A DNA stretch of 64,000 bases, from positions 1,512 to 65,511 of the forward strand of contig JBKPHT010000137.1 of the NCBI GenBank assembly GCA_046730015.1. The letters run 5' to 3'. The notes beneath the pieces are model-generated. The model was not told the origin of the DNA and did not search any database. It saw only the letters and a program-made list of their open reading frames with translations. Below are positions 1-64,000 of the stretch, in pieces; position 1 is the first letter of the stretch; the number at the start of each line of letters is the position of its first letter. The stretch is from Actinomycetota bacterium. GTDB taxonomy: Bacteria; Actinomycetota; Acidimicrobiia; Acidimicrobiales; VFJN01. Position numbers and translations under genes: made by a program.

Positions 1-183
1 CAGCAGCGTGACCGCCAGGGCCAGGACGTCGATGGCGAAGGCCAGGGTCCGGGACGGCACCCCGGCCCGCTCGAAGTCGAGCACCACCGCCTCGGGCGTG
101 ACGATCGGCTGGACGACCGGCGACCCGGTCGACACCCCCGTCCCGGCGTTCGCCGGCGACCCCGCAGTCCACGACGCTGTCAC
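1..183 (-). CDS. RDD family membrane protein (partial; 3' end lies beyond window start)
   Basis: The minus frame reads ...VVQPIVTPEAVVLDFERAGVPSRTLAFAIDVLALAVTLL and runs off position 1, a typical RDD N-terminus. It is divergent from the SpoIIM-like gene, as in the conserved actinobacterial cluster. The start is GTG at 183 or 135 (uncertain). It is absent from the ORF track because it is truncated. Confidence 0.6.
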   Translation of the reverse strand, partial: MTASWTAGSPANAGTGVSTGSPVVQPIVTPEAVVLDFERAGVPSRTLAFAIDVLALAVTLL

Positions 184-270
184 CGGGCAGCACGGTAGTG
201 GCGCGGCCCGCGCGGCTCCCGGTCGTGGCCGGCCCGGCCGGCGGGCCAGGAGGTAGCGTCGCCGCCGATC

Positions 271-1308
271 GTGGACATCGACCGCTTCATCGCCCGCAAT
301 GCGCCCGCCTGGGACCGGCTCGACGAGCTGTCGTCCCGCGCTGGCCGCCGCCTCCACCGGCTGACGCCCCGGGAGGTGGACGAGCTGGTGGAGCTCTACC
401 AGCGGGTGTCGTCGCACCTGTCCCACGCCCGTGTGGCCTATGCCGACCCGGCGCTGGTCGGGCGGCTGACCCGGCTGGTGAGCCGGGCCAACGGGGTCAT
501 CTACTCCACCCGGAGCCGCACGCTGCGGGCGATCGCCGACTTCTTCGCCTGGCGGTTCCCCGCCGCGGTGTGGCAGAGCGGGCGGTTCATCGCGGTCAGC
601 GCCGCGCTGCTGGTCGTGCCCGCGCTCGCCCTCGGCGCCTGGCTCGGCACCAGCGAGGCCGCCATCGAGGCCACCGGGCCCGAGGCGGCCCGCCGGGAGT
701 ACCTGGACGAGGACTTCGAGTCGTACTACTCGTCCGAGCCCGCGACCCAGTTCGCGACCGAGGTCACGGTCAACAACATCCAGGTGGCGGTGATGGCCTT
801 CGCGGGTGGCGTGCTGCTGGGCATCCCCACCGTCGTGATGATGGCGCTCAACGGCGCCAACCTCGGCCTGGCGGGCGGGCTGTTCGCCGACGCTGGGGAG
901 CTGGGGCGGTTCTTCGGGCTGATCCTGCCCCACGGGCTGCTGGAGCTCACCGCGGTGGTGGTGGCCGGCGGCGCCGGGCTGCGGCTGGGGTGGGCGGTGA
1001 TCGCCCCCGGCGACCGTCCCCGGGCCCGGGCGCTGGGCGACGAGGCCCGGCAGGCCGGCGTCATCGCCCTGGGGCTGATGCTGGCGTTCCTGATGGCGGG
1101 GATCATCGAGGGGTTCGTCACCGGCCGGGGCGTGCCCACCGGCCTGCGGGTCGCCATCGGCGTGGCCGCCGAGGCGGTGTTCGTGACCTGGGTGGTGGTC
1201 CAGGGCCGGGCCGCGAGCCGCCGCGGCCTCACCGGCGCGGTCGGCGAGCTCGACCGGGGCTGGGACGACCTGGCCCTCGCCCGCGAGCGCGCCTGGTCCT
1301 CGGGCTGA
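271..1308 (+). CDS. SpoIIM-like (DUF95) integral membrane protein
   Basis: 345-aa ORF with a GTG start. It has an N-terminal soluble helix region followed by multiple TM segments (LPHGLLELTAVVVAGGAGLRLG motif typical of stage II sporulation protein M-like proteins). It sits beside RDD and MoxR-DUF58 genes. Confidence 0.8.
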   Translation: MDIDRFIARNAPAWDRLDELSSRAGRRLHRLTPREVDELVELYQRVSSHLSHARVAYADPALVGRLTRLVSRANGVIYSTRSRTLRAIADFFAWRFPAAVWQSGRFIAVSAALLVVPALALGAWLGTSEAAIEATGPEAARREYLDEDFESYYSSEPATQFATEVTVNNIQVAVMAFAGGVLLGIPTVVMMALNGANLGLAGGLFADAGELGRFFGLILPHGLLELTAVVVAGGAGLRLGWAVIAPGDRPRARALGDEARQAGVIALGLMLAFLMAGIIEGFVTGRGVPTGLRVAIGVAAEAVFVTWVVVQGRAASRRGLTGAVGELDRGWDDLALARERAWSSG

Positions 1309-1346
1309 CCGCGGGATCGGCCCGCCGCCCGCCGCCCGCGGCCCGG

Positions 1347-2702
1347 TCAGAGGCGGCCGGTGGCCTTGACCCGGAGGTACGCGTCGGCCAGGGCCGGGGC
1401 CAGGTCGCCGGGCCGGGCGTCGATGACGGTGGCGCCGAGGCCCCGGAGCCGGGCCACCGTCCGCCGCCGGGCGTCGAGCGCGGCGACCGCCGCCACTCGC
1501 CGGTAGACGGTCGTGACGTCGTCGCCGGGGGTGGACGCCCACCGGGCCACGTCGGGATCCTGGACGCCGGCCACCACGACGACGTGCTCGCGCAGCACCA
1601 AGGGCAGGGCCGGCACCAGCCACTCCTCCACCGCCGAGGCCTGCAGGTCGGTCAGCACCACCAGCAGCGTCCGGCGGCGGAACCGGGCCAGCGTCTCGGC
1701 GAAGGCGCCGCCGTAGTCGCTCTCGGCCAGCACCGGCTCGAGGTCGTACAGCGCCTCGACCACCCGGCCGAGCTGGGCCCGGCCGCCCGCGGGCGGCACC
1801 GCGGCCCGGACCTCCCGGTCGAACGCCACGACCCCGCACCGGTCGCCCAGACCGGTGGCCACCGCGGTGAGCATCATCACCGCGTCCACCGCGTGCTCGA
1901 CCCGGGGCACCCCGTCGACCCGGCCGGCCATGACCCGGCCGTTGTCCAGCAGCACGAGGACCGTCTGGTTGCGCTCGGCCCGGTAGGTGCGGACGATCGG
2001 CCGGCCCGCCCGGGCGGTGGCGGCCCAGTCGACCCGGCGGAACTCGTCGTCGACCGCGTAGTCGCGCAGCTGGTCGAACTCGGTGCCGCCGCCCCGCCCC
2101 TGGGCCGAGCGCAGCCCGATCTCCAGGATCCGGGCCTTGCGGATGCGCAGCTCGGCCTCGTCCTTCGACCGGAATGACGGGAACACCCGCAGCACGCCCG
2201 GCACCGCCAGGGCCGCCTGGCGGGCGGCCAGGCCCAGCGGCCCGTCGACCCGCAGCACCAGCTCGGCCGGGGTGAACCTCCCCCGGCGGGCGGGCCGGAT
2301 GTCGGTCGCCGCCCGCAGCGAACCACCGGCCGGCACCCGCGCCACCACCCGCCGGGTGGTCGCCCGCAACGACGGGGCCAGCTCGTCGGCCAGCGCCACC
2401 CGCACCGCCCGCCGGGTCGGGTTGTCGACCCGCCAGGCGACCCGGTCGGTGGCGCCGAGCGTCACCGCCGGCGGAAGCCACCGGCCCACCGGCATCGAGG
2501 TCGGCGCCGGAGCCAGGGCGGCGTCGACGACGGCCACCGCCAGCAGCGCAGCGTCGACGGCCAGGAGCGCCCACCAGCCGCCCCCGGGGACGACGAGCAC
2601 GAGCAGCGAGCCGAGGGCTACGACCGCCGCCAGCCGCCGGCTCGGCACCGGGGCGAGCCCCAGCCCCCGCCGCCGGGCCGGCCGGGGCGCGGCCGCGGGC
2701 AC
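1347..2702 (-). CDS. DUF58 domain-containing protein
   Basis: The motif block FDQLRDYAVDDEFRRVDWAATARAGRPIVRTYRAERNQTVLVLLDNG is the DUF58 signature. The track ORF extends to 2906 only because it reads through an intergenic repeat. The GTG at 2702 (VPAAAPRP...) lies just 3' of the repeat and is the likely start. Confidence 0.85.
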   Translation of the reverse strand: MPAAAPRPARRRGLGLAPVPSRRLAAVVALGSLLVLVVPGGGWWALLAVDAALLAVAVVDAALAPAPTSMPVGRWLPPAVTLGATDRVAWRVDNPTRRAVRVALADELAPSLRATTRRVVARVPAGGSLRAATDIRPARRGRFTPAELVLRVDGPLGLAARQAALAVPGVLRVFPSFRSKDEAELRIRKARILEIGLRSAQGRGGGTEFDQLRDYAVDDEFRRVDWAATARAGRPIVRTYRAERNQTVLVLLDNGRVMAGRVDGVPRVEHAVDAVMMLTAVATGLGDRCGVVAFDREVRAAVPPAGGRAQLGRVVEALYDLEPVLAESDYGGAFAETLARFRRRTLLVVLTDLQASAVEEWLVPALPLVLREHVVVVAGVQDPDVARWASTPGDDVTTVYRRVAAVAALDARRRTVARLRGLGATVIDARPGDLAPALADAYLRVKATGRL

Positions 2703-2711
2703 GGGGTCGTT

Positions 2712-2789
2712 CTCCCGTTCCCGAGGCGATGGTGGTCGGCCCCCGACCCCTATCGCCTCGCGAACCGCGGAACGGCCCCTATCGCCTCG
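2712..2789 (-). repeat. GAGGCGATAGGGG-type nested palindromic element, copy A (3 units, reverse orientation)
   Basis: ccgaggcgatggtggtcggcccccgacccctatcgcctcg plus a third unit, cccctatcgcctcg. It is the reverse complement of the copy at 8707-8779 and lies between the moxR stop and the DUF58 start. Confidence 0.9.
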
Positions 2790-2800
2790 CCACGCACCGG

Positions 2801-3820
2801 TCACCGGGGCACCGGCACGGCGGCGAGGATGCCGTCCAGGACGCCGTCGACCGTCGTGCCCTCCAGCTCCAGCTCGGGGCGCAGCAGGACCCGGTGGCGG
2901 ACGCACGGCTTGAGCACGGCCTTCACCTCGTCGGGGGTCACGAACCCCCGCCCCGCCAGCCAGGCCCAGGCCTTGGCCGCGTGCAGCACCATCGCCGCGC
3001 CCCGGGGCGACACGCCGAGCGTCACAGCCGGCGCGGTCCGGGTGGCCCGGGACAGGGCGACGATGTAGCCGAGCACCGCTGGTTCGACCCGGATCCGCTC
3101 GATCTGGACTCTGGCCGCCGCCAGGTCGGCCGCGGTGGCCACCGGCTTGATCCCGGCCGCCACCGTGTCATGGGGGTCGAGGCCCCGGTCGTGGCGCGCC
3201 AGCACCTCCTGCTCCTGCTCGGGGCTCGGGTATGCCACGGCCAGCTTGAACAAGAACCGGTCGAGCTGAGCCTCGGGCAGCGGGTACGTGCCCTCGTACT
3301 CCACCGGGTTCTGGGTGGCGACCACCATGAACGGGTCCGGCAGCGGGTGGGCCGAGCCCTCCACGGTGACCTGCCGCTCCTCCATGGCCTCCAGCAGGGC
3401 CGCCTGGGTCTTGGGCGGCGTTCGGTTGATCTCGTCGGCGAGCAGCACGTTGGTGAACACCGGCCCGGGCCGGAACCTGAACCGGCCGTCGCCCCCCACG
3501 CCCTGGCCGTCGAGGATGAGCTGCCCGGTCACGTCGGACGGCATGAGGTCCGGGGTGAACTGCACCCGCTTCATGTCGAGGTCGAGCGCGGCCGACATGG
3601 CCTTGACGATCAGCGTCTTGGCCACGCCCGGCACGCCCTCCAGCAGGACGTGGCCGGGCGCCAGCAGCGCCGCCACCAGGCCGGACAGGGTGCCGTCCTG
3701 GCCCACCACCACCTTGGCCACCTCGTCCCGCACCGCGAGGACGGCCAGGCGCGGGTCGCGCTCGGGCTCGTCGACGGGCCGGTCGGTGGGTGGCCCGGGG
3801 GCGGGCTCGGGGTCAGACAT
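2801..3820 (-). CDS. MoxR family AAA+ ATPase
   Basis: Walker A LLEGVPGVAKT plus the typical MoxR blocks (RVQFTPDLMPSDVTG, LLADEINRTPPKTQAALLEAMEE). The start is ATG at 3820 (MSDPEP), or an upstream start at 3838. Confidence 0.92.
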   Translation of the reverse strand: MSDPEPAPGPPTDRPVDEPERDPRLAVLAVRDEVAKVVVGQDGTLSGLVAALLAPGHVLLEGVPGVAKTLIVKAMSAALDLDMKRVQFTPDLMPSDVTGQLILDGQGVGGDGRFRFRPGPVFTNVLLADEINRTPPKTQAALLEAMEERQVTVEGSAHPLPDPFMVVATQNPVEYEGTYPLPEAQLDRFLFKLAVAYPSPEQEQEVLARHDRGLDPHDTVAAGIKPVATAADLAAARVQIERIRVEPAVLGYIVALSRATRTAPAVTLGVSPRGAAMVLHAAKAWAWLAGRGFVTPDEVKAVLKPCVRHRVLLRPELELEGTTVDGVLDGILAAVPVPR

Positions 3821-4961
3821 GGGCGAGGACCTCCTCACGGATGTGGTCGATGGCGCGGGCCAGGGCGACGAGCCCGGCGTCGTCGGTGACGGGACCGGCG
3901 CCCAGCACGGCCCGCAGGCGGTCGGCGTCGACGCCGGTCCGCTCGGCGGCCACGGCCGCCAGCACGTCGTCGCCGGCCTGGGGCGGCACGCCGAGCCGGT
4001 CGGTCAGGAAGCGGCGGAGGTCGGCCCGGAGCACGTCGGCCGCGTGGCCCGGCGAGCCGGCCCGGTCGAGCAGGCCGCCGACGGCGGCGACGAGCTCCGA
4101 ACCGGCCAGCGCCACCGGTTGGGGCTCGGCCACCGGGCGGCCGAGCCGCCGGGCCCGCCACAGGGCGTACACGACGGCGGCGAGGCCCAGCTGCACGAGC
4201 GCCGCCTTCACTCCGGACGAGATCAGGTCGAGCAGGCCCCTGCCGCCGCCCCCGGCCCCGGCGATCGCCCCGGGCTCGAACACGACGACCGACGTCCCCG
4301 CCTCGGGGGCCACGACGGCGCCGGCCACCGCGGCGTTCTCCCCCTCGTCGAGGGCCTCGTTGACCAGCAGGCCCGAGCCGCCCATGGCCAGCACCGTGCC
4401 CTGGCCCCGGTCGGAGGCGACGAGGAAGGCGGCGCCGCCACCGTCCGACAGGCACGTCTCGCCGCCCGAGCCGGGGTCGTAGAGCACGCCGCCGTTGCGG
4501 GGCTCGACGCCGGCCACGTCGACGCCGTCGAGCGCGCCGATGTCGCAGCTCCCGTCGAGGGTGCGGGCGGGGCCGAGCTCGGAGGTCTCCCGGAACTCGC
4601 CCACCCACGACGGCGTGTACTCGGAGCTTGGATCGGTGACGATCAGCCGGCCGCCGTCCGCGAGCCACCGGTCGATCTCGTCCCGCTGGCCGTCGCCCAG
4701 CAGGTCGCGGAACATGACGATGACGTCGGGGGCGGATCCGGGATCGTCCAGCTCGGGCATCCGGTCGCGGACGTCGACCTCGGCCCCGAGCCCCTCGGCC
4801 AGCGACACCAGCGCGCTGGTGCCGAGCCGGCCGTCCGAGGTGGGCGACAGCGGCGTGTCGCCCCGGGGCCCCCCGACGGCCAGCACGCCGAGCACGGTGG
4901 CGACCGCCAGGCCGGCGCCGACGAGCCAGGCGCGAGCGGTGCCCGACCCGCCGGCACTCAC
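3813..4961 (-). CDS. DUF4350 domain-containing protein
   Basis: This is the C-terminal 382 aa of track ORF 3813..5531. The GTG start at 4961 overlaps the stop of the upstream DUF4129 gene (GTGA). It has an N-terminal TM segment and sits in the canonical position between DUF4129 and MoxR. Confidence 0.8.
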   Translation of the reverse strand: MSAGGSGTARAWLVGAGLAVATVLGVLAVGGPRGDTPLSPTSDGRLGTSALVSLAEGLGAEVDVRDRMPELDDPGSAPDVIVMFRDLLGDGQRDEIDRWLADGGRLIVTDPSSEYTPSWVGEFRETSELGPARTLDGSCDIGALDGVDVAGVEPRNGGVLYDPGSGGETCLSDGGGAAFLVASDRGQGTVLAMGGSGLLVNEALDEGENAAVAGAVVAPEAGTSVVVFEPGAIAGAGGGGRGLLDLISSGVKAALVQLGLAAVVYALWRARRLGRPVAEPQPVALAGSELVAAVGGLLDRAGSPGHAADVLRADLRRFLTDRLGVPPQAGDDVLAAVAAERTGVDADRLRAVLGAGPVTDDAGLVALARAIDHIREEVLAHV

Positions 4962-5671
4962 GTTGTCGCCCCCGCCCGCTCGGCCGCCGCGTCCGACCGT
5001 GCGAGGGCCTCGTCGGCAGCCGCCGCGAAGCGGTCGCGCTCGGCCGGCCCGGTCGGCGCGTGGCCGTACCAGGCCTCCTCGAACAGCACCGTCGCCGCCG
5101 AGAACGCCGGGTGGGCGGCCGGGGCCGCCGCCCGGACGTCGGCCACCAGCTCGCCGGCGGTGCGGCCCACCAGGTCGGGGATGACGCCCCGCTCGGCCAG
5201 CCGGCCGATCAGCACCCGGTACCGGGCCCGGAGGGCGTCCCGCCAGCGGCCCTCGGCCTCGGCCCGGCCCACCTCGGCCGCCCAGTCGACCGGTGCCTCG
5301 CCCGACGCCACCACCACGCGGCTGTCGCCCGCAGCGCCCCGGAGCCGGGCCCGACGCCACCCGCCGCGCCGCCGGAGGACGAGGAACGTCACGCCGGCCA
5401 CCAGCAGCGCGAGCACCAGCCAGCCCAGCCACACGGGCACCGAGCCGAGCCCGAGCGGGACTGTGATCCGACCGATCTGGTCGGCCAGCCAGTCGCCCAC
5501 CCGCTCGAGCAGGCTGCGGTCGTCGGCCCACCGGTAGCGGGGCCGGGACAGGATCTCGTCGGCCAGCTCGCGGGCCCGCGACGGCTGGTGAGTCGGCTCG
5601 GGCAGGTCGGCGAGCCGGCCCGGCGGGAGAGCGCGGCGCGCGGCCGCCAGCACGGCGACGTCGGCCGCCAC
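4958..5671 (-). CDS. DUF4129 domain-containing protein
   Basis: 237-aa ORF with one central TM segment, then a C-terminal region (RYRVLIGRLAERGVIPDLVGRTAGELV...FEEAWYG) typical of DUF4129. It is part of the MoxR cluster. Confidence 0.8.
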   Translation of the reverse strand: MAADVAVLAAARRALPPGRLADLPEPTHQPSRARELADEILSRPRYRWADDRSLLERVGDWLADQIGRITVPLGLGSVPVWLGWLVLALLVAGVTFLVLRRRGGWRRARLRGAAGDSRVVVASGEAPVDWAAEVGRAEAEGRWRDALRARYRVLIGRLAERGVIPDLVGRTAGELVADVRAAAPAAHPAFSAATVLFEEAWYGHAPTGPAERDRFAAAADEALARSDAAAERAGATT

Positions 5672-5672
5672 C

Positions 5673-6719
5673 TCAGGCGGGCCTGTCGAGCACGTGCCGC
5701 GCGGTCATCTCGATGTCCAGCCCCTCGTTCCGGACCCGCAGGTCGAGATAGAGCAGCGTGGTGGCCGCGGCGGTGAACGGCACGACGATCACCTCGGCGA
5801 CCACGCCCCCGACGGCCAGCAGGGGCCAGGCGGCCGGCGAGTCGATCCAGATGGCCAGCACCTGGGGCAGCGCGGCGAGGGCGTTCGACAGGAGCAGCCC
5901 GACGATGCCCATGAGCAGCGCCAGGCCGAGCACGGGGAAGTAGCGGCCCTGGACGAGCCGGATCGACCGGCCCAGCGCCGCGAACGGGCCGACCCCCTCG
6001 ACGGCGATGACGGGGGCCACCACGACGAACATCGCCATCACGAACACGATGGCGACGTAGCAGCCGAAGATGCCCGCCACCTCCGCCAGCTTGACGAGGA
6101 CGAACGAGACGGTCAGCGGGACGATCCGCCGCCCGACCACCCCGAACAGCTCGCCGGCCGGGGCGTCGCGCCCCATCATCCACTGGGACACCTGGTGGGC
6201 CACCGCGGCGGCGACGCACACGAGGGCGAGGCCGGACAGGAACACGGCGGCGAAGATCGCCGAGTACTGGGCGCCGAGGTCGGAGCTCGACTGGTCGAGC
6301 ACCGCGGGGTCGCCGCTGAACACGTCGGCGACCCCGAGCCCGCCGCTCACCTGCCGGCCGATGAACGCCACCAGCAGTTGGCTCGGCACCACGAACGCGG
6401 CGGCGAGGCCGAGCAGCCGGCGGGGCCGGGCCTTGAGCACGGCGAACCCGCCGTCGAGGACGTCGGCCACGGTCATCGGCCGGAGGGCGAGGCCGGGCAC
6501 GGACGGGGCGGGGGGCGCCTCCCCGTCACCCCTGTCCCTGTCCCCGGCCGCGGGAGCGGGGCCGGGACCGGCACCGGCCGAGGCGACGACCGGCGGCGCG
6601 TCCGCCACGGTCGGCTGGGCCACGGCCGAGCCGGGGACGGCCCAGCCGCCGCTCCCGTACCGCGGGCCGTCGCGGCCGTCGTGCACCCCGTCGCGGGTCC
6701 CGTCCTCCATCGCTCCCAT
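5673..6719 (-). CDS. polytopic membrane protein (GP-PDE-membrane-domain-like / DUF975-like)
   Basis: A Pro/Gly-rich N-terminus is followed by about 6 TM segments and a C-terminal LYLDLRVRNEGLDIE motif. It is the first gene of the minus-strand MoxR operon. ATG 6719 is preferred over 6761, which would overlap the divergent methyltransferase. Confidence 0.7.
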   Translation of the reverse strand: MGAMEDGTRDGVHDGRDGPRYGSGGWAVPGSAVAQPTVADAPPVVASAGAGPGPAPAAGDRDRGDGEAPPAPSVPGLALRPMTVADVLDGGFAVLKARPRRLLGLAAAFVVPSQLLVAFIGRQVSGGLGVADVFSGDPAVLDQSSSDLGAQYSAIFAAVFLSGLALVCVAAAVAHQVSQWMMGRDAPAGELFGVVGRRIVPLTVSFVLVKLAEVAGIFGCYVAIVFVMAMFVVVAPVIAVEGVGPFAALGRSIRLVQGRYFPVLGLALLMGIVGLLLSNALAALPQVLAIWIDSPAAWPLLAVGGVVAEVIVVPFTAAATTLLYLDLRVRNEGLDIEMTARHVLDRPA

Positions 6720-6738
6720 CTTCGCCCACAATGACCGG

Positions 6739-7518
6739 GTGGAGGGATATCGCCCCAGCACCTACGGCGACCGCTTCGCCGACGTGTACGACGACTGGTA
6801 CGGCGACGTGTCCGACACCGGCGCCACCGTCGACCGGGTGGCCGCCCTCGCCACGGAGGCCGGCAGCGGCCCGGTGCTGGAGCTGGGGGCCGGCAGCGGC
6901 CGGCTGGCCGTGCCCCTGGCCGAGCGCGGGCTCACCGTGTGGGCCCTCGACGCGTCGGCGGCCATGCTCGCCCGGCTGGCGGCGCGGCCGGGCGGCGACC
7001 GGGTCGTGGCGGTGCAGGGCGACATGGCCGACCTCGACCTCGGCCCCGGCGCGCCGCCCGGCTTCGCCGTCGTGCTGTGCGCGTTCAACACCTTGTTCAA
7101 CCTCACCGACACCGACGCGCAGCGCCGCTGCCTCACCCGGGCCGGCCGGGTGTTGGCCCCGGGCGGCCGGCTGGTGGTCGAGGCGTTCGTCCCGCCCCCG
7201 GGCGGCGAGGACGAGGCGGCGGTCGGCGCCGTGGAGCCCCGCCACATCGGCCTGGACGAGGTGGTGCTCACCGTCAGCCGGCTCGACCCGGCGGCCAGGA
7301 CGGTCACGGGCCAGCACGTCCAGATCACCGAGAGCGGCGTCCGGTTGCGGCCGTGGGTGCTCCACTACGCCGCCCCCGACGAGCTCGACGCGCTGGCCGC
7401 CGAGGCTGGATTGCACCTGGTCGAACGCCACGCGGGGTGGCGCGGCGAGCCGTTCACGGCGTCGTCGCCCGTCCACGTCTCGACCTACGCCCGGGGGGGT
7501 CGAGCCGCCGCGCGGTGA
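6739..7518 (+). CDS. class I SAM-dependent methyltransferase
   Basis: SAM-binding motif I VLELGAGSGRLAVPLAERG, with post-I and motif II spacing. GTG start at 6739, within track ORF 6070..7518. Confidence 0.85.
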   Translation: MEGYRPSTYGDRFADVYDDWYGDVSDTGATVDRVAALATEAGSGPVLELGAGSGRLAVPLAERGLTVWALDASAAMLARLAARPGGDRVVAVQGDMADLDLGPGAPPGFAVVLCAFNTLFNLTDTDAQRRCLTRAGRVLAPGGRLVVEAFVPPPGGEDEAAVGAVEPRHIGLDEVVLTVSRLDPAARTVTGQHVQITESGVRLRPWVLHYAAPDELDALAAEAGLHLVERHAGWRGEPFTASSPVHVSTYARGGRAAAR

Positions 7519-7588
7519 CACGCACCGTGCCGCCCGGCGGAAGTTGTACGTTGACGCGGTGTCCACGATCGTCGCCGATCGCTCGCCA

Positions 7589-7686
7589 GTGAGCGAGCGC
7601 AGCGAGCGAACCATGAGAACAGTGCCCTACCCGGCACGCAGTGCCGATGGCTCACTGCGTGCATCCCGAAGGGTGCACCAGTGAGC
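7589..7686 (+). repeat. 92-nt start-codon-associated structured element, copy A (includes duplicated GTGAGC junctions)
   Basis: GTGAGC at 7589 and again at 7681 (the galT start) lie exactly 92 nt apart. The conserved block TGAGCGAGCGCAGCGAGCGAACC is shared with the copy at 45405-45502. Hairpin CGGCAC-GCA-GTGCCG is at 7632-7646, and a 37-nt hairpin at 7650-7686 pairs the galT SD and GTG. Confidence 0.8.
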
Positions 7687-8676
7687 CAACTTCGGCTGAA
7701 CCCTCTGACCGGGCGCTGGGTCGGGGTCGCCGCCGGCCGAGAGCACCGGCCCGGCGACCTGGTGTCCCGCCAGCTCCCGGTCGAGTCCGACCCCAACCGG
7801 CCGTGCCCGTTCTGCCCGGGCCACGAGGAAGCCACCCCGCCCGCGCTGGAGACCTACGGCCGGCACGGCGAGTGGGTCGTGCGGGTCGTCCTCAACCGGT
7901 ATCCGGCGTTCGACGGCGACGAGCCGCTGAAGGTCCACAACCTCGGCCCGGTGTTCACCCAGGCGGCGGCCAGCGGCATCCACGAGGTGCTGGTCTTCTC
8001 GCCCGAGCACGAGGCGGGGTGGGCCGACCTCGACGACGCCCAGGCGGCCGTGACGATGGCCGCCATCCGCGACCGGATGGAGGACCACGCTCGCCGCCCG
8101 TCGATCCGGTACACCCAGGTGATCGTCAACTCGGGGCGGGAGGCCGGGGCCAGCCTGGAGCACCCCCACGGCCAGCTGCTCGGCATCCCGTTCGTGCCTG
8201 GGGAGATCGCCGAGGAAGAGGCCGGGTTCCGCCGCTTCGAGGGCTCGTGCCTGCTGTGCACCACGCTCGAGGCCGAGGAGGCGGCCGGCCACCGGCTCGT
8301 CTACGTCGACGACCGGGTGGTGGTCGTGTGCCCCTTCTGGTCGGGGGCGCCGTACGAGATGCTGGTGCTGCCCCGCCACCACGAGGTCCACGTCACCGAC
8401 GCCGCACCGCCGGACGTGGCCGCGGTGGGCCGGGCGATCCGCACCGCGCTGGCCCGGCTGCGGGTTTGTCTGGGCGACGTGTCCTACAACCTGATGTTCC
8501 ACACCGCACCGCACCGCCACGCGGGGCCGTTCCACTGGCACGTCCACGTCATCCCGCGGGTGACCAGCGTGGCAGGGTTCGAGCAGGGCACCGGCGTGAT
8601 GATCGACATCGTGGCCCCCGAGGTGGCGGCCCGGCACCTCGCCGTCCCGGCCGACGCCCCGGCGGCGGCGGGCTAG
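7681..8676 (+). CDS. galT: galactose-1-phosphate uridylyltransferase (HIT-type)
   Basis: Zinc motif CPFCPGHE, active-site HPHGQL, and a second half-domain. 331 aa, GTG start. Confidence 0.9.
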   Translation: MSQLRLNPLTGRWVGVAAGREHRPGDLVSRQLPVESDPNRPCPFCPGHEEATPPALETYGRHGEWVVRVVLNRYPAFDGDEPLKVHNLGPVFTQAAASGIHEVLVFSPEHEAGWADLDDAQAAVTMAAIRDRMEDHARRPSIRYTQVIVNSGREAGASLEHPHGQLLGIPFVPGEIAEEEAGFRRFEGSCLLCTTLEAEEAAGHRLVYVDDRVVVVCPFWSGAPYEMLVLPRHHEVHVTDAAPPDVAAVGRAIRTALARLRVCLGDVSYNLMFHTAPHRHAGPFHWHVHVIPRVTSVAGFEQGTGVMIDIVAPEVAARHLAVPADAPAAAG

Positions 8677-8706
8677 ATCCCGGACTGGCGGCGCGTCGCG
8701 CTCCGT

Positions 8707-8779
8707 GAGGCGATAGCGGTCGTTCTTCCGTTCCCGAGGCGATAGGGGTCGGGGGCCGACCACCATCGCCTCGAGAACC
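8707..8779 (+). repeat. GAGGCGATAGGGG-type nested palindromic element, copy B (3 units)
   Basis: gaggcgatagcggtcg-ttcttccgttcc-cgaggcgataggggtcgggggccgaccaccatcgcctcgagaacc, between convergent galT and rsmI. Confidence 0.9.
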
Positions 8780-8825
8780 AGGATGCGGCTCCCGATCGCC
8801 GCCAGAACCGGCCGGTCCCGCAGGC

Positions 8826-9677
8826 TCAGCCCTCGCCCGACGCCGCCGCGACGGCGAGGTCGTAGACCCGGCGCCTGGGGACGTCGAGGCGGGCCGCCAC
8901 CGCCCGGGCCGCGTCCCGGGCCGACGCCCCGTCGTCGAGCTCGGCCCGCAGAGCGGCCAGCACCGCCGCGTCGTCCGGCGGCGCCGCCGCCGGGGCGCCC
9001 TCCAGCACCACCACGATCTCGCCCGGCGGCTCCCGGTCGGTGGCCCAGGCGAGCGCGCCCGCCAGCGTGCCCCGCCAGACCTCCTCGTGGAGCTTGGTCA
9101 TCTCCCGGGCGATCGCGACCCGGCGGTCGCCGCCGCAGGCCGCGACCAGGTCGGCCAGCGTCCGGGCCAGCCGGTGGGGCGCCTCGTACAGCACCGCCGT
9201 CCGCCGCTCCCCCGCCAGCGCCGCCAGCCGCTCGGCGCGCCCGGCGCCCTTCCGGGGCATGAACCCCTCGAACACGAACCGTCCCGCCGGCAGCCCGCTG
9301 ACCACGAGCGCGGCCAGCGACGCCGACGGTCCCGGCACGACCTCGATCCGGTGGCCGGCGGCGACCGCGGCCCGCACGAGGCGCTCGCCCGGGTCGGAGA
9401 TGCCGGGCATCCCGGCGTCGGACACCAGCGCCACCCGCTCGCCCCGGTCGAGCCGGGCCACCACCCGGGGGATCTCCCGCTCCTCGGTGTGCTCGTTGAC
9501 CACCACGAAGGGCCGGCGCTCGATGCCGGCGAGGGTGAGCAGCTTCCCGGTCCGGCGGGTGTCCTCGCAGCACACGGCGTCGGCCCTGGCAAGCTCCTCG
9601 GCCGCCCGCGGGCTGAGGTCCCGGAGGTTGCCGATCGGCGTTCCCACCAGCACCAGCGCGCCCGGTTCGGCCGTCAC
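8826..9677 (-). CDS. rsmI: 16S rRNA (cytidine1402-2'-O)-methyltransferase
   Basis: N-terminal LVLVGTPIGNLRDLSPRA...CEDTR and overall tetrapyrrole-methylase-fold RsmI pattern. The GTG start overlaps the DUF192 stop. Confidence 0.92.
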   Translation of the reverse strand: MTAEPGALVLVGTPIGNLRDLSPRAAEELARADAVCCEDTRRTGKLLTLAGIERRPFVVVNEHTEEREIPRVVARLDRGERVALVSDAGMPGISDPGERLVRAAVAAGHRIEVVPGPSASLAALVVSGLPAGRFVFEGFMPRKGAGRAERLAALAGERRTAVLYEAPHRLARTLADLVAACGGDRRVAIAREMTKLHEEVWRGTLAGALAWATDREPPGEIVVVLEGAPAAAPPDDAAVLAALRAELDDGASARDAARAVAARLDVPRRRVYDLAVAAASGEG

Positions 9678-10003
9678 CCCTTGACCTCGAGCACGTCACC
9701 CGGCCGGACGTTCCAGCGGGCGAGCGCGCCGGCCTCCGCCTCGATGACGCACCGGGCCCGGAGCACCGGCCGGGAGACGCGGTGGCGGGGCAGGGTCACC
9801 ACGCGGAGGACGGTCATGTCGGCGTCGCAGAAGGCCACGTCGATCGCGAACCGCATGCCGACCGTGTGCACCGAGCGGGCGCCGGGGAGCAGCAGGGCCC
9901 CGTCGATGCCGTCCCGCCCCAGGAGACCCCGGGCCCGGGCGCGCCGGGACTCGGCCGTCTCGAGGCTGGCCAGAACCTCCCCGTCTCTCAGCAACCAGGC
10001 CAC
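9674..10003 (-). CDS. DUF192 domain-containing protein
   Basis: 109 aa with ...RARGLLGR...HTVGMRFAIDVAF.D....V, typical of DUF192. Confidence 0.85.
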   Translation of the reverse strand: MAWLLRDGEVLASLETAESRRARARGLLGRDGIDGALLLPGARSVHTVGMRFAIDVAFCDADMTVLRVVTLPRHRVSRPVLRARCVIEAEAGALARWNVRPGDVLEVKG

Positions 10004-10090
10004 GAGCCATCATGATGCCGAGCGCGCGCCCCACTGCGACACCACCGTCCATCGCCCGGGCGTGGCCGCCGGGCGTCCGTCTCGGGTCGC

Positions 10091-10684
10091 TCAGCCGAAC
10101 AGGCGGTCCAGGTACTCGTCGATGGCCTCCTCGGCCGTCCGCCGGGCCGCGGCCTGGTCGTCGGCGCGGGCCACCACGAGGGCCAGCTCGTTCATGGTGG
10201 CGAGCACCATGTGGGCGAACGGGTCGACCATCCCGGGGTCGAGCCGGCCATCGGCGGCCGCTTGCTGGAGGATGAGCTTGACGGAGCCCAGGGCGTGCTC
10301 CTCCTCGATCTCCCGCCACCGCTGCCAGCCGAGCACCGCGGGCGCGTCGATGAGGACGATCCGCTGCACCACGGGGTCGCCGGCGAGCCGGACCCAGGCG
10401 AGGGAGCCGAGCCGCAGGGCCTCGATGGCCGTCGTCGCCCCCGCTGCGGCCGCCCCGGTCTCGGCCCCGATCCGCTCCTCGACGGCGTAGAGGGCCGCCT
10501 CGAACAGGGCGGGCTTGCCGGCGAAGTGGTGGTACAGCGAGCCCCGGCTCATCCCGGTCTCGGCCAGGACCGCCTCGATCGACGTGCCGTCGTAGCCCCG
10601 CTCGGCGAACAGCCGGACGGCGACGTCGACCAGGGTGCGGCGGGTGGCCGCCGAGCGCTCGCTGCGCGAGGTGGCGCCGGGCAT
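10091..10684 (-). CDS. TetR/AcrR family transcriptional regulator
   Basis: N-terminal HTH RRTLVDVAVRLFAERGYDGTSIEAVLAETGMSRGSLYHHF. Confidence 0.9.
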   Translation of the reverse strand: MPGATSRSERSAATRRTLVDVAVRLFAERGYDGTSIEAVLAETGMSRGSLYHHFAGKPALFEAALYAVEERIGAETGAAAAGATTAIEALRLGSLAWVRLAGDPVVQRIVLIDAPAVLGWQRWREIEEEHALGSVKLILQQAAADGRLDPGMVDPFAHMVLATMNELALVVARADDQAAARRTAEEAIDEYLDRLFG

Positions 10685-10713
10685 GCGTGTCCCTCCCGGA
10701 ACATCGTTGACAG

Positions 10714-10752
10714 ACCGACAGTCGGTATGTGAAAACTAGACCGACAGTCGGT
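10714..10752. promoter_or_regulatory. two copies of the 13-bp palindrome ACCGACAGTCGGT (putative TetR operators) in a divergent promoter region
   Basis: Palindromes at 10714-10726 and 10740-10752 (26-bp centre spacing) lie in the 96-bp TetR/hydrolase intergenic region. TTGACA at 10707-10712 abuts the first. Confidence 0.6.
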
Positions 10753-10780
10753 TTCCGAAAAAACCTACAGGAGCCAGACC

Positions 10781-11659
10781 ATGGACATCCACGAACTCGA
10801 CGCCCACCGCTCCACCGTCGCCACCCCGTCGGGCGACGTCAGCTACGTGGCCGTCGGCGAGGGCCCGCCCGCCATCTTCGTCCACGGCGTCGGCACCAAC
10901 GCCTTCCTGTGGCGCAACGTCCTCGGGCGGCTGCCCGGCCGGCGGGGCATCGCCCTCGACCTCCCCGCCCACGGGCGGAGCCCCGCCGGCGCCGACCAGG
11001 ACCTCAGCCTCGGCGGCCTGGCCGACGCCGTCGTCGGGCTGTGCGACGCCCTCGGCCTCGCCGAGATCGACCTGGTCGGCAACGACACCGGCGGCGGCGT
11101 CGCCCAGATCGTCGCCGCCCGAAACCCCGACCGGCTCCGCACCCTGACCCTCACCAACTGCGAGGCCCACGACAACGTGCCGCCCGAGGCCTTCCGGCCG
11201 ACCGTCGAGCTGGCCCGGGCCGGCAGCCTCGCCCCGGGCGCCCCCGCGCTGCTGGCCGACCTCGCCGCCGCCCGCGCCGCGGTGTTCGCCATGGGCTACG
11301 AGTCGCCCGACCAGCCCCCGCTCGAGGTCGTCGACGCCTTCCTTCGCCCGGTGCTCGGCAGCCCCGAGGCCGCCCTGCGGTTCGAGGGGCTGCTGGCCGG
11401 GCTCGACCCCACCGACCTGCTGGCCGCCGAGCCCGCGCTGCGGGAGCTGACCGTGCCGACCCTCGTCGTGTGGGGCACCGGCGACGAGTTCTTCGAGCTG
11501 CGCTGGGCCCACTGGCTGCGGGACACGATCCCCGGCGTCACCGAGGTGGTCGAGCTGGCCGGCGCCCGGCTGTTCTTCCCCGACGAGCGGGCCGACGAGC
11601 TGGTCCCCCTGCTCGAGCGCCACTGGGCGGCCCAACCCTCGACCTCGACTATACGTTGA
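10781..11659 (+). CDS. alpha/beta hydrolase
   Basis: HGVGTN oxyanion region, nucleophile elbow GNDTGG, and a C-terminal His region. RBS caggag lies upstream of the ATG. Confidence 0.88.
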   Translation: MDIHELDAHRSTVATPSGDVSYVAVGEGPPAIFVHGVGTNAFLWRNVLGRLPGRRGIALDLPAHGRSPAGADQDLSLGGLADAVVGLCDALGLAEIDLVGNDTGGGVAQIVAARNPDRLRTLTLTNCEAHDNVPPEAFRPTVELARAGSLAPGAPALLADLAAARAAVFAMGYESPDQPPLEVVDAFLRPVLGSPEAALRFEGLLAGLDPTDLLAAEPALRELTVPTLVVWGTGDEFFELRWAHWLRDTIPGVTEVVELAGARLFFPDERADELVPLLERHWAAQPSTSTIR

Positions 11660-11665
11660 AGCGGA
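11647..11665 (+). repeat. 19-nt direct repeat, left copy (GACTATACGTTGAAGCGGA)
   Basis: Matches 12576-12594 at 18/19 positions and contains the hydrolase stop codon. Confidence 0.85.
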
Positions 11666-11896
11666 ACTGCGGGCGAGACGCCGCAACGCCATGCGGGTTC
11701 GACTCCGGCCGCGGGCACTGCCGTCGCTGTGCCGCTGACGTCGGCAGCGTTGGCCGTCTACCTCCGACAATCCGTGCAAGTACGGATACCGCCGAGCGGC
11801 GCGGCTGAAGGACGATCGCCTCGCCGAGCGCGTCCCGCTGTGATGAACGCGGGGCTCGGCTCGAGCCACACCACGGCCACGGACAGGTGAACGATC

Positions 11897-12466
11897 ATGA
11901 GAAAGCTAAGCGTGTCGACGCTGGTCACGCTTGACGGCGTGGTCCAGGACCCCGGCGGCTTCGGCGAGACGGAGGACGCCGGCTGGGCCAACGCCTACTT
12001 CGACGACGAGGCCGCCCGGCTGGCGTACGAGCACTTGCTGGCGAGCGACGTCTTCCTGCTCGGTCGCGAGACCTACGAGCTCTTCAAGAAGCACTGGACG
12101 CAAGTTCACGAGGGCGACTACGCGGCGCGGATCAACAGCATGCCCAAGGTGGTCGCCTCCAGGACCCTGCACGAGCCGCTGGAATGGAACGCGACCCTGA
12201 TCGAAGGCGACATCGCCGAGGAGATCGCCAAGCTCAAGCACGAGGACGGCGGCGAGATCCTGATGTACGGCAGCCCGACGCTCATGCGGACGCTCGCCGC
12301 GCACGACCTCGTCGACGAGTACAAGGTCTGGGTCCACCCGGTCGTCCTGGGTGGCGGCAAGCGTCTGTTCGCCGACGGGTTCGGCAAGTCCTCGTTGGAG
12401 CTGATCGATGTCCAGACTCTGAGCACAGGCGTCGTCATCCTCACCTACCGGCCCGACCGGTCCTAG
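11897..12466 (+). CDS. dihydrofolate reductase family protein (RibD C-terminal domain-like)
   Basis: STLVTLDGVVQDPGG...FLLGRETYE...MYGSPTLMRTL...DEYKVWVHPVVLGGGKRLF is the typical YyaP/RibD_C pattern. Its GC appears visibly lower than its neighbours. Confidence 0.88.
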   Translation: MRKLSVSTLVTLDGVVQDPGGFGETEDAGWANAYFDDEAARLAYEHLLASDVFLLGRETYELFKKHWTQVHEGDYAARINSMPKVVASRTLHEPLEWNATLIEGDIAEEIAKLKHEDGGEILMYGSPTLMRTLAAHDLVDEYKVWVHPVVLGGGKRLFADGFGKSSLELIDVQTLSTGVVILTYRPDRS

Positions 12467-12575
12467 GCGCACCCGATCGGTCCGCGAGGTGCTGGGACAC
12501 GGTGCACTCGCCGACGATCGGCCCCCCATCTTCTCGCTGGCTGGAGGGGCAGGTCAGAGGGTCGATCGGCCGGGT

Positions 12576-12594
12576 GACTACACGTTGAAGCGGA
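12576..12594 (+). repeat. 19-nt direct repeat, right copy (GACTACACGTTGAAGCGGA)
   Basis: Overlaps the ychF stop codon and last codons (EIRFNV*). It is the partner of 11647-11665. Confidence 0.85.
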
Positions 12595-13654
12595 TCTCCA
12601 TAACGTCGCCGTCCGCCACCTGGTAGTCCTTGCCCTCGACCCGCAGCTTGCCGACCTCCCGGGCCTTGGGCCACGAGCCGATCTCGACCAGCTCGTCCCA
12701 GTGGATGACCTCGGCCCGGATGAACCCCTTCTCGAAGTCGGTGTGGATCACCCCGGCGCACCGGGGGGCCGTCCAGCCGGCCCGGAACGTCCAGGCCCGC
12801 GACTCCTTGTCGCCGGTGGTGAAGAACGTCCGCAGCCCGAGCAGGTGGTACGCACCGTGGAGGAAACGCGGCAGCGCCCCCTCCCCCAGCCCCAGCGCCT
12901 CCAGCATCTCGGCCCGCTCGTCCAGCGTGAGCTGGGCGGCCTCGGCCTCCAGCTGGACGCACATGCCCAGCACCTCGGCCCGCCCGGCGAGCTCGGCCTC
13001 GACCGGGGCGATCACCGAGGCGACGTCGTCGAGCTGGTCCTCGCCGACGTTGACGACGGCCAGCACTGGCCGGTTGGTGAGCAGGAAGTACGGGCGCAGC
13101 AGGGCCCGGGCCTCCGGGTCGAGGTCGCTGCGGTAGATCGGCGTCCCCGCCGACAGCACCGCCTCGGCCGCGTCGAGCGCGGCGACCTCGTCGGCCAGGG
13201 CCCGGTCGGCCTTGGCCGCCTTGCGCCGCTTGGTCACCTGGTTCTCGACCGCCTCCAGATCGGCCAGCGTCAGCTCCAGCTCGACCACCCGCAGGTGCTC
13301 GAGCGGGTCGGACGGGCCGGGCACCTCGGCGTCCTCGAACGACCGCAGCACGTACACGACGGCGTCGACCTCGCGGATGTTGGCCAGGAACCGGTTGCCG
13401 AGCCCCTCGCCCTTGCTCGCCCCCTCGACCAGGCCGCCGATGTCGACGAACTGGACGCTGGCCGGCACGACGTTGCGGCTGGCCGACATCGTGACGAGGG
13501 CGTCGAGGCGCGGGTCGAGCACCTTGGCCACCCCGACGTTGGGGTCCCGGGTGGCGAACGCGTAGGGCGCGGCGAGCGCGCTCCCGCCGGACAGCGCGTT
13601 GTACAGCGACGACTTGCCGGCGTTGGGGAGGCCGACGAACCCGAACCGTTCCAC
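12578..13654 (-). CDS. ychF: redox-regulated ATPase YchF
   Basis: GFVGLPNAGKSSLYNAL P-loop, a central coiled-coil insert, and a C-terminal TGS-like domain (FIRAEVI...). Confidence 0.95.
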   Translation of the reverse strand: MERFGFVGLPNAGKSSLYNALSGGSALAAPYAFATRDPNVGVAKVLDPRLDALVTMSASRNVVPASVQFVDIGGLVEGASKGEGLGNRFLANIREVDAVVYVLRSFEDAEVPGPSDPLEHLRVVELELTLADLEAVENQVTKRRKAAKADRALADEVAALDAAEAVLSAGTPIYRSDLDPEARALLRPYFLLTNRPVLAVVNVGEDQLDDVASVIAPVEAELAGRAEVLGMCVQLEAEAAQLTLDERAEMLEALGLGEGALPRFLHGAYHLLGLRTFFTTGDKESRAWTFRAGWTAPRCAGVIHTDFEKGFIRAEVIHWDELVEIGSWPKAREVGKLRVEGKDYQVADGDVMEIRFNV

Positions 13655-13690
13655 CTCGCGAGGCTACTGACCTTCGGTACGGTCGCCGCC

Positions 13691-14350
13691 ATGGACCAGG
13701 AGATCGCGGTGCGGGGCACCGGGGAGGTCCGGGCGCTGCCCGACGCGGCGACGCTCCGGGTGGAGGTCGAGGCCGACCACGCCGATCAGGAGGTCGCCTA
13801 CCAGGCCCGGGCCGCGATCGCCGGCCGGGTGGACGAGGTGCTGGCGCGCCACGACGACGACATCGCCCGGTCGATGGTCACCGCGCTCGGCGTGCAGCCC
13901 CTCAGCCGGTGGCACGAGGGCCAGGAGATCCGCACGGGCTGGCGGGGCTTCCGGACCACCGTGGTCGACGTCGCGGTGCTCGACGCCCTCGGCCCGCTGA
14001 TGGCCGCGCTGGTCGACGCGGGCGCGGCGGTCACCGGTCCCCGCTGGTGGCTGGCGCCCGGCAACCCGGCCCACGACTCCGCCCGGGAGGCGGCCGCGGG
14101 CGACGCCCGCCGGCGGGCCGGGTCCTACGCCCGGGCGCTGGACCTGACCCTGGGCCCGGTGACCTGGGTGGCGGAAGCCGGCCTCCGGCCGCCGGGCGGC
14201 CCGGGGACACCGGTGGCACGGGCGCCGGGCGAGGCCCGGGGGATGGCGCTCGCCGTCGCCGGCGCCGACGCGACGGAACCGGCCGAGGACCTGACCCCCG
14301 GCGAGCTGACCGTCCGCGCGGTGGTCGAGGTCGGCTTCCGGATCGTGTAG
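13691..14350 (+). CDS. SIMPL domain-containing protein (DUF541)
   Basis: IAVRGTGEVRALPDAATLRVEV... and the C-terminal AR..A..DA...A..YA..L pattern. ATG at 13691, within track ORF 12701..14350. Confidence 0.82.
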   Translation: MDQEIAVRGTGEVRALPDAATLRVEVEADHADQEVAYQARAAIAGRVDEVLARHDDDIARSMVTALGVQPLSRWHEGQEIRTGWRGFRTTVVDVAVLDALGPLMAALVDAGAAVTGPRWWLAPGNPAHDSAREAAAGDARRRAGSYARALDLTLGPVTWVAEAGLRPPGGPGTPVARAPGEARGMALAVAGADATEPAEDLTPGELTVRAVVEVGFRIV

Positions 14351-14369
14351 CCGGCGCTAGACAGGGGGG

Positions 14370-15383
14370 ATGCACCCCGCCGACGCGCTCGACCGGATCG
14401 TCTACCTGCTCGACCGCGTCCTGGCCGAGGGCCAGAAGGTCAAGGCCTTTGCCCGCGCCCGCGACGTCGTGCTGGCGACCGACGACGACGAGCTGGTCCG
14501 GCTGCACCGGCTGGGCAAGCTCACCGACCTGGCCGGCGTCGGGCCCACCACCGGCAAGGTCATCGCCGAGGCCCTCGACGGCGGGACCCCCGGCTACATG
14601 GCCGAGCTGGAGGAGACGACCGTGCTCCCGGTGGGCGAGGGCGCCGGCCTGCGGGCGGCGCTGCGGGGCGACTGCCACACCCACTCGACCTGGTCGGACG
14701 GCGGCGCCCCGATCGAGAAGATGGCCCGGACCGCGATCGCGCTCGGCCATGAGTACATGGTGCTGACCGACCACTCGCCCCGCCTGACCGTCGCCCGCGG
14801 GCTGACGGCCGAGCGGTTGCGAGCCCAGCTCGACGAGGTCGACCGGCTCAACGAGGCGCTGGCGCCGTTCCGGATCCTGACCGGCATCGAGGTCGACATC
14901 CTCCCCGACGGCGAGCTCGACCAGCGGGAGGACCTGTTGGCCCGGCTCGACGTGGTGGTGGGCAGCGTCCACTCCAAGCTGCGGATGGAGAGGGCCGAGA
15001 TGACCCGGCGGATGGTGGCGGCCGTGGCCAGCCCCCACGTCGACATCCTGGGGCACTGCACGGGCCGCAAGCTGGTGGGTAGGGGCCGTCCGCCGTCGGT
15101 GTTCGACCCCGAGATCGTGTTCGCCGCGTGCGCCCAGTTCGACACCGCCCTGGAGATCAACTGCCGGCCCGAACGCCAGGACCCGCCGGACGACCTGGTC
15201 GAGCTGGCGCTGGACTGGGGCCTCCGGTTCGCCGTCGACACCGACGCCCACGCCCCCGGGCAGATGGAGTGGCAGGTCTACGGCTGCGACAAGGCGGCCC
15301 GCCACTGCATCGACCCGGACCGGATCGTCAACACCATGGCCGCCGACGACCTGGTCGCCTGGGCGGCGTCCCATCCGGCGTGA
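14370..15383 (+). CDS. PHP domain-containing protein (PolX C-terminal-like phosphoesterase with N-terminal HhH region)
   Basis: CHTHSTWSDG, LTDHSP, GIEVDIL, SVH and DTDAH metal-binding motifs of the PHP fold. Confidence 0.85.
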   Translation: MHPADALDRIVYLLDRVLAEGQKVKAFARARDVVLATDDDELVRLHRLGKLTDLAGVGPTTGKVIAEALDGGTPGYMAELEETTVLPVGEGAGLRAALRGDCHTHSTWSDGGAPIEKMARTAIALGHEYMVLTDHSPRLTVARGLTAERLRAQLDEVDRLNEALAPFRILTGIEVDILPDGELDQREDLLARLDVVVGSVHSKLRMERAEMTRRMVAAVASPHVDILGHCTGRKLVGRGRPPSVFDPEIVFAACAQFDTALEINCRPERQDPPDDLVELALDWGLRFAVDTDAHAPGQMEWQVYGCDKAARHCIDPDRIVNTMAADDLVAWAASHPA

Positions 15384-15423
15384 CCCGGGCCGTCGGGGTC
15401 GGTCGCCTCGCGCCGGGTTGCCC

Positions 15424-15493
15424 GAGGCGATAGGGGTCGGTCGCTGGTTCTCGAGGTCATAGTGGTCGGGGGCCGGCCCCTAATGCCTCGGGT
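15424..15493 (+). repeat. GAGGCGATAGGGG-type nested palindromic element, copy C (3 units, degenerate)
   Basis: gaggcgataggggtcg-gtcgctggttct-cgaggtcatagtggtcgggggccggcccctaatgcctcgggtac, 3' of the PHP gene. Confidence 0.85.
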
Positions 15494-15537
15494 ACAGGAA
15501 GGCCGCCAGAACGCCGCCGGTGAAGTGACTCTCGTAA

Positions 15538-15577
15538 CCTTGACGACCTTGCCTTGACGACCTTGCGCCGGTAGGCT
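15538..15577 (+). promoter_or_regulatory. tandem 14-nt direct repeat CCTTGACGACCTTG x2 plus TAGGCT -10-like box immediately upstream of the antitoxin ATG
   Basis: Repeats at 15538-15551 and 15552-15565. TAGGCT at 15572-15577 lies 6 nt before ATG 15584, which is compatible with a leaderless transcript. Confidence 0.4.
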
Positions 15578-15583
15578 GGCCCC

Positions 15584-16174
15584 ATGGTCGACAGAGCTCC
15601 CCGGGTCCGAGGTCGCAACGCCACCGCGGCCGCCCTCGCCGCAGTCGACGACCGCTACGTCGAGCGGGTCTCGTCGCAGGTCACCGAGGAGCTGGCCCGC
15701 CGGGTCGGTGCCCTGCGCGAGCAGGGCCAGCGGGCCGACGCCCTCGGCGAACCCGACGACCTGGCCGCCCGGATGCTGGCCGCCGTCCCCCAGCCCTCCC
15801 CCTGGGCCGAGCTGGGGCCGTTCTACAGCACCGCCGGCATCGCCCGGGTGCTGGGCGGGGTCAGCCGCCAGGCCGTCGAGGAGCGGCGGCGGCGGCGGAC
15901 GATCCTCGCCCTGCGCACGGCCGACGGCGCCTGGGTCTACCCGGCGTTCCAGCTCGACGGGAACAACCGGGTGGTCCGGGGGCTGGCCGAGGTGCTCGAC
16001 CGGTTCGCGCCCGCGGGGACCGACGACGAGTGGATGGTCGCCTCGTTCCTCACCGCGCCCCAACCCGGGCTCGGCAGCCGGTCGGTGGCCGAGCACCTGC
16101 AGGACGGCGGCGACCTGGCGGCGGTGCTCGACCTGGCGGGCGAGCGCGCCGACCGGTGGGCGATGACGCCGTAA
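15584..16174 (+). CDS. putative antitoxin of RES-Xre type (HTH plus DUF2384-like C-terminal region)
   Basis: HTH-like AGIARVLGGVSRQAVEERRRRR. The C-terminal W...FL..P.P.LGGRS..E.L.DGG pattern resembles the toxin-binding domain. It lies directly upstream of the RES gene. Confidence 0.68.
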   Translation: MVDRAPRVRGRNATAAALAAVDDRYVERVSSQVTEELARRVGALREQGQRADALGEPDDLAARMLAAVPQPSPWAELGPFYSTAGIARVLGGVSRQAVEERRRRRTILALRTADGAWVYPAFQLDGNNRVVRGLAEVLDRFAPAGTDDEWMVASFLTAPQPGLGSRSVAEHLQDGGDLAAVLDLAGERADRWAMTP

Positions 16175-16224
16175 CCTCTCCCCGCCCCCGCCCCCACCCC
16201 ACCGGTCCAGCGCGCGGGCCCGCG

Positions 16225-16881
16225 ATGCCTCAGCCCCCCGACGTCAAGCGCCACCCCGACACCCGCCAGGCCCCCAGCATCGGGGCGCCGCCGCACCCGG
16301 AGCAGCTGAAGGCGTTCCCGGTGTGGCACGTCCACGCGGGCACGGTGCTGTGCCGGGTGACCACGACCGGGCTGGGGCCGTGGTGGTTCTCCAGCGACGC
16401 GCAGGGCCGGTTCGACCTGGACCCGCCCCGGGGCACCTGCTATCTGGCAGACGACGAGATCGGCGCCGTGCTGGAGGTGCTCGGCCCGATCGTGGTCGTC
16501 AACCCGGACTGGGCCCGGCAACTGAGCCTGTGGCACCTGGCCCTCCCGGCGCAGTGCAGCGCGGCCGACACGACCGTCCGGGCCGCCCGGGGCTTCGGGG
16601 TCACGGCCGAGCTCGCCAGCATCACCCCCTACGACCTGCCCCAGCAGTGGGCGGCCGCGTTCGCCGCGGCCGGCCACGACGGCGTCCGCTACCGGGTGCG
16701 GCACGACCCCGGGGGCAGCCGGGCGCTCGCCCTGTTCGGCGCCGCGGGCGAGCGGCGGCGCTGGCCCCGGGGACGCAGCCGGCAGGTCGACGACGAACTG
16801 CTCGACCGCCTGGCCGCCGAAACCGGCATCCGGGTGGCCCCGGTCCCCCGCCTGGCCGACCTCGGCGGCGTGTCGGACTGA
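16225..16881 (+). CDS. RES family NAD+ phosphorylase toxin
   Basis: GRFDLDPPRGTCYLADDEIGAVLE (R and E), SITPYDLPQ (S), and DGVRYRVRHDPGGSRALALF, typical of the RES domain. ATG at 16225, within track ORF 16030..16881. Confidence 0.85.
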   Translation: MPQPPDVKRHPDTRQAPSIGAPPHPEQLKAFPVWHVHAGTVLCRVTTTGLGPWWFSSDAQGRFDLDPPRGTCYLADDEIGAVLEVLGPIVVVNPDWARQLSLWHLALPAQCSAADTTVRAARGFGVTAELASITPYDLPQQWAAAFAAAGHDGVRYRVRHDPGGSRALALFGAAGERRRWPRGRSRQVDDELLDRLAAETGIRVAPVPRLADLGGVSD

Positions 16882-16897
16882 CCGCGTCTTCCCGGAT

Positions 16898-16945
16898 CTC
16901 GAGGCGATAGGGGTCGGGGGCCGGCCCCTATCGCCTCGCGAACCC
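16898..16945. repeat. GAGGCGATAGGGG-type palindromic element, copy D (central 2-unit palindrome only)
   Basis: ctcgaggcgataggggtcgggggccggcccctatcgcctcgcgaaccc. The arms pair over 13 bp and more. Confidence 0.9.
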
Positions 16946-16974
16946 GTAAAGGGGCGCCGCTAGCGTGCACCGCC

Positions 16975-19092
16975 ATGTCGGCCCTGCAGGATCCGCCCGC
17001 CGCCCGGCGGGACGACGTCGTCGACCACGTCCACGGGGTGGCGGTGCCCGACCCGTACCGCTGGCTCGAGGACGCCGAGGCGCCCGAGACCCGGGACTGG
17101 GTCGCCGCCCACAACGCCCGCACCCGCGCCGTCCTCGACGCCGACCCCGGCCGGCCCGCGCTGGTGGACCGGTTCACCGAGCTGTTCTCGGCCGGCACCG
17201 CGGCGGCGCCGTCGATCCGCGGCGGGCGGCTGTTCTCGATCGACCGGTGGGGCGGGCGGGAGCAGGCGGTGCTCGTGGTCCGGGATGTCCACGGCGACCG
17301 GGTGCCGCAGGCCCGGACCCTGATCGACCCGCATGAGCTGACCGGCGATCCCACCGCCGCCCTCGACTGGTACGCCCCCAGCCTCGACGGCTCGCTGGTC
17401 GCCTTCGGCACCTCCACCGGCGGCGACGAGCGTTCCACCCTTGGGGTCGTCGACGTCGCCACCGGCGAACGGCTGGCCGACACGATCCCCCGCACCCGGG
17501 CCGCCTCGGTGGCCTGGGCGCCGGGCGGCAAGGCGTTCGCCTACACCCGCTACCCCGACCCCGCGGCGGTCGGCGAGGAGGAGGCCAACTACCACCGGAC
17601 GGTCTGGTGGCACGCCCTGGGCGACGACCCTGGCCACGACGAGCTGGTGTTCGGCGACCTGCCCGACAAGACGGCCTGGGCGTCGGTCGAGCTGTCCCGG
17701 GACGGCCGCTGGCTGCTGGTGGAGCTGTCGCTCGGCTGGACCCGGACCGACGTCCACCTGATCGACCGTTCGACCGGCGCCCGGACGACCCTGATCGAGG
17801 GCGTCGACGCGCTGTCGTCCTTCACGGTCGTGGGCGACCGGCTGGTCGGGACCACCACCCTCGACGCACCGCGGGGCCGGGTGGTGGCCGCGCCGGTGAC
17901 CTCCTCCACTGCCGACCGGTGGCGCACCGTGGTGGCCGAGTCGGCCGACGTCATCGAGGGCGTGACGGTCACCGCCGGCTCGCTGCTGGTGGCGTCGAGC
18001 CGGTCGGCGCTCAGCCGGCTGGCCCGGCTGCCCCTCGCCGCCCTCGACGCCAGCGACGCCGGCCCGCCCGTCGACCGGGCGGCGCTGACGGAGATCCCGC
18101 TGCCCGAGCCGGGCTCGCTGGCCGGAGTGGCGGGCGACCGCGACAGCGAGACGGCGGTGGTGGCGTTCACCTCGTGGGCCAGGCCGCCGGAGCTGTGGCG
18201 CTGGTCGCCGGTTCAGGCGTCCGCCGGCGACGACCGGCTGGTCCGGTGGAGCGACCTCCCCTCCCCCGTAGTCCCTGCGGACTACACCGTGACCGCCGAG
18301 CGGTACCCGTCGACCGACGGCACCGAGGTCACCCTGTTCACCGTCCGCCGGGCCGGCGCCGACCCGGGACCGGCGACGCCGACGGTGCTCACCGGCTACG
18401 GCGGGTTCGCGGTGACGATGAGCCCCGCCTACAGCCCGAGCGCGGTGGCGGTGGCCGACGACGGCGGCACCTACGCCGTGGCGTGCGTCCGGGGCGGGGC
18501 CGAGGACGGCGAGGACTGGCACCGGGCCGGCATGCGCGAGCACAAGCAGCAGGTGTTCGACGACTTCGGAGCCGCCGCCGACTGGCTCGTGGCCGGCGGC
18601 CGGACCGGCCGCGACCGGCTTGCCATCCGGGGCGGCAGCAACGGGGGCCTGCTGGTGGCGGCCACGATCACCCAGCGTCCCGACCTGTGCCGGGCCGCGG
18701 TGTGCGCGGTGCCGCTGACCGACATGGTCCGGTTCCCCCGGTTCCTCATCGCCCGGCTGTGGACGCCCGAGTACGGCGACCCCGAGGTGCCCGGCGAGTT
18801 CGCCTGGCTCTGGGCCTACTCGCCCTACCATCGCCTGGAGCCCGGCACCTGCTACCCGGCGACGCTGATCCTCACCGGCGAGGAGGACAGCCGGGTCGAC
18901 CCCGCCCACGCCCGTAAGTTCGGGGCCGCGCTGGCCCGGGCCACCGCCTGCCGCGACGAGCGGCCGGTGCTGGTCCGGATCGAGTCGCGGGCGGGGCACG
19001 GGCAGGGCAAGCCGGCGTCGAAGCAGGCCGAGGAGGCGGCCGACGTCCACACCTTCCTCCGGGCCCAGATCGGTCTCGGCACCGGGGCGTGA
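16975..19092 (+). CDS. prolyl oligopeptidase family serine peptidase (S9A)
   Basis: N-terminal DPYRWLED, a beta-propeller region, and a catalytic GGSNGGLL with C-terminal Asp/His regions. 705 aa. Confidence 0.93.
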   Translation: MSALQDPPAARRDDVVDHVHGVAVPDPYRWLEDAEAPETRDWVAAHNARTRAVLDADPGRPALVDRFTELFSAGTAAAPSIRGGRLFSIDRWGGREQAVLVVRDVHGDRVPQARTLIDPHELTGDPTAALDWYAPSLDGSLVAFGTSTGGDERSTLGVVDVATGERLADTIPRTRAASVAWAPGGKAFAYTRYPDPAAVGEEEANYHRTVWWHALGDDPGHDELVFGDLPDKTAWASVELSRDGRWLLVELSLGWTRTDVHLIDRSTGARTTLIEGVDALSSFTVVGDRLVGTTTLDAPRGRVVAAPVTSSTADRWRTVVAESADVIEGVTVTAGSLLVASSRSALSRLARLPLAALDASDAGPPVDRAALTEIPLPEPGSLAGVAGDRDSETAVVAFTSWARPPELWRWSPVQASAGDDRLVRWSDLPSPVVPADYTVTAERYPSTDGTEVTLFTVRRAGADPGPATPTVLTGYGGFAVTMSPAYSPSAVAVADDGGTYAVACVRGGAEDGEDWHRAGMREHKQQVFDDFGAAADWLVAGGRTGRDRLAIRGGSNGGLLVAATITQRPDLCRAAVCAVPLTDMVRFPRFLIARLWTPEYGDPEVPGEFAWLWAYSPYHRLEPGTCYPATLILTGEEDSRVDPAHARKFGAALARATACRDERPVLVRIESRAGHGQGKPASKQAEEAADVHTFLRAQIGLGTGA

Positions 19093-20039
19093 GAACACCG
19101 CTGCCGGGCCCGGTGTTCGCCCGGATCCGGGCGGCCTGCGCGGCGGTGGCGGACCGGGCGACCCACGTCGCGATCGACGACCGCGCCCTCGACCGGCTCG
19201 CCGCCGGGCTCGACCGGGACGAGGTGCCGCTGCTGCCCGAGGAGCGGCCGCCGGGCGACGACGAGGCGGTGGCGGCCCACGTCGTGGCGTGGAACGCGGT
19301 GAACTTCGGCTCGGGCTGGTTCCCGCTGCTGGCCAAGCGGCCGGGGCTGTCGGGCGCCCGGACCCTGGCGGCCGCGCTGGCCGACCACGTCGCCGCGGCG
19401 GGGCCGCCGACCGCCGCCTGGCTGGCCCGGGCCGACGCCGCCACCTGCGCCGCGGTGTTCGGCCAGCCCCACCCCGGCCCGGTCGACGACCTCCTCGCCC
19501 TGTACGCCCGGTCGTGGAACGACCTGGGCCGGATGCTGGCCGGCCGCTACGGCGGCTCGGCCCTGGCGCTCGTCGCCGGCGCCGACGGGTCGGCCGCGGC
19601 GCTCGTCGACGCCCTCGCCGCCCTGCCCCTGGGCCGGGACGTGGCCGCCTACGGCCGCCTGGAGGTTCCGTTCCTCAAGCGGGCCCAGATCACGGTGTCG
19701 CACCTGGCCCGCGCGTTCGGGGGCCGGGGACCGGGCCGGTTCGCCGACGCCGGCGACCTCACCGCGTTCGCCGACAACCTCGTCCCCCATGTGCTGCGGA
19801 CGGCGGGCGTCCTGGTCTACGACGACGGCCTGGCCGCCCGGATAGCCCGCGGCGACCTGCTGGCCCCCGGCGGCCCGGAGGAGGTCGAGATCCGGGCCTG
19901 CGGCGTCGAGGCCGTCGAGCGCGTGGCCGCCCGGACCGGGCTCTCCCCGGCCGCGATCGACGCCCGGCTGTGGCAGCGGGGACAGGACCCGACGGTCAAG
20001 GCGCTGCCCCGCCACCGGTGCCGGACGACGGCGTACTGA
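19089..20039 (+). CDS. queuosine salvage family protein (DUF2419 / Qng1-like)
   Basis: NAVNFGSGWFP, FLKRAQI, and FADNLVPHVLR motifs. The GTG start overlaps the peptidase stop (GTGA). Confidence 0.8.
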   Translation: MRTPLPGPVFARIRAACAAVADRATHVAIDDRALDRLAAGLDRDEVPLLPEERPPGDDEAVAAHVVAWNAVNFGSGWFPLLAKRPGLSGARTLAAALADHVAAAGPPTAAWLARADAATCAAVFGQPHPGPVDDLLALYARSWNDLGRMLAGRYGGSALALVAGADGSAAALVDALAALPLGRDVAAYGRLEVPFLKRAQITVSHLARAFGGRGPGRFADAGDLTAFADNLVPHVLRTAGVLVYDDGLAARIARGDLLAPGGPEEVEIRACGVEAVERVAARTGLSPAAIDARLWQRGQDPTVKALPRHRCRTTAY

Positions 20040-20097
20040 CGGCCTCCCGAGGGCCGATCGATCACCATCCGGGCAGACCCGCCCGCCACCAGCGACA

Positions 20098-20733
20098 ATG
20101 GGAGGCGTGGCGCCCTCCGCACCCCCACCGTCGACCGACGGGGGCCATCCGGCCCGCAAGCCGCGCCGGGGCCTGATCGGGACGGTGCTCGACGGCGCCG
20201 GCGGCGTGGTGCGGGCGGTGGCCAGCGAGGCTGCGCCCGGCGTCGTCGACGCGGTCGACGTCGACGAGGTGGTCCGCCGCATCGACATCGACGCGGTGCT
20301 GGAGCGCCTCGACCTCGACGAGCTCCTGGCGCGCGTGGACATGGACCGGGTCCTGGCCCGCATCGACGTCGAGGCCCTGCTGGCCCGCATCGACGTCAAC
20401 CACCTGCTCGACCGGGTGGACGTGAACGCGGTGGTGGCCCGGGTCGACCTCGACGCCGCCCTCGCCCGCGTCGACGTCGACGCGGTGATCCGCCGGGTGG
20501 ACGTCAACGAGGTGGTCGGGCGGGTCGACGTCGACGCGCTGGTGGCCCGCACCGAGCTGGGCAGCGTCGTGGCCCGCTCGACGGCGGGCGTCGTGACCGG
20601 CGCGGTCGACCTGCTCCGGAGCCTGGGCGTCGGGCTCGACCTGTTCATCCACCGGTGGATGAACAGGCTGCTCCGGCGCTCTGCGGAGGCCGGCCCCGGC
20701 GGGCCGCCCCTGCTGGTGGAGGAGAGGTCGTGA
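20098..20733 (+). CDS. hypothetical protein with eleven tandem 9-aa repeats (hDhDxhhxR)
   Basis: In-frame periodic sequence VDVDEVVRR IDIDAVLER LDLDELLAR ... VDVDALVAR, followed by a basic amphipathic C-terminus. Its stop overlaps the GTG of the next gene. Confidence 0.75.
   Translation: MGGVAPSAPPPSTDGGHPARKPRRGLIGTVLDGAGGVVRAVASEAAPGVVDAVDVDEVVRRIDIDAVLERLDLDELLARVDMDRVLARIDVEALLARIDVNHLLDRVDVNAVVARVDLDAALARVDVDAVIRRVDVNEVVGRVDVDALVARTELGSVVARSTAGVVTGAVDLLRSLGVGLDLFIHRWMNRLLRRSAEAGPGGPPLLVEERS
20254..20550 (+). repeat. 27-nt tandem coding repeat x11
   Basis: Eleven consecutive 27-nt units (gtcgacgtcgacgaggtggtccgccgc and variants) with no indels. They are mirrored as a spurious antisense ORF at 20062..20652. 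Confidence 0.9.
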
Positions 20734-21236
20734 CGGCCGGTGTCGCGGCCGACCGGGACATCGCCCTCCAGGGCCGCTACGCCGGCGCGGTGACCCGCCT
20801 CGGCGCCTACCTGATCGACATCAGCGCCGCGACGCTGCTGTTCGTGGTGGGCGCCGGCGTGTTCGAGTTCCTGCTCTCCGAGATCCTGAGCCTCGATTTC
20901 GACCTGGCCGACGTGCCCTTCCTGTCGGTCGTGGCCGGGACGGTGTGGGGGTTCCTCTACTTCGCCGTGCCGCTGGCGGCCAGCGGGCGCACGCTCGGCA
21001 TGGCGATCTGGGGCCTCCGGGTGGTGCGCTCGGACGGCAGCGACCTCGACGGCCGCCACGCGGCGCTGCGGGTGGCGGCGCTGCCGCTGAGCTTCCTGTT
21101 TTTCGGGCTGGGCCTCCTGATGATCCTCGTCCACCCGGCCCAGCGGGCCCTGCACGACCTGATCGCCGACACGGCCGTGGTGTACGCCTGGGACGCCCGG
21201 GCCGCCCGCCTGCGGTTCCTGGCCAAGGGCGGCTGA
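20730..21236 (+). CDS. RDD family membrane protein
   Basis: YAGAVTRLGAYLIDI..., three TM segments, and a conserved ...RALHDLIADTAVVY ending. GTG at 20730 with an upstream GGAGGAGAGG RBS. Confidence 0.85.
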   Translation: MTAGVAADRDIALQGRYAGAVTRLGAYLIDISAATLLFVVGAGVFEFLLSEILSLDFDLADVPFLSVVAGTVWGFLYFAVPLAASGRTLGMAIWGLRVVRSDGSDLDGRHAALRVAALPLSFLFFGLGLLMILVHPAQRALHDLIADTAVVYAWDARAARLRFLAKGG

Positions 21237-21238
21237 GG

Positions 21239-21526
21239 TCAGCGGGCGGCGGCTGCAGCCCGCTCCGCCTTGCGGCCACCGGCCGGCGGGCGGGCCTCGG
21301 GTGGGTCGGCGTCCTTGTCGTCGTCGGCGCCGACGGCCTGGACGTAGGCCCGGAACCCCACGTCGTCCTCCTCCACGGTGAGCGTCCTGAGGTGGTGGCC
21401 GAACAGCGTGGTCCGGACCTTGATCATGGCCTCGTCGGGCACGCTGTCGATCGAGGCCAGGAACTGGCGGACGTCGCCGAGGGTCATGGTGCGGGCCGCG
21501 GCCCGTGCGGTGATGGTGCGCTTCAT
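21239..21526 (-). CDS. hypothetical protein (95 aa)
   Basis: ATG at 21526 (MKRTITARAA...) within the longer track ORF. GC3-rich codon usage, no recognised domain. Confidence 0.5.
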   Translation of the reverse strand: MKRTITARAAARTMTLGDVRQFLASIDSVPDEAMIKVRTTLFGHHLRTLTVEEDDVGFRAYVQAVGADDDKDADPPEARPPAGGRKAERAAAAAR

Positions 21527-21542
21527 CGCCCGATCATCCCTC

Positions 21543-22271
21543 ATGCCGGGCGGCCCGGCCGTGCAGGTATCGGCGGGGCGTGCGCTACGGTCCCGCTCCG
21601 TGGGGCCTCGGGCGCTGATCGAGATCGCGGTCGGCGACGCGCCCGTCGACTGGTCGTCGGTCGGCTTCGCGGTGGCCGACGACGGCACCTGCGCGATCGG
21701 CCCGACCCGGCTGCGGCTCGCCGGGACCGCCGGCGGCCGCGGCATCCTGGGCTGGACCCTCGCCGACCTCGACGACGGGGATGACGACCTCCCCGCCGAC
21801 CTCGACGGTCTGCCCACCGCTGCCGGCGAGCCACCCGGGCCGGCGGCCGAGCCCCCCGCCCACCCCAACCGGGTCGTGGGCCTCGACCACGTGGTCGCCA
21901 TGACGCCCAACCTCGACCGGACCACCGCCGCCCTGGAGGCCGCGGGCATCGCCGCCCGGCGCACCCGGGAGGCCGGTCAGGGGCGCCTGCAGCGGTTCTT
22001 CCGGGTCGGACCGACCATCCTCGAGCTGGTCGGGCCGGTCGAGCCGCGGGGCGCGGGCCCGGCCCGGTTCTGGGGCCTGGCCTTCACGGTCGACGACATC
22101 GACGCCACCGCGGCCCACCTCGCCGGGCGGATCGGCGAGCCGAAGGACGCCGTGCAGCAGGGCCGGCGCATCGCCACCCTCCGCGCCGGCGACGAGATCT
22201 CGGTGCCGGTGGCGTTCATGTCGCCTCCGGGATCGCCTCGCCCGGGCGGCGCGGGCGAGCCCCGCCGCTAG
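21543..22271 (+). CDS. VOC / glyoxalase-like domain protein
   Basis: The C-terminal half GLDHVVAMTPNLDRT...RFFRVGPTILELVGP...WGLAFTVDDID fits the glyoxalase-like fold. The start is uncertain (ATG 21543 or a downstream GTG). Confidence 0.72.
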   Translation: MPGGPAVQVSAGRALRSRSVGPRALIEIAVGDAPVDWSSVGFAVADDGTCAIGPTRLRLAGTAGGRGILGWTLADLDDGDDDLPADLDGLPTAAGEPPGPAAEPPAHPNRVVGLDHVVAMTPNLDRTTAALEAAGIAARRTREAGQGRLQRFFRVGPTILELVGPVEPRGAGPARFWGLAFTVDDIDATAAHLAGRIGEPKDAVQQGRRIATLRAGDEISVPVAFMSPPGSPRPGGAGEPRR

Positions 22272-22283
22272 CCTGCCGACGCC

Positions 22284-22886
22284 ATGCTCGACCATGTCTT
22301 CACCGATGCCATCGGGGCCCTCCGGGACTCGCTGGAGCGGGCGTTCCTCGAGCGGCAGGCGTTCGAGGAGCGGTTCCAGGTCGACGTGCTGCTGGGCGAC
22401 GTGACGTGGGAGACGTCCTACGGGCTGCCCGGCGAGGGGCTGCCGCCCCGGGTGCAGGCCGACCTCACGCTCGACTGGCCGACGTGGGCGCAGACCGCCT
22501 ACCGGTCGTGGTACATCGGCGAGCCGTTCTCCGACCCGCCCCGCATCGAGATCGAGCTGGTGCTGCGGGTGCAGCGGCTGGCCGAGGCGCCCGACCCCAG
22601 CCTGGTGCTCGCGGTGCTGCCCGAGTCCAGCGCGCCCATCGGCTCGGAGCACCTGGAGCGGTCGGGCCCGACGATCGAGACCGTGTGCTCGGCCGACCTC
22701 AAGGAGCGGGAGTACGCCATCGAGGTGTCGTACGAGGGCAGCTACGACCTCGACGAGGCCACGCTGGCCGATGGCACGATCCTCGACGACCACCTGAGCG
22801 CCATGGGCGGGTGGATCGCGTCGACGCTGGTCAAGCTGGGCGACCTCACCCTGCCGTTCCTGCCCCCCGTCGACGACGACCGCTGA
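22284..22886 (+). CDS. hypothetical acidic protein (200 aa)
   Basis: Clean ATG ORF with coding-like composition and no recognised motif. Confidence 0.65.
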   Translation: MLDHVFTDAIGALRDSLERAFLERQAFEERFQVDVLLGDVTWETSYGLPGEGLPPRVQADLTLDWPTWAQTAYRSWYIGEPFSDPPRIEIELVLRVQRLAEAPDPSLVLAVLPESSAPIGSEHLERSGPTIETVCSADLKEREYAIEVSYEGSYDLDEATLADGTILDDHLSAMGGWIASTLVKLGDLTLPFLPPVDDDR

Positions 22887-22926
22887 CCGCCGACCGCGGG
22901 CCCGTCGCGGGGGTAGCGTCGGCGCC

Positions 22927-23718
22927 ATGGCCGACGTGCTGACCCTCGACGTCGCCGAGCGCGTCGCCACCGTCACCCTCGACCGCCCGGAGGCCCGCAA
23001 CGCGCTGAACCGCGAGCTCCGGCGAGAGCTGACCCACACGATGCGCGACCTGGACGCCGACGACGAGGTCGACGTGGTGATCCTCACCGGCGCCGACCCC
23101 GCCTTCTGCGCCGGGCTCGACCTCAAGGAGCTGGGAGCCGGGCCCGACCCGGGCGCGTCCGAGGAGGCGCTCGGCGGAGACGAGCGCCCGCCGGCCGAGC
23201 GGGGGCCGTTCCCGCCCATCGGCAAGCCCGTCATCGGGGCGGTCAACGGCGTGGCCATCACGGGGGGCTTCGAGCTCGCCCTGCGGTGCGACCTGCTGGT
23301 GGCGTCGGAGCGGGCCGCGTTCGCCGACACCCACGCGCGGGTCGGGATCATGCCGGGCTGGGGCCTGACCGTGCTGCTCCCCCAAGCGGTGGGGGTCCGC
23401 CGGGCCCGCGAGATGTCGGCCACCGGCAACTTCGTCGACGCCGCCACCGCGCGGGCCTGGGGCCTGGTGAACCACGTCGTGCCCCACGACGACCTGCTCC
23501 CGTTCGCCCGGAAACTGGCCGCGGACATCGTGTCGAACGATCAGCGGGCGGTGCGGAGGATCTTCGCCACCTACCGGGAGGGCGCCCTGCTCAGCGGGGC
23601 CGACGCCTGGGACGTCGAGGCGGCCGCGGCCGACGAGTGGCAGGGCGGCGGGCTCGACCCCGCCGCCATCGAGGCCCGCCGGGCCGCGGTGACCCGCCGG
23701 GGCCGCGCCCAGGTGTGA
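22927..23718 (+). CDS. enoyl-CoA hydratase/isomerase family protein
   Basis: Crotonase-fold motifs LDRPEARNAL, VILTGADPAFCAGLDL, and GAVNGVAITGGFELAL. Confidence 0.9.
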   Translation: MADVLTLDVAERVATVTLDRPEARNALNRELRRELTHTMRDLDADDEVDVVILTGADPAFCAGLDLKELGAGPDPGASEEALGGDERPPAERGPFPPIGKPVIGAVNGVAITGGFELALRCDLLVASERAAFADTHARVGIMPGWGLTVLLPQAVGVRRAREMSATGNFVDAATARAWGLVNHVVPHDDLLPFARKLAADIVSNDQRAVRRIFATYREGALLSGADAWDVEAAAADEWQGGGLDPAAIEARRAAVTRRGRAQV

Positions 23719-23873
23719 CCCGCCGGCGCGGTCCACGACACGGGTCGGCAGCACCGCCGGAGGGCGATGGCCAGGTCACCGCCCCTGGGGAGCCGCCGGT
23801 CGTCGTCGACGTACCGTGACCCGGGCGGTGCCGGTCGCACCACCCGCCGTCCGTCCGCCGTACCCTGGCGCCC

Positions 23874-24251
23874 ATGCTCGACGAGAAGCTGAGGCGGCTG
23901 GCCGGCCAGGGCCGGAACTTCGCCGCGGTCACCACCCTCCTCCCCGACGGGACGCCGCAGACCCAACCGATGTGGGTCGACGCCGACGACGAGCACCTGC
24001 TGCTCAACACCGAGGTGCACCGGCAGAAGTTCAAGAACGTCCGCCGCGACCCCCGGATCACCGTGACGGTCTGGGACGCCGGCAGCCCCTACGAGTACGC
24101 CGAGCTGCGGGGCGAGGTCGTCGACACCGTCACCGGCCCGGAGGCCCGGGCCCACATCGACCAGCTCGCCCAGAAGTACACCGGCCAGGACTACGCCAAC
24201 CCGGTCCAGTCGGAGCGCGTCATCCTCAAGGTCGCGCCCCGGCGCCGGTGA
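23874..24251 (+). CDS. PPOX class F420-dependent oxidoreductase
   Basis: 125 aa. NFAAVTTLLPDGTPQTQPMW...RDPRITVTV...YAELRG pattern of the small F420/FMN-binding split-barrel family. Confidence 0.85.
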   Translation: MLDEKLRRLAGQGRNFAAVTTLLPDGTPQTQPMWVDADDEHLLLNTEVHRQKFKNVRRDPRITVTVWDAGSPYEYAELRGEVVDTVTGPEARAHIDQLAQKYTGQDYANPVQSERVILKVAPRRR

Positions 24252-24340
24252 CCGGGTCGGACATCTCGCGCTCACCGCGATCCAACCGACCCAGAAGCGG
24301 CCACCCACTGCCCGATCGGGATGGTGGCCGGCTCCCGGGG

Positions 24341-25321
24341 TCAGGACAGGAGCGACGCCAGGCTGACCTCGGGGCGGGCGCCGATGTGGCTGATGACCTC
24401 GGAGGCCGCCAGGGAGCCCAGCTCGCCGCACTCGGGCAGGGGCCGCCCGGAGGTGTAGCCGTAGAGAAACCCGGCGGCGTACAGGTCGCCCGCCCCAGTG
24501 GTGTCGACCACCTCGACGGGGTGGGCGGGGACTTCGTGTGTCTCCGGCCCCGCGACCACCACCGATCCCTTCTCCGACAGGGTGATGCACGTGATGCCCA
24601 CCTCGGACCGGGCCCGCTCGACGGCCGCGCCGACCTCGTCACAGCCCCACAGCGCGCAGGCCTCGGTCTCGTTGGCGAACAGGATGTCGACCCGCTCGCG
24701 CACCAGCGGCAGGAAGCCGTCGCGGTGCCGCTCGACGCAGAACAGGTCCGACAGGGTCAGCGCCACCTTGCGCCCGGCCTCGGTCGCGTACTTCGACGCC
24801 GCCCAGTAGGCGTCCTGCGACTCGGGCCGGTCGAACAGGTAGCCCTCGAGGAAGGTGACCTGCGCGTTGCGGACCAGGTCGGCGTCGACGTCGGACGGGC
24901 AGAAGAAGGCCGACGCGCCGAGGAACGTGTTCATCGTCCGGTGGGCGTCCGGGGTGACGATGATGAGGCTGCGGCCGGTCGGCGGGCCTTCCTTGGCCGG
25001 CGCGTTGTGGAAGACGACGCCCTGGGCGGCCATGTCGTGGGCGTAGACGGCGCCCAGCTGGTCGTCGGCCACCCGGCCCATGTAGGCGGACCGGCCCCCG
25101 AAGCTCGCCACCCCGGCCATCGTGTTGCCGGCCGACCCGCCCGACATCTCGATGCCGGGGCCCATGGCGGCGTAGAGCTGCTCGGCCCGCTCGGCGTCGA
25201 TGAGCGTCATCGCGCTCTTGACGAGCCCGTGCTCGACGATGAACTCGTCCGTCTCGTGGCTGATGACGTCGACGAGCGCGTTGCCGATGCCGACGACGTC
25301 GAGGCTGGCCTCTGCGGTCAT
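24341..25321 (-). CDS. adenosine kinase / PfkB family sugar kinase
   Basis: VVGIGNALVDV, SGGSAGNT, and C-terminal DTTGAGDLYAAGFLYG motifs. The ATG at 25321 is preferred over the longer track ORF. Confidence 0.88.
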   Translation of the reverse strand: MTAEASLDVVGIGNALVDVISHETDEFIVEHGLVKSAMTLIDAERAEQLYAAMGPGIEMSGGSAGNTMAGVASFGGRSAYMGRVADDQLGAVYAHDMAAQGVVFHNAPAKEGPPTGRSLIIVTPDAHRTMNTFLGASAFFCPSDVDADLVRNAQVTFLEGYLFDRPESQDAYWAASKYATEAGRKVALTLSDLFCVERHRDGFLPLVRERVDILFANETEACALWGCDEVGAAVERARSEVGITCITLSEKGSVVVAGPETHEVPAHPVEVVDTTGAGDLYAAGFLYGYTSGRPLPECGELGSLAASEVISHIGARPEVSLASLLS

Positions 25322-25419
25322 TCGGGCGAGGCTAGCCGCGCCCGGCGTCACCGGCGCCCTTCCGGCGGAGCCCGGAACGGGGCGGAAACCGTCACACCCG
25401 CTGGGTACGGTGCACGCTC

Positions 25420-28071
25420 GTGTCGTCACCCGAGAACCCCCACCGGCTCCCTCGTTCGGTCGTCCCGCGCCGCTACGACCTCACCCTCGAGCCCGACCTC
25501 GACGCCGCCACGTTCGCCGGGCACGAGGCCGTGACGGTCGAGGTGGTCGAGCCGACCGCCGAGATCGTCATCAACGCCGTCGACCTCGAGATCGACGAGG
25601 CCACCCTCACCACCGCCGGGGGCGAACCGCTCGCGGCCACGGTCACCCTCGACGCCGAGGCCGAGCGCGCGACCCTCGCCTTCGGGTCCGAGCTGCCGCT
25701 GGGCGAGGCGACCCTGGCCCTCCGGTTCCGGGGGGTGCTCAACGACAAGCTGGTCGGGTTCTACCGGTCGACCTTCGTCGACCACGAGGGGACCGAGCGG
25801 GTGCTGGCCACCACCCAGATGGAGGCGACCGACGCCCGCCGGGCCTTCCCCTGCTGGGACGAGCCCGACGCCAAGGCGGTGTTCGGCGTCACGCTCGTCG
25901 TGCCCGACGACCTGCTCGCCATCTCCAACGCCGGGGAGATCGGCCGCGAGCCGGTGGGCGAGGGCAGGGTGGCGGTGCGGTTCGCCGACACCATGTCGAT
26001 GTCGACCTACCTGGTGGCGTTCGTGGTCGGGCCACTGGTGGCGACCGCCTCCGTCGACGTCGACGGCAAGCCGCTGCGGGTCGTTTGCCCGCCGGGGCAG
26101 GAGGGGCTGGCCGAGTTCGCCCTGGAGGTGGGGGCGTTCGCCCTTCGGTACTTCAGCGACTGGTTCGGCATGGTCTACCCGGGCGACAAGCTCGACCTGG
26201 TGGCGATCCCCGACTTCGCGTTCGGGGCGATGGAGAACCTGGGGTGCGTCACGTTCCGCGAGCGGTACCTGCTGATCGACCCGGCGACGGCGACGCAGTC
26301 CGAGCTGCAGGCGGTGGTCGACATCATCGCCCACGAGCTGGCCCACATGTGGTTCGGCGACCTGGTGACGATGAAGTGGTGGAACGGCATCTGGCTCAAC
26401 GAGGCGTTCGCCACGTTCATGGAGATGACCTGCACCGACGCGTTCCGCCCGGAGTGGCAGCGGTGGGTCGACTTCGGGCTGTCGCGGTCGGCCGCGTTCG
26501 ACACCGACGCCCTCGACACGACCCGGCCGATCGAGTACCCGGTCGTGTCGCCGGCCGACGCGGACGGCATGTTCGACGTGCTCACCTACGAGAAGGGTGC
26601 GTCGGTGGTGCGGATGCTGGAGCAGTACCTGGGCGCCGACCGGTTCCGCGACGGCATCCGCCGCTACATGGCCGCCCACCAGTTCGGCAACACCGAGACG
26701 TCCGACCTGTGGGACGCCCTCGAGGCCGAGACCGGCGAGCCGGTCCGCCGCATCGCGGAGAGCTGGATCTTCCAGGGCGGGTTCCCGGAGGTGTCGGTCG
26801 AGCCGGCCGTGGACGGCGACGGGGGCCTGTCGCTGACCCAGCGCCGCTTCCGCTTTGCGGGCGGCGACGAGCTCGTGCCGGACGGCGACGGGCCCGGTGG
26901 TGGGACGAGCGACCGCCCCACAGTGGGCGACGAGTGGGCCGTGCCGGTGGTGCTGGAGCGGCACGGCGGTGGCGCCGGGGCGCACCGGGTGCTGCTCGAC
27001 GGCCACACCGCGACGGTGGCCCCGGGCGCCCGGGTGGCGGCCGAGGTCCCCGCCCCGGACGGCGGCGACGCGCCCACCTGGGTGAAGGCCAACGCCGGGG
27101 CCCACGGCTTCTACCGGGTCCGCTACGCGCCGGCGCTGCTGGAGGCGGCGCTCGACCACCTCGACCAGTTCACGGCCCTGGAGCGCTACACCCTGGTCGA
27201 CGACGCCTGGGCCGCGGTCCTCGCCGGGTCGGTGGAGGCCGCCGACTTCGTCGCGCTGGTCGAGCGGTTCGCCGACGAGCGCGACCTGTCGGTGTGGGAG
27301 CGCATCCTCGCGGCGCTCGACCAGCTCGACCGCCTCGTGGAGGGCGACGCCCGCCAGGCCCTCCACACCCGGGTGGCGGCGCTGGTGGGGCCGGTCCGGG
27401 CCGCGCTGGGCGCCGAGGCCGAGCCGGGCGAGGACGACCGGACCCGGACGCTGCGGGGCCTGCTGCTGCAGGCCGCCGCGCTGCTGGCCGACGACGGGGC
27501 CGCGAGGGAACGGTCGGCCGACCTGCTCGACCGGTTCCTGGAGCACCCGCCGAGCGTCGACCCGAGCCTGGCGTCCCCGGCCCTTGTCGTGTCGGCCACC
27601 CTCGGCGACCGGGCGCTCCACGACCGGCTGGCCGATCGCTTCCGGGCCGCCGACAACCCGCAGGACCGGGAGCGGCTGCTGCTGGCCCTGTCCCGCTTCC
27701 GCGATCCCGACTGCCTCGCCCGGACGCTGGAGCTCAGCTTGTCCGGCGACGTCCGCACCCAGGACGCCCCGTACCTGCTGCGGGAGACGCTGGCCAACCG
27801 CGACAACGGCCCAACGGCGTGGGCGTTCGTGGCCGCGAACTGGCCCGAGATCGAGCGCCGGTTCCCGGCCAACAGCCTGTCGCGTCTGGTGGGCGGGGTC
27901 CGCCAGGTCCGGGACGCCGCCCTGGCCCGGGAGGTGGCCGCGTTCCTCGCCGAGCACCCGATCCCCCAGGGCGAGCTCCAGGTCCGCCAGCACGTCGAGC
28001 GCATGGGGGTCAACGTCGCCCTCGCCGAGCGCGAGTCCCCCCGGCTCTCCGCCGCCCTCACGGGCGCCTGA
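25420..28071 (+). CDS. pepN: aminopeptidase N (M1 family)
   Basis: GAMEN exopeptidase motif, HELAHMWFGDLVTMKWWNGIWLNEAFA zinc site, and a C-terminal ERAP1-like domain. 883 aa. Confidence 0.95.
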   Translation: MSSPENPHRLPRSVVPRRYDLTLEPDLDAATFAGHEAVTVEVVEPTAEIVINAVDLEIDEATLTTAGGEPLAATVTLDAEAERATLAFGSELPLGEATLALRFRGVLNDKLVGFYRSTFVDHEGTERVLATTQMEATDARRAFPCWDEPDAKAVFGVTLVVPDDLLAISNAGEIGREPVGEGRVAVRFADTMSMSTYLVAFVVGPLVATASVDVDGKPLRVVCPPGQEGLAEFALEVGAFALRYFSDWFGMVYPGDKLDLVAIPDFAFGAMENLGCVTFRERYLLIDPATATQSELQAVVDIIAHELAHMWFGDLVTMKWWNGIWLNEAFATFMEMTCTDAFRPEWQRWVDFGLSRSAAFDTDALDTTRPIEYPVVSPADADGMFDVLTYEKGASVVRMLEQYLGADRFRDGIRRYMAAHQFGNTETSDLWDALEAETGEPVRRIAESWIFQGGFPEVSVEPAVDGDGGLSLTQRRFRFAGGDELVPDGDGPGGGTSDRPTVGDEWAVPVVLERHGGGAGAHRVLLDGHTATVAPGARVAAEVPAPDGGDAPTWVKANAGAHGFYRVRYAPALLEAALDHLDQFTALERYTLVDDAWAAVLAGSVEAADFVALVERFADERDLSVWERILAALDQLDRLVEGDARQALHTRVAALVGPVRAALGAEAEPGEDDRTRTLRGLLLQAAALLADDGAARERSADLLDRFLEHPPSVDPSLASPALVVSATLGDRALHDRLADRFRAADNPQDRERLLLALSRFRDPDCLARTLELSLSGDVRTQDAPYLLRETLANRDNGPTAWAFVAANWPEIERRFPANSLSRLVGGVRQVRDAALAREVAAFLAEHPIPQGELQVRQHVERMGVNVALAERESPRLSAALTGA

Positions 28072-28074
28072 GGG

Positions 28075-28110
28075 CGAGGCGATGGCGGTCGCTTCCGTGT
28101 TCTCGCCTCG
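28075..28110 (+). repeat. degenerate GAGGCGAT-type unit (copy J)
   Basis: cgaggcgatggcggtcgcttccgtgttctcgcctcg. Unit 1 and the linker are retained, the central palindrome is missing. It lies directly after the pepN stop. Confidence 0.45.
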
Positions 28111-28228
28111 ACAACGACCGAACCACATCCGACGAGGCGGTTTGCGCCGGCGGGGGTCGGGCAGCCACCATCGAGAGACCCCACCGACCGGCGCTGAGGA
28201 CCGGACGGTGGGCCGACCTCGGATCCGT

Positions 28229-28879
28229 ATGCATCATCCGCCGCTTGAGATCCCGCGACTGCGGGCCATGGCCCGCCACGCCCTGCCGAACCTGGTGGAG
28301 GCGAGCCTCATCCCGCTCGCCGTCTTCTACGGCGCCCTGTCGCTGATCGGCGTCTGGGGCGCCCTCCTGGCCGCGCTCGGCTGGTCGTACGCGGCGATCG
28401 TCCGTCGGCTCGTGACCCGGAAGCCATTACCCGGCCTGCTGCTGGTCGGCGCCGCCGGCCTCACCGCCCGGACGGCGGTGGCGGCGCTCGCGGGCAGCGT
28501 GGTCGTCTACTTCCTGCAGCCGACGCTCACCACGGTGGTGGTGGCGACCGTCTTCCTCCTGTCGGTGCCGGCGGGGCGGCCGCTGGCCCAGCGGCTGGCC
28601 GGCGACTTCTGCCCGCTGCCCGAGACGTTCGTGTCCAGCCCGCCGGTCCGGCGGTTCTTCGCCCGGATCACCGTGCTGTGGGCGCTCGTCCAGCTCGTCA
28701 ACGCGACGCTGGGCATCTGGCTGCTCGTGACCCAGCCGGTGGGGACCTACGTCCTCGCCCGGGCGGCCTCCTCGTGGGTTCTGACCGGGGCGGCGATCCT
28801 CGCCTCCACCCTGTACTTCCGCCACTCCATGCGGCGCCACGGCATCGCGGTCCGCTGGAGGCCGGCCGTTGCCGCGTGA
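28229..28879 (+). CDS. polytopic membrane protein (possibly VC0807/DUF3159-like)
   Basis: About 6 TM segments. ATG 28229 or 28268, within track ORF 27584..28879. The family assignment is tentative. Confidence 0.65.
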   Translation: MHHPPLEIPRLRAMARHALPNLVEASLIPLAVFYGALSLIGVWGALLAALGWSYAAIVRRLVTRKPLPGLLLVGAAGLTARTAVAALAGSVVVYFLQPTLTTVVVATVFLLSVPAGRPLAQRLAGDFCPLPETFVSSPPVRRFFARITVLWALVQLVNATLGIWLLVTQPVGTYVLARAASSWVLTGAAILASTLYFRHSMRRHGIAVRWRPAVAA

Positions 28880-29675
28880 CACCCGGGCGCTGACCCTCCG
28901 CACCGCCGACGGCGTCGCCCTGGCCGCCGACGCCTGGCCGGCGCCCGAGTGGGCCGCCCCCGCCGCGGCGGCGGTGGTGCTGGTCCACGGCTTCACCGCC
29001 CACCGGCGCGACCCGTCGGTGATGGCGATGGCCCACGAGCTGCGGGCCGCAGGCCTCGCCGTCCTGACCTACGACATGCGCGGCCACGGCGAATCGGAGG
29101 GCCTGTGCACGCTCGGCGACCGCGAGGCCCTCGACGTCGCCGCCGCCACCGTCGCCGCCCGCGACCTGGCCCCCCGGGTCGTGCTCGTCGGGGCGTCGCT
29201 GGGCGCGATCGCGGTGCTCCGCCACGCGGTCGACGACCCGGATCTGGCCGGGGTCGTCACCGTGAGCTCGCCGGCCCGGTGGCGGCTGCGGACGCCCCGG
29301 ACCGTGCTGGCCGCCGCCCTGACCCGCACCGGCCTCGGCCGGCGGCTCGCCCGCCGGCTGGGCGTCCGGCTCGACCGCCGCTGGCGCTGGCCCGAGCCGC
29401 CCGACCGGCTGGCAGCCCGCCTACCGGTGCCGCTCGCGGTGGTCCACGGCGCCGACGACCGGTTCATGCCGGCGGGCGAGGCAGACATCCTGCACGGGGC
29501 GGGCGCCGGCGACCAGGGGCACGGCGGCCGGCGGCGGCTCGACCTGGTGCCGCGCATGGGCCACGCGTTCTGCACCCACGGGCACGAGGCCGTCGTCGAG
29601 GCGGTGGCGTGGTGCCTGGCCCCGGCGGACCGTCAGTCGCGGTCCCAGGGCGCCGTGTCGCCCATCTTGTCGTAG
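28869..29675 (+). CDS. alpha/beta hydrolase
   Basis: VLVHGFTAH, nucleophile elbow GASLGA, and HGADD...H region. The TTG/GTG start overlaps the preceding gene. Confidence 0.8.
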   Translation: MPRDTRALTLRTADGVALAADAWPAPEWAAPAAAAVVLVHGFTAHRRDPSVMAMAHELRAAGLAVLTYDMRGHGESEGLCTLGDREALDVAAATVAARDLAPRVVLVGASLGAIAVLRHAVDDPDLAGVVTVSSPARWRLRTPRTVLAAALTRTGLGRRLARRLGVRLDRRWRWPEPPDRLAARLPVPLAVVHGADDRFMPAGEADILHGAGAGDQGHGGRRRLDLVPRMGHAFCTHGHEAVVEAVAWCLAPADRQSRSQGAVSPILS

Positions 29676-30001
29676 TACTTGGCCAGGTGTGACTTGACCC
29701 TGTCGATGTCGGACTTCGGGAGCTTGACGCCGCCCCGGGCGCCCTGCATGACGTTGCCGGCGGCCATGACGGCGCGGGGGACGGCCATCAGGCGGCCGTC
29801 GATCACGTCGGCGATGAGCAGCTTGTAGGCGCCGAACTCGTCCTTGTTGTCGGCGTCGTACCAGACGTGGGCGTCCCGGTACCGGGCGTCGGGCTCCTCG
29901 GTGGCGTCGGCCCACTCGCGCACCCGCTTGTCGGCGGCGTCGCCGTCCCACGGGCGGTCCCGGTCGGCGAGCGGCAGGTTCTGGAAGGAGGTCACGGCCA
30001 T
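29633..30001 (-). CDS. hypothetical protein (122 aa)
   Basis: ATG ORF MAVTSFQNLPLADRDRPWDGDAADKRVREW...YKLLIADVIDGRLMAVPRAVMAAG. No family named with confidence. It overlaps the 3' end of the convergent hydrolase by 43 nt. Confidence 0.68.
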   Translation of the reverse strand: MAVTSFQNLPLADRDRPWDGDAADKRVREWADATEEPDARYRDAHVWYDADNKDEFGAYKLLIADVIDGRLMAVPRAVMAAGNVMQGARGGVKLPKSDIDRVKSHLAKYYDKMGDTAPWDRD

Positions 30002-30040
30002 GACGGCTCCTCTCGGTTGCGACCCGCGGTGGGCTACCCG

Positions 30041-30673
30041 TCAGATCAGCGACAACACCAGGAGGATCTGCGCGAGGTGGTAGGTCACCATGACCGCCGT
30101 GTCGCCGTCCGGGTGGCGTTCGACGAACCGGTTCCAGCCGATGAGCGCGTCCGACGCGTAGAAGAGCGCCGCGCCGGCGATCGGGAGGAGCCGCCCGGTC
30201 CCGACGGCGGCGACCACCATCGCGGAGATGACGCCCATGTAGGCCAGCACCGGCGGGGCCAGGGCCGGCTCGGACCGCCGGACGCCGTGCACGATCCGGA
30301 CCCCGACCAGGGCGAAGGCGACGGCCACGGCCGCCAGGCCTGCGAGCAACCACCCCGGCTCCACCCCGTCGACCACGAAGCCCACCGTGTACGCGATGTG
30401 GGCGCCCAGGAACGCGGCCAGGCCCGGGACGAACAGGTCGCCCGGCAGCATCAGCAGCACGTCGCCGGCGAGCGACAGCACCAGCGCCACGACGAACCAG
30501 GTCCGGACGGTCGGGTCGCTCGGGTCGAAGGCCAGCGCCGCGGCGGTGAGCGCGGCGAGCGTCAGGGGCTTGCACAGGTACTCGACCCGCCGGTTGTCGT
30601 GGCGGACCGCCATCCAGTCGGCCACCGCGGCGGCCAGCGTGATGGCTAGCAGCAGGAACGCGGCGCCGGTCAC
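30041..30673 (-). CDS. lysoplasmalogenase family protein (YhhN)
   Basis: Seven to eight TM helices, an EYLCKPLT motif, and the C-terminal pattern of YhhN. Confidence 0.82.
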   Translation of the reverse strand: MTGAAFLLLAITLAAAVADWMAVRHDNRRVEYLCKPLTLAALTAAALAFDPSDPTVRTWFVVALVLSLAGDVLLMLPGDLFVPGLAAFLGAHIAYTVGFVVDGVEPGWLLAGLAAVAVAFALVGVRIVHGVRRSEPALAPPVLAYMGVISAMVVAAVGTGRLLPIAGAALFYASDALIGWNRFVERHPDGDTAVMVTYHLAQILLVLSLI

Positions 30674-30696
30674 GGTGCCCCGATCCCACGGAGGAT

Positions 30697-30795
30697 CTCG
30701 AGGCGATAGCGGTCGATCCGCCGTACCCGAGGCAATGGTGGTCGGCCCCCGACCCCTATCGCCTCGAGAACCGGACGGCGATCCCTATCGCCTCG
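30697..30795. repeat. GAGGCGATAGGGG-type nested palindromic element, copy E (4 units)
   Basis: Unit arrangement is direct, direct, inverted, inverted (gaggcgatagcggtcg ... cgaggcaatggtggtcggcccccgacccctatcgcctcgagaacc ... atccctatcgcctc). Confidence 0.9.
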
Positions 30796-30803
30796 CCGAA
30801 CGA

Positions 30804-32069
30804 TCACGGGGTGTCGGCTCCGCCGAGCCCGGCCCCGCCGAGCCCGGCCTCGGCGAGGGCCTCGGCCCAGGTCGCCCGGCGCTCGACCAGGCCCCGGAAC
30901 GTGACCAGCAGGCGGGGCCGGTTCATCGCCAGTGCGCCGACCAGCCGATCGCCCCGGCGGTAGAGGGCGACGAAGCGCCGCTCCTCCACCGACCCATCGA
31001 CCACCCGCACCTCGTCGGCGTCCGACGACCGCCCGGCGAGCTGGATCTTCCGGTCGTACTGGTCGGACCAGAACCACGGCACCGGGTCGTACGGCTCCCA
31101 GGCCGGGGCGGCACCGTCGGCGAGATCGTCGAGCAGCCGCCGGGCGGCGTGCTCGCCCATGGCGATCGCGTTGTCCCAGTGCTCCACCCGCATCAGCTCG
31201 CCGAACCGGTGGCTCGGCCAGCGGGCCACGTCGCCGGCGGCCACGATGCCCGGCGCGGCGCGGGTCGTCGCGTCGCACACCACCCCGTCGTCCAGGGCCA
31301 GCCCCGACCCCTCCAGCCAGCCCGTGTTGGGCGTGACCCCGATGCCGACCACGACCAGGTCGGCCTCGACGACCGAATCGTCGGCCAGCCGCACCCGCTC
31401 GACCCGGCCGGCACCCTCGATACCGGCCACGCCGACGCCGAGCCGGACCACGACGCCGTGGTCGCGGTGGAGGTCGCCCATCGCCGAGCCCATCTCGTCG
31501 CCCAGGGCCCGGCCCAGCGGGACCGGCAGGGCCTCCAGCACGGTGACCTCGCAGCCCCGGCCCCGGCAGGTGGCCGCCACCTCGGAGCCGATGAACCCGG
31601 CCCCGACGACCACCACCCGGCCGGCGCCGGCGTCGAGGTCGGCCCGGACGGCCAGGCAGTCGTCGAGGGTGCGCAGGGTGTGGACGCCGGCCAGCTCGCC
31701 GGTGCCGGGCAGCGACCGGGGCCGGGCGCCGGTGGCGATCACCAGGCCGTCGTAGGGCAGCTCCTCGCCGCCGGCGAGCGTGACCCGGCGGCCGGCGGGG
31801 TCGAGCCCGGTGGCCCGGGTGCCGAGCCGCCAGTCGACGTCGAGGCCGTCGAGTCCGCCCGCCCCGCCGACGGTGAGCTCGATGCGGTCGAGGTCCCAGG
31901 ACCCCGCCAGCACCTGCTTGGACAGGGGCGGGCGGTCGTAGGGCCGGTGCTCCTCGTCGCCGACCACCGTGAGCCGGCCGCCGAAGCCACGGTGGCGCAG
32001 CTCCTCGGCCGCCCGCAGGCCGGCCAGCGACGCGCCGACGACGACGACGGCGGGTGCCGCCTCCGTCAC
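30804..32069 (-). CDS. NAD(P)/FAD-dependent ferredoxin reductase
   Basis: VVVVGASLAGLRAAEELR dinucleotide fold, RPPLSK, and a second GxGxxG VVVVGAGFIGSEVA. GTG 32069 overlaps the ferredoxin stop. Confidence 0.9.
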   Translation of the reverse strand: MTEAAPAVVVVGASLAGLRAAEELRHRGFGGRLTVVGDEEHRPYDRPPLSKQVLAGSWDLDRIELTVGGAGGLDGLDVDWRLGTRATGLDPAGRRVTLAGGEELPYDGLVIATGARPRSLPGTGELAGVHTLRTLDDCLAVRADLDAGAGRVVVVGAGFIGSEVAATCRGRGCEVTVLEALPVPLGRALGDEMGSAMGDLHRDHGVVVRLGVGVAGIEGAGRVERVRLADDSVVEADLVVVGIGVTPNTGWLEGSGLALDDGVVCDATTRAAPGIVAAGDVARWPSHRFGELMRVEHWDNAIAMGEHAARRLLDDLADGAAPAWEPYDPVPWFWSDQYDRKIQLAGRSSDADEVRVVDGSVEERRFVALYRRGDRLVGALAMNRPRLLVTFRGLVERRATWAEALAEAGLGGAGLGGADTP

Positions 32070-32266
32070 TCGTCGACGACGGAGATCGCCGCCTTGGGGC
32101 AGCGGCGTACAGCCTCGTCGACCTTCGGCCGGAGGTCGTCGGGCGGCGTCTCGTCGAGGATGTACAGGAAGTCGTCGTCCCGCACCTCGAACACCTCCGG
32201 TGCCGCCTCCATGCACCGGGCGTTGCTCTCACACAGATCGAAGTCGACCACCACGCGGTAGCCCAT
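32066..32266 (-). CDS. ferredoxin (single-cluster, 66 aa)
   Basis: MGYRVVVDFDLCESNARCMEAAPEVFEV...RRCPKAAISV, the typical actinobacterial 3Fe-4S/4Fe-4S ferredoxin. ATG at 32266. Confidence 0.85.
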   Translation of the reverse strand: MGYRVVVDFDLCESNARCMEAAPEVFEVRDDDFLYILDETPPDDLRPKVDEAVRRCPKAAISVVDE

Positions 32267-32355
32267 CGGCCAGTCTCCCCTTCGGTTGCCGGAGCGCACG
32301 CCGCTCCGGATACTCAACTGCGCGAGCAACCTAGTGCCGGTAGCTTCGGCGCAGC

Positions 32356-33600
32356 ATGGTGGCCCCCGACGAGATGAGCCGGCGCGACGCCCGCCGGGTG
32401 GCGCTGGCCGCCCAGGGGCTGGCGGAGCCCCGCCCGCGTGGTCGGGTCGACCGCCGCCACTTCCGCCGGGTGCTCGACCGGCTGGCGACGGTGCAGATCG
32501 ACTCGGTCAACGTCGTCACCCGCAGCCACGAGCTGGTGTTCTTCTCCCGGCTCGGCGCCTACGACCGGGACGCGCTCACCCGCTGGCTGTGGGACAGCCG
32601 GGAGGTGTTCGAGTACTGGGGGCACGAGGCGTCGCTCCACCCGGTCGAGCGCTACCCGCTGCTCCGGTGGCGGATGCAGGGCGGTCACGCGTGGGGCGGC
32701 GTCCGGCGCAGCGCGGAGGACAACCCCGACCTGGTGGCCGCGGCGCTGGCCGAGATCGCCGCCCGGGGGCCGATCCCGATCGGCGACATGGACGTCAACC
32801 GGCGGGCGCCCCGTCAGGAGGACCAGTGGTGGGGTTGGGGCGACGGCAAGCGGGTCGTCGAGCACCTCTTCCACAGCGGCGACGTCACCGCGGTCCGCCG
32901 CAACGGGTTCACCCGCTACTACATGCTCCCCGAGCTGTGGCTGCCACCCGAAGTGCTCGTCGCGCCGGTCCCGTCCGAGGACGAGGCGCGACGCCGGCTG
33001 CTGCTGGTGGCGGCCGCCGCGCACGGCGTCGGCACCGCCCGCGACCTGGCCGACTACTACCGGCTCAACGTCCCGGCGGCCAAGCCGGTGCTGGAGGAGC
33101 TGGCGGCAGAGGGCGCGCTCGTCCCCGTCCGGGTCGAGGGCTGGAGGGATCCGGCCTACCTGCACCCCGAGGCCCGGCTGCCCCGCCGGCGGGTGCGGGC
33201 CCGGGCGCTGCTGTCGCCGTTCGACTCGCTGATCTGGGAACGGAGCCGCACCGAGCGGCTGTGGGCGTTCCCCTACCGCATCGAGATCTACGTGCCCGCC
33301 GCCAAGCGGGTCCACGGCTACTACGTGATGCCGTTCCTGCTCGACGAGGCGCTGGTGGCCCGGGTCGACCTCAAGGCCGACCGGCAGGCGGGCCTGCTGC
33401 GGGTGCGGTCCGCGTGGTCGGAGCCGGGGACGGCGCGGGACCGCGACCGGGTCTGCGCGGAGCTGGCGGCCGAGCTCGCGGTGTTGGCCGAGTGGCTGGG
33501 CCTCGGCGGCGTCGGCGTCGAGGCCCGGGGCGACCTGGCCGCCGACCTGGGCGCGACCGTCGCCCGCGCCGGGGACGGCGACCGCGTGACCGCCGTCTGA
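32356..33600 (+). CDS. winged-helix DNA glycosylase, YcaQ/AlkZ family (DUF1006)
   Basis: ALAAQGL...LATVQIDSVNVVTRSHELVFFSRLG...FEYWGHEAS... pattern. 414 aa. Confidence 0.82.
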   Translation: MVAPDEMSRRDARRVALAAQGLAEPRPRGRVDRRHFRRVLDRLATVQIDSVNVVTRSHELVFFSRLGAYDRDALTRWLWDSREVFEYWGHEASLHPVERYPLLRWRMQGGHAWGGVRRSAEDNPDLVAAALAEIAARGPIPIGDMDVNRRAPRQEDQWWGWGDGKRVVEHLFHSGDVTAVRRNGFTRYYMLPELWLPPEVLVAPVPSEDEARRRLLLVAAAAHGVGTARDLADYYRLNVPAAKPVLEELAAEGALVPVRVEGWRDPAYLHPEARLPRRRVRARALLSPFDSLIWERSRTERLWAFPYRIEIYVPAAKRVHGYYVMPFLLDEALVARVDLKADRQAGLLRVRSAWSEPGTARDRDRVCAELAAELAVLAEWLGLGGVGVEARGDLAADLGATVARAGDGDRVTAV

Positions 33601-33630
33601 CCGGGCTGCGGCGGGGGTACACGAGCGACG

Positions 33631-33786
33631 ATGACATTGATCCTGTTTCTCATCGCAGCCGTGCTCGTGATCCTCGGCATCGTCCGCATCGTCCGGGGGG
33701 AGATCCTGCTGGGCATCGTCCTCATCGTGGTGGGCTGTCTCGTCGGGCCGGGTGGGTACTCGATCGTCGGCGCCCTCACCCCCTGA
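33631..33786 (+). CDS. small membrane protein (51 aa, GPGG motif)
   Basis: MTLILFLIAAVLVILGIVRIVRGEILLGIVLIVVGCLVGPGGYSIVGALTP: two hydrophobic helices and lower local GC. It falls below the ORF-track length cutoff. Confidence 0.55.
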   Translation: MTLILFLIAAVLVILGIVRIVRGEILLGIVLIVVGCLVGPGGYSIVGALTP

Positions 33787-33874
33787 CGCCCCGCGCGGAA
33801 CGGGAGCGCCCGGCGTCCCGGGCGCTCCCGTCCTGCGTGTGCGGTGACGGCCGGGCGGCGGTCCCCGAACCTGG

Positions 33875-35173
33875 CTAGGCAGCGCCGCTCGTGAAGTAGC
33901 CGAACACGTCGACCAGCAGGTCGGCCCGACCCCGGGGGATGTGGAAGTACATCGGGCGTTCGGTCCGCTCGTCCGAGCAAACCGTGAACTCCGTGAGGTA
34001 GGTGATGGTCAAGTTGGCCACCGTCTGGTCCCAGACGAAGTTGAGCGTGGACGCGTCGGGCGGCTCGCAGATGAGTTTGGGGAAGACCGTCAGCCAGCCG
34101 GGGACCGACGGTCGGGTGATCGTCGTGTTGGCCACCACCGCGAACGCCCCCTCCGCCGGCACCGGGCCGACGCCGCCGACCGGGAGCGAGTACACGACAT
34201 CACCGAACAGGGGGAGGGCCGGTGGGATCCGCGTGTCGAGCGCCCGGTACGGCGACAGCGCCACGAACCGCCCGCCGGTCCTGGTCCCCGGCTCGGTGTA
34301 GTAGCCGACGAGGTCGGCGATGACGTGGGTCTGGCCGTAGGCGTTGGTGAAGTCGACGACACCGTCGGGTGGCACCCGGACCGTCACGAGGTTGGCCACG
34401 GTCTGGCCCGGCAGGAAGTTCAGGTTGGACGCGTCGGGCGACGCGACGTCGCCGGGGTGCACGGTCAGGTAGCCGCCGCCCGTGGCGCCGGTGACGGTCA
34501 CGTTGATCGCCACGCCGGTGACGCCCGATGCGGGCAGGTCGTCCAGCCCGGTCGTGTCGAAGGACAGGGTCTCTCCCGACCCGATGGGCGCGGCCGGCAC
34601 GCCGCCGGTGCCGTCGCGGGTGTCGAGCACGCGGGTGGGCAGCGGGGTGGGGGCATAACGGGACCCGGCGGGGCCGGCGCCGTCGGCGTAGAAGCCGACC
34701 ACGTCGAACAGGACGTGGGTCGACCCGGCCGGGTTGTAGAGGTTCACGGCGCCGCCGGGCCCGACGGCCACGGTCACCAGGTTGGGCACCGTGTGCCACT
34801 GCGGGAAGTTGAGGTTCGAGATCTCGGGCCGGGGCTGACCCGCCGGCCACACGGTCAGGAACCCGGCCGCGGTCGGGGCCACGGCGGTGACGTTCATCAC
34901 GACCGCCTGCACCCCGGTGGCGGGGACGCCGCCCCGGCCGGTGACCGCGACCGGCAGGGTCTCACCGCCGCCGAGCGGGGCGGCGACGCCGCCCCGCCCG
35001 AGGCCGCTGCGGGTGTCGAGGATGCGGGCGGGCGTCACCCCGGTGAACTCGCCGGTGGGGTCGGCCTGTTGCCCCGGCGCGGCGGCGGCTGGGCCGGCTG
35101 GGCCGCCGGGCGAACCCACGACGGCGACGGCCGCCAGGACCAGCGCCGCGAGCAGGGCCTTCCTGCGCTGCAT
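33875..35173 (-). CDS. secreted protein, three copies of an uncharacterised ~130-aa module (paralog 1)
   Basis: Signal peptide MQRRKALLAALVLAAVAVVG. Each of the three modules carries R(I/V)LDTR, G(F/Y)LTV(W/H)P, SNLNF, TV(P/A)NLVTV, and D(V/L)VGYY. Confidence 0.85.
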   Translation of the reverse strand: MQRRKALLAALVLAAVAVVGSPGGPAGPAAAAPGQQADPTGEFTGVTPARILDTRSGLGRGGVAAPLGGGETLPVAVTGRGGVPATGVQAVVMNVTAVAPTAAGFLTVWPAGQPRPEISNLNFPQWHTVPNLVTVAVGPGGAVNLYNPAGSTHVLFDVVGFYADGAGPAGSRYAPTPLPTRVLDTRDGTGGVPAAPIGSGETLSFDTTGLDDLPASGVTGVAINVTVTGATGGGYLTVHPGDVASPDASNLNFLPGQTVANLVTVRVPPDGVVDFTNAYGQTHVIADLVGYYTEPGTRTGGRFVALSPYRALDTRIPPALPLFGDVVYSLPVGGVGPVPAEGAFAVVANTTITRPSVPGWLTVFPKLICEPPDASTLNFVWDQTVANLTITYLTEFTVCSDERTERPMYFHIPRGRADLLVDVFGYFTSGAA

Positions 35174-35179
35174 CCCGTT

Positions 35180-36562
35180 CTACCGGTCGATCCGGCGAAG
35201 CTCGCCGGGCTCGATCACCGGGGCCGTGCGAGGCGACGACCGGGCGATCCCCTCCTCCGCCAGCGCGGCCGCCGCGGCCGGCGTGGCGCTGGGTGACGTG
35301 AACACGCCGAACAGATCGAACAGCACGTGGGTGAACCCGGCCGCGTTGTAGAACAGCACCGTCGTCGGCGTGGGGGCGCAGCCACCGAAGGTGGAGAGCT
35401 GCGTGATCGCCATGTTGGGCACCGTCTGGCCCGGGACGAAGTTCAGCGTCGAGACGTCGGGCGGGTCGCAGCCGAAGTTGGGGTAGACCGTCAGCCATCC
35501 GAACGCGGTTGGCTGGGTGACGGTGGCGTTGCTGACCAGGGCGCCGAACTCCGGCGGTGCGTCCGGCAGCACGAGGCCCACGACCTCGTCCGGGACGAGC
35601 GGCCCGAAGCCTTCACGGGTGTCGAAGAGCCTCTCGGGCCCGAGCTCGAGTGCGACGAACCGGCCCTCCTCCGAGCCGACCCCGGTCGTGTAGTAGCCGA
35701 CTGCGTCGGCCAGCAGGTGCGTCGAGCCGTTGGCGTTGAAGAACGCGACGTCGCCGCTCGCCGGCACCCGGACCGTCACCAGGTTGGGCACGGTCTGTCC
35801 GGGCATGAAGTTGAGGCTGGAGGCGTCGGGCCGGGCCACGTCGGCCGGGTAGACGGTGAGGAAGCCGCCGCCGGTCGGCTCGGTGACGGTGACGTTCATC
35901 ACGACGCCGGTGACGCCGGTCGCCGGGATCCCGCCCCGGCCCGTCACGTCGAACGTGAGGGTGCCGCCGCTACCGACGGGCACGGCGGGCACCCCGCCGA
36001 GGCCGCTCCGGGTGTCGAACAGGCGGGACGGCGGCGTGCTCAGGAACCGCGAGCCGGTCGGGCCGACCTCGTCGGCGTAGAACCCGACGACGTCGAAGAT
36101 GACGTGGGTCGCCCCCGAGCTGTTGAAGACGCTGACCCGGCCGCCGTCGCCGAGGCCGACCGTCACCGCGTTGGGCACGGTCTGGCCGGGGACCACGTTG
36201 AGGTTCGACACCTCGGGGCGGGTCAGCCCGGTGGGCCACACGGTCAGGAAGCTCGAGGCCGACGGGGTGACCGCCGTCACGTTGAGCACCACCGCCTGCA
36301 CCCCGGTGGCCGGGACGCCGCCCCGGCCGGTGACCTGCACGTCGATCGACGACCCGGGCCCGACCGGCCCGGGCGCGGGCTGGCCGTTGCCGCTGCGGGT
36401 GTCGAGGATCCGGGCCGGCGTCACGCCGGTGAACTCGCCGAAGGGGTCGACGACCTGCGTCGATGCCGACCCCGCCGGGCCGGACCCCGTCGCCAGCACG
36501 GCGGTCAGGACCACCGCCGCCACGGCTGCACGCACGACAGCGGACTTGCGCGTTCGGCCCAT
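35180..36562 (-). CDS. secreted protein, three copies of the same module (paralog 2)
   Basis: Signal peptide after ATG 36562 (MGRTRKSAVVRAAVAAVVLTAVLA), with the same three-module architecture. Its stop lies 6 nt from the paralog 1 start. Confidence 0.85.
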   Translation of the reverse strand: MGRTRKSAVVRAAVAAVVLTAVLATGSGPAGSASTQVVDPFGEFTGVTPARILDTRSGNGQPAPGPVGPGSSIDVQVTGRGGVPATGVQAVVLNVTAVTPSASSFLTVWPTGLTRPEVSNLNVVPGQTVPNAVTVGLGDGGRVSVFNSSGATHVIFDVVGFYADEVGPTGSRFLSTPPSRLFDTRSGLGGVPAVPVGSGGTLTFDVTGRGGIPATGVTGVVMNVTVTEPTGGGFLTVYPADVARPDASSLNFMPGQTVPNLVTVRVPASGDVAFFNANGSTHLLADAVGYYTTGVGSEEGRFVALELGPERLFDTREGFGPLVPDEVVGLVLPDAPPEFGALVSNATVTQPTAFGWLTVYPNFGCDPPDVSTLNFVPGQTVPNMAITQLSTFGGCAPTPTTVLFYNAAGFTHVLFDLFGVFTSPSATPAAAAALAEEGIARSSPRTAPVIEPGELRRIDR

Positions 36563-36718
36563 GTCCCCATCCTTTCGCCGCCCGGGCGCGCGAAGCACCC
36601 GCCGCCAAAACCGCCCGGCTGGTCGGCCGGGAGCGCCGGAAAGCTAGCCCAGGAGCGACCGCCATGCCACGCGACGCGCACGTCGATCGCGATCCGTAGC
36701 GAAGCTGTCATACGACGT

Positions 36719-38914
36719 TCATGGGGGCACCGGGGTGAGCGCGTCACCCGTGAAGTAGCCGAACACGTCGACCACCACGTGGGCCCGGCCCCACGATCGG
36801 TTCGCCACCGCCAGGTCGTTGAAGCCTGCGCAGCCGACGTACGGCCCCGACAGCGAGCTGATGGCCTGGTTGGGCACGGTCTGCCCGGCCACGAAGTTGA
36901 CGCTGGAGGTGTCCGGCACCTCGCACGCGTCGCCGGGCATGACGGTGAACCAGCCCCCGGCCTCGGGCTCGACGGCGGTCACGTTGAAGACGGCGGAGGC
37001 GGGCCCAATGCCCGGCACGTTGCCGGTGCCCCGCACCAGCACCTCCGCCCGGGAGAGCGGCGGCACCGGGATGTAGCCCTGCTGCCCCGAACGCGTGTCG
37101 TAGATGCGCTCCGGGGTCAAGGCGACGAACCGCCCGGCGTTCGTCGTCACCTCCGTCGTGTAGTAGCCGACGACGTCGGCCAGCACGTGGGTGGTGCCAG
37201 CGGCGTTGCGGAGCGCGACGATCCCGCTGGGCGGCACCCGGACGGTCACGAGGTTGGGCACGGTCTCGCCGGCCACGAAGTTGAGGTTCGACGCCTCCGG
37301 CGGGGCGACGTCGTCGGGGTACACGGTCAGCCAGCCCCCGACCGACGGCTGGGTGACGGTCACGTTCATGACCACCCCGGTCACGCCGGTGGCGGGGATC
37401 CCGGCCCGCCCGGTCACGTCCACCCGCGCCACCCCGCCCGGCCCCAGGGGCGTCGCAGGCACGCCGCCCGTGCCCGACCGGGTGTCGAACAGGCGGGCCG
37501 GCGTCACGCCCAGGAAGCGGGAACCGAACGGCCCGGCCGAATCGGCGTAGTAACCGACGACGTCCATCAGCAGGTCGGTCGCCCCCGCGGCGTTGTAGGC
37601 GGACACCCGGCCCCCGCTGCCGACCTTTACGGTCACCAGGTTGGGCGCCGTCCGGCCCGGGACGAGGTTGAGGTTCGAGGTGCCGGGCCGGGCTCCTCCC
37701 GCCGGCCACACCGTCACGAAGCTGGCGGCGATCGGCGTGACGGCGGTGGTGTTGAGGACGACGGCGGACACGCCGGTGGTGGGGACGCCGGCCCGTCCGG
37801 TGACCTGGACGTCGATCGTCGCCCCCGGCCCCAGCGGCGAGACGGAGCCGCCGCGGCCCTCGCCCGACCGGGTGTCGAGGATCCGCTGCGGGGTGACGCC
37901 GGTGAACTCGCCCCGGGGGTCGTCGGCCAGGCTCAAGCGGACGACCTTGGGGACGTCCCACGCGTCGATCGGGTCGTCGAGGATGAACCACATGTTGCCG
38001 TCCGGTCCGACGGCAAGCTGGCCCCCCCACCCGCCCAGCGGGTGCCGGACCGCTCCGCCGTCGGCGGCGATCCGCCAGAGGTCCTCCCCCAAGGCCCACA
38101 GGGCCCCGTCAGGCCCGATTCCCAGCGTCGACAAGCTCACGGGGACGTCGAAGTCGGTGACCTCTCCGCCGGGGGTGATGCGGCCGAGGTCGCCCGCCTC
38201 CGAGTCCTGCATCGTGAACCAGAGGTTGCCGTCCGGCCCGGTCACGATCTCGGACGGCGCTCGCAGACCCTCCGGGAGGGGGTGCATCGTGATCGCGCCG
38301 TCGATGGTCACCCGGCCGATGCGGTCGCCCCAGTTCTCGGTGAACCAAAGCGCGCCGTCGGGCCCGGTCGTGATGCGCACGGGGCGGGAGGAGAAAAACG
38401 GGTCGGGCAGCGGGATGGGGTACTCGGTCGCGACCCCGTCGAACGTGACCCTGCCGACGATTCCCGGGATCCGGGTGTACCAGAGAGCGCCGTCCGGCCC
38501 GAGCGTGAGGCCACCGGGCGCGTCGACCTCGGGCCCGTGGTCGGGCAGGCGGCCCCGGGCGGACTGCTGGCCGGTGGTCGTGACCCGCCAGAGGGTCAGG
38601 TCGTCGGTGATGGTCCAGAAGGCGCCGTCGGGCCCGGCGACGAACGCCTGGGGCGTGAACCCCAGGGTGTACGACGACACCGTGCCCGAGGTCGTGATGG
38701 CGCCGAAGCCGCCGTCCCGGCGGAACCACAGGCGGCCGTCGGGCCCGGCCGTCATGCCCGACAGCTTGGTCATCCCGGCCGGGGTGGGGAACTCGGTGAG
38801 GGCGAAGGACCGGGCCTCCGCCGGATCGGGATGCGCCCCGCCCGAGGCCGCCAGCGCCGCCACGGCGACGACCAGAGCCGCCGCCGCCCGTTCCCCTCTC
38901 GCCCATCCGCCCAT
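36719..38914 (-). CDS. secreted protein: N-terminal Vgb-like/SMP-30-like beta-propeller repeats plus three copies of the module (paralog 3)
   Basis: Repeated GPDG(A/N)LWFT blades (about 6-7), followed by RGEFTGVTPQRILDTRSG and three modules. ATG 38914 is followed by a signal-like AAAALVVAVAALAASG. Confidence 0.85.
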   Translation of the reverse strand: MGGWARGERAAAALVVAVAALAASGGAHPDPAEARSFALTEFPTPAGMTKLSGMTAGPDGRLWFRRDGGFGAITTSGTVSSYTLGFTPQAFVAGPDGAFWTITDDLTLWRVTTTGQQSARGRLPDHGPEVDAPGGLTLGPDGALWYTRIPGIVGRVTFDGVATEYPIPLPDPFFSSRPVRITTGPDGALWFTENWGDRIGRVTIDGAITMHPLPEGLRAPSEIVTGPDGNLWFTMQDSEAGDLGRITPGGEVTDFDVPVSLSTLGIGPDGALWALGEDLWRIAADGGAVRHPLGGWGGQLAVGPDGNMWFILDDPIDAWDVPKVVRLSLADDPRGEFTGVTPQRILDTRSGEGRGGSVSPLGPGATIDVQVTGRAGVPTTGVSAVVLNTTAVTPIAASFVTVWPAGGARPGTSNLNLVPGRTAPNLVTVKVGSGGRVSAYNAAGATDLLMDVVGYYADSAGPFGSRFLGVTPARLFDTRSGTGGVPATPLGPGGVARVDVTGRAGIPATGVTGVVMNVTVTQPSVGGWLTVYPDDVAPPEASNLNFVAGETVPNLVTVRVPPSGIVALRNAAGTTHVLADVVGYYTTEVTTNAGRFVALTPERIYDTRSGQQGYIPVPPLSRAEVLVRGTGNVPGIGPASAVFNVTAVEPEAGGWFTVMPGDACEVPDTSSVNFVAGQTVPNQAISSLSGPYVGCAGFNDLAVANRSWGRAHVVVDVFGYFTGDALTPVPP

Positions 38915-38974
38915 GCCGTTCCCCCAGCCGGCCCCGCCCGGCACGGAGCGCAGCTACGGATGCTAGTGGCGGAG

Positions 38975-39913
38975 TCAGCCGGTGCGGGTCAGGATCTCCG
39001 CCCCGTCGTCGGTCACCAGCAGCGTGTGCTCGAACTGCGCGGTGCGGCGGCGGTCGACGGTGACCGCGGTCCAGTTGTCGGGCCAGATCACGTGGTCGTA
39101 GGCGCCCATCGTGATCATCGGCTCGATGGTGAAGGTCATGCCCGGCTCGATGAGCGTGGTCGCCCGCTGGTCGTCGTAGTGGGGGATCTGCAGGTCGGTG
39201 TGGAACTGCTCGGCGATGCCGTGCCCGACGAAGGAGCGCACCACCCCGTAGCCGTGCCCCTCGGCATGGCCCTGGATGGCCCGGCCGATCGCGCGGACCT
39301 GGTGGCCCGGCTTCACGGCGGCGATGCCCAGGTCGAGGCACTCGCGGGTGACCTGGATCAGGTCGGCCGAGGCCGGATCGATCTGCCCCACCGGGAAGGT
39401 GGCGTTGGTGTCGCCGTGGACGCCGTCCAGGAAGATCGTGACGTCGAGGTTGACGATGTCGCCGTCGACCAGGGCCCGGTCATCGGGGATGCCGTGGCAG
39501 ATGACCTCGTTCACCGACGTGCACAGCGACTTCGGGAACGCCCCGTAGTTCAGCGGGCTCGGGTAGCCGCCCCGCTTGATGCACTCCTCGTGGCAGAGCG
39601 CGTCGAGCTCGTCGGTCGTCACCCCGGGGGCGACCGCCGCGCCCACCGTCTGCAGGATCTCGGCCGCGGCCCGCCCGGCCACCCGCATCCGCTCGATGAC
39701 CTCCGGCGTCCGCACGTGGGACTCGGCCCGCCGCACGGGGACGCCGGTCTCGGCGTAGGGCGGCCGCGGGATGTGGGCCGGCACCGCGCGGGTCGGGCTG
39801 ACGCGACCCGGGCGGATGTGGTCGGTGCTGGCCTTGTGGCACCGCTTGAACTTGCGGCCGCTGCCGCACCAGCAGGGGTCGTTGGCCTTGGGGGCGATCA
39901 GGGTCGTCGGCAT
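38975..39913 (-). CDS. map: type I methionyl aminopeptidase with N-terminal SEC-C zinc-finger motif
   Basis: CWCGSGRKFKRCH followed by the MetAP core (HGIPD, DIVNLDV, HGDTN, GHGIA, EPM). Confidence 0.93.
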   Translation of the reverse strand: MPTTLIAPKANDPCWCGSGRKFKRCHKASTDHIRPGRVSPTRAVPAHIPRPPYAETGVPVRRAESHVRTPEVIERMRVAGRAAAEILQTVGAAVAPGVTTDELDALCHEECIKRGGYPSPLNYGAFPKSLCTSVNEVICHGIPDDRALVDGDIVNLDVTIFLDGVHGDTNATFPVGQIDPASADLIQVTRECLDLGIAAVKPGHQVRAIGRAIQGHAEGHGYGVVRSFVGHGIAEQFHTDLQIPHYDDQRATTLIEPGMTFTIEPMITMGAYDHVIWPDNWTAVTVDRRRTAQFEHTLLVTDDGAEILTRTG

Positions 39914-40059
39914 GGCGTGACCAGGCTACCGACCCCGGCGGGCACGGCGACCCCGCGCTGGCCCCGGGGCGTCACCCTCCGGGGTCGCCGCAGCCGCGAT
40001 GATGGCGGCGAGACTGGACAGCACCGCCCGGCAGACCACGGGCGGCGGTCGACCGGGAG

Positions 40060-41175
40060 GTGAGGATGGAGGTCGCGCTCGAGGGCGTCGAGCTGCGGCT
40101 GGTCCGCATGCCCCTGGCCGAGCCGTTCGTCACCGCCCACGGGACCCGCCGGCGGCGCGACGTCGTGGTCGTCCGGGCGCTGGTCGACGGCGGCCCCGAC
40201 GGCTGGGGCGAGTGCGTCGCGGAGCCCGAGCCGACCTACTGGCCCGAGTACACCGCCGGCGCCCTCCACGTCCTCGAGCACCACCTCGTCCCCCGGCTGC
40301 TGGCCGGCCGCTCGATGCGCCAGGTGCGGGGCCACCACATGGCCAAGGCCGCCCTCGAGTGTGCCGCGCTCGACGCCGGGCTGCGGTCGGAGGGCCGCTC
40401 GATGTCCTCCTTCCTCGGCGCCACCCGGCCGGTCGTCCCCACCGGCATCGCCCTCGGGATCATGCCGACGGTCGACGACCTGGTCGACGCCGTCCTCCGC
40501 TGGCACGGGCAGGGGCACCGGGCGTTCAAGCTCAAGATCCAGCCCGGCTGGGACCTCGACCCGCTGCGGGCCGTCCGGTCGACCGTCGGCGACGAGGTCG
40601 CGCTGCTGGCCGACGCGAACGGCAGCTACCGCAGCGACGCCATCGACCACCTGGCCACGCTCGGGCGGCTCGCCGACCGGGACCTCGGCCTGGTGGCGAT
40701 CGAGCAGCCGTTCGCGCCGGAGGACCTGGTCGGCCACGCCCGCCTGGCCCGGCGGATCGACGTGCCGGTGTGCCTCGACGAGTCGATCGGGTCGCTGGCC
40801 CAGCTCGACACCGCCCTGGAGCTCGGCGCCTGCGGGGCGGTGAGCCTGAAGGCGGGGCGGGTCGGCGGCCTGGTCGAGGCCCGCCGCATCCACCAGCGGT
40901 GCCGCGACGCGGGGATCAAGCTGCGCTGCGGCGGGATGCTGGAGACCGGTCTGGGTCGGGCCCTCAACCTCGCCGTCGCCGCCCTCCCCGGCTGCAACCT
41001 GCCGCCCGACCTCGGGCCGTCGTCCCGCTACTTCACCACCGATCTCACGCCCCCGTTCGACTCCCGGGGTGGCACGATGATCGTGCCCGACGGGCCCGGC
41101 CTCGGCGTCGAGCCGGTCCCCGAGGTGCTCGAGACGATGACCGTCAGCCGCCGAACGCTCCGAGCCGACACGTGA
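40060..41175 (+). CDS. o-succinylbenzoate synthase / N-acylamino acid racemase (enolase superfamily)
   Basis: Enolase-superfamily layout with KLKI, DANGSY, IEQP, LDES, and a K..R.GG block. MenC versus NAAAR cannot be resolved by eye. Confidence 0.82.
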   Translation: MRMEVALEGVELRLVRMPLAEPFVTAHGTRRRRDVVVVRALVDGGPDGWGECVAEPEPTYWPEYTAGALHVLEHHLVPRLLAGRSMRQVRGHHMAKAALECAALDAGLRSEGRSMSSFLGATRPVVPTGIALGIMPTVDDLVDAVLRWHGQGHRAFKLKIQPGWDLDPLRAVRSTVGDEVALLADANGSYRSDAIDHLATLGRLADRDLGLVAIEQPFAPEDLVGHARLARRIDVPVCLDESIGSLAQLDTALELGACGAVSLKAGRVGGLVEARRIHQRCRDAGIKLRCGGMLETGLGRALNLAVAALPGCNLPPDLGPSSRYFTTDLTPPFDSRGGTMIVPDGPGLGVEPVPEVLETMTVSRRTLRADT

Positions 41176-42437
41176 CCCCGCCGCGCGGCGGCGCCCTGCC
41201 CGTCACCTACGCCGACGTGGCCGCCGCGGCCGACCGTATCTCCGGGTCCGTCGAGCGGACCCCCAGCGCCGTGTCGCGGACGCTGTCCCAGGTCCTGGGC
41301 TGCACCGTGGTCGTGAAGTTCGAGAACCTGCAGTTCGTGGCCTCGTTCAAGGAGCGGGGCGCGCTCAACAAGCTGCTCCAGCTCACCGACGCCGAGCGGG
41401 CCAAAGGCGTCGTGGCCATGTCGGCTGGCAACCACGCCCAGGCTGTCGCCTACCACGCCACCCGGCTCGGGATCGACGCCACGATCGTCATGCCGACCAC
41501 CACGCCGTTCGTGAAGGTGCAGCGGACCCGGGAGCTGGGCGCCACCGTCGCCCTGCGGGGCGCCGGCCTGGGCGAGGCCGAGGCCGAGGCATGCCGGCTG
41601 GCCGACGAGGAGGGCCGCACCTACGTCCATCCGTTCGACGATCCGGCCGTCATCGCCGGGCAGGGCACGGTCGCGCTGGAGATGCTGGCCGACCACCCCG
41701 ACCTCGACATCCTGGTCGCCCCGGTCGGAGGCGGCGGGCTGCTTGCCGGCATGGCGGTCGCCGCCCGCCACCTCGTCCCCGGGATCGAGCTCGTCGGGGT
41801 CGAGACCGAGCGCTACGCGTCGATGGCCGCCCGGGTCCGGGGGGTCGAGCCGGTCGTGGGCGGGCCGACGATCGCCGAGGGCATCGCCGTCCCCCGGGCC
41901 GGCCGGTTGACCGGCGAGCTGATCGCGGCCCTGGTCGACGACGTGGTCACGGTCAGCGAGGAGCACGTCGAGGAAGCCATGAACCTCCTCCTCGAGATCG
42001 AGAAGGTGGTGGCCGAGGGGGCCGGGGCCGCCGGCGTCGCCGCGCTGGTCGAGCACCGGGAGCGGTTCGCCGGGCGCCGGGTCGGCGTCGTCGTCACCGG
42101 CGGGAACGTCGACCCCCGGCTGCTGGCCTCGGTGGTGATGCGGGGCCTGATCCGCGACGGACGGCTCACCCGGCTCCACGTCGAGGTGCCCGACGTGCCC
42201 GGCAGCATGGGGAAGCTGACCACGGTGCTCGGTGCGGCCGGGGCCAACATCGTCGAGATCCTCCACCAGCGGATGTTCGTCGACCTCTCGGCCCGGTCGG
42301 CCCGGGTCGAGGTGACCGTCGAGACCCTCGACCTGGCCCACGCCGACCGCGTGGTCGCGGCCCTGCGGGCCGAGGGCTACGTCGTCCGGGTGGCCCGGTT
42401 CATCACCGGCGAGGGCCTGCCCGACACCGCGGTGTGA
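41172..42437 (+). CDS. ilvA: threonine ammonia-lyase (PLP-dependent, with C-terminal ACT-like domain)
   Basis: FENLQFVASFKERGA PLP lysine motif, SAGNHAQ, GGGGL loop, and an ACT-like tail. GTG 41172 overlaps the upstream stop. Confidence 0.9.
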   Translation: MTPPRGGALPVTYADVAAAADRISGSVERTPSAVSRTLSQVLGCTVVVKFENLQFVASFKERGALNKLLQLTDAERAKGVVAMSAGNHAQAVAYHATRLGIDATIVMPTTTPFVKVQRTRELGATVALRGAGLGEAEAEACRLADEEGRTYVHPFDDPAVIAGQGTVALEMLADHPDLDILVAPVGGGGLLAGMAVAARHLVPGIELVGVETERYASMAARVRGVEPVVGGPTIAEGIAVPRAGRLTGELIAALVDDVVTVSEEHVEEAMNLLLEIEKVVAEGAGAAGVAALVEHRERFAGRRVGVVVTGGNVDPRLLASVVMRGLIRDGRLTRLHVEVPDVPGSMGKLTTVLGAAGANIVEILHQRMFVDLSARSARVEVTVETLDLAHADRVVAALRAEGYVVRVARFITGEGLPDTAV

Positions 42438-42450
42438 CCGACCGTCTGCT

Positions 42451-42537
42451 GCAACCGGGTTGCGTGAGGCGATAGGGGTCGGTCTCTGGTTCTCGAGGCG
42501 ATAGTGGTCGGGGGCCGGCCCCTATCGCCTCGAGAAC
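42451..42537 (+). repeat. GAGGCGATAGGGG-type nested palindromic element, copy F (3 units, preceded by GCAACCGGGTTGC mini-hairpin)
   Basis: gcaaccgggttgc-gt-gaggcgataggggtcg-gtctctggttct-cgaggcgatagtggtcgggggccggcccctatcgcctcgagaac. Confidence 0.9.
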
Positions 42538-42595
42538 ACCCGGGCCGAACCCGCCGCGGTGGTCTGACCGGGACCGACGGGTGACGCGGAGGTGA

Positions 42596-42656
42596 GGTGG
42601 GGAGGCGGGCCCACCGACCGCCTCCCCACCTGTCCCGCGGGCCGGGGTCCCGCGGG
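42596..42656. terminator. two GC-rich hairpins between convergent ilvA and lipoprotein genes
   Basis: GGTGGGGAGGCGG-n9-CCGCCTCCCCACC (42596-42630) and CCCGCGGG-n7-CCCGCGGG (42634-42656). No clear U-tract, as is common in high-GC actinobacteria. Confidence 0.45.
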
Positions 42657-42670
42657 GGCCGACCGGTCGA

Positions 42671-43483
42671 CTACTCGACCGTGAACTCGCCGAACATGCC
42701 CTCGGTGAAGTGGGGGGCGCCGGTGCCCTCCTGGCCGTTGACGCTGCCGGTCGGGATGAAGCAGGCATACAGGTAGCGGCCGGGCGCCAGCTCGACCGTC
42801 GTGCCGCCGACCTCGCCCGCCGGGGCGTACATGCCGCCGCCGAACGCCTCGATGTACTGCTGGGCCTCCTCCTCGGACAGGGCCAGGATCTCCTCGGCCG
42901 AGAGGGTGACGTCGTCCTTGAGCCGGACGACGCCCATCTCGTGGGCCTCGCCCGCCGCGCTCTGGTTGTCGATGACGAACACCGTCAGCCCGGCCTCCAC
43001 CGTCTCGGGGACGCCCTCGTAGCGGAAGTCGACAGCGGTGGCGGTGACCGTGGGCAGGCCGCACGTGTCACCGAGCGCCGGGTACACCTCGCCCTGGGCG
43101 GCGAGGAACTCGGGCGTCTCGAACGCCCCGAAGTCGCCGTCGGCCAGCATGGCCTCGACGGCGTCGACCATCACGACGACGGGCTCGGACAGGCTGTCGG
43201 GCGCCGTGTCGCGCACCGTCCCGAGGTGGGGGGTGATCTCGGCGGCCGCGTACGCCTCCATCTCCGCCGGGTCTTCGGGCGCGTTGGTCATGGCCTGGTC
43301 GGTCGCAGTGAACGCGTCGCAGAACTCCTGGTTGTCCTCCGCCGCCGCCAGTTCCCCGTCCTCCGCAGACGGCGCGGCGTCCGCCGCGTCGTCGCCGTCG
43401 TCGTCGTCTCCGCACGCGCCGAGGCCCACGGCGAGCATTCCCGCCAGGGCCAGGGCCGCCGTGCGCCTGCCCGCCAATCTCAT
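42671..43483 (-). CDS. lipoprotein with acidic linker and C-terminal cupredoxin-like domain
   Basis: Lipobox LAVGLGAC and an Asp-rich linker. The C-terminal beta-rich region ending FTEGMFGEFTVE is cupredoxin-like (tentative). Confidence 0.78.
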   Translation of the reverse strand: MRLAGRRTAALALAGMLAVGLGACGDDDDGDDAADAAPSAEDGELAAAEDNQEFCDAFTATDQAMTNAPEDPAEMEAYAAAEITPHLGTVRDTAPDSLSEPVVVMVDAVEAMLADGDFGAFETPEFLAAQGEVYPALGDTCGLPTVTATAVDFRYEGVPETVEAGLTVFVIDNQSAAGEAHEMGVVRLKDDVTLSAEEILALSEEEAQQYIEAFGGGMYAPAGEVGGTTVELAPGRYLYACFIPTGSVNGQEGTGAPHFTEGMFGEFTVE

Positions 43484-43632
43484 CGTTCCGTTCCTTCCTC
43501 GGCGGTGTCTCCGCCGTCGTCGGTGCAGCCCTCCAGCAGGCGGAGGAGGTCGAGCCAGCCGGAGAACGGCACCGCCGCCGCCCCGGCCACCTGCAGGTAG
43601 CCCCGGACCCGCCCGTCCTCGTCCGTCGTCAT
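43480..43632 (-). CDS. possible small protein (50 aa) translationally coupled to the lipoprotein gene
   Basis: ATG 43632 ... TGA overlapping the lipoprotein ATG (ATGA). Sequence MTTDEDGRVRGYLQVAGAAAVPFSGWLDLLRLLEGCTDDGGDTAEEGTER. It falls below the track cutoff, and no family was recognised. Confidence 0.35.
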   Translation of the reverse strand: MTTDEDGRVRGYLQVAGAAAVPFSGWLDLLRLLEGCTDDGGDTAEEGTER

Positions 43633-43752
43633 CTCGCCGCTGAACTGCACGCCGCCACCCTGCGCCGCGGTCGGCGCCGTCGCATCGGGGCTACCCCTGA
43701 TGTCGGCGGGATCGGGGTGCGATCAGGGTGACGGGGGTCACCCTGGCCCGGG

Positions 43753-44865
43753 TCAGCGGCGTGGGGCCCGCTCGACGAGGTCGACGACCGCAGCCTCGAT
43801 CTCCCCCAGCAGGTCGGGCGGCACCTCGTCCCCGTCGCGGTCGCCGATGCCGTCGAGGGCCTCGTCGACCGCGTCGCCCACCGTCTCGCCCTGCTCGAAC
43901 TGCTGGACCACCCGCGGGTCGACGTAGGACCCCCGGGCCACCGCCGGCGTGTTCCCCAGCTGGTGGGCGACGTCCTTGACGACCCGGACGACGGCCCGGT
44001 CGGGCCGGTCGCCGTCGCCTTCGACCGCCAGGGCCACCGCGGCGAGCACCGTCGCGGCCCAGGTCCGGAAGTCCTTGGCCGAGAACCTGGGCCCGAGGGC
44101 GTCCTGGAGGTAGGTGTTGATGTCGTCCGAGCGGACGTCGACCCAGCGGCCCCGGTCGTCCTTGTAGGCCAGCAGCTCCGGGCCGCCGCCCCGCCGGGCC
44201 TTGAGCCGCCGCACCACCGTGGCCACCGCCGGGTCGGCGATCGTGACCACCCGCCGCTTCCCGCTCTTGGCCGGGTAGTCGAACCGCAGCTCCTCGCCCC
44301 GGGCCCGGACATGACCCTTGCGGACCGTGGCCAGCCCGTAGCTGCCGTTGTCGTCCGCGTAGGACTCGCCGCCCACCCGGAACAGGCCGAGCTCGATCAG
44401 CCGGACCGCGCAGGCCAGCACCCGGTCGCGGCCCATGCCCTCGCGCGCCAGGTCGGCGTCGAGTCGCTGCCGGAAGGCCGGGAGCGCCCGGGCCAGGTCG
44501 AGCATCCGGTCGTACTTGGCGCGGTCCCGCTCGGCCCGCCACTCGTCGTGGTACCGGTACTGGCGGCGGCCCCTGTCGTCGACGCCGGTGGCCTGGATGT
44601 GGCCGCGGGGGTCGGGGCAGATCCAGACGTCGGTCCAGGCCGGGGGGATGGCCAGGGACCGGATCCGGTCGAGGATGTCGCCGTCCGTGATGCGGTCGCC
44701 GTCCTCGTCGAGGTAGGTGAAGCCGCGGCCGGCCCGCCGGCGGGTGAACCCCGTGCCGTTGCAGTCGACCTCTCGCACCTTGGCGCGCACGGCCCTCACG
44801 TACCCGCGGGCGCGGCCGGCAAACGCGGGGTTGACGCAGGCCAGGATGGGTACGACCGTGGGCAC
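43753..44865 (-). CDS. DNA topoisomerase IB (poxvirus-like bacterial type)
   Basis: GFTRRRAGRGFTY, LAIPPAWTDVWICP, GRRQYRYH, SAKDFRTWAAT, and a C-terminal GNTPAVARGSYVDP with the catalytic Tyr context. Confidence 0.88.
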   Translation of the reverse strand: MPTVVPILACVNPAFAGRARGYVRAVRAKVREVDCNGTGFTRRRAGRGFTYLDEDGDRITDGDILDRIRSLAIPPAWTDVWICPDPRGHIQATGVDDRGRRQYRYHDEWRAERDRAKYDRMLDLARALPAFRQRLDADLAREGMGRDRVLACAVRLIELGLFRVGGESYADDNGSYGLATVRKGHVRARGEELRFDYPAKSGKRRVVTIADPAVATVVRRLKARRGGGPELLAYKDDRGRWVDVRSDDINTYLQDALGPRFSAKDFRTWAATVLAAVALAVEGDGDRPDRAVVRVVKDVAHQLGNTPAVARGSYVDPRVVQQFEQGETVGDAVDEALDGIGDRDGDEVPPDLLGEIEAAVVDLVERAPRR

Positions 44866-44900
44866 GGCCCGTCGAGACCGTCTTGGAGGAGGTACCGCCG

Positions 44901-45086
44901 ATGCCCGGACGTCCCGTACCCGACGACGACCGCCCCGCCGTCGCTCCGGACACGGCCGGCGACGACGAGCCGCCCCCGCCCGACGACGAGCGCCCGGCGG
45001 TGCCGGAGGACGAGCTGGTGCCCGACCTTCCGGGGGCGGTCCCGGACGACGAGCGGCTGGTCCGGGACGACCCCGGCGAGGGCTGA
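44901..45086 (+). CDS. possible small acidic Pro-rich protein (61 aa)
   Basis: Strong RBS GGAGGAGG lies 8 nt upstream of ATG 44901. GC3-rich codons and internal DDERPAVPED-like repeats. No homolog recognised. Confidence 0.42.
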   Translation: MPGRPVPDDDRPAVAPDTAGDDEPPPPDDERPAVPEDELVPDLPGAVPDDERLVRDDPGEG

Positions 45087-45107
45087 CGGCAGCTCCGGCC
45101 GCGCGCG

Positions 45108-45410
45108 TCAGGCCAGGGCCCGGACCACGGCGGTCGTGGCCGCCGCCCCGAAGACGACGACCACGAACGGTGCCCGTCGCCAGGTCGCCAGCAGGGCCAC
45201 CGCCAGCCCGGCGGCGCGGGCGTCGAGCACCAGGCGGCGGTCGCCGGCGAACGTGTTGACCACCACCAGCGCCGGAAGGAGGGCGGCCGGGAGCAGGGCC
45301 GCCACGCGGAGGAACGTCCCGCCCATCGCCCGGGGGCCGAGCGCCACCAGGCCGAGCGCCTTCAGCCCGTAGGCCGCCGCCCCCAGCCCGACGATGGCCA
45401 GCCAGCTCAT
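45108..45410 (-). CDS. azlD: AzlD family branched-chain amino acid transport protein
   Basis: 100-aa hydrophobic protein MSWLAIVGLGAAAYGLKALG... downstream of azlC. ATG 45410 is preferred because the longer track ORF reads into the repeat element. Confidence 0.85.
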   Translation of the reverse strand: MSWLAIVGLGAAAYGLKALGLVALGPRAMGGTFLRVAALLPAALLPALVVVNTFAGDRRLVLDARAAGLAVALLATWRRAPFVVVVFGAAATTAVVRALA

Positions 45411-45502
45411 CGGTGCTCCCCTTCGGGGAGCACCGATGAGCAATCGGCCCTCCGGGCCGAGCAACGCACTGTGCTTACGGTTCGCTCGCTGCGCTCGCTC
45501 AT
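45405..45502 (-). repeat. 92-nt start-codon-associated structured element, copy B (between azlC stop and azlD start)
   Basis: ATGAGC at 45502 (overlapping the azlC TGA) and at 45410 (the azlD start) lie exactly 92 nt apart. It has the same conserved 5' block as copy A. Hairpin CGGCCC-GGA-GGGCCG is present, and a perfect 17-bp hairpin (plus strand 45405-45441) pairs the azlD SD and ATG. The 22-nt CCGAAGGGGAGCACCGATGAGC is directly repeated. Confidence 0.85.
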
Positions 45503-46242
45503 CGGTGCTCCCCTTCGGCCTCCGTCTCCGTCCGGGGCGCGAACAGGAGCGCGGGGACGACGCCGAGGGCGGCGGCCACGATCGGCAGACCGGCCGGCGC
45601 CAGGGGGATCAGCACCAGCGAGATCGCCGCCCCGGCCGCGGCCGCCACCCGCCCGGCCCGGTCCCGCAGGTGCGGCACCACCAGCGCGACATATCCGGCC
45701 GGGAAGGCGGCGTCGAGGCCCCAGGCCTCCGGGTCGCCGATCGCCCCGCCCGCCACCGCCCCCGCCAGGGTGCCGAGGTTCCAGCACACGAACACGGCGA
45801 CGCCGGTGGCCCAGAAGGCCGCTTCCCCGAGGCGCCGACCGGGCTGGGCCGTGGCCATCGCCGTCGTCTCGTCCAGCACGAACTGGGCCGCCACCATCCG
45901 CCGGGACAGGCGGCGGCCCAGGTGGATCGGGGCCAAGGCCAGCCCGTAGGCGGCGTTGCGGGCCGCCAGCAGCAGCGCCGAGCCGACCGCCGAGGCCAGC
46001 GAGCCACCGCTGGCCAGCACGCCCACGACCGCGAACTGGCTGGCCCCGGTGAACACCAGCACCGACATGGCGCAGGCCTGCGGGGCCGTGAGCCCGGCCG
46101 TCCTGGCCAGCACCCCGAACGACACCCCGAACACCCCGACGGCCGCCCCCAGCACCCACGAGTCCCGCCGGACCTTGGCGAGCCGTGGGTCGCCGGCGGG
46201 CTCGCGAAAGAAGGTGACGCGCCGTCGACCATCCCTCCTCAC
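45499..46242 (-). CDS. azlC: AzlC family branched-chain amino acid transport protein
   Basis: Polytopic membrane protein with the FGVLA...G...A..MS.LVF.GASQF motif. Confidence 0.88.
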   Translation of the reverse strand: MRRDGRRRVTFFREPAGDPRLAKVRRDSWVLGAAVGVFGVSFGVLARTAGLTAPQACAMSVLVFTGASQFAVVGVLASGGSLASAVGSALLLAARNAAYGLALAPIHLGRRLSRRMVAAQFVLDETTAMATAQPGRRLGEAAFWATGVAVFVCWNLGTLAGAVAGGAIGDPEAWGLDAAFPAGYVALVVPHLRDRAGRVAAAAGAAISLVLIPLAPAGLPIVAAALGVVPALLFAPRTETEAEGEHR

Positions 46243-46263
46243 GGACGTGCCCCCACGGACGGG

Positions 46264-47418
46264 TCAGTAGCTGCGGGGCAGGCCGAGCACCTGCTGCGCG
46301 ATGTAGTTGAGCGTCATCTCCTGGCTCACGGGCACGATGCGCTGCAGCCGGGCCTCCCGGAAGTACCGCTCGACGTGGTACTCGGTGGCGTAGCCCATCC
46401 CGCCGAGGGTCTGGACGGCCCGGTCGGCGGCGAAGTACCCCGCCTCGGCGGCTAGGTACTTGGCCGACTGGGCGGCCTCGCCGCAGTCGAGCCCGCGGTC
46501 GTAGCGCCAGGCGGCGTGCTGGGCGACCTGCCAGGCCGCCACCAGCTGGATGTGGGCCTGGGCCAGCGGGTGGGCGATGGCCTGGTTGGCGCCGATGGGC
46601 CGGGCGAACACCTCCCGCTCGGTGGCGTAGCGGACGGCCCGGGCCAGCGCCGCCTCGCCGATGCCGATGGCCTCGGCGGCCAGCAGGATCCGCTCCGGGT
46701 TGAGCCCGTGGAGCAGCTGTCGCCACCCCCGGCCCTCCTCCCCCACCAGCCGCCAGTCCGGGACCGGCAGGTCGTCGTAGACCACCTCGCAGGACGCCAC
46801 CGCGTTGCGGCCCATCTTGGGGATCGGCCGGATCTCGACGTGGTCGGGGTCGAGGTCGGCCACGAACAGCGACAGCCCGCCCAGTCCCTCGCCGCCGGTG
46901 CGGGCCAGCAGCAGGACCACCTCGCTCTCCAGCGCCTTCGACGTCCAGATCTTCCGGCCCCGGACCACCCAGCCGCCCCGCCCGTCCGGCACGGCCCGGG
47001 TCGTGATGCGGCCGGTGTCGGTGCCGGCGTCCGGCTCGGTGACCCCGAACGCCACGTGCAGGTCGCCGGCCGCGGCCCGGGGCAGGAACGCCTCCTTCAG
47101 TCGCTCGCTGCCGAACCGGACCACCGGGTTGAGCCCGAAGATCGTGAGGTGCAGCGCCGAGCACCCGTTCATCGCCGCCCCGCTGCGGGCCACCTCCCGC
47201 AGCACGATCGCGGCGTCGGCGATGCCCCGCCCCCCGCCGCCGTACGCCTCGGGGATGGCGACGCCCAGCCAGCCGCCCTCGGCCATCCGCCGGTAGAAGT
47301 CCCAAGGGAACCGGTGCTCGGCGTCGCAGGCAGCCCAGTAGTCGTCGTCGAACCCCGCACACACGCGGCGGACGGCGTCGGCGATGGCCTCGTGGTCCTC
47401 GTCGGGGGTGAAGTCCAT
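46264..47418 (-). CDS. acyl-CoA dehydrogenase
   Basis: MDFTPDEDHEAI..., GVTEPDAGTD, and C-terminal QTLGGMGY..EY.VERYFREAR motifs. ATG at 47418. Confidence 0.92.
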   Translation of the reverse strand: MDFTPDEDHEAIADAVRRVCAGFDDDYWAACDAEHRFPWDFYRRMAEGGWLGVAIPEAYGGGGRGIADAAIVLREVARSGAAMNGCSALHLTIFGLNPVVRFGSERLKEAFLPRAAAGDLHVAFGVTEPDAGTDTGRITTRAVPDGRGGWVVRGRKIWTSKALESEVVLLLARTGGEGLGGLSLFVADLDPDHVEIRPIPKMGRNAVASCEVVYDDLPVPDWRLVGEEGRGWRQLLHGLNPERILLAAEAIGIGEAALARAVRYATEREVFARPIGANQAIAHPLAQAHIQLVAAWQVAQHAAWRYDRGLDCGEAAQSAKYLAAEAGYFAADRAVQTLGGMGYATEYHVERYFREARLQRIVPVSQEMTLNYIAQQVLGLPRSY

Positions 47419-47495
47419 GGCGCCCGCAGCCTGCCCGGCCGGCGGGGGGCGGCTCAAACGAATGTCGCCACCAGTGTCCTGTCGGCGCCCAGGAC

Positions 47496-47515
47496 CCCGA
47501 GGCGATAGCTGTCGC
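47496..47515 (+). repeat. solo degenerate GAGGCGATAG unit (copy G)
   Basis: ccccgaggcgatagctgtcg, in the intergenic region between the acyl-CoA dehydrogenase start and the LLM oxidoreductase stop. Confidence 0.4.
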
Positions 47516-47532
47516 CGACCGCGGACCGGCCC

Positions 47533-48687
47533 TCAGCCGCCCTCGGACTTCTCCTCCGTGTGGCGCTGGATGGCCGACATGATGGCGGCGCCTGCGGCGC
47601 CGATGAACTCGGGGCGGTTCTCGGCCGCCCAGTCGCGGCTGGCCGCCAGGGTGGCGGCCGTGCCGTCGACCTCGGGCATGACGTAGCGGGAGAACAGCTC
47701 GTAGGACCGCAGGGTCTGGGGCCGGTCGGCCCACTCGTGGGCCATGAGCAGGAAGGTGCCGAACCCCTTGGACTGCTCGGCCAGCCGGCGGACCTGGGCG
47801 ACGGCGTCGTCGGGGGTGCCGATGACGGCGAACCCGGAGGCGTTCATGGCGTCGACCAAGTCGGCGTGGTTGTCGGTGTCGGGTGCGAGCGGGAGCGCGG
47901 CCACCCGCTGGAAGTAGTCGATCCACTCCGCCAGCCCGAAGGACACGTCGGCGACCGCCTGCTCCCGCGTCTCGGCGATGTGCATGGGGCCCACCAGCCG
48001 CCAGGCTGACCGGTCGGCGACCTGGCCGAACTGGGCGGCCCGCTCCTCGACGACGTCCCAGTGGTAGCCGAGGGCGTCGAACCCGCCGACGCTGGTGGCG
48101 CCGATCGACAGCAGGCCGCAGCCGAACCGGCCCGCGGCCCGGGGCCCGGCGGGCGACACCTGGGCGGCGACGGCGACCTCGAAGTGGGGCCGCTGCAGGG
48201 GCCGGAGCTGCAGCCGGGCGTAGCGCAGGGTGAACCAGTCGGTCTCGTAGCTGACCGGCTCGTCCGACCGCAGCAGTTGGAGGATCGCGTCGAGCGCCTC
48301 CTCCATCATGTCCCGCTGCCGGGCGACCTCGATCCCCATCATGAAGGCGTCGGACGGCAGCGCCCCGGGGCCGACCCCGAGCATGACCCGGCCGCCGGTG
48401 AGGTGGTCGAGCAGCACCATCCGGTCGGCCAGCATCAGCGGGTGGTGGTACGGCAGCGACGACACGCCGGTGCCGAGGCGGATGCGGCGGGTTCGCTCGG
48501 CGGCGACGCCGATGAACACCTCCGGCGAGGCGATGATCTCGTAGCCGGCCGAGTGGTGCTCGCCGATCCAGGCCTCGTCGTACCCGAGCCGGTCGAGGTG
48601 GACGATGAGGTCGAGGTCGCGCTCGAGGGCCAGGGTGGGGTTCTGGCCGACCGGGTGGAACGGGGCGAGGAAGATGCCGTACTGCAC
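47533..48687 (-). CDS. LLM class flavin-dependent (luciferase-like) oxidoreductase
   Basis: YDEAWIGEHHS, GTGVSSLPYHHP, and an overall bacterial luciferase-like pattern. GTG 48687, within track ORF 47533..49383. Confidence 0.88.
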   Translation of the reverse strand: MQYGIFLAPFHPVGQNPTLALERDLDLIVHLDRLGYDEAWIGEHHSAGYEIIASPEVFIGVAAERTRRIRLGTGVSSLPYHHPLMLADRMVLLDHLTGGRVMLGVGPGALPSDAFMMGIEVARQRDMMEEALDAILQLLRSDEPVSYETDWFTLRYARLQLRPLQRPHFEVAVAAQVSPAGPRAAGRFGCGLLSIGATSVGGFDALGYHWDVVEERAAQFGQVADRSAWRLVGPMHIAETREQAVADVSFGLAEWIDYFQRVAALPLAPDTDNHADLVDAMNASGFAVIGTPDDAVAQVRRLAEQSKGFGTFLLMAHEWADRPQTLRSYELFSRYVMPEVDGTAATLAASRDWAAENRPEFIGAAGAAIMSAIQRHTEEKSEGG

Positions 48688-48773
48688 GGCGTCACCGTAG
48701 GGCGGCCGCAGCGGCGCCGCCGAGCCGGCCGCCGTGGGCGCGGGTGCCTCGGCCTGTCCGAGCCCGCGCCCCG

Positions 48774-49328
48774 TCAGGGCGTGCGGCCGGTGAAGGCGAT
48801 GAGCCGGGTCTGCTCGTCGGCGTCGGGTGGGACGGGCACCGCGGGGCCGTAGTGGCCGCTCGTGCGGAGCGCCTCCTCGTAGGGTTGCATGGCCACGAGC
48901 AGGCGGTGGACCTCGTCGGGGTCGAGGGTCTCGTCCTGGCCGGTGGCCCGGGCGAGGTCCCAGGTGTGGACCAGCACGTCGCCGGTGCAGTAGGCGTCGA
49001 CGGCTTCGGCGAAGGTGGACCGGCCGAGCCGGGTGTCGCGCTCGCGGGCGGCGACCTCGGGGTCGTCGAGCGCGGCCCGGAGGGCGGTGTCGAACGCGGC
49101 CCAGGTGGCGGCGGGGTCGTCGGCGACCGGGGGCAGGGCGGGCCGGGGGATGTCCCACGGGTCGAGCAGGACGCCGGGCAGCCAGCCGACCAGGTGGGCC
49201 ACCACGTCGCGGGCCACCCAGCCCTCGCAGGGCGCCGGGTTGTCCCACGCCCCGGCGGGGACGGCCGCGGCGGTGCGGATGAACGCGTCGGACACCCGCC
49301 GGTAGCGGTCGGAGATCTCGCTGGGCAC
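48774..49328 (-). CDS. TIGR03086-like mycothiol-type DinB-fold metal-binding protein
   Basis: WDNPAPCEGWVARDVVAHLV and the later HTWDLARATG motifs. GTG 49328 is preceded by GGAGGA. Confidence 0.8.
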   Translation of the reverse strand: MPSEISDRYRRVSDAFIRTAAAVPAGAWDNPAPCEGWVARDVVAHLVGWLPGVLLDPWDIPRPALPPVADDPAATWAAFDTALRAALDDPEVAARERDTRLGRSTFAEAVDAYCTGDVLVHTWDLARATGQDETLDPDEVHRLLVAMQPYEEALRTSGHYGPAVPVPPDADEQTRLIAFTGRTP

Positions 49329-49415
49329 GTCGGTTCCTCCTGTGAGACTGGCGATGAGTCTCGGGCGCGGCACCGGTCATCACCGGGTGGGCCCTGACCG
49401 TACCGAGGAGGACCA

Positions 49416-50615
49416 GTGACCACTGCAGGCTTCGTCCCCGCCGGCCTCGACCGGCTGCAAGCCGTGATGGCCGGGCACGTCGAGTCGGGCGCGGTGCCCG
49501 GGCTCGTATGGCTGGTCGCCCGGGGCGACGAGGTGCACGCCGGGACGGCCGGCACGCTCGAGCTGGCGACGGGCGCGCCGGTCGAGCGGGACTCGATCTT
49601 CCGCATCTCGTCGATGACCAAGCCGGTGACCGCGGTCGCGGCGCTCGTCCTGGTGGAGGAGTGCCGGGTGCGGCTCGACGACCCGGTCGACGACGTGCTG
49701 CCCGAGCTGGCCGACCGCCGGGTGCTGGCCCGGCCCGACGGCCCCCTGGACGACACCGTCCCCGCCGCCCGGCCGATCACGCTGCGCGACCTGCTGACGT
49801 TCCGGCTTGGGCTGGGGGCCGACTTCGCCGCGACATACCCGCAGCCGTCGATGACCCGGGCGGCCGAGCTGGGCCTGGGCGCCGGCCCGCCCCAGCCGGC
49901 CCTGCTCCCCGAGCCGGACGAGTTCATGCGCCGCCTGGGCACGCTGCCGCTGGAGTACCAGCCGGGCGAGCGGTGGCTCTACCACCTCGGCTCGCAGCTG
50001 CTCGGGGTCCTGGTCGCCCGGGCGTCGGGCCGGTCGTTCCCGGACTTCCTGGCCGAGCGGGTGTTCGGCCCCCTCGGGATGGTCGACACGGGCTTCGCGG
50101 TGCCGGCGGACGACCTCGGCCGGTTCGGGCCGTGCTACTGGAGCGACCCGGACAGCGGCGACCGGGTTGTGTACGACCCGGCCGACGGGCAGTGGAGCGC
50201 GCCGCCGGCCTTCCCCGACGGCGGGGCCGGGCTGGTGTCGACGGTCGACGACATGGCCGCGTTCGGGGCGATGCTGCGCGGGGGCGGCACGTACCGGGGC
50301 GCTCGGGTGCTGTCGCGGGCGTCGGTGGCTGCGATGACCGCCAACCGCCTGACCGCGGAGCAGATCGCGGCCTCCGGGCCCCACCCGTCGGGGGCGCTCG
50401 GCTGGGGGTTCGGCGTCGGCGTCCAGCTGGTGCAGACGGGGCCGGGCCGGTCGGTGGGCGGCTACGGCTGGGAGGGCGGGCTCGGGTCCTCGTGGGCCAA
50501 CGACCCGGCCGAGGACCTCACCGCGCTGCTGTTGTCCAACCAGGCGTTCACCTCGCCGTCGGGGCCGGCGGTGGTGCATGACTTCTGGACGCTGCCGTAC
50601 ACCGCGCTCAGCTAG
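49416..50615 (+). CDS. serine hydrolase (beta-lactamase / PBP4*-like family)
   Basis: SxxK motif FRISSMTKPVT, a Y.N-like region, and a C-terminal W.GG.G block. Confidence 0.9.
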   Translation: MTTAGFVPAGLDRLQAVMAGHVESGAVPGLVWLVARGDEVHAGTAGTLELATGAPVERDSIFRISSMTKPVTAVAALVLVEECRVRLDDPVDDVLPELADRRVLARPDGPLDDTVPAARPITLRDLLTFRLGLGADFAATYPQPSMTRAAELGLGAGPPQPALLPEPDEFMRRLGTLPLEYQPGERWLYHLGSQLLGVLVARASGRSFPDFLAERVFGPLGMVDTGFAVPADDLGRFGPCYWSDPDSGDRVVYDPADGQWSAPPAFPDGGAGLVSTVDDMAAFGAMLRGGGTYRGARVLSRASVAAMTANRLTAEQIAASGPHPSGALGWGFGVGVQLVQTGPGRSVGGYGWEGGLGSSWANDPAEDLTALLLSNQAFTSPSGPAVVHDFWTLPYTALS

Positions 50616-50653
50616 CCCGGGCCCGGCCGGCGCCGGCGGTGATCACCCCTCGC

Positions 50654-50769
50654 GCAACCCGGTTGCACGAGGCGATAGGGGTCGTTCGCCCGTTCTCGAG
50701 GCGATAGGGGTCGGGGGCCGGCCCCTATCGCCTCGGGAATCGGAGAGCGAGCCCTATCGCCTCGGGACC
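50654..50769. repeat. GAGGCGATAGGGG-type nested palindromic element, copy H (4 units, preceded by GCAACCCGGTTGC mini-hairpin)
   Basis: gcaacccggttgc-ac-gaggcgataggggtcg...cgaggcgataggggtcgggggccggcccctatcgcctcggg...gccctatcgcctcgggacc. Confidence 0.92.
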
Positions 50770-50804
50770 GGAGCTCGGCGCCCACACCTCTACGCTGCCG
50801 GAGC

Positions 50805-50850
50805 TTGACAGGCTAATGCTGTTAGCCGATACTGGCTAACAGCATTAGCC
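50805..50850 (+). promoter_or_regulatory. sigma70-like promoter TTGACA-N17-GATACT embedded in a perfect 17-bp inverted repeat (putative TetR operator)
   Basis: TTGACA at 50805-50810. GGCTAATGCTGTTAGCC (50811-50827), gatact (50828-50833), GGCTAACAGCATTAGCC (50834-50850). This AT-richer island lies upstream of the F420 oxidoreductase/TetR operon. Confidence 0.65.
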
Positions 50851-50884
50851 ACACGATCCCGCCCCGAACCGACGAGGAGCTCCC

Positions 50885-51349
50885 ATGGCCGACACCCCCA
50901 CCACCCACTACCGCGAGCCCGGCCGGTTCACCCGCCGGGTGTTCAACCCCGCGGTCGAATTCCTCACGCGCCGCGGCATCAGCATCTGGGGCAGCCGGGT
51001 GCTCGAGGTCCGGGGCCGCAAGACGGGCGAGCCCCGCCGCGTGCCCGCCAACCTGCTGGAGCTCGACGGCCGGCACTACCTGGTCTCGCCCCGCGGCGAG
51101 GGGCAGTGGGTCCGCAACGTCCGGGCCGCCGGCGGCCGCCTGGCCACCATCGTCGGCAAGCGCCGCGAGGAGTGGGTCGCCCACGAGCTGACCGGCGACG
51201 ACAAGATCCCCGTCCTGCGGGCCTACCTGCGCCGCTGGAAGTTCGAGGTCGGCGTGTTCTTCGACGGCGCCTCGGCCGACTCCAACGACGAGGAGCTGGC
51301 CGCCATCGCCCCCCGCCACCCGGTCTTCCGGCTGGAGCCCTCCGGGTGA
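50885..51349 (+). CDS. nitroreductase-family deazaflavin (F420H2)-dependent oxidoreductase (DUF385/Ddn-like)
   Basis: RGRKTGEPRRVP...DGRHYLVSPRGEGQWVRNVRAAG pattern. Confidence 0.86.
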   Translation: MADTPTTHYREPGRFTRRVFNPAVEFLTRRGISIWGSRVLEVRGRKTGEPRRVPANLLELDGRHYLVSPRGEGQWVRNVRAAGGRLATIVGKRREEWVAHELTGDDKIPVLRAYLRRWKFEVGVFFDGASADSNDEELAAIAPRHPVFRLEPSG

Positions 51350-51930
51350 GCGCCGCCCCGGCGTCCCGCCCGCTCACCCCCCGGGCCGCGGCGGTGGTCA
51401 CGGCCGCCCGCCAGGTCCTCGAACGCGAGGGCCGCGATGGCCTCACCATGCGGACGCTGGCCGACGAGCTGGACATCAAGGCCCCGTCCCTCTACAAGCA
51501 CCTCGCGGGCAAGGCCGCCATCGAGGCCGTGCTGGTCGAGGTGGCGCTGACCGAGATGGGGACCGCGCTCCACGCCGCCGTGCGCGACCCCGGCGACGAC
51601 GGCCGGGTCCAGGCCCTGCTCGACGCCTACCGGGCCGTCGCCCGCGCCGACCCCAACCTCTACCGGCTGGCGACCGCCGGGCCCCTCGACCGGGCCGCCC
51701 TCGCCCCGGGGCTGGAGGACTGGGCGGGCGAGCCGTTCCTCCTCGCCACCGGCGAGCCCTACCTGGCCCAAGCCCTGTGGGCGTTCGCCCACGGCACCGC
51801 CGTCCTGGAGATCGACGGCCGGTTCCTCCCCGGCTCCGACCTGGACCGGACGTGGGCGGAGGGCGCCGCCGCCTTCGCCGAGGCGGCCGCCGCCCTCCGG
51901 GCCCGGGCGGATCAGGACGACCGGCGGTAG
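51346..51930 (+). CDS. TetR/AcrR family transcriptional regulator
   Basis: HTH REGRDGLTMRTLADELDIKAPSLYKHL. GTG 51346 overlaps the upstream stop (GTGA). Confidence 0.85.
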   Translation: MSAAPASRPLTPRAAAVVTAARQVLEREGRDGLTMRTLADELDIKAPSLYKHLAGKAAIEAVLVEVALTEMGTALHAAVRDPGDDGRVQALLDAYRAVARADPNLYRLATAGPLDRAALAPGLEDWAGEPFLLATGEPYLAQALWAFAHGTAVLEIDGRFLPGSDLDRTWAEGAAAFAEAAAALRARADQDDRR

Positions 51931-52757
51931 CGGGCCACCGCCAGCGGCGCGAACACCGCGACCAGCCCGGCCGACCACGCCAGCGACAGGAGCACCCAGT
52001 GGGCGGTCGACCCCGACAGCCCAGCCGCCGCCGGGTCGCCCAGCACGAGCGACCGCACCGCGTTGGTCATGGCCGTCAGCGGCTGGTGCTCGGCGACCGG
52101 CTGCAGCCAGCCCGGCATCGTGTCCACCTGCACGTAGGCGCTGGACACGAACGACAGCGGGAACACCAGCAGCGACATCCCCTGGGCCGCCTGGGCGTTG
52201 CCCGCCACCAGGCCGATCCACACGAACATCCACATGAACGCCAGCCCGAAGACCGCGCACAGCCCGAACGCGGCCAGCGCCTCGGGCACTCCGCCGTGCA
52301 GGCGGAAGCCGACCGCGAAGCCGATGGCCACGGTCACCGCCAGCCCGAGGGCGAGCAGCCCGGCCTCGGCCACCACCCGCCCGGCCAGCAGTGCCGGCCG
52401 GGACACGGGCAGCGACCGCAGCCGGTCGGTGAACCCCTGATCGCTGTCCTCGGCCACGCCCGAGCTGGCGTTGCTCCCGGTGAACAGCACGCTGGTCACG
52501 ACGTAGCCCGGCACGAGGAAGTCGACGTACGGGATCGGACCGGTGTCGATCGCCCCGCCGAACACGTAGCGGAAGATGAGCAGGAACATCGCGCCGGTGA
52601 CCGTGCTGATCACCAGCAGCTGCGGGGTCCGGACGAACTTGCGGGCCGTCCGGGCGGCCACGGCGCCGGCAGTCGCCAGCGGCCCGGCCGGGCGGTGGGC
52701 AGGCACCAGCGCCCGGTCGTCGGTGAGGGTGATGTCGGTGAGCGTGATGGTGGTCAT
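51912..52757 (-). CDS. ABC-2 type transporter permease (DrrB-like)
   Basis: Six TM segments and an ABC-2 signature region, downstream of the DrrA-like ATPase. Confidence 0.88.
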   Translation of the reverse strand: MTTITLTDITLTDDRALVPAHRPAGPLATAGAVAARTARKFVRTPQLLVISTVTGAMFLLIFRYVFGGAIDTGPIPYVDFLVPGYVVTSVLFTGSNASSGVAEDSDQGFTDRLRSLPVSRPALLAGRVVAEAGLLALGLAVTVAIGFAVGFRLHGGVPEALAAFGLCAVFGLAFMWMFVWIGLVAGNAQAAQGMSLLVFPLSFVSSAYVQVDTMPGWLQPVAEHQPLTAMTNAVRSLVLGDPAAAGLSGSTAHWVLLSLAWSAGLVAVFAPLAVARYRRSS

Positions 52758-52779
52758 CGCCGTCGTCCTCCGTCCCCGG

Positions 52780-53784
52780 TCACGCGGCGTCGGCGGCCTG
52801 CAGCCGCCGCTCGTCGGTCTGCCCGGCGTTCTCGATCGGGACGCCGGTCAGGGCCAGGAACACCTCGTCGAGCGTCGGGCGGCGCAGGCCGACGTCGTCG
52901 ACCTCGATCGCCACCCCGTCCAGCGCCCGGACCACCGCGCTGATGGCGGCCCGGCCCTGGTCCACCGGCACGGTCACCCGGCTGGCGCCCGCGTCGACCC
53001 GGGGGGCCTCGACCCCCAGCCGGGCGAGGACCTCGGACAGCGCCGGCAGGTCGTCGGCCCGGCGGGCCCGGACCTCGACGACGTCGCGGCCCGCCCGGCT
53101 CTTCAGCTCGCCCGGGGTGCCGTCGGCGATCACCCGGCCGTGGTCGACGATCACGACCCGGTGGGCGAGCTGGTCCGCCTCGTCCAGGTACTGGGTGGTG
53201 AGCAGCACGTCGGTGCCCGCCGCCACCAGCCGGCGGATCGCCGCCCACAGCTCGTTGCGGCTGCGGGGGTCGAGCCCGGTCGTCGGCTCGTCGAGCAGCA
53301 GCAGGCGGGGCGCGCCGACCAGGCTGGCGCCCAGGTCGAGCCGGCGGCGCATGCCACCGGAGTAGGTCCGGACCAGGCGGTCGGCCGCCTCGGTGAGCCC
53401 GAGCTGGTCGAGCACGAGGGCGGCGTTGGCCCGGGCCTGGCGGCGTCCATGGCCGAACAGACGGGCCACCATGACCAGGTTCTCCCGGCCGGTCATCGCC
53501 TCCTCCACCGCGGCGAACTGGCCGGCCAGGCCGATGACCCGACGGACCTCGGCCGGGTGGCGGGCGGCGTCGATGCCGGCCACCCGCAGGGTGCCCGCGT
53601 CGGGCGGGGTGAGCGTGGCGACGGTGCGGACGAAGGTCGACTTGCCGGCGCCGTTCGGCCCCAGCACGGCCACGACCTTCCCCGGTTCGGCCACCAGATC
53701 GAGCCCGGCCAGGGCCTCGACCGTGCCGAACCGCTTGACGAGGCCCCGGGCCTCGATGATCGGAGTGGATGCTCGCGTGGTCAT
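52780..53784 (-). CDS. ABC transporter ATP-binding protein (DrrA/daunorubicin-resistance-like)
   Basis: Walker A GPNGAGKST, signature YSGGMRRRL, Walker B LLLLDEPTTGLD, and a C-terminal DrrA extension. Confidence 0.93.
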   Translation of the reverse strand: MTTRASTPIIEARGLVKRFGTVEALAGLDLVAEPGKVVAVLGPNGAGKSTFVRTVATLTPPDAGTLRVAGIDAARHPAEVRRVIGLAGQFAAVEEAMTGRENLVMVARLFGHGRRQARANAALVLDQLGLTEAADRLVRTYSGGMRRRLDLGASLVGAPRLLLLDEPTTGLDPRSRNELWAAIRRLVAAGTDVLLTTQYLDEADQLAHRVVIVDHGRVIADGTPGELKSRAGRDVVEVRARRADDLPALSEVLARLGVEAPRVDAGASRVTVPVDQGRAAISAVVRALDGVAIEVDDVGLRRPTLDEVFLALTGVPIENAGQTDERRLQAADAA

Positions 53785-53803
53785 GCCGCCATCGTCCGCC
53801 CCC

Positions 53804-53828
53804 TAACTGGACACCCTGTGGCCAGTTA
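53804..53828. promoter_or_regulatory. inverted repeat TAACTGGACAC-cct-GTGGCCAGTTA upstream of the ABC ATPase gene (putative WYL/YafY operator)
   Basis: 11-bp arms with 1 mismatch. The half-site GTGGCCAGTTAC recurs at 54845-54856. Confidence 0.5.
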
Positions 53829-53852
53829 CCGTGTGATTCGCGGCGGAGGCCA

Positions 53853-54812
53853 TCAGGCGTAGCGCTCGACCAGCTCGGCGCCGAGCCGGGCCAGCTCGTC
53901 CCGCACCTCGGGAGGGCCGACGACCTCGACCCGGGAGCCGAACCCGGCCAGCTCGTAGGCGACCGCCTCGGCCGACCAGGCCCCGATCTCGACCTCGACC
54001 CGCTCGGCGCCGTCGGCGCCGCGCCCGGGCACCGGGTCACCCACCGACATCCGGTTGCCGAGCGCGCCGCGCAGCCAGCCGAGCGCCTGCCGGTCGACTC
54101 GGGCCACGGCCCGGAACTCGCGGCGCCTCTCGGCCATCGCCTCGACCACCTCCCGCCACGTGGCCGCCAAGTCGAATCCCTCGGGCCGCTCGACCGGGTC
54201 CCCGGTCACCGTCACCGACCGCACGCGGTTGACCCGGAAGGTCCGCAGCCCGGCGTCGGTGCCGGCGATGAGGTACCAGACGGAGCTCTTGGCCACCAGG
54301 CCCAGCGGGTGGACGGTCCGCTCGGTCTCGTTGCGGTCGCGGTCGGCGTAGCCGAGGACCACCTGCACCCCGTCGACCACCGACCGCTGCAGCACGTCGA
54401 GGTGCCGGGGCGCCGCCGGGACCGTAGCCCCCCACCGCGCCGGGTCGAGCACCACGGCCGACGCCGCCGCCTCGGCGTCGGCCCGGAACGTCTCGGGCAG
54501 CGCGTGCACCAGCTTGCGGAGCGCGGCCTTGGCCTCCGGGGTGACCGCGGCGGACGGCCCGGCCACCAGGAACAGCGTCCGGGCCTCGTCCTCGGTCAGC
54601 CCGCTGAGGTCGGTCCGGGCCCCACCCACCAGCGACCAGCCCCCGTTCCGCCCGGCCTGCGAGTACACCGGGATCCCCGCCATCGCCAGCGCCTCCAGGT
54701 CGCGCCGGGCCGTCCGCTCGGAGATCTCCAGCTCGTCGGCCAGCTCGGCCGCGGTCACCCGCCCCCGGGCCTGGAGGATGAGCAGGGTCGCCACGAGGCG
54801 GTCGGCGCGCAC
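53853..54812 (-). CDS. YafY family transcriptional regulator (HTH + WYL domain)
   Basis: N-terminal RADRLVATLLILQARGRVTAAELADELEISERTARRDLEAL, and a central WYL-type block (VWYLIAGTD...RTFRVNRV). GTG at 54812. Confidence 0.88.
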   Translation of the reverse strand: MRADRLVATLLILQARGRVTAAELADELEISERTARRDLEALAMAGIPVYSQAGRNGGWSLVGGARTDLSGLTEDEARTLFLVAGPSAAVTPEAKAALRKLVHALPETFRADAEAAASAVVLDPARWGATVPAAPRHLDVLQRSVVDGVQVVLGYADRDRNETERTVHPLGLVAKSSVWYLIAGTDAGLRTFRVNRVRSVTVTGDPVERPEGFDLAATWREVVEAMAERRREFRAVARVDRQALGWLRGALGNRMSVGDPVPGRGADGAERVEVEIGAWSAEAVAYELAGFGSRVEVVGPPEVRDELARLGAELVERYA

Positions 54813-54833
54813 ATCGCCATGGTCGCGCCCAAA

Positions 54834-54856
54834 CCGGCCACGTAGTGGCCAGTTAC
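54834..54856. promoter_or_regulatory. inverted repeat CCGGCCAC-gta-GTGGCCAG(TTAC) upstream of the WYL regulator gene
   Basis: Shares the 12-nt GTGGCCAGTTAC with the site at 53817-53828. It lies in the 47-nt gap between the regulator start and the upstream gene stop. Confidence 0.45.
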
Positions 54857-54859
54857 GGG

Positions 54860-56382
54860 TCAGCCGGAGGAGACGGCCGGCTCGGCCAGCGGGGTGACCG
54901 AGAGCGGGAGGGTCCCGCCCTGGACGCACTCCCCCGTCGCGAGGTCCCAGGCCCAGTGGTGGCGCGGACACTCGATCCGGCCGCCGGTCACCGCGGCGTG
55001 GGTCAGGTCCTCGCCGGCGTGGGGGCAGAACCGCTGCATCCGGACGCCGTCGCGCTCGATCGTCTCGTCCGACGCCGTGCTGTCGAGGACCAGCTGCCGG
55101 GTCACGACCGGGGTCTCGCCGTAGCGGAGCAGCCCCATGAGCGTCACGTCGAACAGGTCCGGGGACCGGCGCAACGAGATCCGCAGCGACAGCAGGGCCT
55201 CCTCCCAGGTGGCGTCGCCGTCGACGATTGCCCGCAGCACCCGGGACGCCATGCGGAACTCGTACACCGGGCCGGGCGAGGGCGGGCCGTCGACGACGGT
55301 GGGGCCGTCGGGCTCGGGCCGCACCCGGACGGTCCAGGTCCGGTCGCCGGCCACGACGGCGACGTCGCGGGCGTAACCGGCCAGCAGTGACCGGTTGCGG
55401 CGAACGAGCCGGGCGAAGTAGGCGTCGAGCTCCCCTGTCGTCACCTCGGCCTCGGGCCGGGCGTGGTGGGCCTGCCACTGGGCGGACCGGCGGGCCCGGA
55501 CGGCGTCCACGTCGGTCGGCGCCGGCCGGGCGGCGGCCACCGGCACCGGCACCGGCTGCGGCGCCCGCCCGTCGACGACCACGTGGTCGCCGGGCTGCAC
55601 CCGGACGACGCCCACCGCGGGCAAGGCGGCGGCGAACCGGCCGGCGACGTCCTCCCACCGGGGGAAGATCGTCGTGGCGGCGTCGTTGAAGCCGTCGAGC
55701 TCGGGATCGAGGAACACCGGCGGACCGGCGCAGGGCAGGTACGACCGGGCGTCCGTGGCGGCGACGGTGCGGACCAGGGTGTCGACCAGGCCGTTCCGCA
55801 CCTGCGCCACCTTGGCGGCCATCTCGGCGGCGCCGTAGTCGTAGCAGTTGGGGTACCACATCGCGCCGGAGAACTGGGCGGCCAGCAGGTCGACGTCCCG
55901 CGGCAGCTCGCTCAGCTTGGGGTGGCAGTCGTTGAGGTCGACGAAGCGGAAGCCGCCGAGGTCGAGCTGGAGGGCGCTGTCCTCCTTGTGGCTGGTGTCG
56001 AGCAGCATCGTGGCCCGGACGCCCGGCGCCAGCTCGACCGACTCGCGGTGGCCCAGCGTGACGACCTCGGTGAACCCCAGCCGGTGGAACACCTTGTGGA
56101 GGTCACGCGACCGGAAGGCGGCGCACAGCACCGCAGGTCACGGGGCAGACCGCCGAGCAGCTCGCGGTCGAGGTGGTCGGCGTGGGTGTGGGACACGTAG
56201 AGGGCGTCGTACCGGCCGGCCAGCACCCCCTCCCGCAGGTGGTGATTGTCGGGGAACGGGAACCACGACTCGAGGAACGCCGACCCGAACCACGGGTCGA
56301 TCAGCACCCGGGTGCCGCCGTGCTCGACCACGAACCCCGCGTGCCCGAGGTAGTCGATGCGAGTTCCCACCGAGTCCGCCAT
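54860..56382 (-). pseudogene. MBL-fold metallo-hydrolase fused to C-terminal Rieske [2Fe-2S] domain, interrupted by a single-base frameshift near 56131
   Basis: The N-terminal piece (track ORF 55912..56382) reads MADSVGTRIDYLGHAGF...SHTHADHLD...LPRDLR, then goes out of frame. The C-terminal piece (54860..56131) continues VLCAAFRSRDL... to the Rieske motif CPHAGEDL...CPRHHW. Adding one G in cgG-Gtg restores a single 507-aa frame. Confidence 0.75.
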
Positions 56383-56502
56383 GTGCCGCCCGCCTCCGTC
56401 CGCCCGGGGGCGCGCCCGGGGAGGAAGCCCCCATCGGCCGCGCCCGCTCGTGTCCGCCGCGCCCAGTCTGCCCGATCGGCCCGCCCGGGACCAGCGCCCG
56501 GG

Positions 56503-57204
56503 TCAGCGGGTGGCGTAGGTGGAGGTGCCCGACTCCAGCAGCTCGCGGGCGCCGGCCTCGGCCGCCCGGTAGGCGGCGAAGGCGAGCGCGCCGCCCGTCG
56601 ACACCCGGCGGACGCCGGCCGTCCCCAACTCCGGGACCGACGGACCCCGGGGTCGGGCGAGCACGTTCACCGGGGCGTCGACCTCGGCCACCACCCGGGC
56701 GATGTCGCCCAGGTCGACGAGGCCGGGGGCGTAGACGACCTCGGCGCCGGCGGCCCGGTAGGACTGCAGCCGGGCGATGGTGTCGTCGAGGTCCTGGATG
56801 CCGTGGATGAGGTTCTCGGCCCGGGCGGTGAGCACCAGGCCGTGGGCCGCCACGGCCTCGGCGGCGGCCGCGACCCGCTCGGTGGCGGGCCCGACGGGGT
56901 CGATGGCGTCGGTGGCCGGGTCGTAGTCCTCGATCGACAGCCCGGCGGCACCGGTGCCGGCCAGCCGGTGCACGGTCTCGGCCACCCCGGCCGGGTCGTC
57001 GGCGAAGCACCGCTCGGCATCGAGGCTGAGCGGCACGTCGACGGCCGCGGCCAGTGCGGTGGCGTGGTCGACCAGCTCGTCGAGGGTGACCTCCTGGTCG
57101 GAGCGGCCCAGGGTGGCGGCGTGGCCGCTGCTGGTCGTGGCCAGGGCGGCGAAGCCCATGTCGGCGAACCGCCGGGCGGAGCCGATGTCCCAGGCGTTGG
57201 GCAT
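56503..57204 (-). CDS. isocitrate lyase / PEP mutase family protein (5' end probably extends upstream of the first canonical start)
   Basis: PNAWDIGSARRFADMGF, SIEDY, and TARAEN motifs. The in-frame upstream codons encode the conserved RDRFRALHGSGIFV but contain no ATG/GTG/TTG. Confidence 0.82.
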   Translation of the reverse strand: MPNAWDIGSARRFADMGFAALATTSSGHAATLGRSDQEVTLDELVDHATALAAAVDVPLSLDAERCFADDPAGVAETVHRLAGTGAAGLSIEDYDPATDAIDPVGPATERVAAAAEAVAAHGLVLTARAENLIHGIQDLDDTIARLQSYRAAGAEVVYAPGLVDLGDIARVVAEVDAPVNVLARPRGPSVPELGTAGVRRVSTGGALAFAAYRAAEAGARELLESGTSTYATR

Positions 57205-57316
57205 GACGAAGATGCCCGACCCGTGCAGGGCCCGGAAGCGGTCGCGCAGCCCGGCGGTGCGGTCGGCGGCACGGTCGGAGGCACGGTCGGAGGCGATACC
57301 CGGACCGTACCCGGGA

Positions 57317-58036
57317 TCAGGCGAGGAGGAGGACCGCTCCTCCGCCCAGGGCGCCGAGCGTCGCCAGCGCGAAGAGCCCGATCCACAGGGTCACGGGCAC
57401 GTGGGTGAGGCGGGCGAGCTGGGCGGCATCGGAGGCCCGGCCCTGGGGCCCGCGGCGCTGGCGCCACAGCTCGGTCACCGGCCGGACGGCGCCGATGAGC
57501 AGGAACCACGTCATCGCGTAGCCGAACCCCGCCTGCACGTCGGCCGCCGCGTACAGCGACACGGCCACGACCGCCCCGCCGACGATCACCAGCGTCAGCG
57601 CGCCAAACGCGTTGCGGACCATCACCAGCATCCCGGCCAGCACTGCCACGCCGGCCCACAGCATCACCGTGACCTGGTCGGCGGCCAGCAGCACCACGCC
57701 CGCCAACCCGACCAGCGACGGGCTGACGTAGCCGGCCGCCGCGGTGACCACCATGCCGGGCCCCGACGGCCGGCCGGCCGACAGCGTGAGGCCGGACGTG
57801 TCCGAGTGCAGGCGGATGCCCATCAGCCGCCGGCCGGTCAACAGCGCGGCCACGGCGTGGCCGCCCTCGTGGACGATCGTCACCACGCTGCGGGCCCAGC
57901 GCCAGACGGCGTCGAGTAGCACCGCGGCCAGCGCGCCGAGGCCGGTCAACGCCACCAGCCACGACGACGGCTCGAACCGCTCGAGGTCGAAGACATCGAG
58001 ATCGACGAGTCCCCAGACGCCCATCGGCACGGCCAC
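57317..58036 (-). CDS. M50 family membrane metallopeptidase
   Basis: HEGGHAVAALLTG zinc motif (HExxH) within a polytopic membrane protein. Confidence 0.85.
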   Translation of the reverse strand: MAVPMGVWGLVDLDVFDLERFEPSSWLVALTGLGALAAVLLDAVWRWARSVVTIVHEGGHAVAALLTGRRLMGIRLHSDTSGLTLSAGRPSGPGMVVTAAAGYVSPSLVGLAGVVLLAADQVTVMLWAGVAVLAGMLVMVRNAFGALTLVIVGGAVVAVSLYAAADVQAGFGYAMTWFLLIGAVRPVTELWRQRRGPQGRASDAAQLARLTHVPVTLWIGLFALATLGALGGGAVLLLA

Positions 58037-58094
58037 GACTGTGCCACGCCCGGCGACCCCGCCGGGACCGCCCCGCCCCCGACCGCCGGCCGCC

Positions 58095-59045
58095 TCAGCC
58101 CGCCGACGCCCCGTCGAGCACGGCCTCCACCTCGGCCAGCTCGTCGGCGGTCAGGCGCCATGCGGCGGCGGCGACGTTGGCCCGGACCTGGTCGGGCGTC
58201 GTCGCCCCGGCGATGATCGGGCCCATCGCCGGCTGGGCGGCCAGCCACGCGAACGCCAGGTCGAGGATGGTGTGCCCGCGGGCCTCGGCCCACGCCGTCA
58301 GCCGGTCGACGAGGTCGAAGTTGGTCTCGGACAGCACCCCGGCCGCCCGCTCGGCGGGCATTCCGGCCAGCCGGGTGCCCTCCGGCGGCGGCTCGCCCCG
58401 CCGGTACTTGCCGGTCAGCAGCCCGCTGGCCAGCGGGAAGTAAGGCAGCATCACCAGCCCGTGGCGCTCGCAGGCCGGGAGCACCCGCCGCCGCGGCGCC
58501 CGCTCGACCAGGCTGAGCTGGTTCTGCGCGGTGACGAAGCGGGCCCAGCCCCGCTCGGCCGACAGCTCGGCGGCGGCGTCGATCATGGCGCCGGAGAAGT
58601 TGCTGCAGCCGATCTCCCGCACCTTGCCCGCCCGCACCAGGTCGTCCAGCGCGCCCTGGGTCTCCTCGATGGGCACCTCGGCGTCGGGCACGTGCTGCTG
58701 GTAGAGGTCGATGCGGTCGGCGCCGAGCCGGCGGAGGCTGCCCTCGACCGCCTCGGCTATCCACCCGGCGCCGGCCCCGCCCTGGTCGGGCCCGCCGAGG
58801 GGCGAGCCGAACTTGGTGGCGATCACGACCTCGTCGCGGTGCCCGGCCAGGGCCCGTCCGAGGAACTCCTCGGACCGGGTGCGGCCGTAGACGTCGGCGG
58901 TGTCGAAGAAGGTGACGCCGGCGTCGAGGGCGGCGTGCACCACCTGGCGCGACCGCTCCTCGTCGAGCCGCATGCCGAAGTTGTTGCACCCCAGCCCGAT
59001 CCGGCCGGCGGTCAGCGATCCGATCCCGAGCGTCTCCACGCGCAC
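58095..59045 (-). CDS. aldo/keto reductase
   Basis: FFDTADVYG, DLYQQH, REIGCSNF, and IIAGATTPDQ motifs. Confidence 0.92.
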   Translation of the reverse strand: MRVETLGIGSLTAGRIGLGCNNFGMRLDEERSRQVVHAALDAGVTFFDTADVYGRTRSEEFLGRALAGHRDEVVIATKFGSPLGGPDQGGAGAGWIAEAVEGSLRRLGADRIDLYQQHVPDAEVPIEETQGALDDLVRAGKVREIGCSNFSGAMIDAAAELSAERGWARFVTAQNQLSLVERAPRRRVLPACERHGLVMLPYFPLASGLLTGKYRRGEPPPEGTRLAGMPAERAAGVLSETNFDLVDRLTAWAEARGHTILDLAFAWLAAQPAMGPIIAGATTPDQVRANVAAAAWRLTADELAEVEAVLDGASAG

Positions 59046-59123
59046 CCCCTTGCCCCCGGGCCCCGCGACCCGGCGCCGGGCACTCTACGGCCGCCCGGCA
59101 CGGGCGGGAGGCCGGCGTGAGGC

Positions 59124-59609
59124 ATGCTGACGCCGATGGTCTCGCTCGACGACTACCTCGCCTTCGTCGACGAGGCCCTCGACGGGATGGTCGCGATCGT
59201 CACCGGGCTGGGCGACGACCTGGCCAACCGGCGGCCCGACCTGCCCGGCGCCAACTCGCCGTACGCGGTGCTGACCCACTGCCTCGGGGTGATGGCCTGG
59301 TGGGGCGGGCACGTCGTGGCCGGCCGGGCGGTCGAGCGCGACCGGGACGCCGAGTTCCGCGCCTCGGGACCGGTCGCCGACCTGGTCGCCGCCGTGCGCG
59401 CCACCCGGCGGGCGTTCGGCGAGGACGTCGCCGGGGCCGACCCGGCCGCCCCGCCGCGGGGCGCCCTGGAGCCGGAGGACGTCGACCTCCCGCTGGGCCG
59501 CACTCAGGGAGGCGCACTGTTCCACGTCTACGAGGAGCTGGCCCAGCACCGGGGGCAGATGGAGGGCTGCCGGGACGTCCTTCTGGCCCCATGGGGCCGC
59601 CGGGTCTGA
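59124..59609 (+). CDS. DinB family protein
   Basis: Four-helix DinB pattern with His residues (LTHCLG, ...HVYEELAQHRGQ). Confidence 0.82.
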   Translation: MLTPMVSLDDYLAFVDEALDGMVAIVTGLGDDLANRRPDLPGANSPYAVLTHCLGVMAWWGGHVVAGRAVERDRDAEFRASGPVADLVAAVRATRRAFGEDVAGADPAAPPRGALEPEDVDLPLGRTQGGALFHVYEELAQHRGQMEGCRDVLLAPWGRRV

Positions 59610-59621
59610 CCGCGGCCCGGG

Positions 59622-60428
59622 CTACTCGGCGACGGGGCCGGTGAACCGCGGTTCCCGCTTCTCGGTGTGGGAGGCCAGGCCCTCGCGGGCGTCGGGCCCG
59701 CAGAAGCCGAGGAACTCGTAGGCCAGCGAGGCGTCGAAGGTGGCCGACTGCGCCCGGTACCAGTGGTTGAGGGTGTGCTTGGTCCACCGGATCGCAGGCT
59801 GGGCGCCGCCGCTCAGCTTCCTGGCCACGCCCAGGGCGGTGTCCTGGACGGCGTCGTCGTCGACGCAGAGCGACACGAGCCCGATCCGCTCGGCCTCCTC
59901 GCCGGTCAGCGTCTCGCAGGTGAGCAGGTAGTACTTGGCCTTGGCCATGCCGCACAGCAGCGGCCAGCAGATGGCGGCATGGTCGCCGGCGGCGACGCCC
60001 AGGCGGGTGTGGCCGTCGATGATCCGGGCGGAGCGGCCGACGACCGAGACGTCGGCCAGCAGGGCGGCCACGAGACCGGCGCCGACGGCGGCGCCGTGGA
60101 CGGCGGACACGATCGGCTTGGCGCAGTCGATGACGTTGAACACCAGGTCCCGGGCCTCGCGCATGACCCGGGCCCGCACGGCGTCGTCGGAGATGATCGA
60201 GTCGATCAGCTCGAAGCTGCCGCCGGCCGAGAACGCCCGCCCGGCGCCGCGCAGGAGGGCGACGTTGGTGTCGGGGTCGCGGTCGACGGCCCGCCAGACG
60301 TCCGCCAGCTCGCGGTGCACGTCGTGGTCGACGGCGTTGAGCCCGGGCCCGTCGAGGGTGATGCGGAGCACGCCGTCGGAGGGCCGGTCGAAGGTCAGGT
60401 GGGGGAAGTCGGCGTAGCGGTCGGTCAC
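59622..60428 (-). CDS. enoyl-CoA hydratase/isomerase family protein
   Basis: Crotonase motifs [12 protein letters not shown] and [13 protein letters not shown]. Confidence 0.9.
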
Positions 60429-60490
60429 GGCGACAGTCTGGCGCCGGGCCCGACTCGGTGCGCCGGCGGCCGGTGTGCCACGGTTTGGCG

Positions 60491-61540
60491 GTGACTTCGG
60501 GAACCGTCCTCCTCACCGGCGGCGCCGGCTACATCGGCAGCCACACGGCGGTCGAGCTGCTCGGGGCCGGCTGGGACGTCGTGGTGGTCGACGACTTCTC
60601 CAACAGCAGCCCGGTGGCGCTGGAGCGGGTGACCGACGTGGCGGCCACGGCCGGCGCCCCCGGCGGCCTCCGCTGGCACCGGCTCGACATCGCGGACACG
60701 GCCGGGATGGCCGGCGTGCTGGCGGCCGAGGGGGTCGACGCGGTGGTCCACTTCGCCGGGCTGAAGGCGGTGGGCGAGTCGGTGAACGAGCCGCTGCGGT
60801 ACTACTCGGTGAACGTCGGCGGGTCGGCGTCGCTGCTGCGGGCGATGGACGAGGTGGGCGTCCGCCGGCTGGTGTTCTCGTCGTCCTGCACCGTCTACGG
60901 CGACCCCGAGCGGGTGCCGGTGGACGAGGCCGCCCGGCGCGAGGTGTCGAGCCCGTACGGCCGGACCAAGCTGATGATCGAGGACATGCTGTTCGACCTG
61001 GCCGCGAGCGACGACCGCTGGCGGCTCCTGGCGCTCCGGTACTTCAACCCGGTGGGCGCCCACCCGAGCGGCCGGCTGGGCGAGGACCCCGACGGCATCC
61101 CCAACAACCTGATGCCGTACATCATGCAGGTGGCGACGGGCCGGCTGCCGTTCGTCCGGGTGTTCGGCGACGACTACCCGACGCCAGACGGCACCGGCGT
61201 GCGCGACTACATCCACGTGGTCGACCTGGCGCTCGGGCACGTGGCGGCGCTGGAGGCGGCGCCCGGCCTTCCGGGCTGCACCGCAGTCAACCTGGGGACC
61301 GGTCGGGGGCACTCGGTGCTGGAGGTGATCGCCGCCGCGTCGCGGGCGGTGGGCCGCGACCTGCCCTACGAGGTGGTCGACCGGCGGCCGGGCGACATCC
61401 CGGCGACCTGGGCCGACCCGGCGCTGGCCCGCGAGCTGCTGGGGTGGGAGGCGACGCGGACGCTCGACGAGATGGCGGCCGACCACTGGCGCTGGCAGTC
61501 GTCGAACCCCGACGGCTACCGGTCGGCGGCCCGGGCCTGA
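60491..61540 (+). CDS. galE: UDP-glucose 4-epimerase
   Basis: [26 protein letters not shown] (YxxxK), and DYIHVVDLA motifs. GTG 60491, within track ORF 60458..61540. Confidence 0.93.
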
Positions 61541-61593
61541 TCGACCGCGGGGTTGGCGTCCCGCACCGCGCGATCGCGTGGTGAGGGACGCCG

Positions 61594-62172
61594 TCACCCC
61601 ACGGTCAGGAGCCGGAGCAGGCCGTCGATCAGCTCGTCGCGCCCGGGGGCGCCGGGGGCGCCCCGGCTGAGCACGATTCCGGCCTCGGTCAGGGCGCCGA
61701 ACGCGAGGACGGCGAGGGCGGGGCTCGACGGGACACGCAGGCGGCCGGCGCGCTCCAGGGCCTGGAGCCCGGCCTGCATGTTGGCCAGGCCGATGGCGGC
61801 GTCGATGTCGTGCCAGGCGGCGGAGCCGAGGACCGCGGGGCCGTCCACGACGACGATCTGGTGGTAGTCGGGGCGGACGACGAAGTCGAGCAGCGCCCGG
61901 CAGGCGGCCACGAAGGCGTCGAGGGGGTCGGTCTCGGCCAGGGCGGCGGCGGTGACCGTGTCGTTGAGCTCGTGCTCGATCTGGGTGAACACGGCCAGGA
62001 ACAGGGCGGTCTTGTCGGCGAAGTGGTGGTAGAGGGCGCCCCGGGTGACGCCGGCGGCCTCGACCACGGCGCCCGTGGGGGTGTCGGCGAAGCCGTGGGC
62101 GGCGAGCAGGGGCCGCGCCGCGTCGACGATCGACTCGCGCGTCCTGAGGGCCTCGTCGGCCGTCCGTCTCAT
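61594..62172 (-). CDS. TetR/AcrR family transcriptional regulator
   Basis: HTH ARPLLAAHGFADTPTGAVVEAAGVTRGALYHHF. Confidence 0.9.
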   Translation of the reverse strand: MRRTADEALRTRESIVDAARPLLAAHGFADTPTGAVVEAAGVTRGALYHHFADKTALFLAVFTQIEHELNDTVTAAALAETDPLDAFVAACRALLDFVVRPDYHQIVVVDGPAVLGSAAWHDIDAAIGLANMQAGLQALERAGRLRVPSSPALAVLAFGALTEAGIVLSRGAPGAPGRDELIDGLLRLLTVG

Positions 62173-62223
62173 GATCCGTTCGGTCTCCCGGTGCTCTTGA
62201 CGTCGAGCTCTCCTCAGTGTTTA

Positions 62224-62244
62224 ACATACATGCTGTCTGTATGT
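62224..62244. promoter_or_regulatory. AT-rich inverted repeat ACATACA-n7-TGTATGT in the TetR/oxidoreductase divergent intergenic region
   Basis: This is the only AT-rich stretch in a 93-bp divergent region. TTGACG lies at 62197-62202. Confidence 0.4.
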
Positions 62245-62265
62245 ATAACCGAGAGGCGGGACGAC

Positions 62266-63675
62266 ATGGCGGACGTGATCGTGATCGGCGGCGGGATGGG
62301 CGGGCTCTCCACCGGCCTCCTGCTCGCGGGCGACGGGCACCGGGTGCGGGTCCTCGAGCGGGACCCGCACCCGCCGCCGGCCTCGGCCGACGAGGCCTGG
62401 ACGGGCTGGGAGCGGCCCGGCGTCACCCAGTTCCGCCTCCTCCACTCGTTCCTGGCCCGCTGGCGCCAGATCGTCGAGGCCGAGCTGCCCGAGGTGGCGG
62501 TCGCCCTGGATGCGGCCGGCGGCCTCCGCCGCAACGTGGTGACCGACGCCCCCGAGTCCGTCTCCGGCGGCCCCCGCCCTGGCGACGAGCGGTTCGACAT
62601 CCTGACCGGCCGCCGCCCGGTGGTCGAGGCCGCGATGTGCCGGGTCGCCGCCGGCGTCGACGGCCTGGCGATCGAGCGCGGGGCCGGCGTGCGCGGCCTG
62701 GTCGCCGGACCCCGGCCCCACCTGCCCGGCATCCCCCACGTCGTGGGCGTGGCCACCGAGGACGGCCGGCGGCTCGACGCCGACCTGGTCGTCGACGCCG
62801 GAGGCCGGCGATCGGTCCTGCCCGGCTGGCTGGCGCTGCTGGGCGCCCCGGCGCCGGAGGAGGAGCGCGAGGACTGCGGGTTCCTCTACTACGGCCGCCA
62901 CTTCCGCTCCGCCGACGGGTCGGTGCCGCCGCTGTTCGGCCCGCCGCTGCAGCCCTACGGGTCGATCTCGCTGCTCACGCTGGCCGCCGACAACGGCACC
63001 TGGGGGGTCGGCATCGTGACCAGCGCGACCGACCGCGTCATGCGGGCCGCCCGCCACGAGGACGTGTTCAGCCGGGTGGTGAAGAACTACCCGCTGATCG
63101 CCCACTGGCTGGAGGGTGAGCCCCTGGGCGGCGTCGACGTGATGGCCAAGATCGAGGACCGGCACCGCCGCTACCAGCGCGACGGCGACCCCGTCGCCAC
63201 CGGCGTGGCCGCCGTCGGCGACGCCTGGGCCTGCACCAACCCGTCGGTCGGGCGGGGTGCGAGCCTGGCGCTGCTCCATGCGGTGGCGCTGCGCGACGTG
63301 CTGCGGGAGGTCCCGGCGTCCGACCCGATCGCCTTCGCCCGCCGGTGGGACGAGGTCACGATGACCGACCTCGAGCCGCTCTACCGCGACACGTTGACCT
63401 TCGACCGGCACCGGCTGGCCGAGATCGAGGCCTGCATCGCCGGCCGCCCGTACGAGACCGACGACCCGGCGTGGCACCGCGACGAGGCGCTCCGCCGGGG
63501 CGCGGCGGTGGACCCCGACCTGCTGCGGGCCCACGTCTCCATGCGGATGCTGCTCCACCGGTCGGTCGACCTGTGGGCCCGCCCCGGCATCGCCGAGGCG
63601 GCCGCCGCCGCCGGCTCCCCGCCGGAGGCCCCGGGCCCCGACCGCGCCGAGCTGGAGGCCATCGTCACCGCCTGA
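62266..63675 (+). CDS. FAD-dependent oxidoreductase
   Basis: N-terminal DVIVIGGGMGGLSTGLLLAGDGHRVRVLER Rossmann motif, and a later GDAWACTNPSVGRG flavoprotein motif. ATG at 62266. Confidence 0.85.
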   Translation: MADVIVIGGGMGGLSTGLLLAGDGHRVRVLERDPHPPPASADEAWTGWERPGVTQFRLLHSFLARWRQIVEAELPEVAVALDAAGGLRRNVVTDAPESVSGGPRPGDERFDILTGRRPVVEAAMCRVAAGVDGLAIERGAGVRGLVAGPRPHLPGIPHVVGVATEDGRRLDADLVVDAGGRRSVLPGWLALLGAPAPEEEREDCGFLYYGRHFRSADGSVPPLFGPPLQPYGSISLLTLAADNGTWGVGIVTSATDRVMRAARHEDVFSRVVKNYPLIAHWLEGEPLGGVDVMAKIEDRHRRYQRDGDPVATGVAAVGDAWACTNPSVGRGASLALLHAVALRDVLREVPASDPIAFARRWDEVTMTDLEPLYRDTLTFDRHRLAEIEACIAGRPYETDDPAWHRDEALRRGAAVDPDLLRAHVSMRMLLHRSVDLWARPGIAEAAAAAGSPPEAPGPDRAELEAIVTA

Positions 63676-63705
63676 CCCCACCCCCCGACCGTGCCGTCGT
63701 CCGGT

Positions 63706-63807
63706 CGTTCCCGAGGCGATAGGGATCGCATCCGGGTTCCCGAGGCGATAGGGGTCGGGGGCCGACCGCTATCGCCTCGGGAACCGAAGAACGACCTCTA
63801 TCGCCTC
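63706..63807. repeat. GAGGCGATAGGGG-type nested palindromic element, copy I (4 units)
   Basis: cgaggcgatagggatcg ... cgaggcgataggggtcgggggccgaccgctatcgcctcgggaacc ... acctctatcgcctc. Confidence 0.9.
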
Positions 63808-64000
63808 ACCGCACCGGAGCGCCGTAGCGTCGCCCCCGTGCCACCACCGCCGCCCGGCCCCGACACCCCCGGCCCCGGACCCGATACCCCCGGTCCCGAC
63901 ACCCCCGGCCCCGACTCGCGCGGGCCCGAGGCCGCCGGGGTGGCCACGGCCGCCGGCATGGGGGCCGCCGCGGGGGCGGCGCTGCGGGCCCACCGGGGCG

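Follow-up and report, generated by a model that had tools for sequence, protein, structure and literature searches.

A probable MIRU-type repeat of 92 nt at the start codons of galT and azlD in an Acidimicrobiales genome

Two sequences at the starts of galT and azlD in the window, the whole 64-kb stretch of DNA that was analysed, are probably copies of a 92-nt non-autonomous selfish repeat of the MIRU type, tolerated through termination-reinitiation coupling. The element begins with an invariant module, GAGCGCAGCGAGCGAACC, and closes with its own Shine-Dalgarno sequence (SD) followed by RTG-AGC, which restores codons 1 and 2 of the interrupted gene. Its last 37 nt are predicted to fold into a hairpin that buries this new SD and start codon. 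The element is of such a length that a reading frame of 31 codons runs uninterrupted from the native start codon as far as a TGA, which overlaps the new start as RTGA. Ribosomes would start at the native start codon under native control, or pass over from an upstream gene via ATGA; translation of the mini-ORF would melt the hairpin, and the ribosomes would terminate on the new start codon and then reinitiate. We propose that insertion is tolerated because coupled reinitiation would keep the host gene expressed. On sequence grounds, we infer that the mini-ORF is translated and that the gene depends on its translation. Copies of the element would multiply inside genomes and also expand in tandem.

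Two copies of the element in the window

The first-pass annotation of the window had claimed two copies, and both were found where it had placed them; an nhmmer search with the family profile found no further copy in the 64-kb window. The copies, their parts and the neighbouring genes are as follows.

7589-7686, plus strand: copy 1, preceding galT
7589-7594, plus strand: 5' junction GTGAGC of copy 1, which opens the mini-ORF; the empty galT site of locus L260 reads gtgtccATGAGCCAGCTT
7590-7612, plus strand: invariant 5' module of copy 1, the exact 23-mer TGAGCGAGCGCAGCGAGCGAACC
7589-7684, plus strand: mini-ORF of copy 1, 31 codons (VSERSERTMRTVPYPARSADGSLRASRRVHQ), with its TGA at 7682-7684 overlapping the galT GTG at 7681
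7632-7646, plus strand: small hairpin CGGCAC-GCA-GTGCCG of copy 1, from the predicted fold; the pair at columns 48-54 covaries
7650-7686, plus strand: terminal hairpin GCTCACTGCGTGCATCCC-GAA-GGGTGCACCAGTGAGC of copy 1, from the fold, covariation and recurrence elsewhere; it holds the SD of the element (GAAGGG) and GTG-AGC, now codons 1 and 2 of galT
7681-8676, plus strand: galT, galactose-1-phosphate uridylyltransferase (PF01087, E = 2.5e-18; GC3 = 0.96)
45502-45405, minus strand: copy 2, preceding azlD
45497-45502, minus strand: 5' junction ATGAGC of copy 2, which opens the mini-ORF; the TGA at 45501-45499 is the azlC stop codon
45479-45501, minus strand: invariant 5' module of copy 2, an exact match to the 23-mer
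45407-45502, minus strand: mini-ORF of copy 2, 31 codons (MSERSERTVSTVRCSARRADCSSVLPEGEHR), with its TGA at 45409-45407 overlapping the azlD ATG at 45410-45408
45445-45459, minus strand: small hairpin CGGCCC-GGA-GGGCCG of copy 2, from the fold and covariation
45405-45441, minus strand: terminal hairpin GCTCATCGGTGCTCCCC-GAA-GGGGAGCACCGATGAGC of copy 2, which holds the SD and codons 1 and 2 of azlD
45497-45518, minus strand: 22-nt stretch at the 3' end of azlC, CCGAAGGGGAGCACCGATGAGC, which copy 2 repeats exactly at its own 3' end
45108-45410, minus strand: azlD, the gene 3' of copy 2 (PF05437, E = 1.5e-10)
45499-46242, minus strand: azlC, the gene 5' of copy 2 (PF03591, E = 1.9e-31), whose stop codon lies within the 5' ATGAGC

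The distance between successive RTGAGC sequences is exactly 92 nt in both copies, and both contain ACAGTGC and GCCGAT as well as the common 23-mer, which matched twice in the window against 0.01 matches expected from shuffled sequences. The two small hairpins differ as had been described, the 37-nt terminal hairpins and the 31-codon ORFs closing in GTGA or ATGA were confirmed, and Pfam matches to GalP_UDP_transf (7681-8676) and AzlD (45410-45108) bore out the claim that a real gene starts at the second RTG. The RNA folds were more stable than those of shuffled sequences, with z = -2.9 for copy 1 and z = -7.8 for copy 2.

The GTGAGC at 7589-7594 would be the native start codon and serine codon of galT, that is, the target site, and the 5' ATGAGC of copy 2 is the native ATGA overlap of azlC and azlD. 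Neither an SD nor a sigma-70-type promoter was recognisable upstream of the 5' GTG of copy 1, and a promoter and terminator scan of the surroundings of copy 1 gave no result. An upstream gene terminating on the GTGA of copy 1 was ruled out by GC3; a methyltransferase gene ends at 7518.

A dispersed family in Actinomycetota

The exact 23-mer occurs in at least 119 loci of Actinomycetota; hosts among the listed loci include Micromonospora, Nocardia, Streptomyces, Nocardioides, Pseudonocardia, Iamia and Microthrixaceae, and Mycobacterium is absent among them. The 92-nt subtype was found in at least 97 further loci, from Acidimicrobiales MAGs, more than 20 of those listed coming from the single MAG MFD09267.bin.2.303. 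Acidimicrobiales MAGs also contain the closest relatives of the genes in the window. We analysed 107 full-length copies, 87 of which are exactly 98 nt long counting both RTGAGC sequences. The sequence subfamily differs from genome to genome, each having its own.

Tandem arrays of the 92-nt unit occur at six loci (L191, L207, L212, L226, L238 and L244), none of them in the window itself, and arrays with units of 74-96 nt at five others (L059, L100, L116, L117 and L005). In plasmid collections, the searches yielded no more than pieces of the 5' module, carried by three actinobacterial plasmids and two haloarchaeal ones; searches of phage collections gave no meaningful match. String searches of the literature for the 23-mer, for SERSERT and for "MIRU-like" in actinobacteria returned nothing relevant. 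That the two window copies are remnants of a duplicated gene fragment, a possibility raised by the first-pass annotation, was rejected because of the number of copies, the lack of relation among their flanks and the empty sites described below.

Insertion between codons 2 and 3 of genes starting RTG-AGC

Relatives without the element were found for both window loci. The azlC-azlD junction is empty in 13 relatives (L152-L156, L158, L160, L161, L263-L266 and L269), where it reads RTGAGCTGG, and filled in the window, in L268 and, as a deletion derivative, in L157. The empty galT junction, found in L260, reads ATGAGCCAG. These orthologous empty sites place the element after codon 2, and before codon 3, of genes whose native start is RTG-AGC and, together with the unrelated downstream genes, support insertion rather than a gene-specific leader.

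Filled sites are flanked by a direct repeat of fixed sequence, TGAGC, and across the family, with copy 2 as an exception, duplication extending past TGAGC did not rise above the flank-shuffling null; TGAGC is the sole target signature. The 5' TGA is the end of an upstream coding frame, as judged by GC3, in 73 of 97 copies, and an SD-like tetramer precedes the first RTG in 53% of copies compared with 18% of controls. Across the family, the mini-ORF closes in ATGA or GTGA in 107 of 127 cases, and an ORF of at least 80 codons follows the element in 72 of 85 copies.

A start codon carried by the element

A 37-mer identical to the terminal hairpin of copy 1 fronts unrelated genes at L114, L185, L188, L204, L209, L251 and other loci. 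Genes found 3' of the terminal hairpin include those for nitrile hydratase alpha, an FAD monooxygenase, an ECF sigma factor, TetR regulators and RskA. Because the hairpin, the SD and RTGAGC are nearly constant before unrelated genes, they are carried by the element and are not a copy of the target. The choice of A or G in the 3' RTG follows the sublineage of the element and not the 5' RTG. The first-pass annotation had read one hairpin arm as tailored to the target; this is not supported by the comparison of about 100 copies, in which a conserved part of the element, made up of hairpin, SD, start codon and AGC, precedes unrelated genes, and the arm differences between the window copies are ordinary stem covariation among element sublineages.

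Both hairpins covary, as had been proposed for checking. Stem positions are paired in 94.9% of cases, compared with 88.6% in shuffles and 32-39% when the stems are slid, and double changes occur at nine pairs. The small-hairpin pair at columns 48-54 is CG in 46 copies, AU in 33 and GC in 2. Much of the stem covariation divides two element sublineages, so that the number of independent events is smaller than the cell counts imply. Template switching at quasi-palindromes could produce compensated stems without selection. The conserved hairpins are imperfect, with two constant bulged bases. In other subfamilies, the 9-mer at the start codon of a copy pairs perfectly with the interior of that copy in 16% of cases, compared with 2.4% for the 9-mer of another copy. 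The suggestion that the 5' duplicate of the junction could pair with the same arm, giving two mutually exclusive folds, is not supported: in most copies only the 6-nt RTGAGC is available for such pairing, and minimum-energy folds computed with the flanks do not favour it.

Two conserved, covarying hairpins, one of them occluding an SD and start codon, are also what would be expected of a cis-regulatory RNA (a leader, an attenuator or a riboswitch-like switch) that evolved to control its downstream genes, and the excess of G.U over A.C pairs (37 vs 16) hints at constraint on the sense strand. We nevertheless regard this reading as quite improbable: the downstream genes are functionally unrelated, the orthologous sites of relatives are empty, tandem arrays exist, and the sequence subfamily is particular to each genome. 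Rfam gave no matches at gathering thresholds and only chance-level ones when these were relaxed, and the most conserved part of the element is the unstructured 23-mer.

The flank duplication of copy 2

The first-pass annotation had described target duplications at both copies. The 9 nt of copy 1 are at the level of chance: at many unrelated loci the element usually closes in GGGTGCACCAGTGAGC, and 5' flanks match it over such a length about as often when they are shuffled. Only the duplication at copy 2, comprising 17 nt plus TGAGC, is above chance. Copy 2 also has a perfect 17-bp terminal stem, the variant GGGGAGCACCG, which was found once among about 100 copies. Its 22-nt flank repeat, atypical for the family, probably either remains from a tandem partner that was deleted or arose by local conversion; comparable flank repeats occur at L190 and L193. 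The flank repeat and the unique perfect hairpin of copy 2 together require an extra event beyond the general model.

It was copy 2 in particular that lent weight to the first reading of these sequences, as an element that makes an inverted copy of its target on insertion and builds one hairpin arm from each target. Its 3' arm consists of the 17 nt (plus TGAGC) of its 5' flank, and its 5' arm is the perfect complement. The 8 nt that immediately precede the azlC stop codon (ACCGATGA) are also present in the empty site of L156, so the copy 2 flank could be native; the flank of L039, too, loosely resembles its arm. Against such copying, the hairpin is conserved element sequence at unrelated loci in about 100 copies, and matches between flank and arm follow the shuffling null except for tandem or partial partners and two to three cases. 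The L190 flank holds the canonical arm of the element, which is the opposite direction of copying, and partly deleted tandem partners are common (L193, L080, L096 and L215) and offer a simpler origin. We therefore judge inverted copying of the target to be very improbable.

To see whether the 5' flank of copy 2 is native, a closer relative was sought in genome and metagenome collections, where the best AzlC relatives were only 73-77% identical, and the exact AzlD protein of the window is not on record.

A mini-ORF probably maintained for coupling

The idea that the mini-ORF couples translation of the downstream gene fits the sequences: stop and start codons overlap at both ends, and the frame and its RTGA ends are kept in more than 200 copies. 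Mini-ORF lengths peak at 26-27 and 31 codons. Element lengths equal 2 modulo 3 in 99 of the 107 full-length copies, the frame being broken in the other 8. The mini-ORF frame shows an excess of synonymous changes (295 of 447, compared with 84 of 628 and 140 of 604 in the other frames). Termination-reinitiation, engineered bicistronic designs and natural coupling uORFs have been reviewed (PMC12548453). As in those arrangements, a short leader cistron stops at the start codon of the gene that it serves and hands over ribosomes through local secondary structure; in this family, however, the arrangement is borne by a repeat and copied to many genes.

The synonymous excess would also suit a functional small protein, the SERSERT peptide, with the repeats forming a small-gene family, and the variable sites of the 5' module do fall at third codon positions (CGC/CGA/CGG and AGC/AGT). 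This reading is barely credible to us, since the subfamilies have only the first 8 residues in common, the nucleotides of the module are far more conserved than a peptide would need, and 8 of the 107 full-length copies are out of frame. The peptides are short and rich in arginine and serine, and Pfam and NCBIfam searches with them matched no family.

In decayed copies, the element is read as part of the host protein.

Relation to MIRUs and other repeats

MIRUs have been used for decades for typing M. tuberculosis. The first-pass annotation had held that the window element fits nothing known, which proved incorrect, as its layout matches that of MIRUs (Supply et al. 1997; PMC12548453, PMC3184786). 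These contain a short ORF with ATGA or GTGA overlaps at both ends (Supply et al. 1997, Mol Microbiol 26:991; PMC12548453, PMC3184786) and insert at start codons with a spacing of -4 (PMC12548453). In the M. tuberculosis senX3-regX3 spacer, which we obtained via the RegX3 protein, there are three 77-bp units, and every junction is an ATGA overlap.

The likeness extends to several features. MIRUs and the window element (92 nt) are units of 40-100 bp with tens of dispersed copies and also tandem arrays, positioned at gene starts or between cistrons and co-oriented with the genes. Each has a short ORF that overlaps the stop codon of the gene before it with its own start and the start codon of the gene after it with its own stop (ATGA), and the 5' junction repeats the first six nucleotides of the downstream gene (ATGACC in senX3-regX3, RTGAGC in the window element). 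Orthologous sites are filled in some genomes and empty in others. Unlike the senX3-regX3 units of 77 nt, the window unit is 92 nt long; its host belongs to Acidimicrobiales, another class, and not to the genus Mycobacterium. The family is further set apart by a 23-nt 5' module that is invariant phylum-wide and by a strong terminal hairpin that buries the SD and start codon.

Homology was sought with nhmmer at one MIRU locus, senX3-regX3 (L151), where the whole-family HMM reached E = 1.4 at best, which is not significant; its top score falls on the MIRU. The 98-nt HMM was likewise non-significant against the senX3-regX3 MIRUs, and an HMM of the Nocardia-subfamily dimer gave no match. The only sequence common to the family and these MIRUs is the motif GAGCG(T/C)AGCGA. 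A scan of genome contigs with the MIRU-4 primer GCGCGAGAGCCCGAACTGC returned only chance matches, in other phyla, M. tuberculosis apparently lying outside that collection.

Correia elements, ERIC sequences and the Rickettsia palindromic elements, which insert in frame, are bacterial MITEs or palindromic repeats. The window element resembles them in being small, non-autonomous, multi-copy and structured, and in sparing gene function. It differs from a classical MITE in having no terminal inverted repeats: its ends are direct RTGAGC repeats, the inverted repeats are internal hairpins, and the flanking repeat is the fixed TGAGC and not a target duplication of variable sequence. It differs from in-frame palindromic repeats in forming a separate, coupled cistron that lies outside the host protein, save in decayed copies.

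Members of the IS200/IS605 family insert 3' of a fixed 4-5-nt sequence and make no target duplication. The element could accordingly be a derivative of a single-strand transposon (an IS200/IS605-type PATE or a REP/RAYT-like repeat) moved in trans by an HUH Y1 transposase to sites 3' of TGAGC, an account that concerns mobility only and is compatible with a coupled MIRU-type repeat. Like PATEs and REP sequences, it is a short, hairpin-bearing repeat; a fixed insertion sequence would fit TGAGC, the pentanucleotide in which the element itself closes, and the imperfect hairpins with their constant bulged bases would also fit. However, its two hairpins are dissimilar, whereas the left and right ends of IS200/IS605 elements resemble each other, its 5' end is unstructured, and it lies strictly at start codons, in a co-orientation with genes that is more easily explained by selection. 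Among the fetched loci, we found no transposase gene flanked by element ends and no other autonomous partner or mobilising enzyme; long ORFs opening with the 5' module were host genes. On balance we consider this origin unlikely.

Returning to the MIRU-type reading, the window family shares the architecture of MIRUs and adds a far larger family, a far wider range, clear empty sites, a defined RTG-AGC target and a replacement start codon borne by the element. This gives comparative power for asking which host or mobile enzyme co-occurs with the repeats, whether coupling makes start-codon insertions tolerable and how often decayed copies add N-terminal extensions to proteins. We also raise, tentatively and as a possibility that we do not favour, a wider view in which the repeats form an undescribed, phylum-wide actinomycetotal superfamily of start-codon-targeting mini-cistrons, defined by a 23-nt 5' module (RTGAGC-GAGCGCAGCGAGCGAACC), an SD of their own and a stem-held start codon that ends the ORF; MIRUs would be a diverged branch, and the module, exactly conserved between Actinomycetes and Acidimicrobiia, would be the recognition site of a conserved mobilisation machinery. 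If this were so, hundreds of genomes would be available for finding the mobilisation machinery by phylogenetic profiling. For annotation, the elements account for many doubtful start-codon calls, and for many spurious ORFs, whether short or extended, in actinobacterial genomes and MAGs of high GC content.

A repeat element at the start codons of galT and azlD

Two copies of a 92-nt element lie in the window, each ending on the start codon of a real gene:

7589-7686, plus strand: copy 1 of the element
7681-8676, plus strand: galT, starting at the second RTG of copy 1
45502-45405, minus strand: copy 2 of the element
45410-45108, minus strand: azlD, starting at the second RTG of copy 2

The features described in the first-pass annotation are all present. 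Both copies have an RTGAGC-to-RTGAGC spacing of exactly 92 nt, the 23-mer TGAGCGAGCGCAGCGAGCGAACC (found twice in the window, where shuffled sequence would give 0.01 occurrences), the motifs ACAGTGC and GCCGAT, a hairpin of 6 bp with a 3-nt loop, a 37-nt terminal hairpin, and a 31-codon ORF (the mini-ORF) whose terminal TGA overlaps the second RTG. Their RNA folds are more stable than those of shuffled sequences (z = -2.9 and -7.8 for copies 1 and 2). A family profile search found no further copy in the window.

Size and range of the family

The exact 23-mer occurs in at least 119 loci, and the matches listed (one genome per species) are all from Actinomycetota, including Micromonospora, Nocardia, Nocardioides, Streptomyces, Kitasatospora and Pseudonocardia, as well as Iamia, Microthrixaceae and Ilumatobacteraceae of the class Acidimicrobiia. 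Of 127 copies, 107 have a mini-ORF, read from the upstream RTG, that closes with ATGA or GTGA. Two length classes stand out, 26-27 codons with 51 copies and 31 codons with 15, and 70 copies have RTGAGC as their last hexamer. Several of these loci hold head-to-tail arrays with periods of 74-96 nt. The 92-nt form was found in at least 97 loci in a dedicated scan, nearly all in Acidimicrobiales MAGs among the matches listed, one MAG supplying more than 20 of them; six loci contain 92-nt tandem arrays. Sequence variants are genome-specific, a sign that the element has multiplied within genomes. Among 107 full-length copies recovered with nhmmer, 87 measure exactly 98 nt including both RTGAGC, the other 20 being length variants.

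Some matches fell outside this range. The Acidimicrobiales-type 92-nt element also occurs on two contigs (L231 and L242) of a MAG that bears the label 'Acidobacteria bacterium SM_70_13', which points to horizontal transfer or to a bin that is contaminated or wrongly labelled. Exact intergenic matches to the 5' module on two haloarchaeal plasmids, from Natrinema (NZ_CP082248.1, L290 1501-1524, 24 nt) and Halobaculum (NZ_CP058530.1, L291 1501-1521, 21 nt), lack the mini-ORF and RTGA architecture; they could belong to an unrelated repeat or have arisen by chance in GC-rich DNA of low complexity.

Insertion between codons 2 and 3

Empty orthologous sites, whose existence the first-pass annotation had proposed checking, were found for both genes. 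In 13 relatives (AzlC 59-77% identical) the azlC-azlD junction reads ...RTGAGCTGG... without the element, the azlC stop overlapping the azlD start. In the closest MAG (GalT 88% identical over 85 residues), which has more than 20 copies elsewhere, the sequence at the galT start is gtgtccATGAGCCAGCTT, again without the element. Natively, therefore, galT and azlD begin RTG-AGC, and the element sits between codons 2 and 3. Two other loci have an element at the azlC-azlD site as well: a metagenome contig (L268, ~1891-1990) has a diverged full element with a perfect 15-bp hairpin, and in L157 (~2191-2240) the 3' half of the element is deleted between two TGGCCG repeats, so that its internal ATGAGC now gives AzlD an N-terminal extension (MSTVRY...).

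The element has inserted in many copies at RTG-AGC, bringing its own SD and start codon, keeping frame and conserving its hairpins. Transposition by a single-strand HUH-type mechanism would fit the fixed TGAGC adjoining the element and the imperfect hairpins, but the analysis did not tie any enzyme of this kind to the element.

Origin of the terminal hairpin

The first-pass annotation had read one hairpin arm as tailored to the target. This is not the rule: the 3' 37 nt are conserved across about 100 copies before unrelated genes (nitrile hydratase alpha, FAD monooxygenase, DEAD-box helicase, ECF sigma factor, TetR regulators, anti-sigma factor), in two main variants, GCTCACTGCGTGCATCCC-GAA-GGGTGCACCAGTGAGC and GCTCATTGCGCGCATCCC-GAA-GGGTGCGCCAATGAGC. 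Whether the 3' RTG has A or G goes with the element variant, unlike the choice at the 5' RTG. The terminal hairpin, its SD and its start codon are the element's own parts. Beyond TGAGC, matches between the 5' flank and the element's 3' end are distributed as in a null in which 5' flanks are exchanged between copies, so the '9-nt duplication' of copy 1 is due to chance. The appearance of a 'target-matched hairpin' arises largely because only two copies were compared.

Exceptions are tandem arrays, arrays with an internal deletion in the first unit (L193, L080, L096, L215), L190, and copy 2, which has a 17-nt (+TGAGC) flank match. The hairpin variant of copy 2 was seen nowhere else among about 100 copies. 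Tentatively, we regard a leftover of a deleted tandem partner as the marginally likelier origin, ahead of a copy 2 remodelled to resemble the native flank; no azlC-azlD relative closer than 77% AzlC identity was found.

Frame, hairpins and proposed mechanism

Length is 2 mod 3 in 99 of 107 copies, including 12 of the 20 length variants. The mini-ORF frame shows an excess of synonymous changes (295/742, against 84/712 and 140/744 in the other frames). In alignment A1, 94.9% of cells in the two hairpins are paired, compared with 88.6% in shuffles and 32-39% with partners slid. Nine pairs have changed on both sides, although a large part of this covariation reflects differences between two sublineages, and it could arise by quasi-palindrome template switching without selection. 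G.U pairs exceed A.C pairs (37 versus 16), which weakly favours a role for the sense strand. In 16% of copies of the 74-89-nt subfamilies found in other actinomycetes, the interior pairs without mismatch with the copy's own 9-mer ending at the start codon; for 9-mers of other copies the figure falls to 2.4%. A start codon held in a stem is therefore a family-wide feature. Stems in Nocardia copies include CATGAC/GTCATG, CACAAC/GTTGTG, CACGAT/ATCGTG and CACGCC/GGCGTG.

In 73 of 97 copies the 5' TGA is exactly where an upstream coding frame stops, on the evidence of GC3, and an SD-like tetramer precedes the 5' RTG in 53%, compared with 18% of random RTGs. A native initiation region or stop-start overlap is thus kept before the mini-ORF. 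In the mechanism we propose, ribosomes would begin at the native start, translate all 31 codons, open the hairpin and terminate on the UGA of RUGA; reinitiation on the host gene would then preserve expression and operon coupling despite the insertion. Copy 2 has the typical context, the azlC stop being the TGA within its first ATGA. Copy 1 departs from this pattern: 70 nt separate its 5' GTG from the end of the methyltransferase gene at 7518, and neither an SD nor a sigma-70 consensus promoter was seen upstream of that GTG.

Relation to MIRUs

Mycobacterial interspersed repetitive units (MIRUs) are described as short repeats that insert at start codons, with an internal ORF coupled to the gene at -4 spacing (PMC12548453); sites that are filled or empty, and direct repeats of short length, are described for them as well (PMC3184786). 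In M. tuberculosis, the spacer between senX3 and regX3 contains three 77-bp units; every junction reads ATGA, and ATGACC recurs at the two ends. The element shares this architecture, but its sequence similarity is not significant, and for that reason we do not file it as a MIRU in the strict sense: the best match of the family HMM falls on the senX3-regX3 MIRU at E = 1.4, and a Nocardia-subfamily HMM did not match these MIRUs. The element probably works like a MIRU. Rfam, Pfam and NCBIfam gave no match to the element or its peptides, and text searches of literature without most subscription journals found no description of its sequence family. The finding is real and well outside chance, and represents a new, very widespread variant of an already known, MIRU-type element. 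Because the family's module is invariant, its target defined and its empty sites clear, it makes the old question of the movement and tolerance of MIRU-type repeats easier to attack.

The MIRU-4 primer had no match in the M. tuberculosis records of the genome-contig collection, where the genome is seemingly absent or masked. Several database RegX3 entries (P0001-P0004, P0006) have 245-347 aa against 227 aa for the M. tuberculosis protein, and are 100% identical to it over the full query. In P0003 the called gene starts inside the MIRU spacer (L151 2001) rather than at the ATGACC start at ~2088; N-terminal over-extension through MIRU ORFs probably explains the other long entries too.

Decayed copies and other observations

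In several host proteins (L093, ParB; L105, RibBA; L068; L014, nitrile hydratase alpha; L226, FAD monooxygenase; L098) the initial MSERSERT or MSERS is encoded by a complete or truncated copy of the element, joined in frame to the gene. Decayed elements therefore add N-terminal extensions to ordinary proteins, which can mislead start-codon annotation.

Upstream of galT, the 20-mer GTACGTTGACGCGGTGTCCA is identical in the window (7546-7565) and in L260 (7690-7709), the relative whose galT site is empty; from there to the galT start the two sequences differ. Containing TTGACG, the 20-mer is possibly a promoter or operator. A tandem repeat at 20253-20555 in the window (27-nt period, ~11 copies, 70% matches, 54- and 81-nt super-periods) has a period divisible by 3 and would, if coding, be consistent with a repeat of 9 residues.
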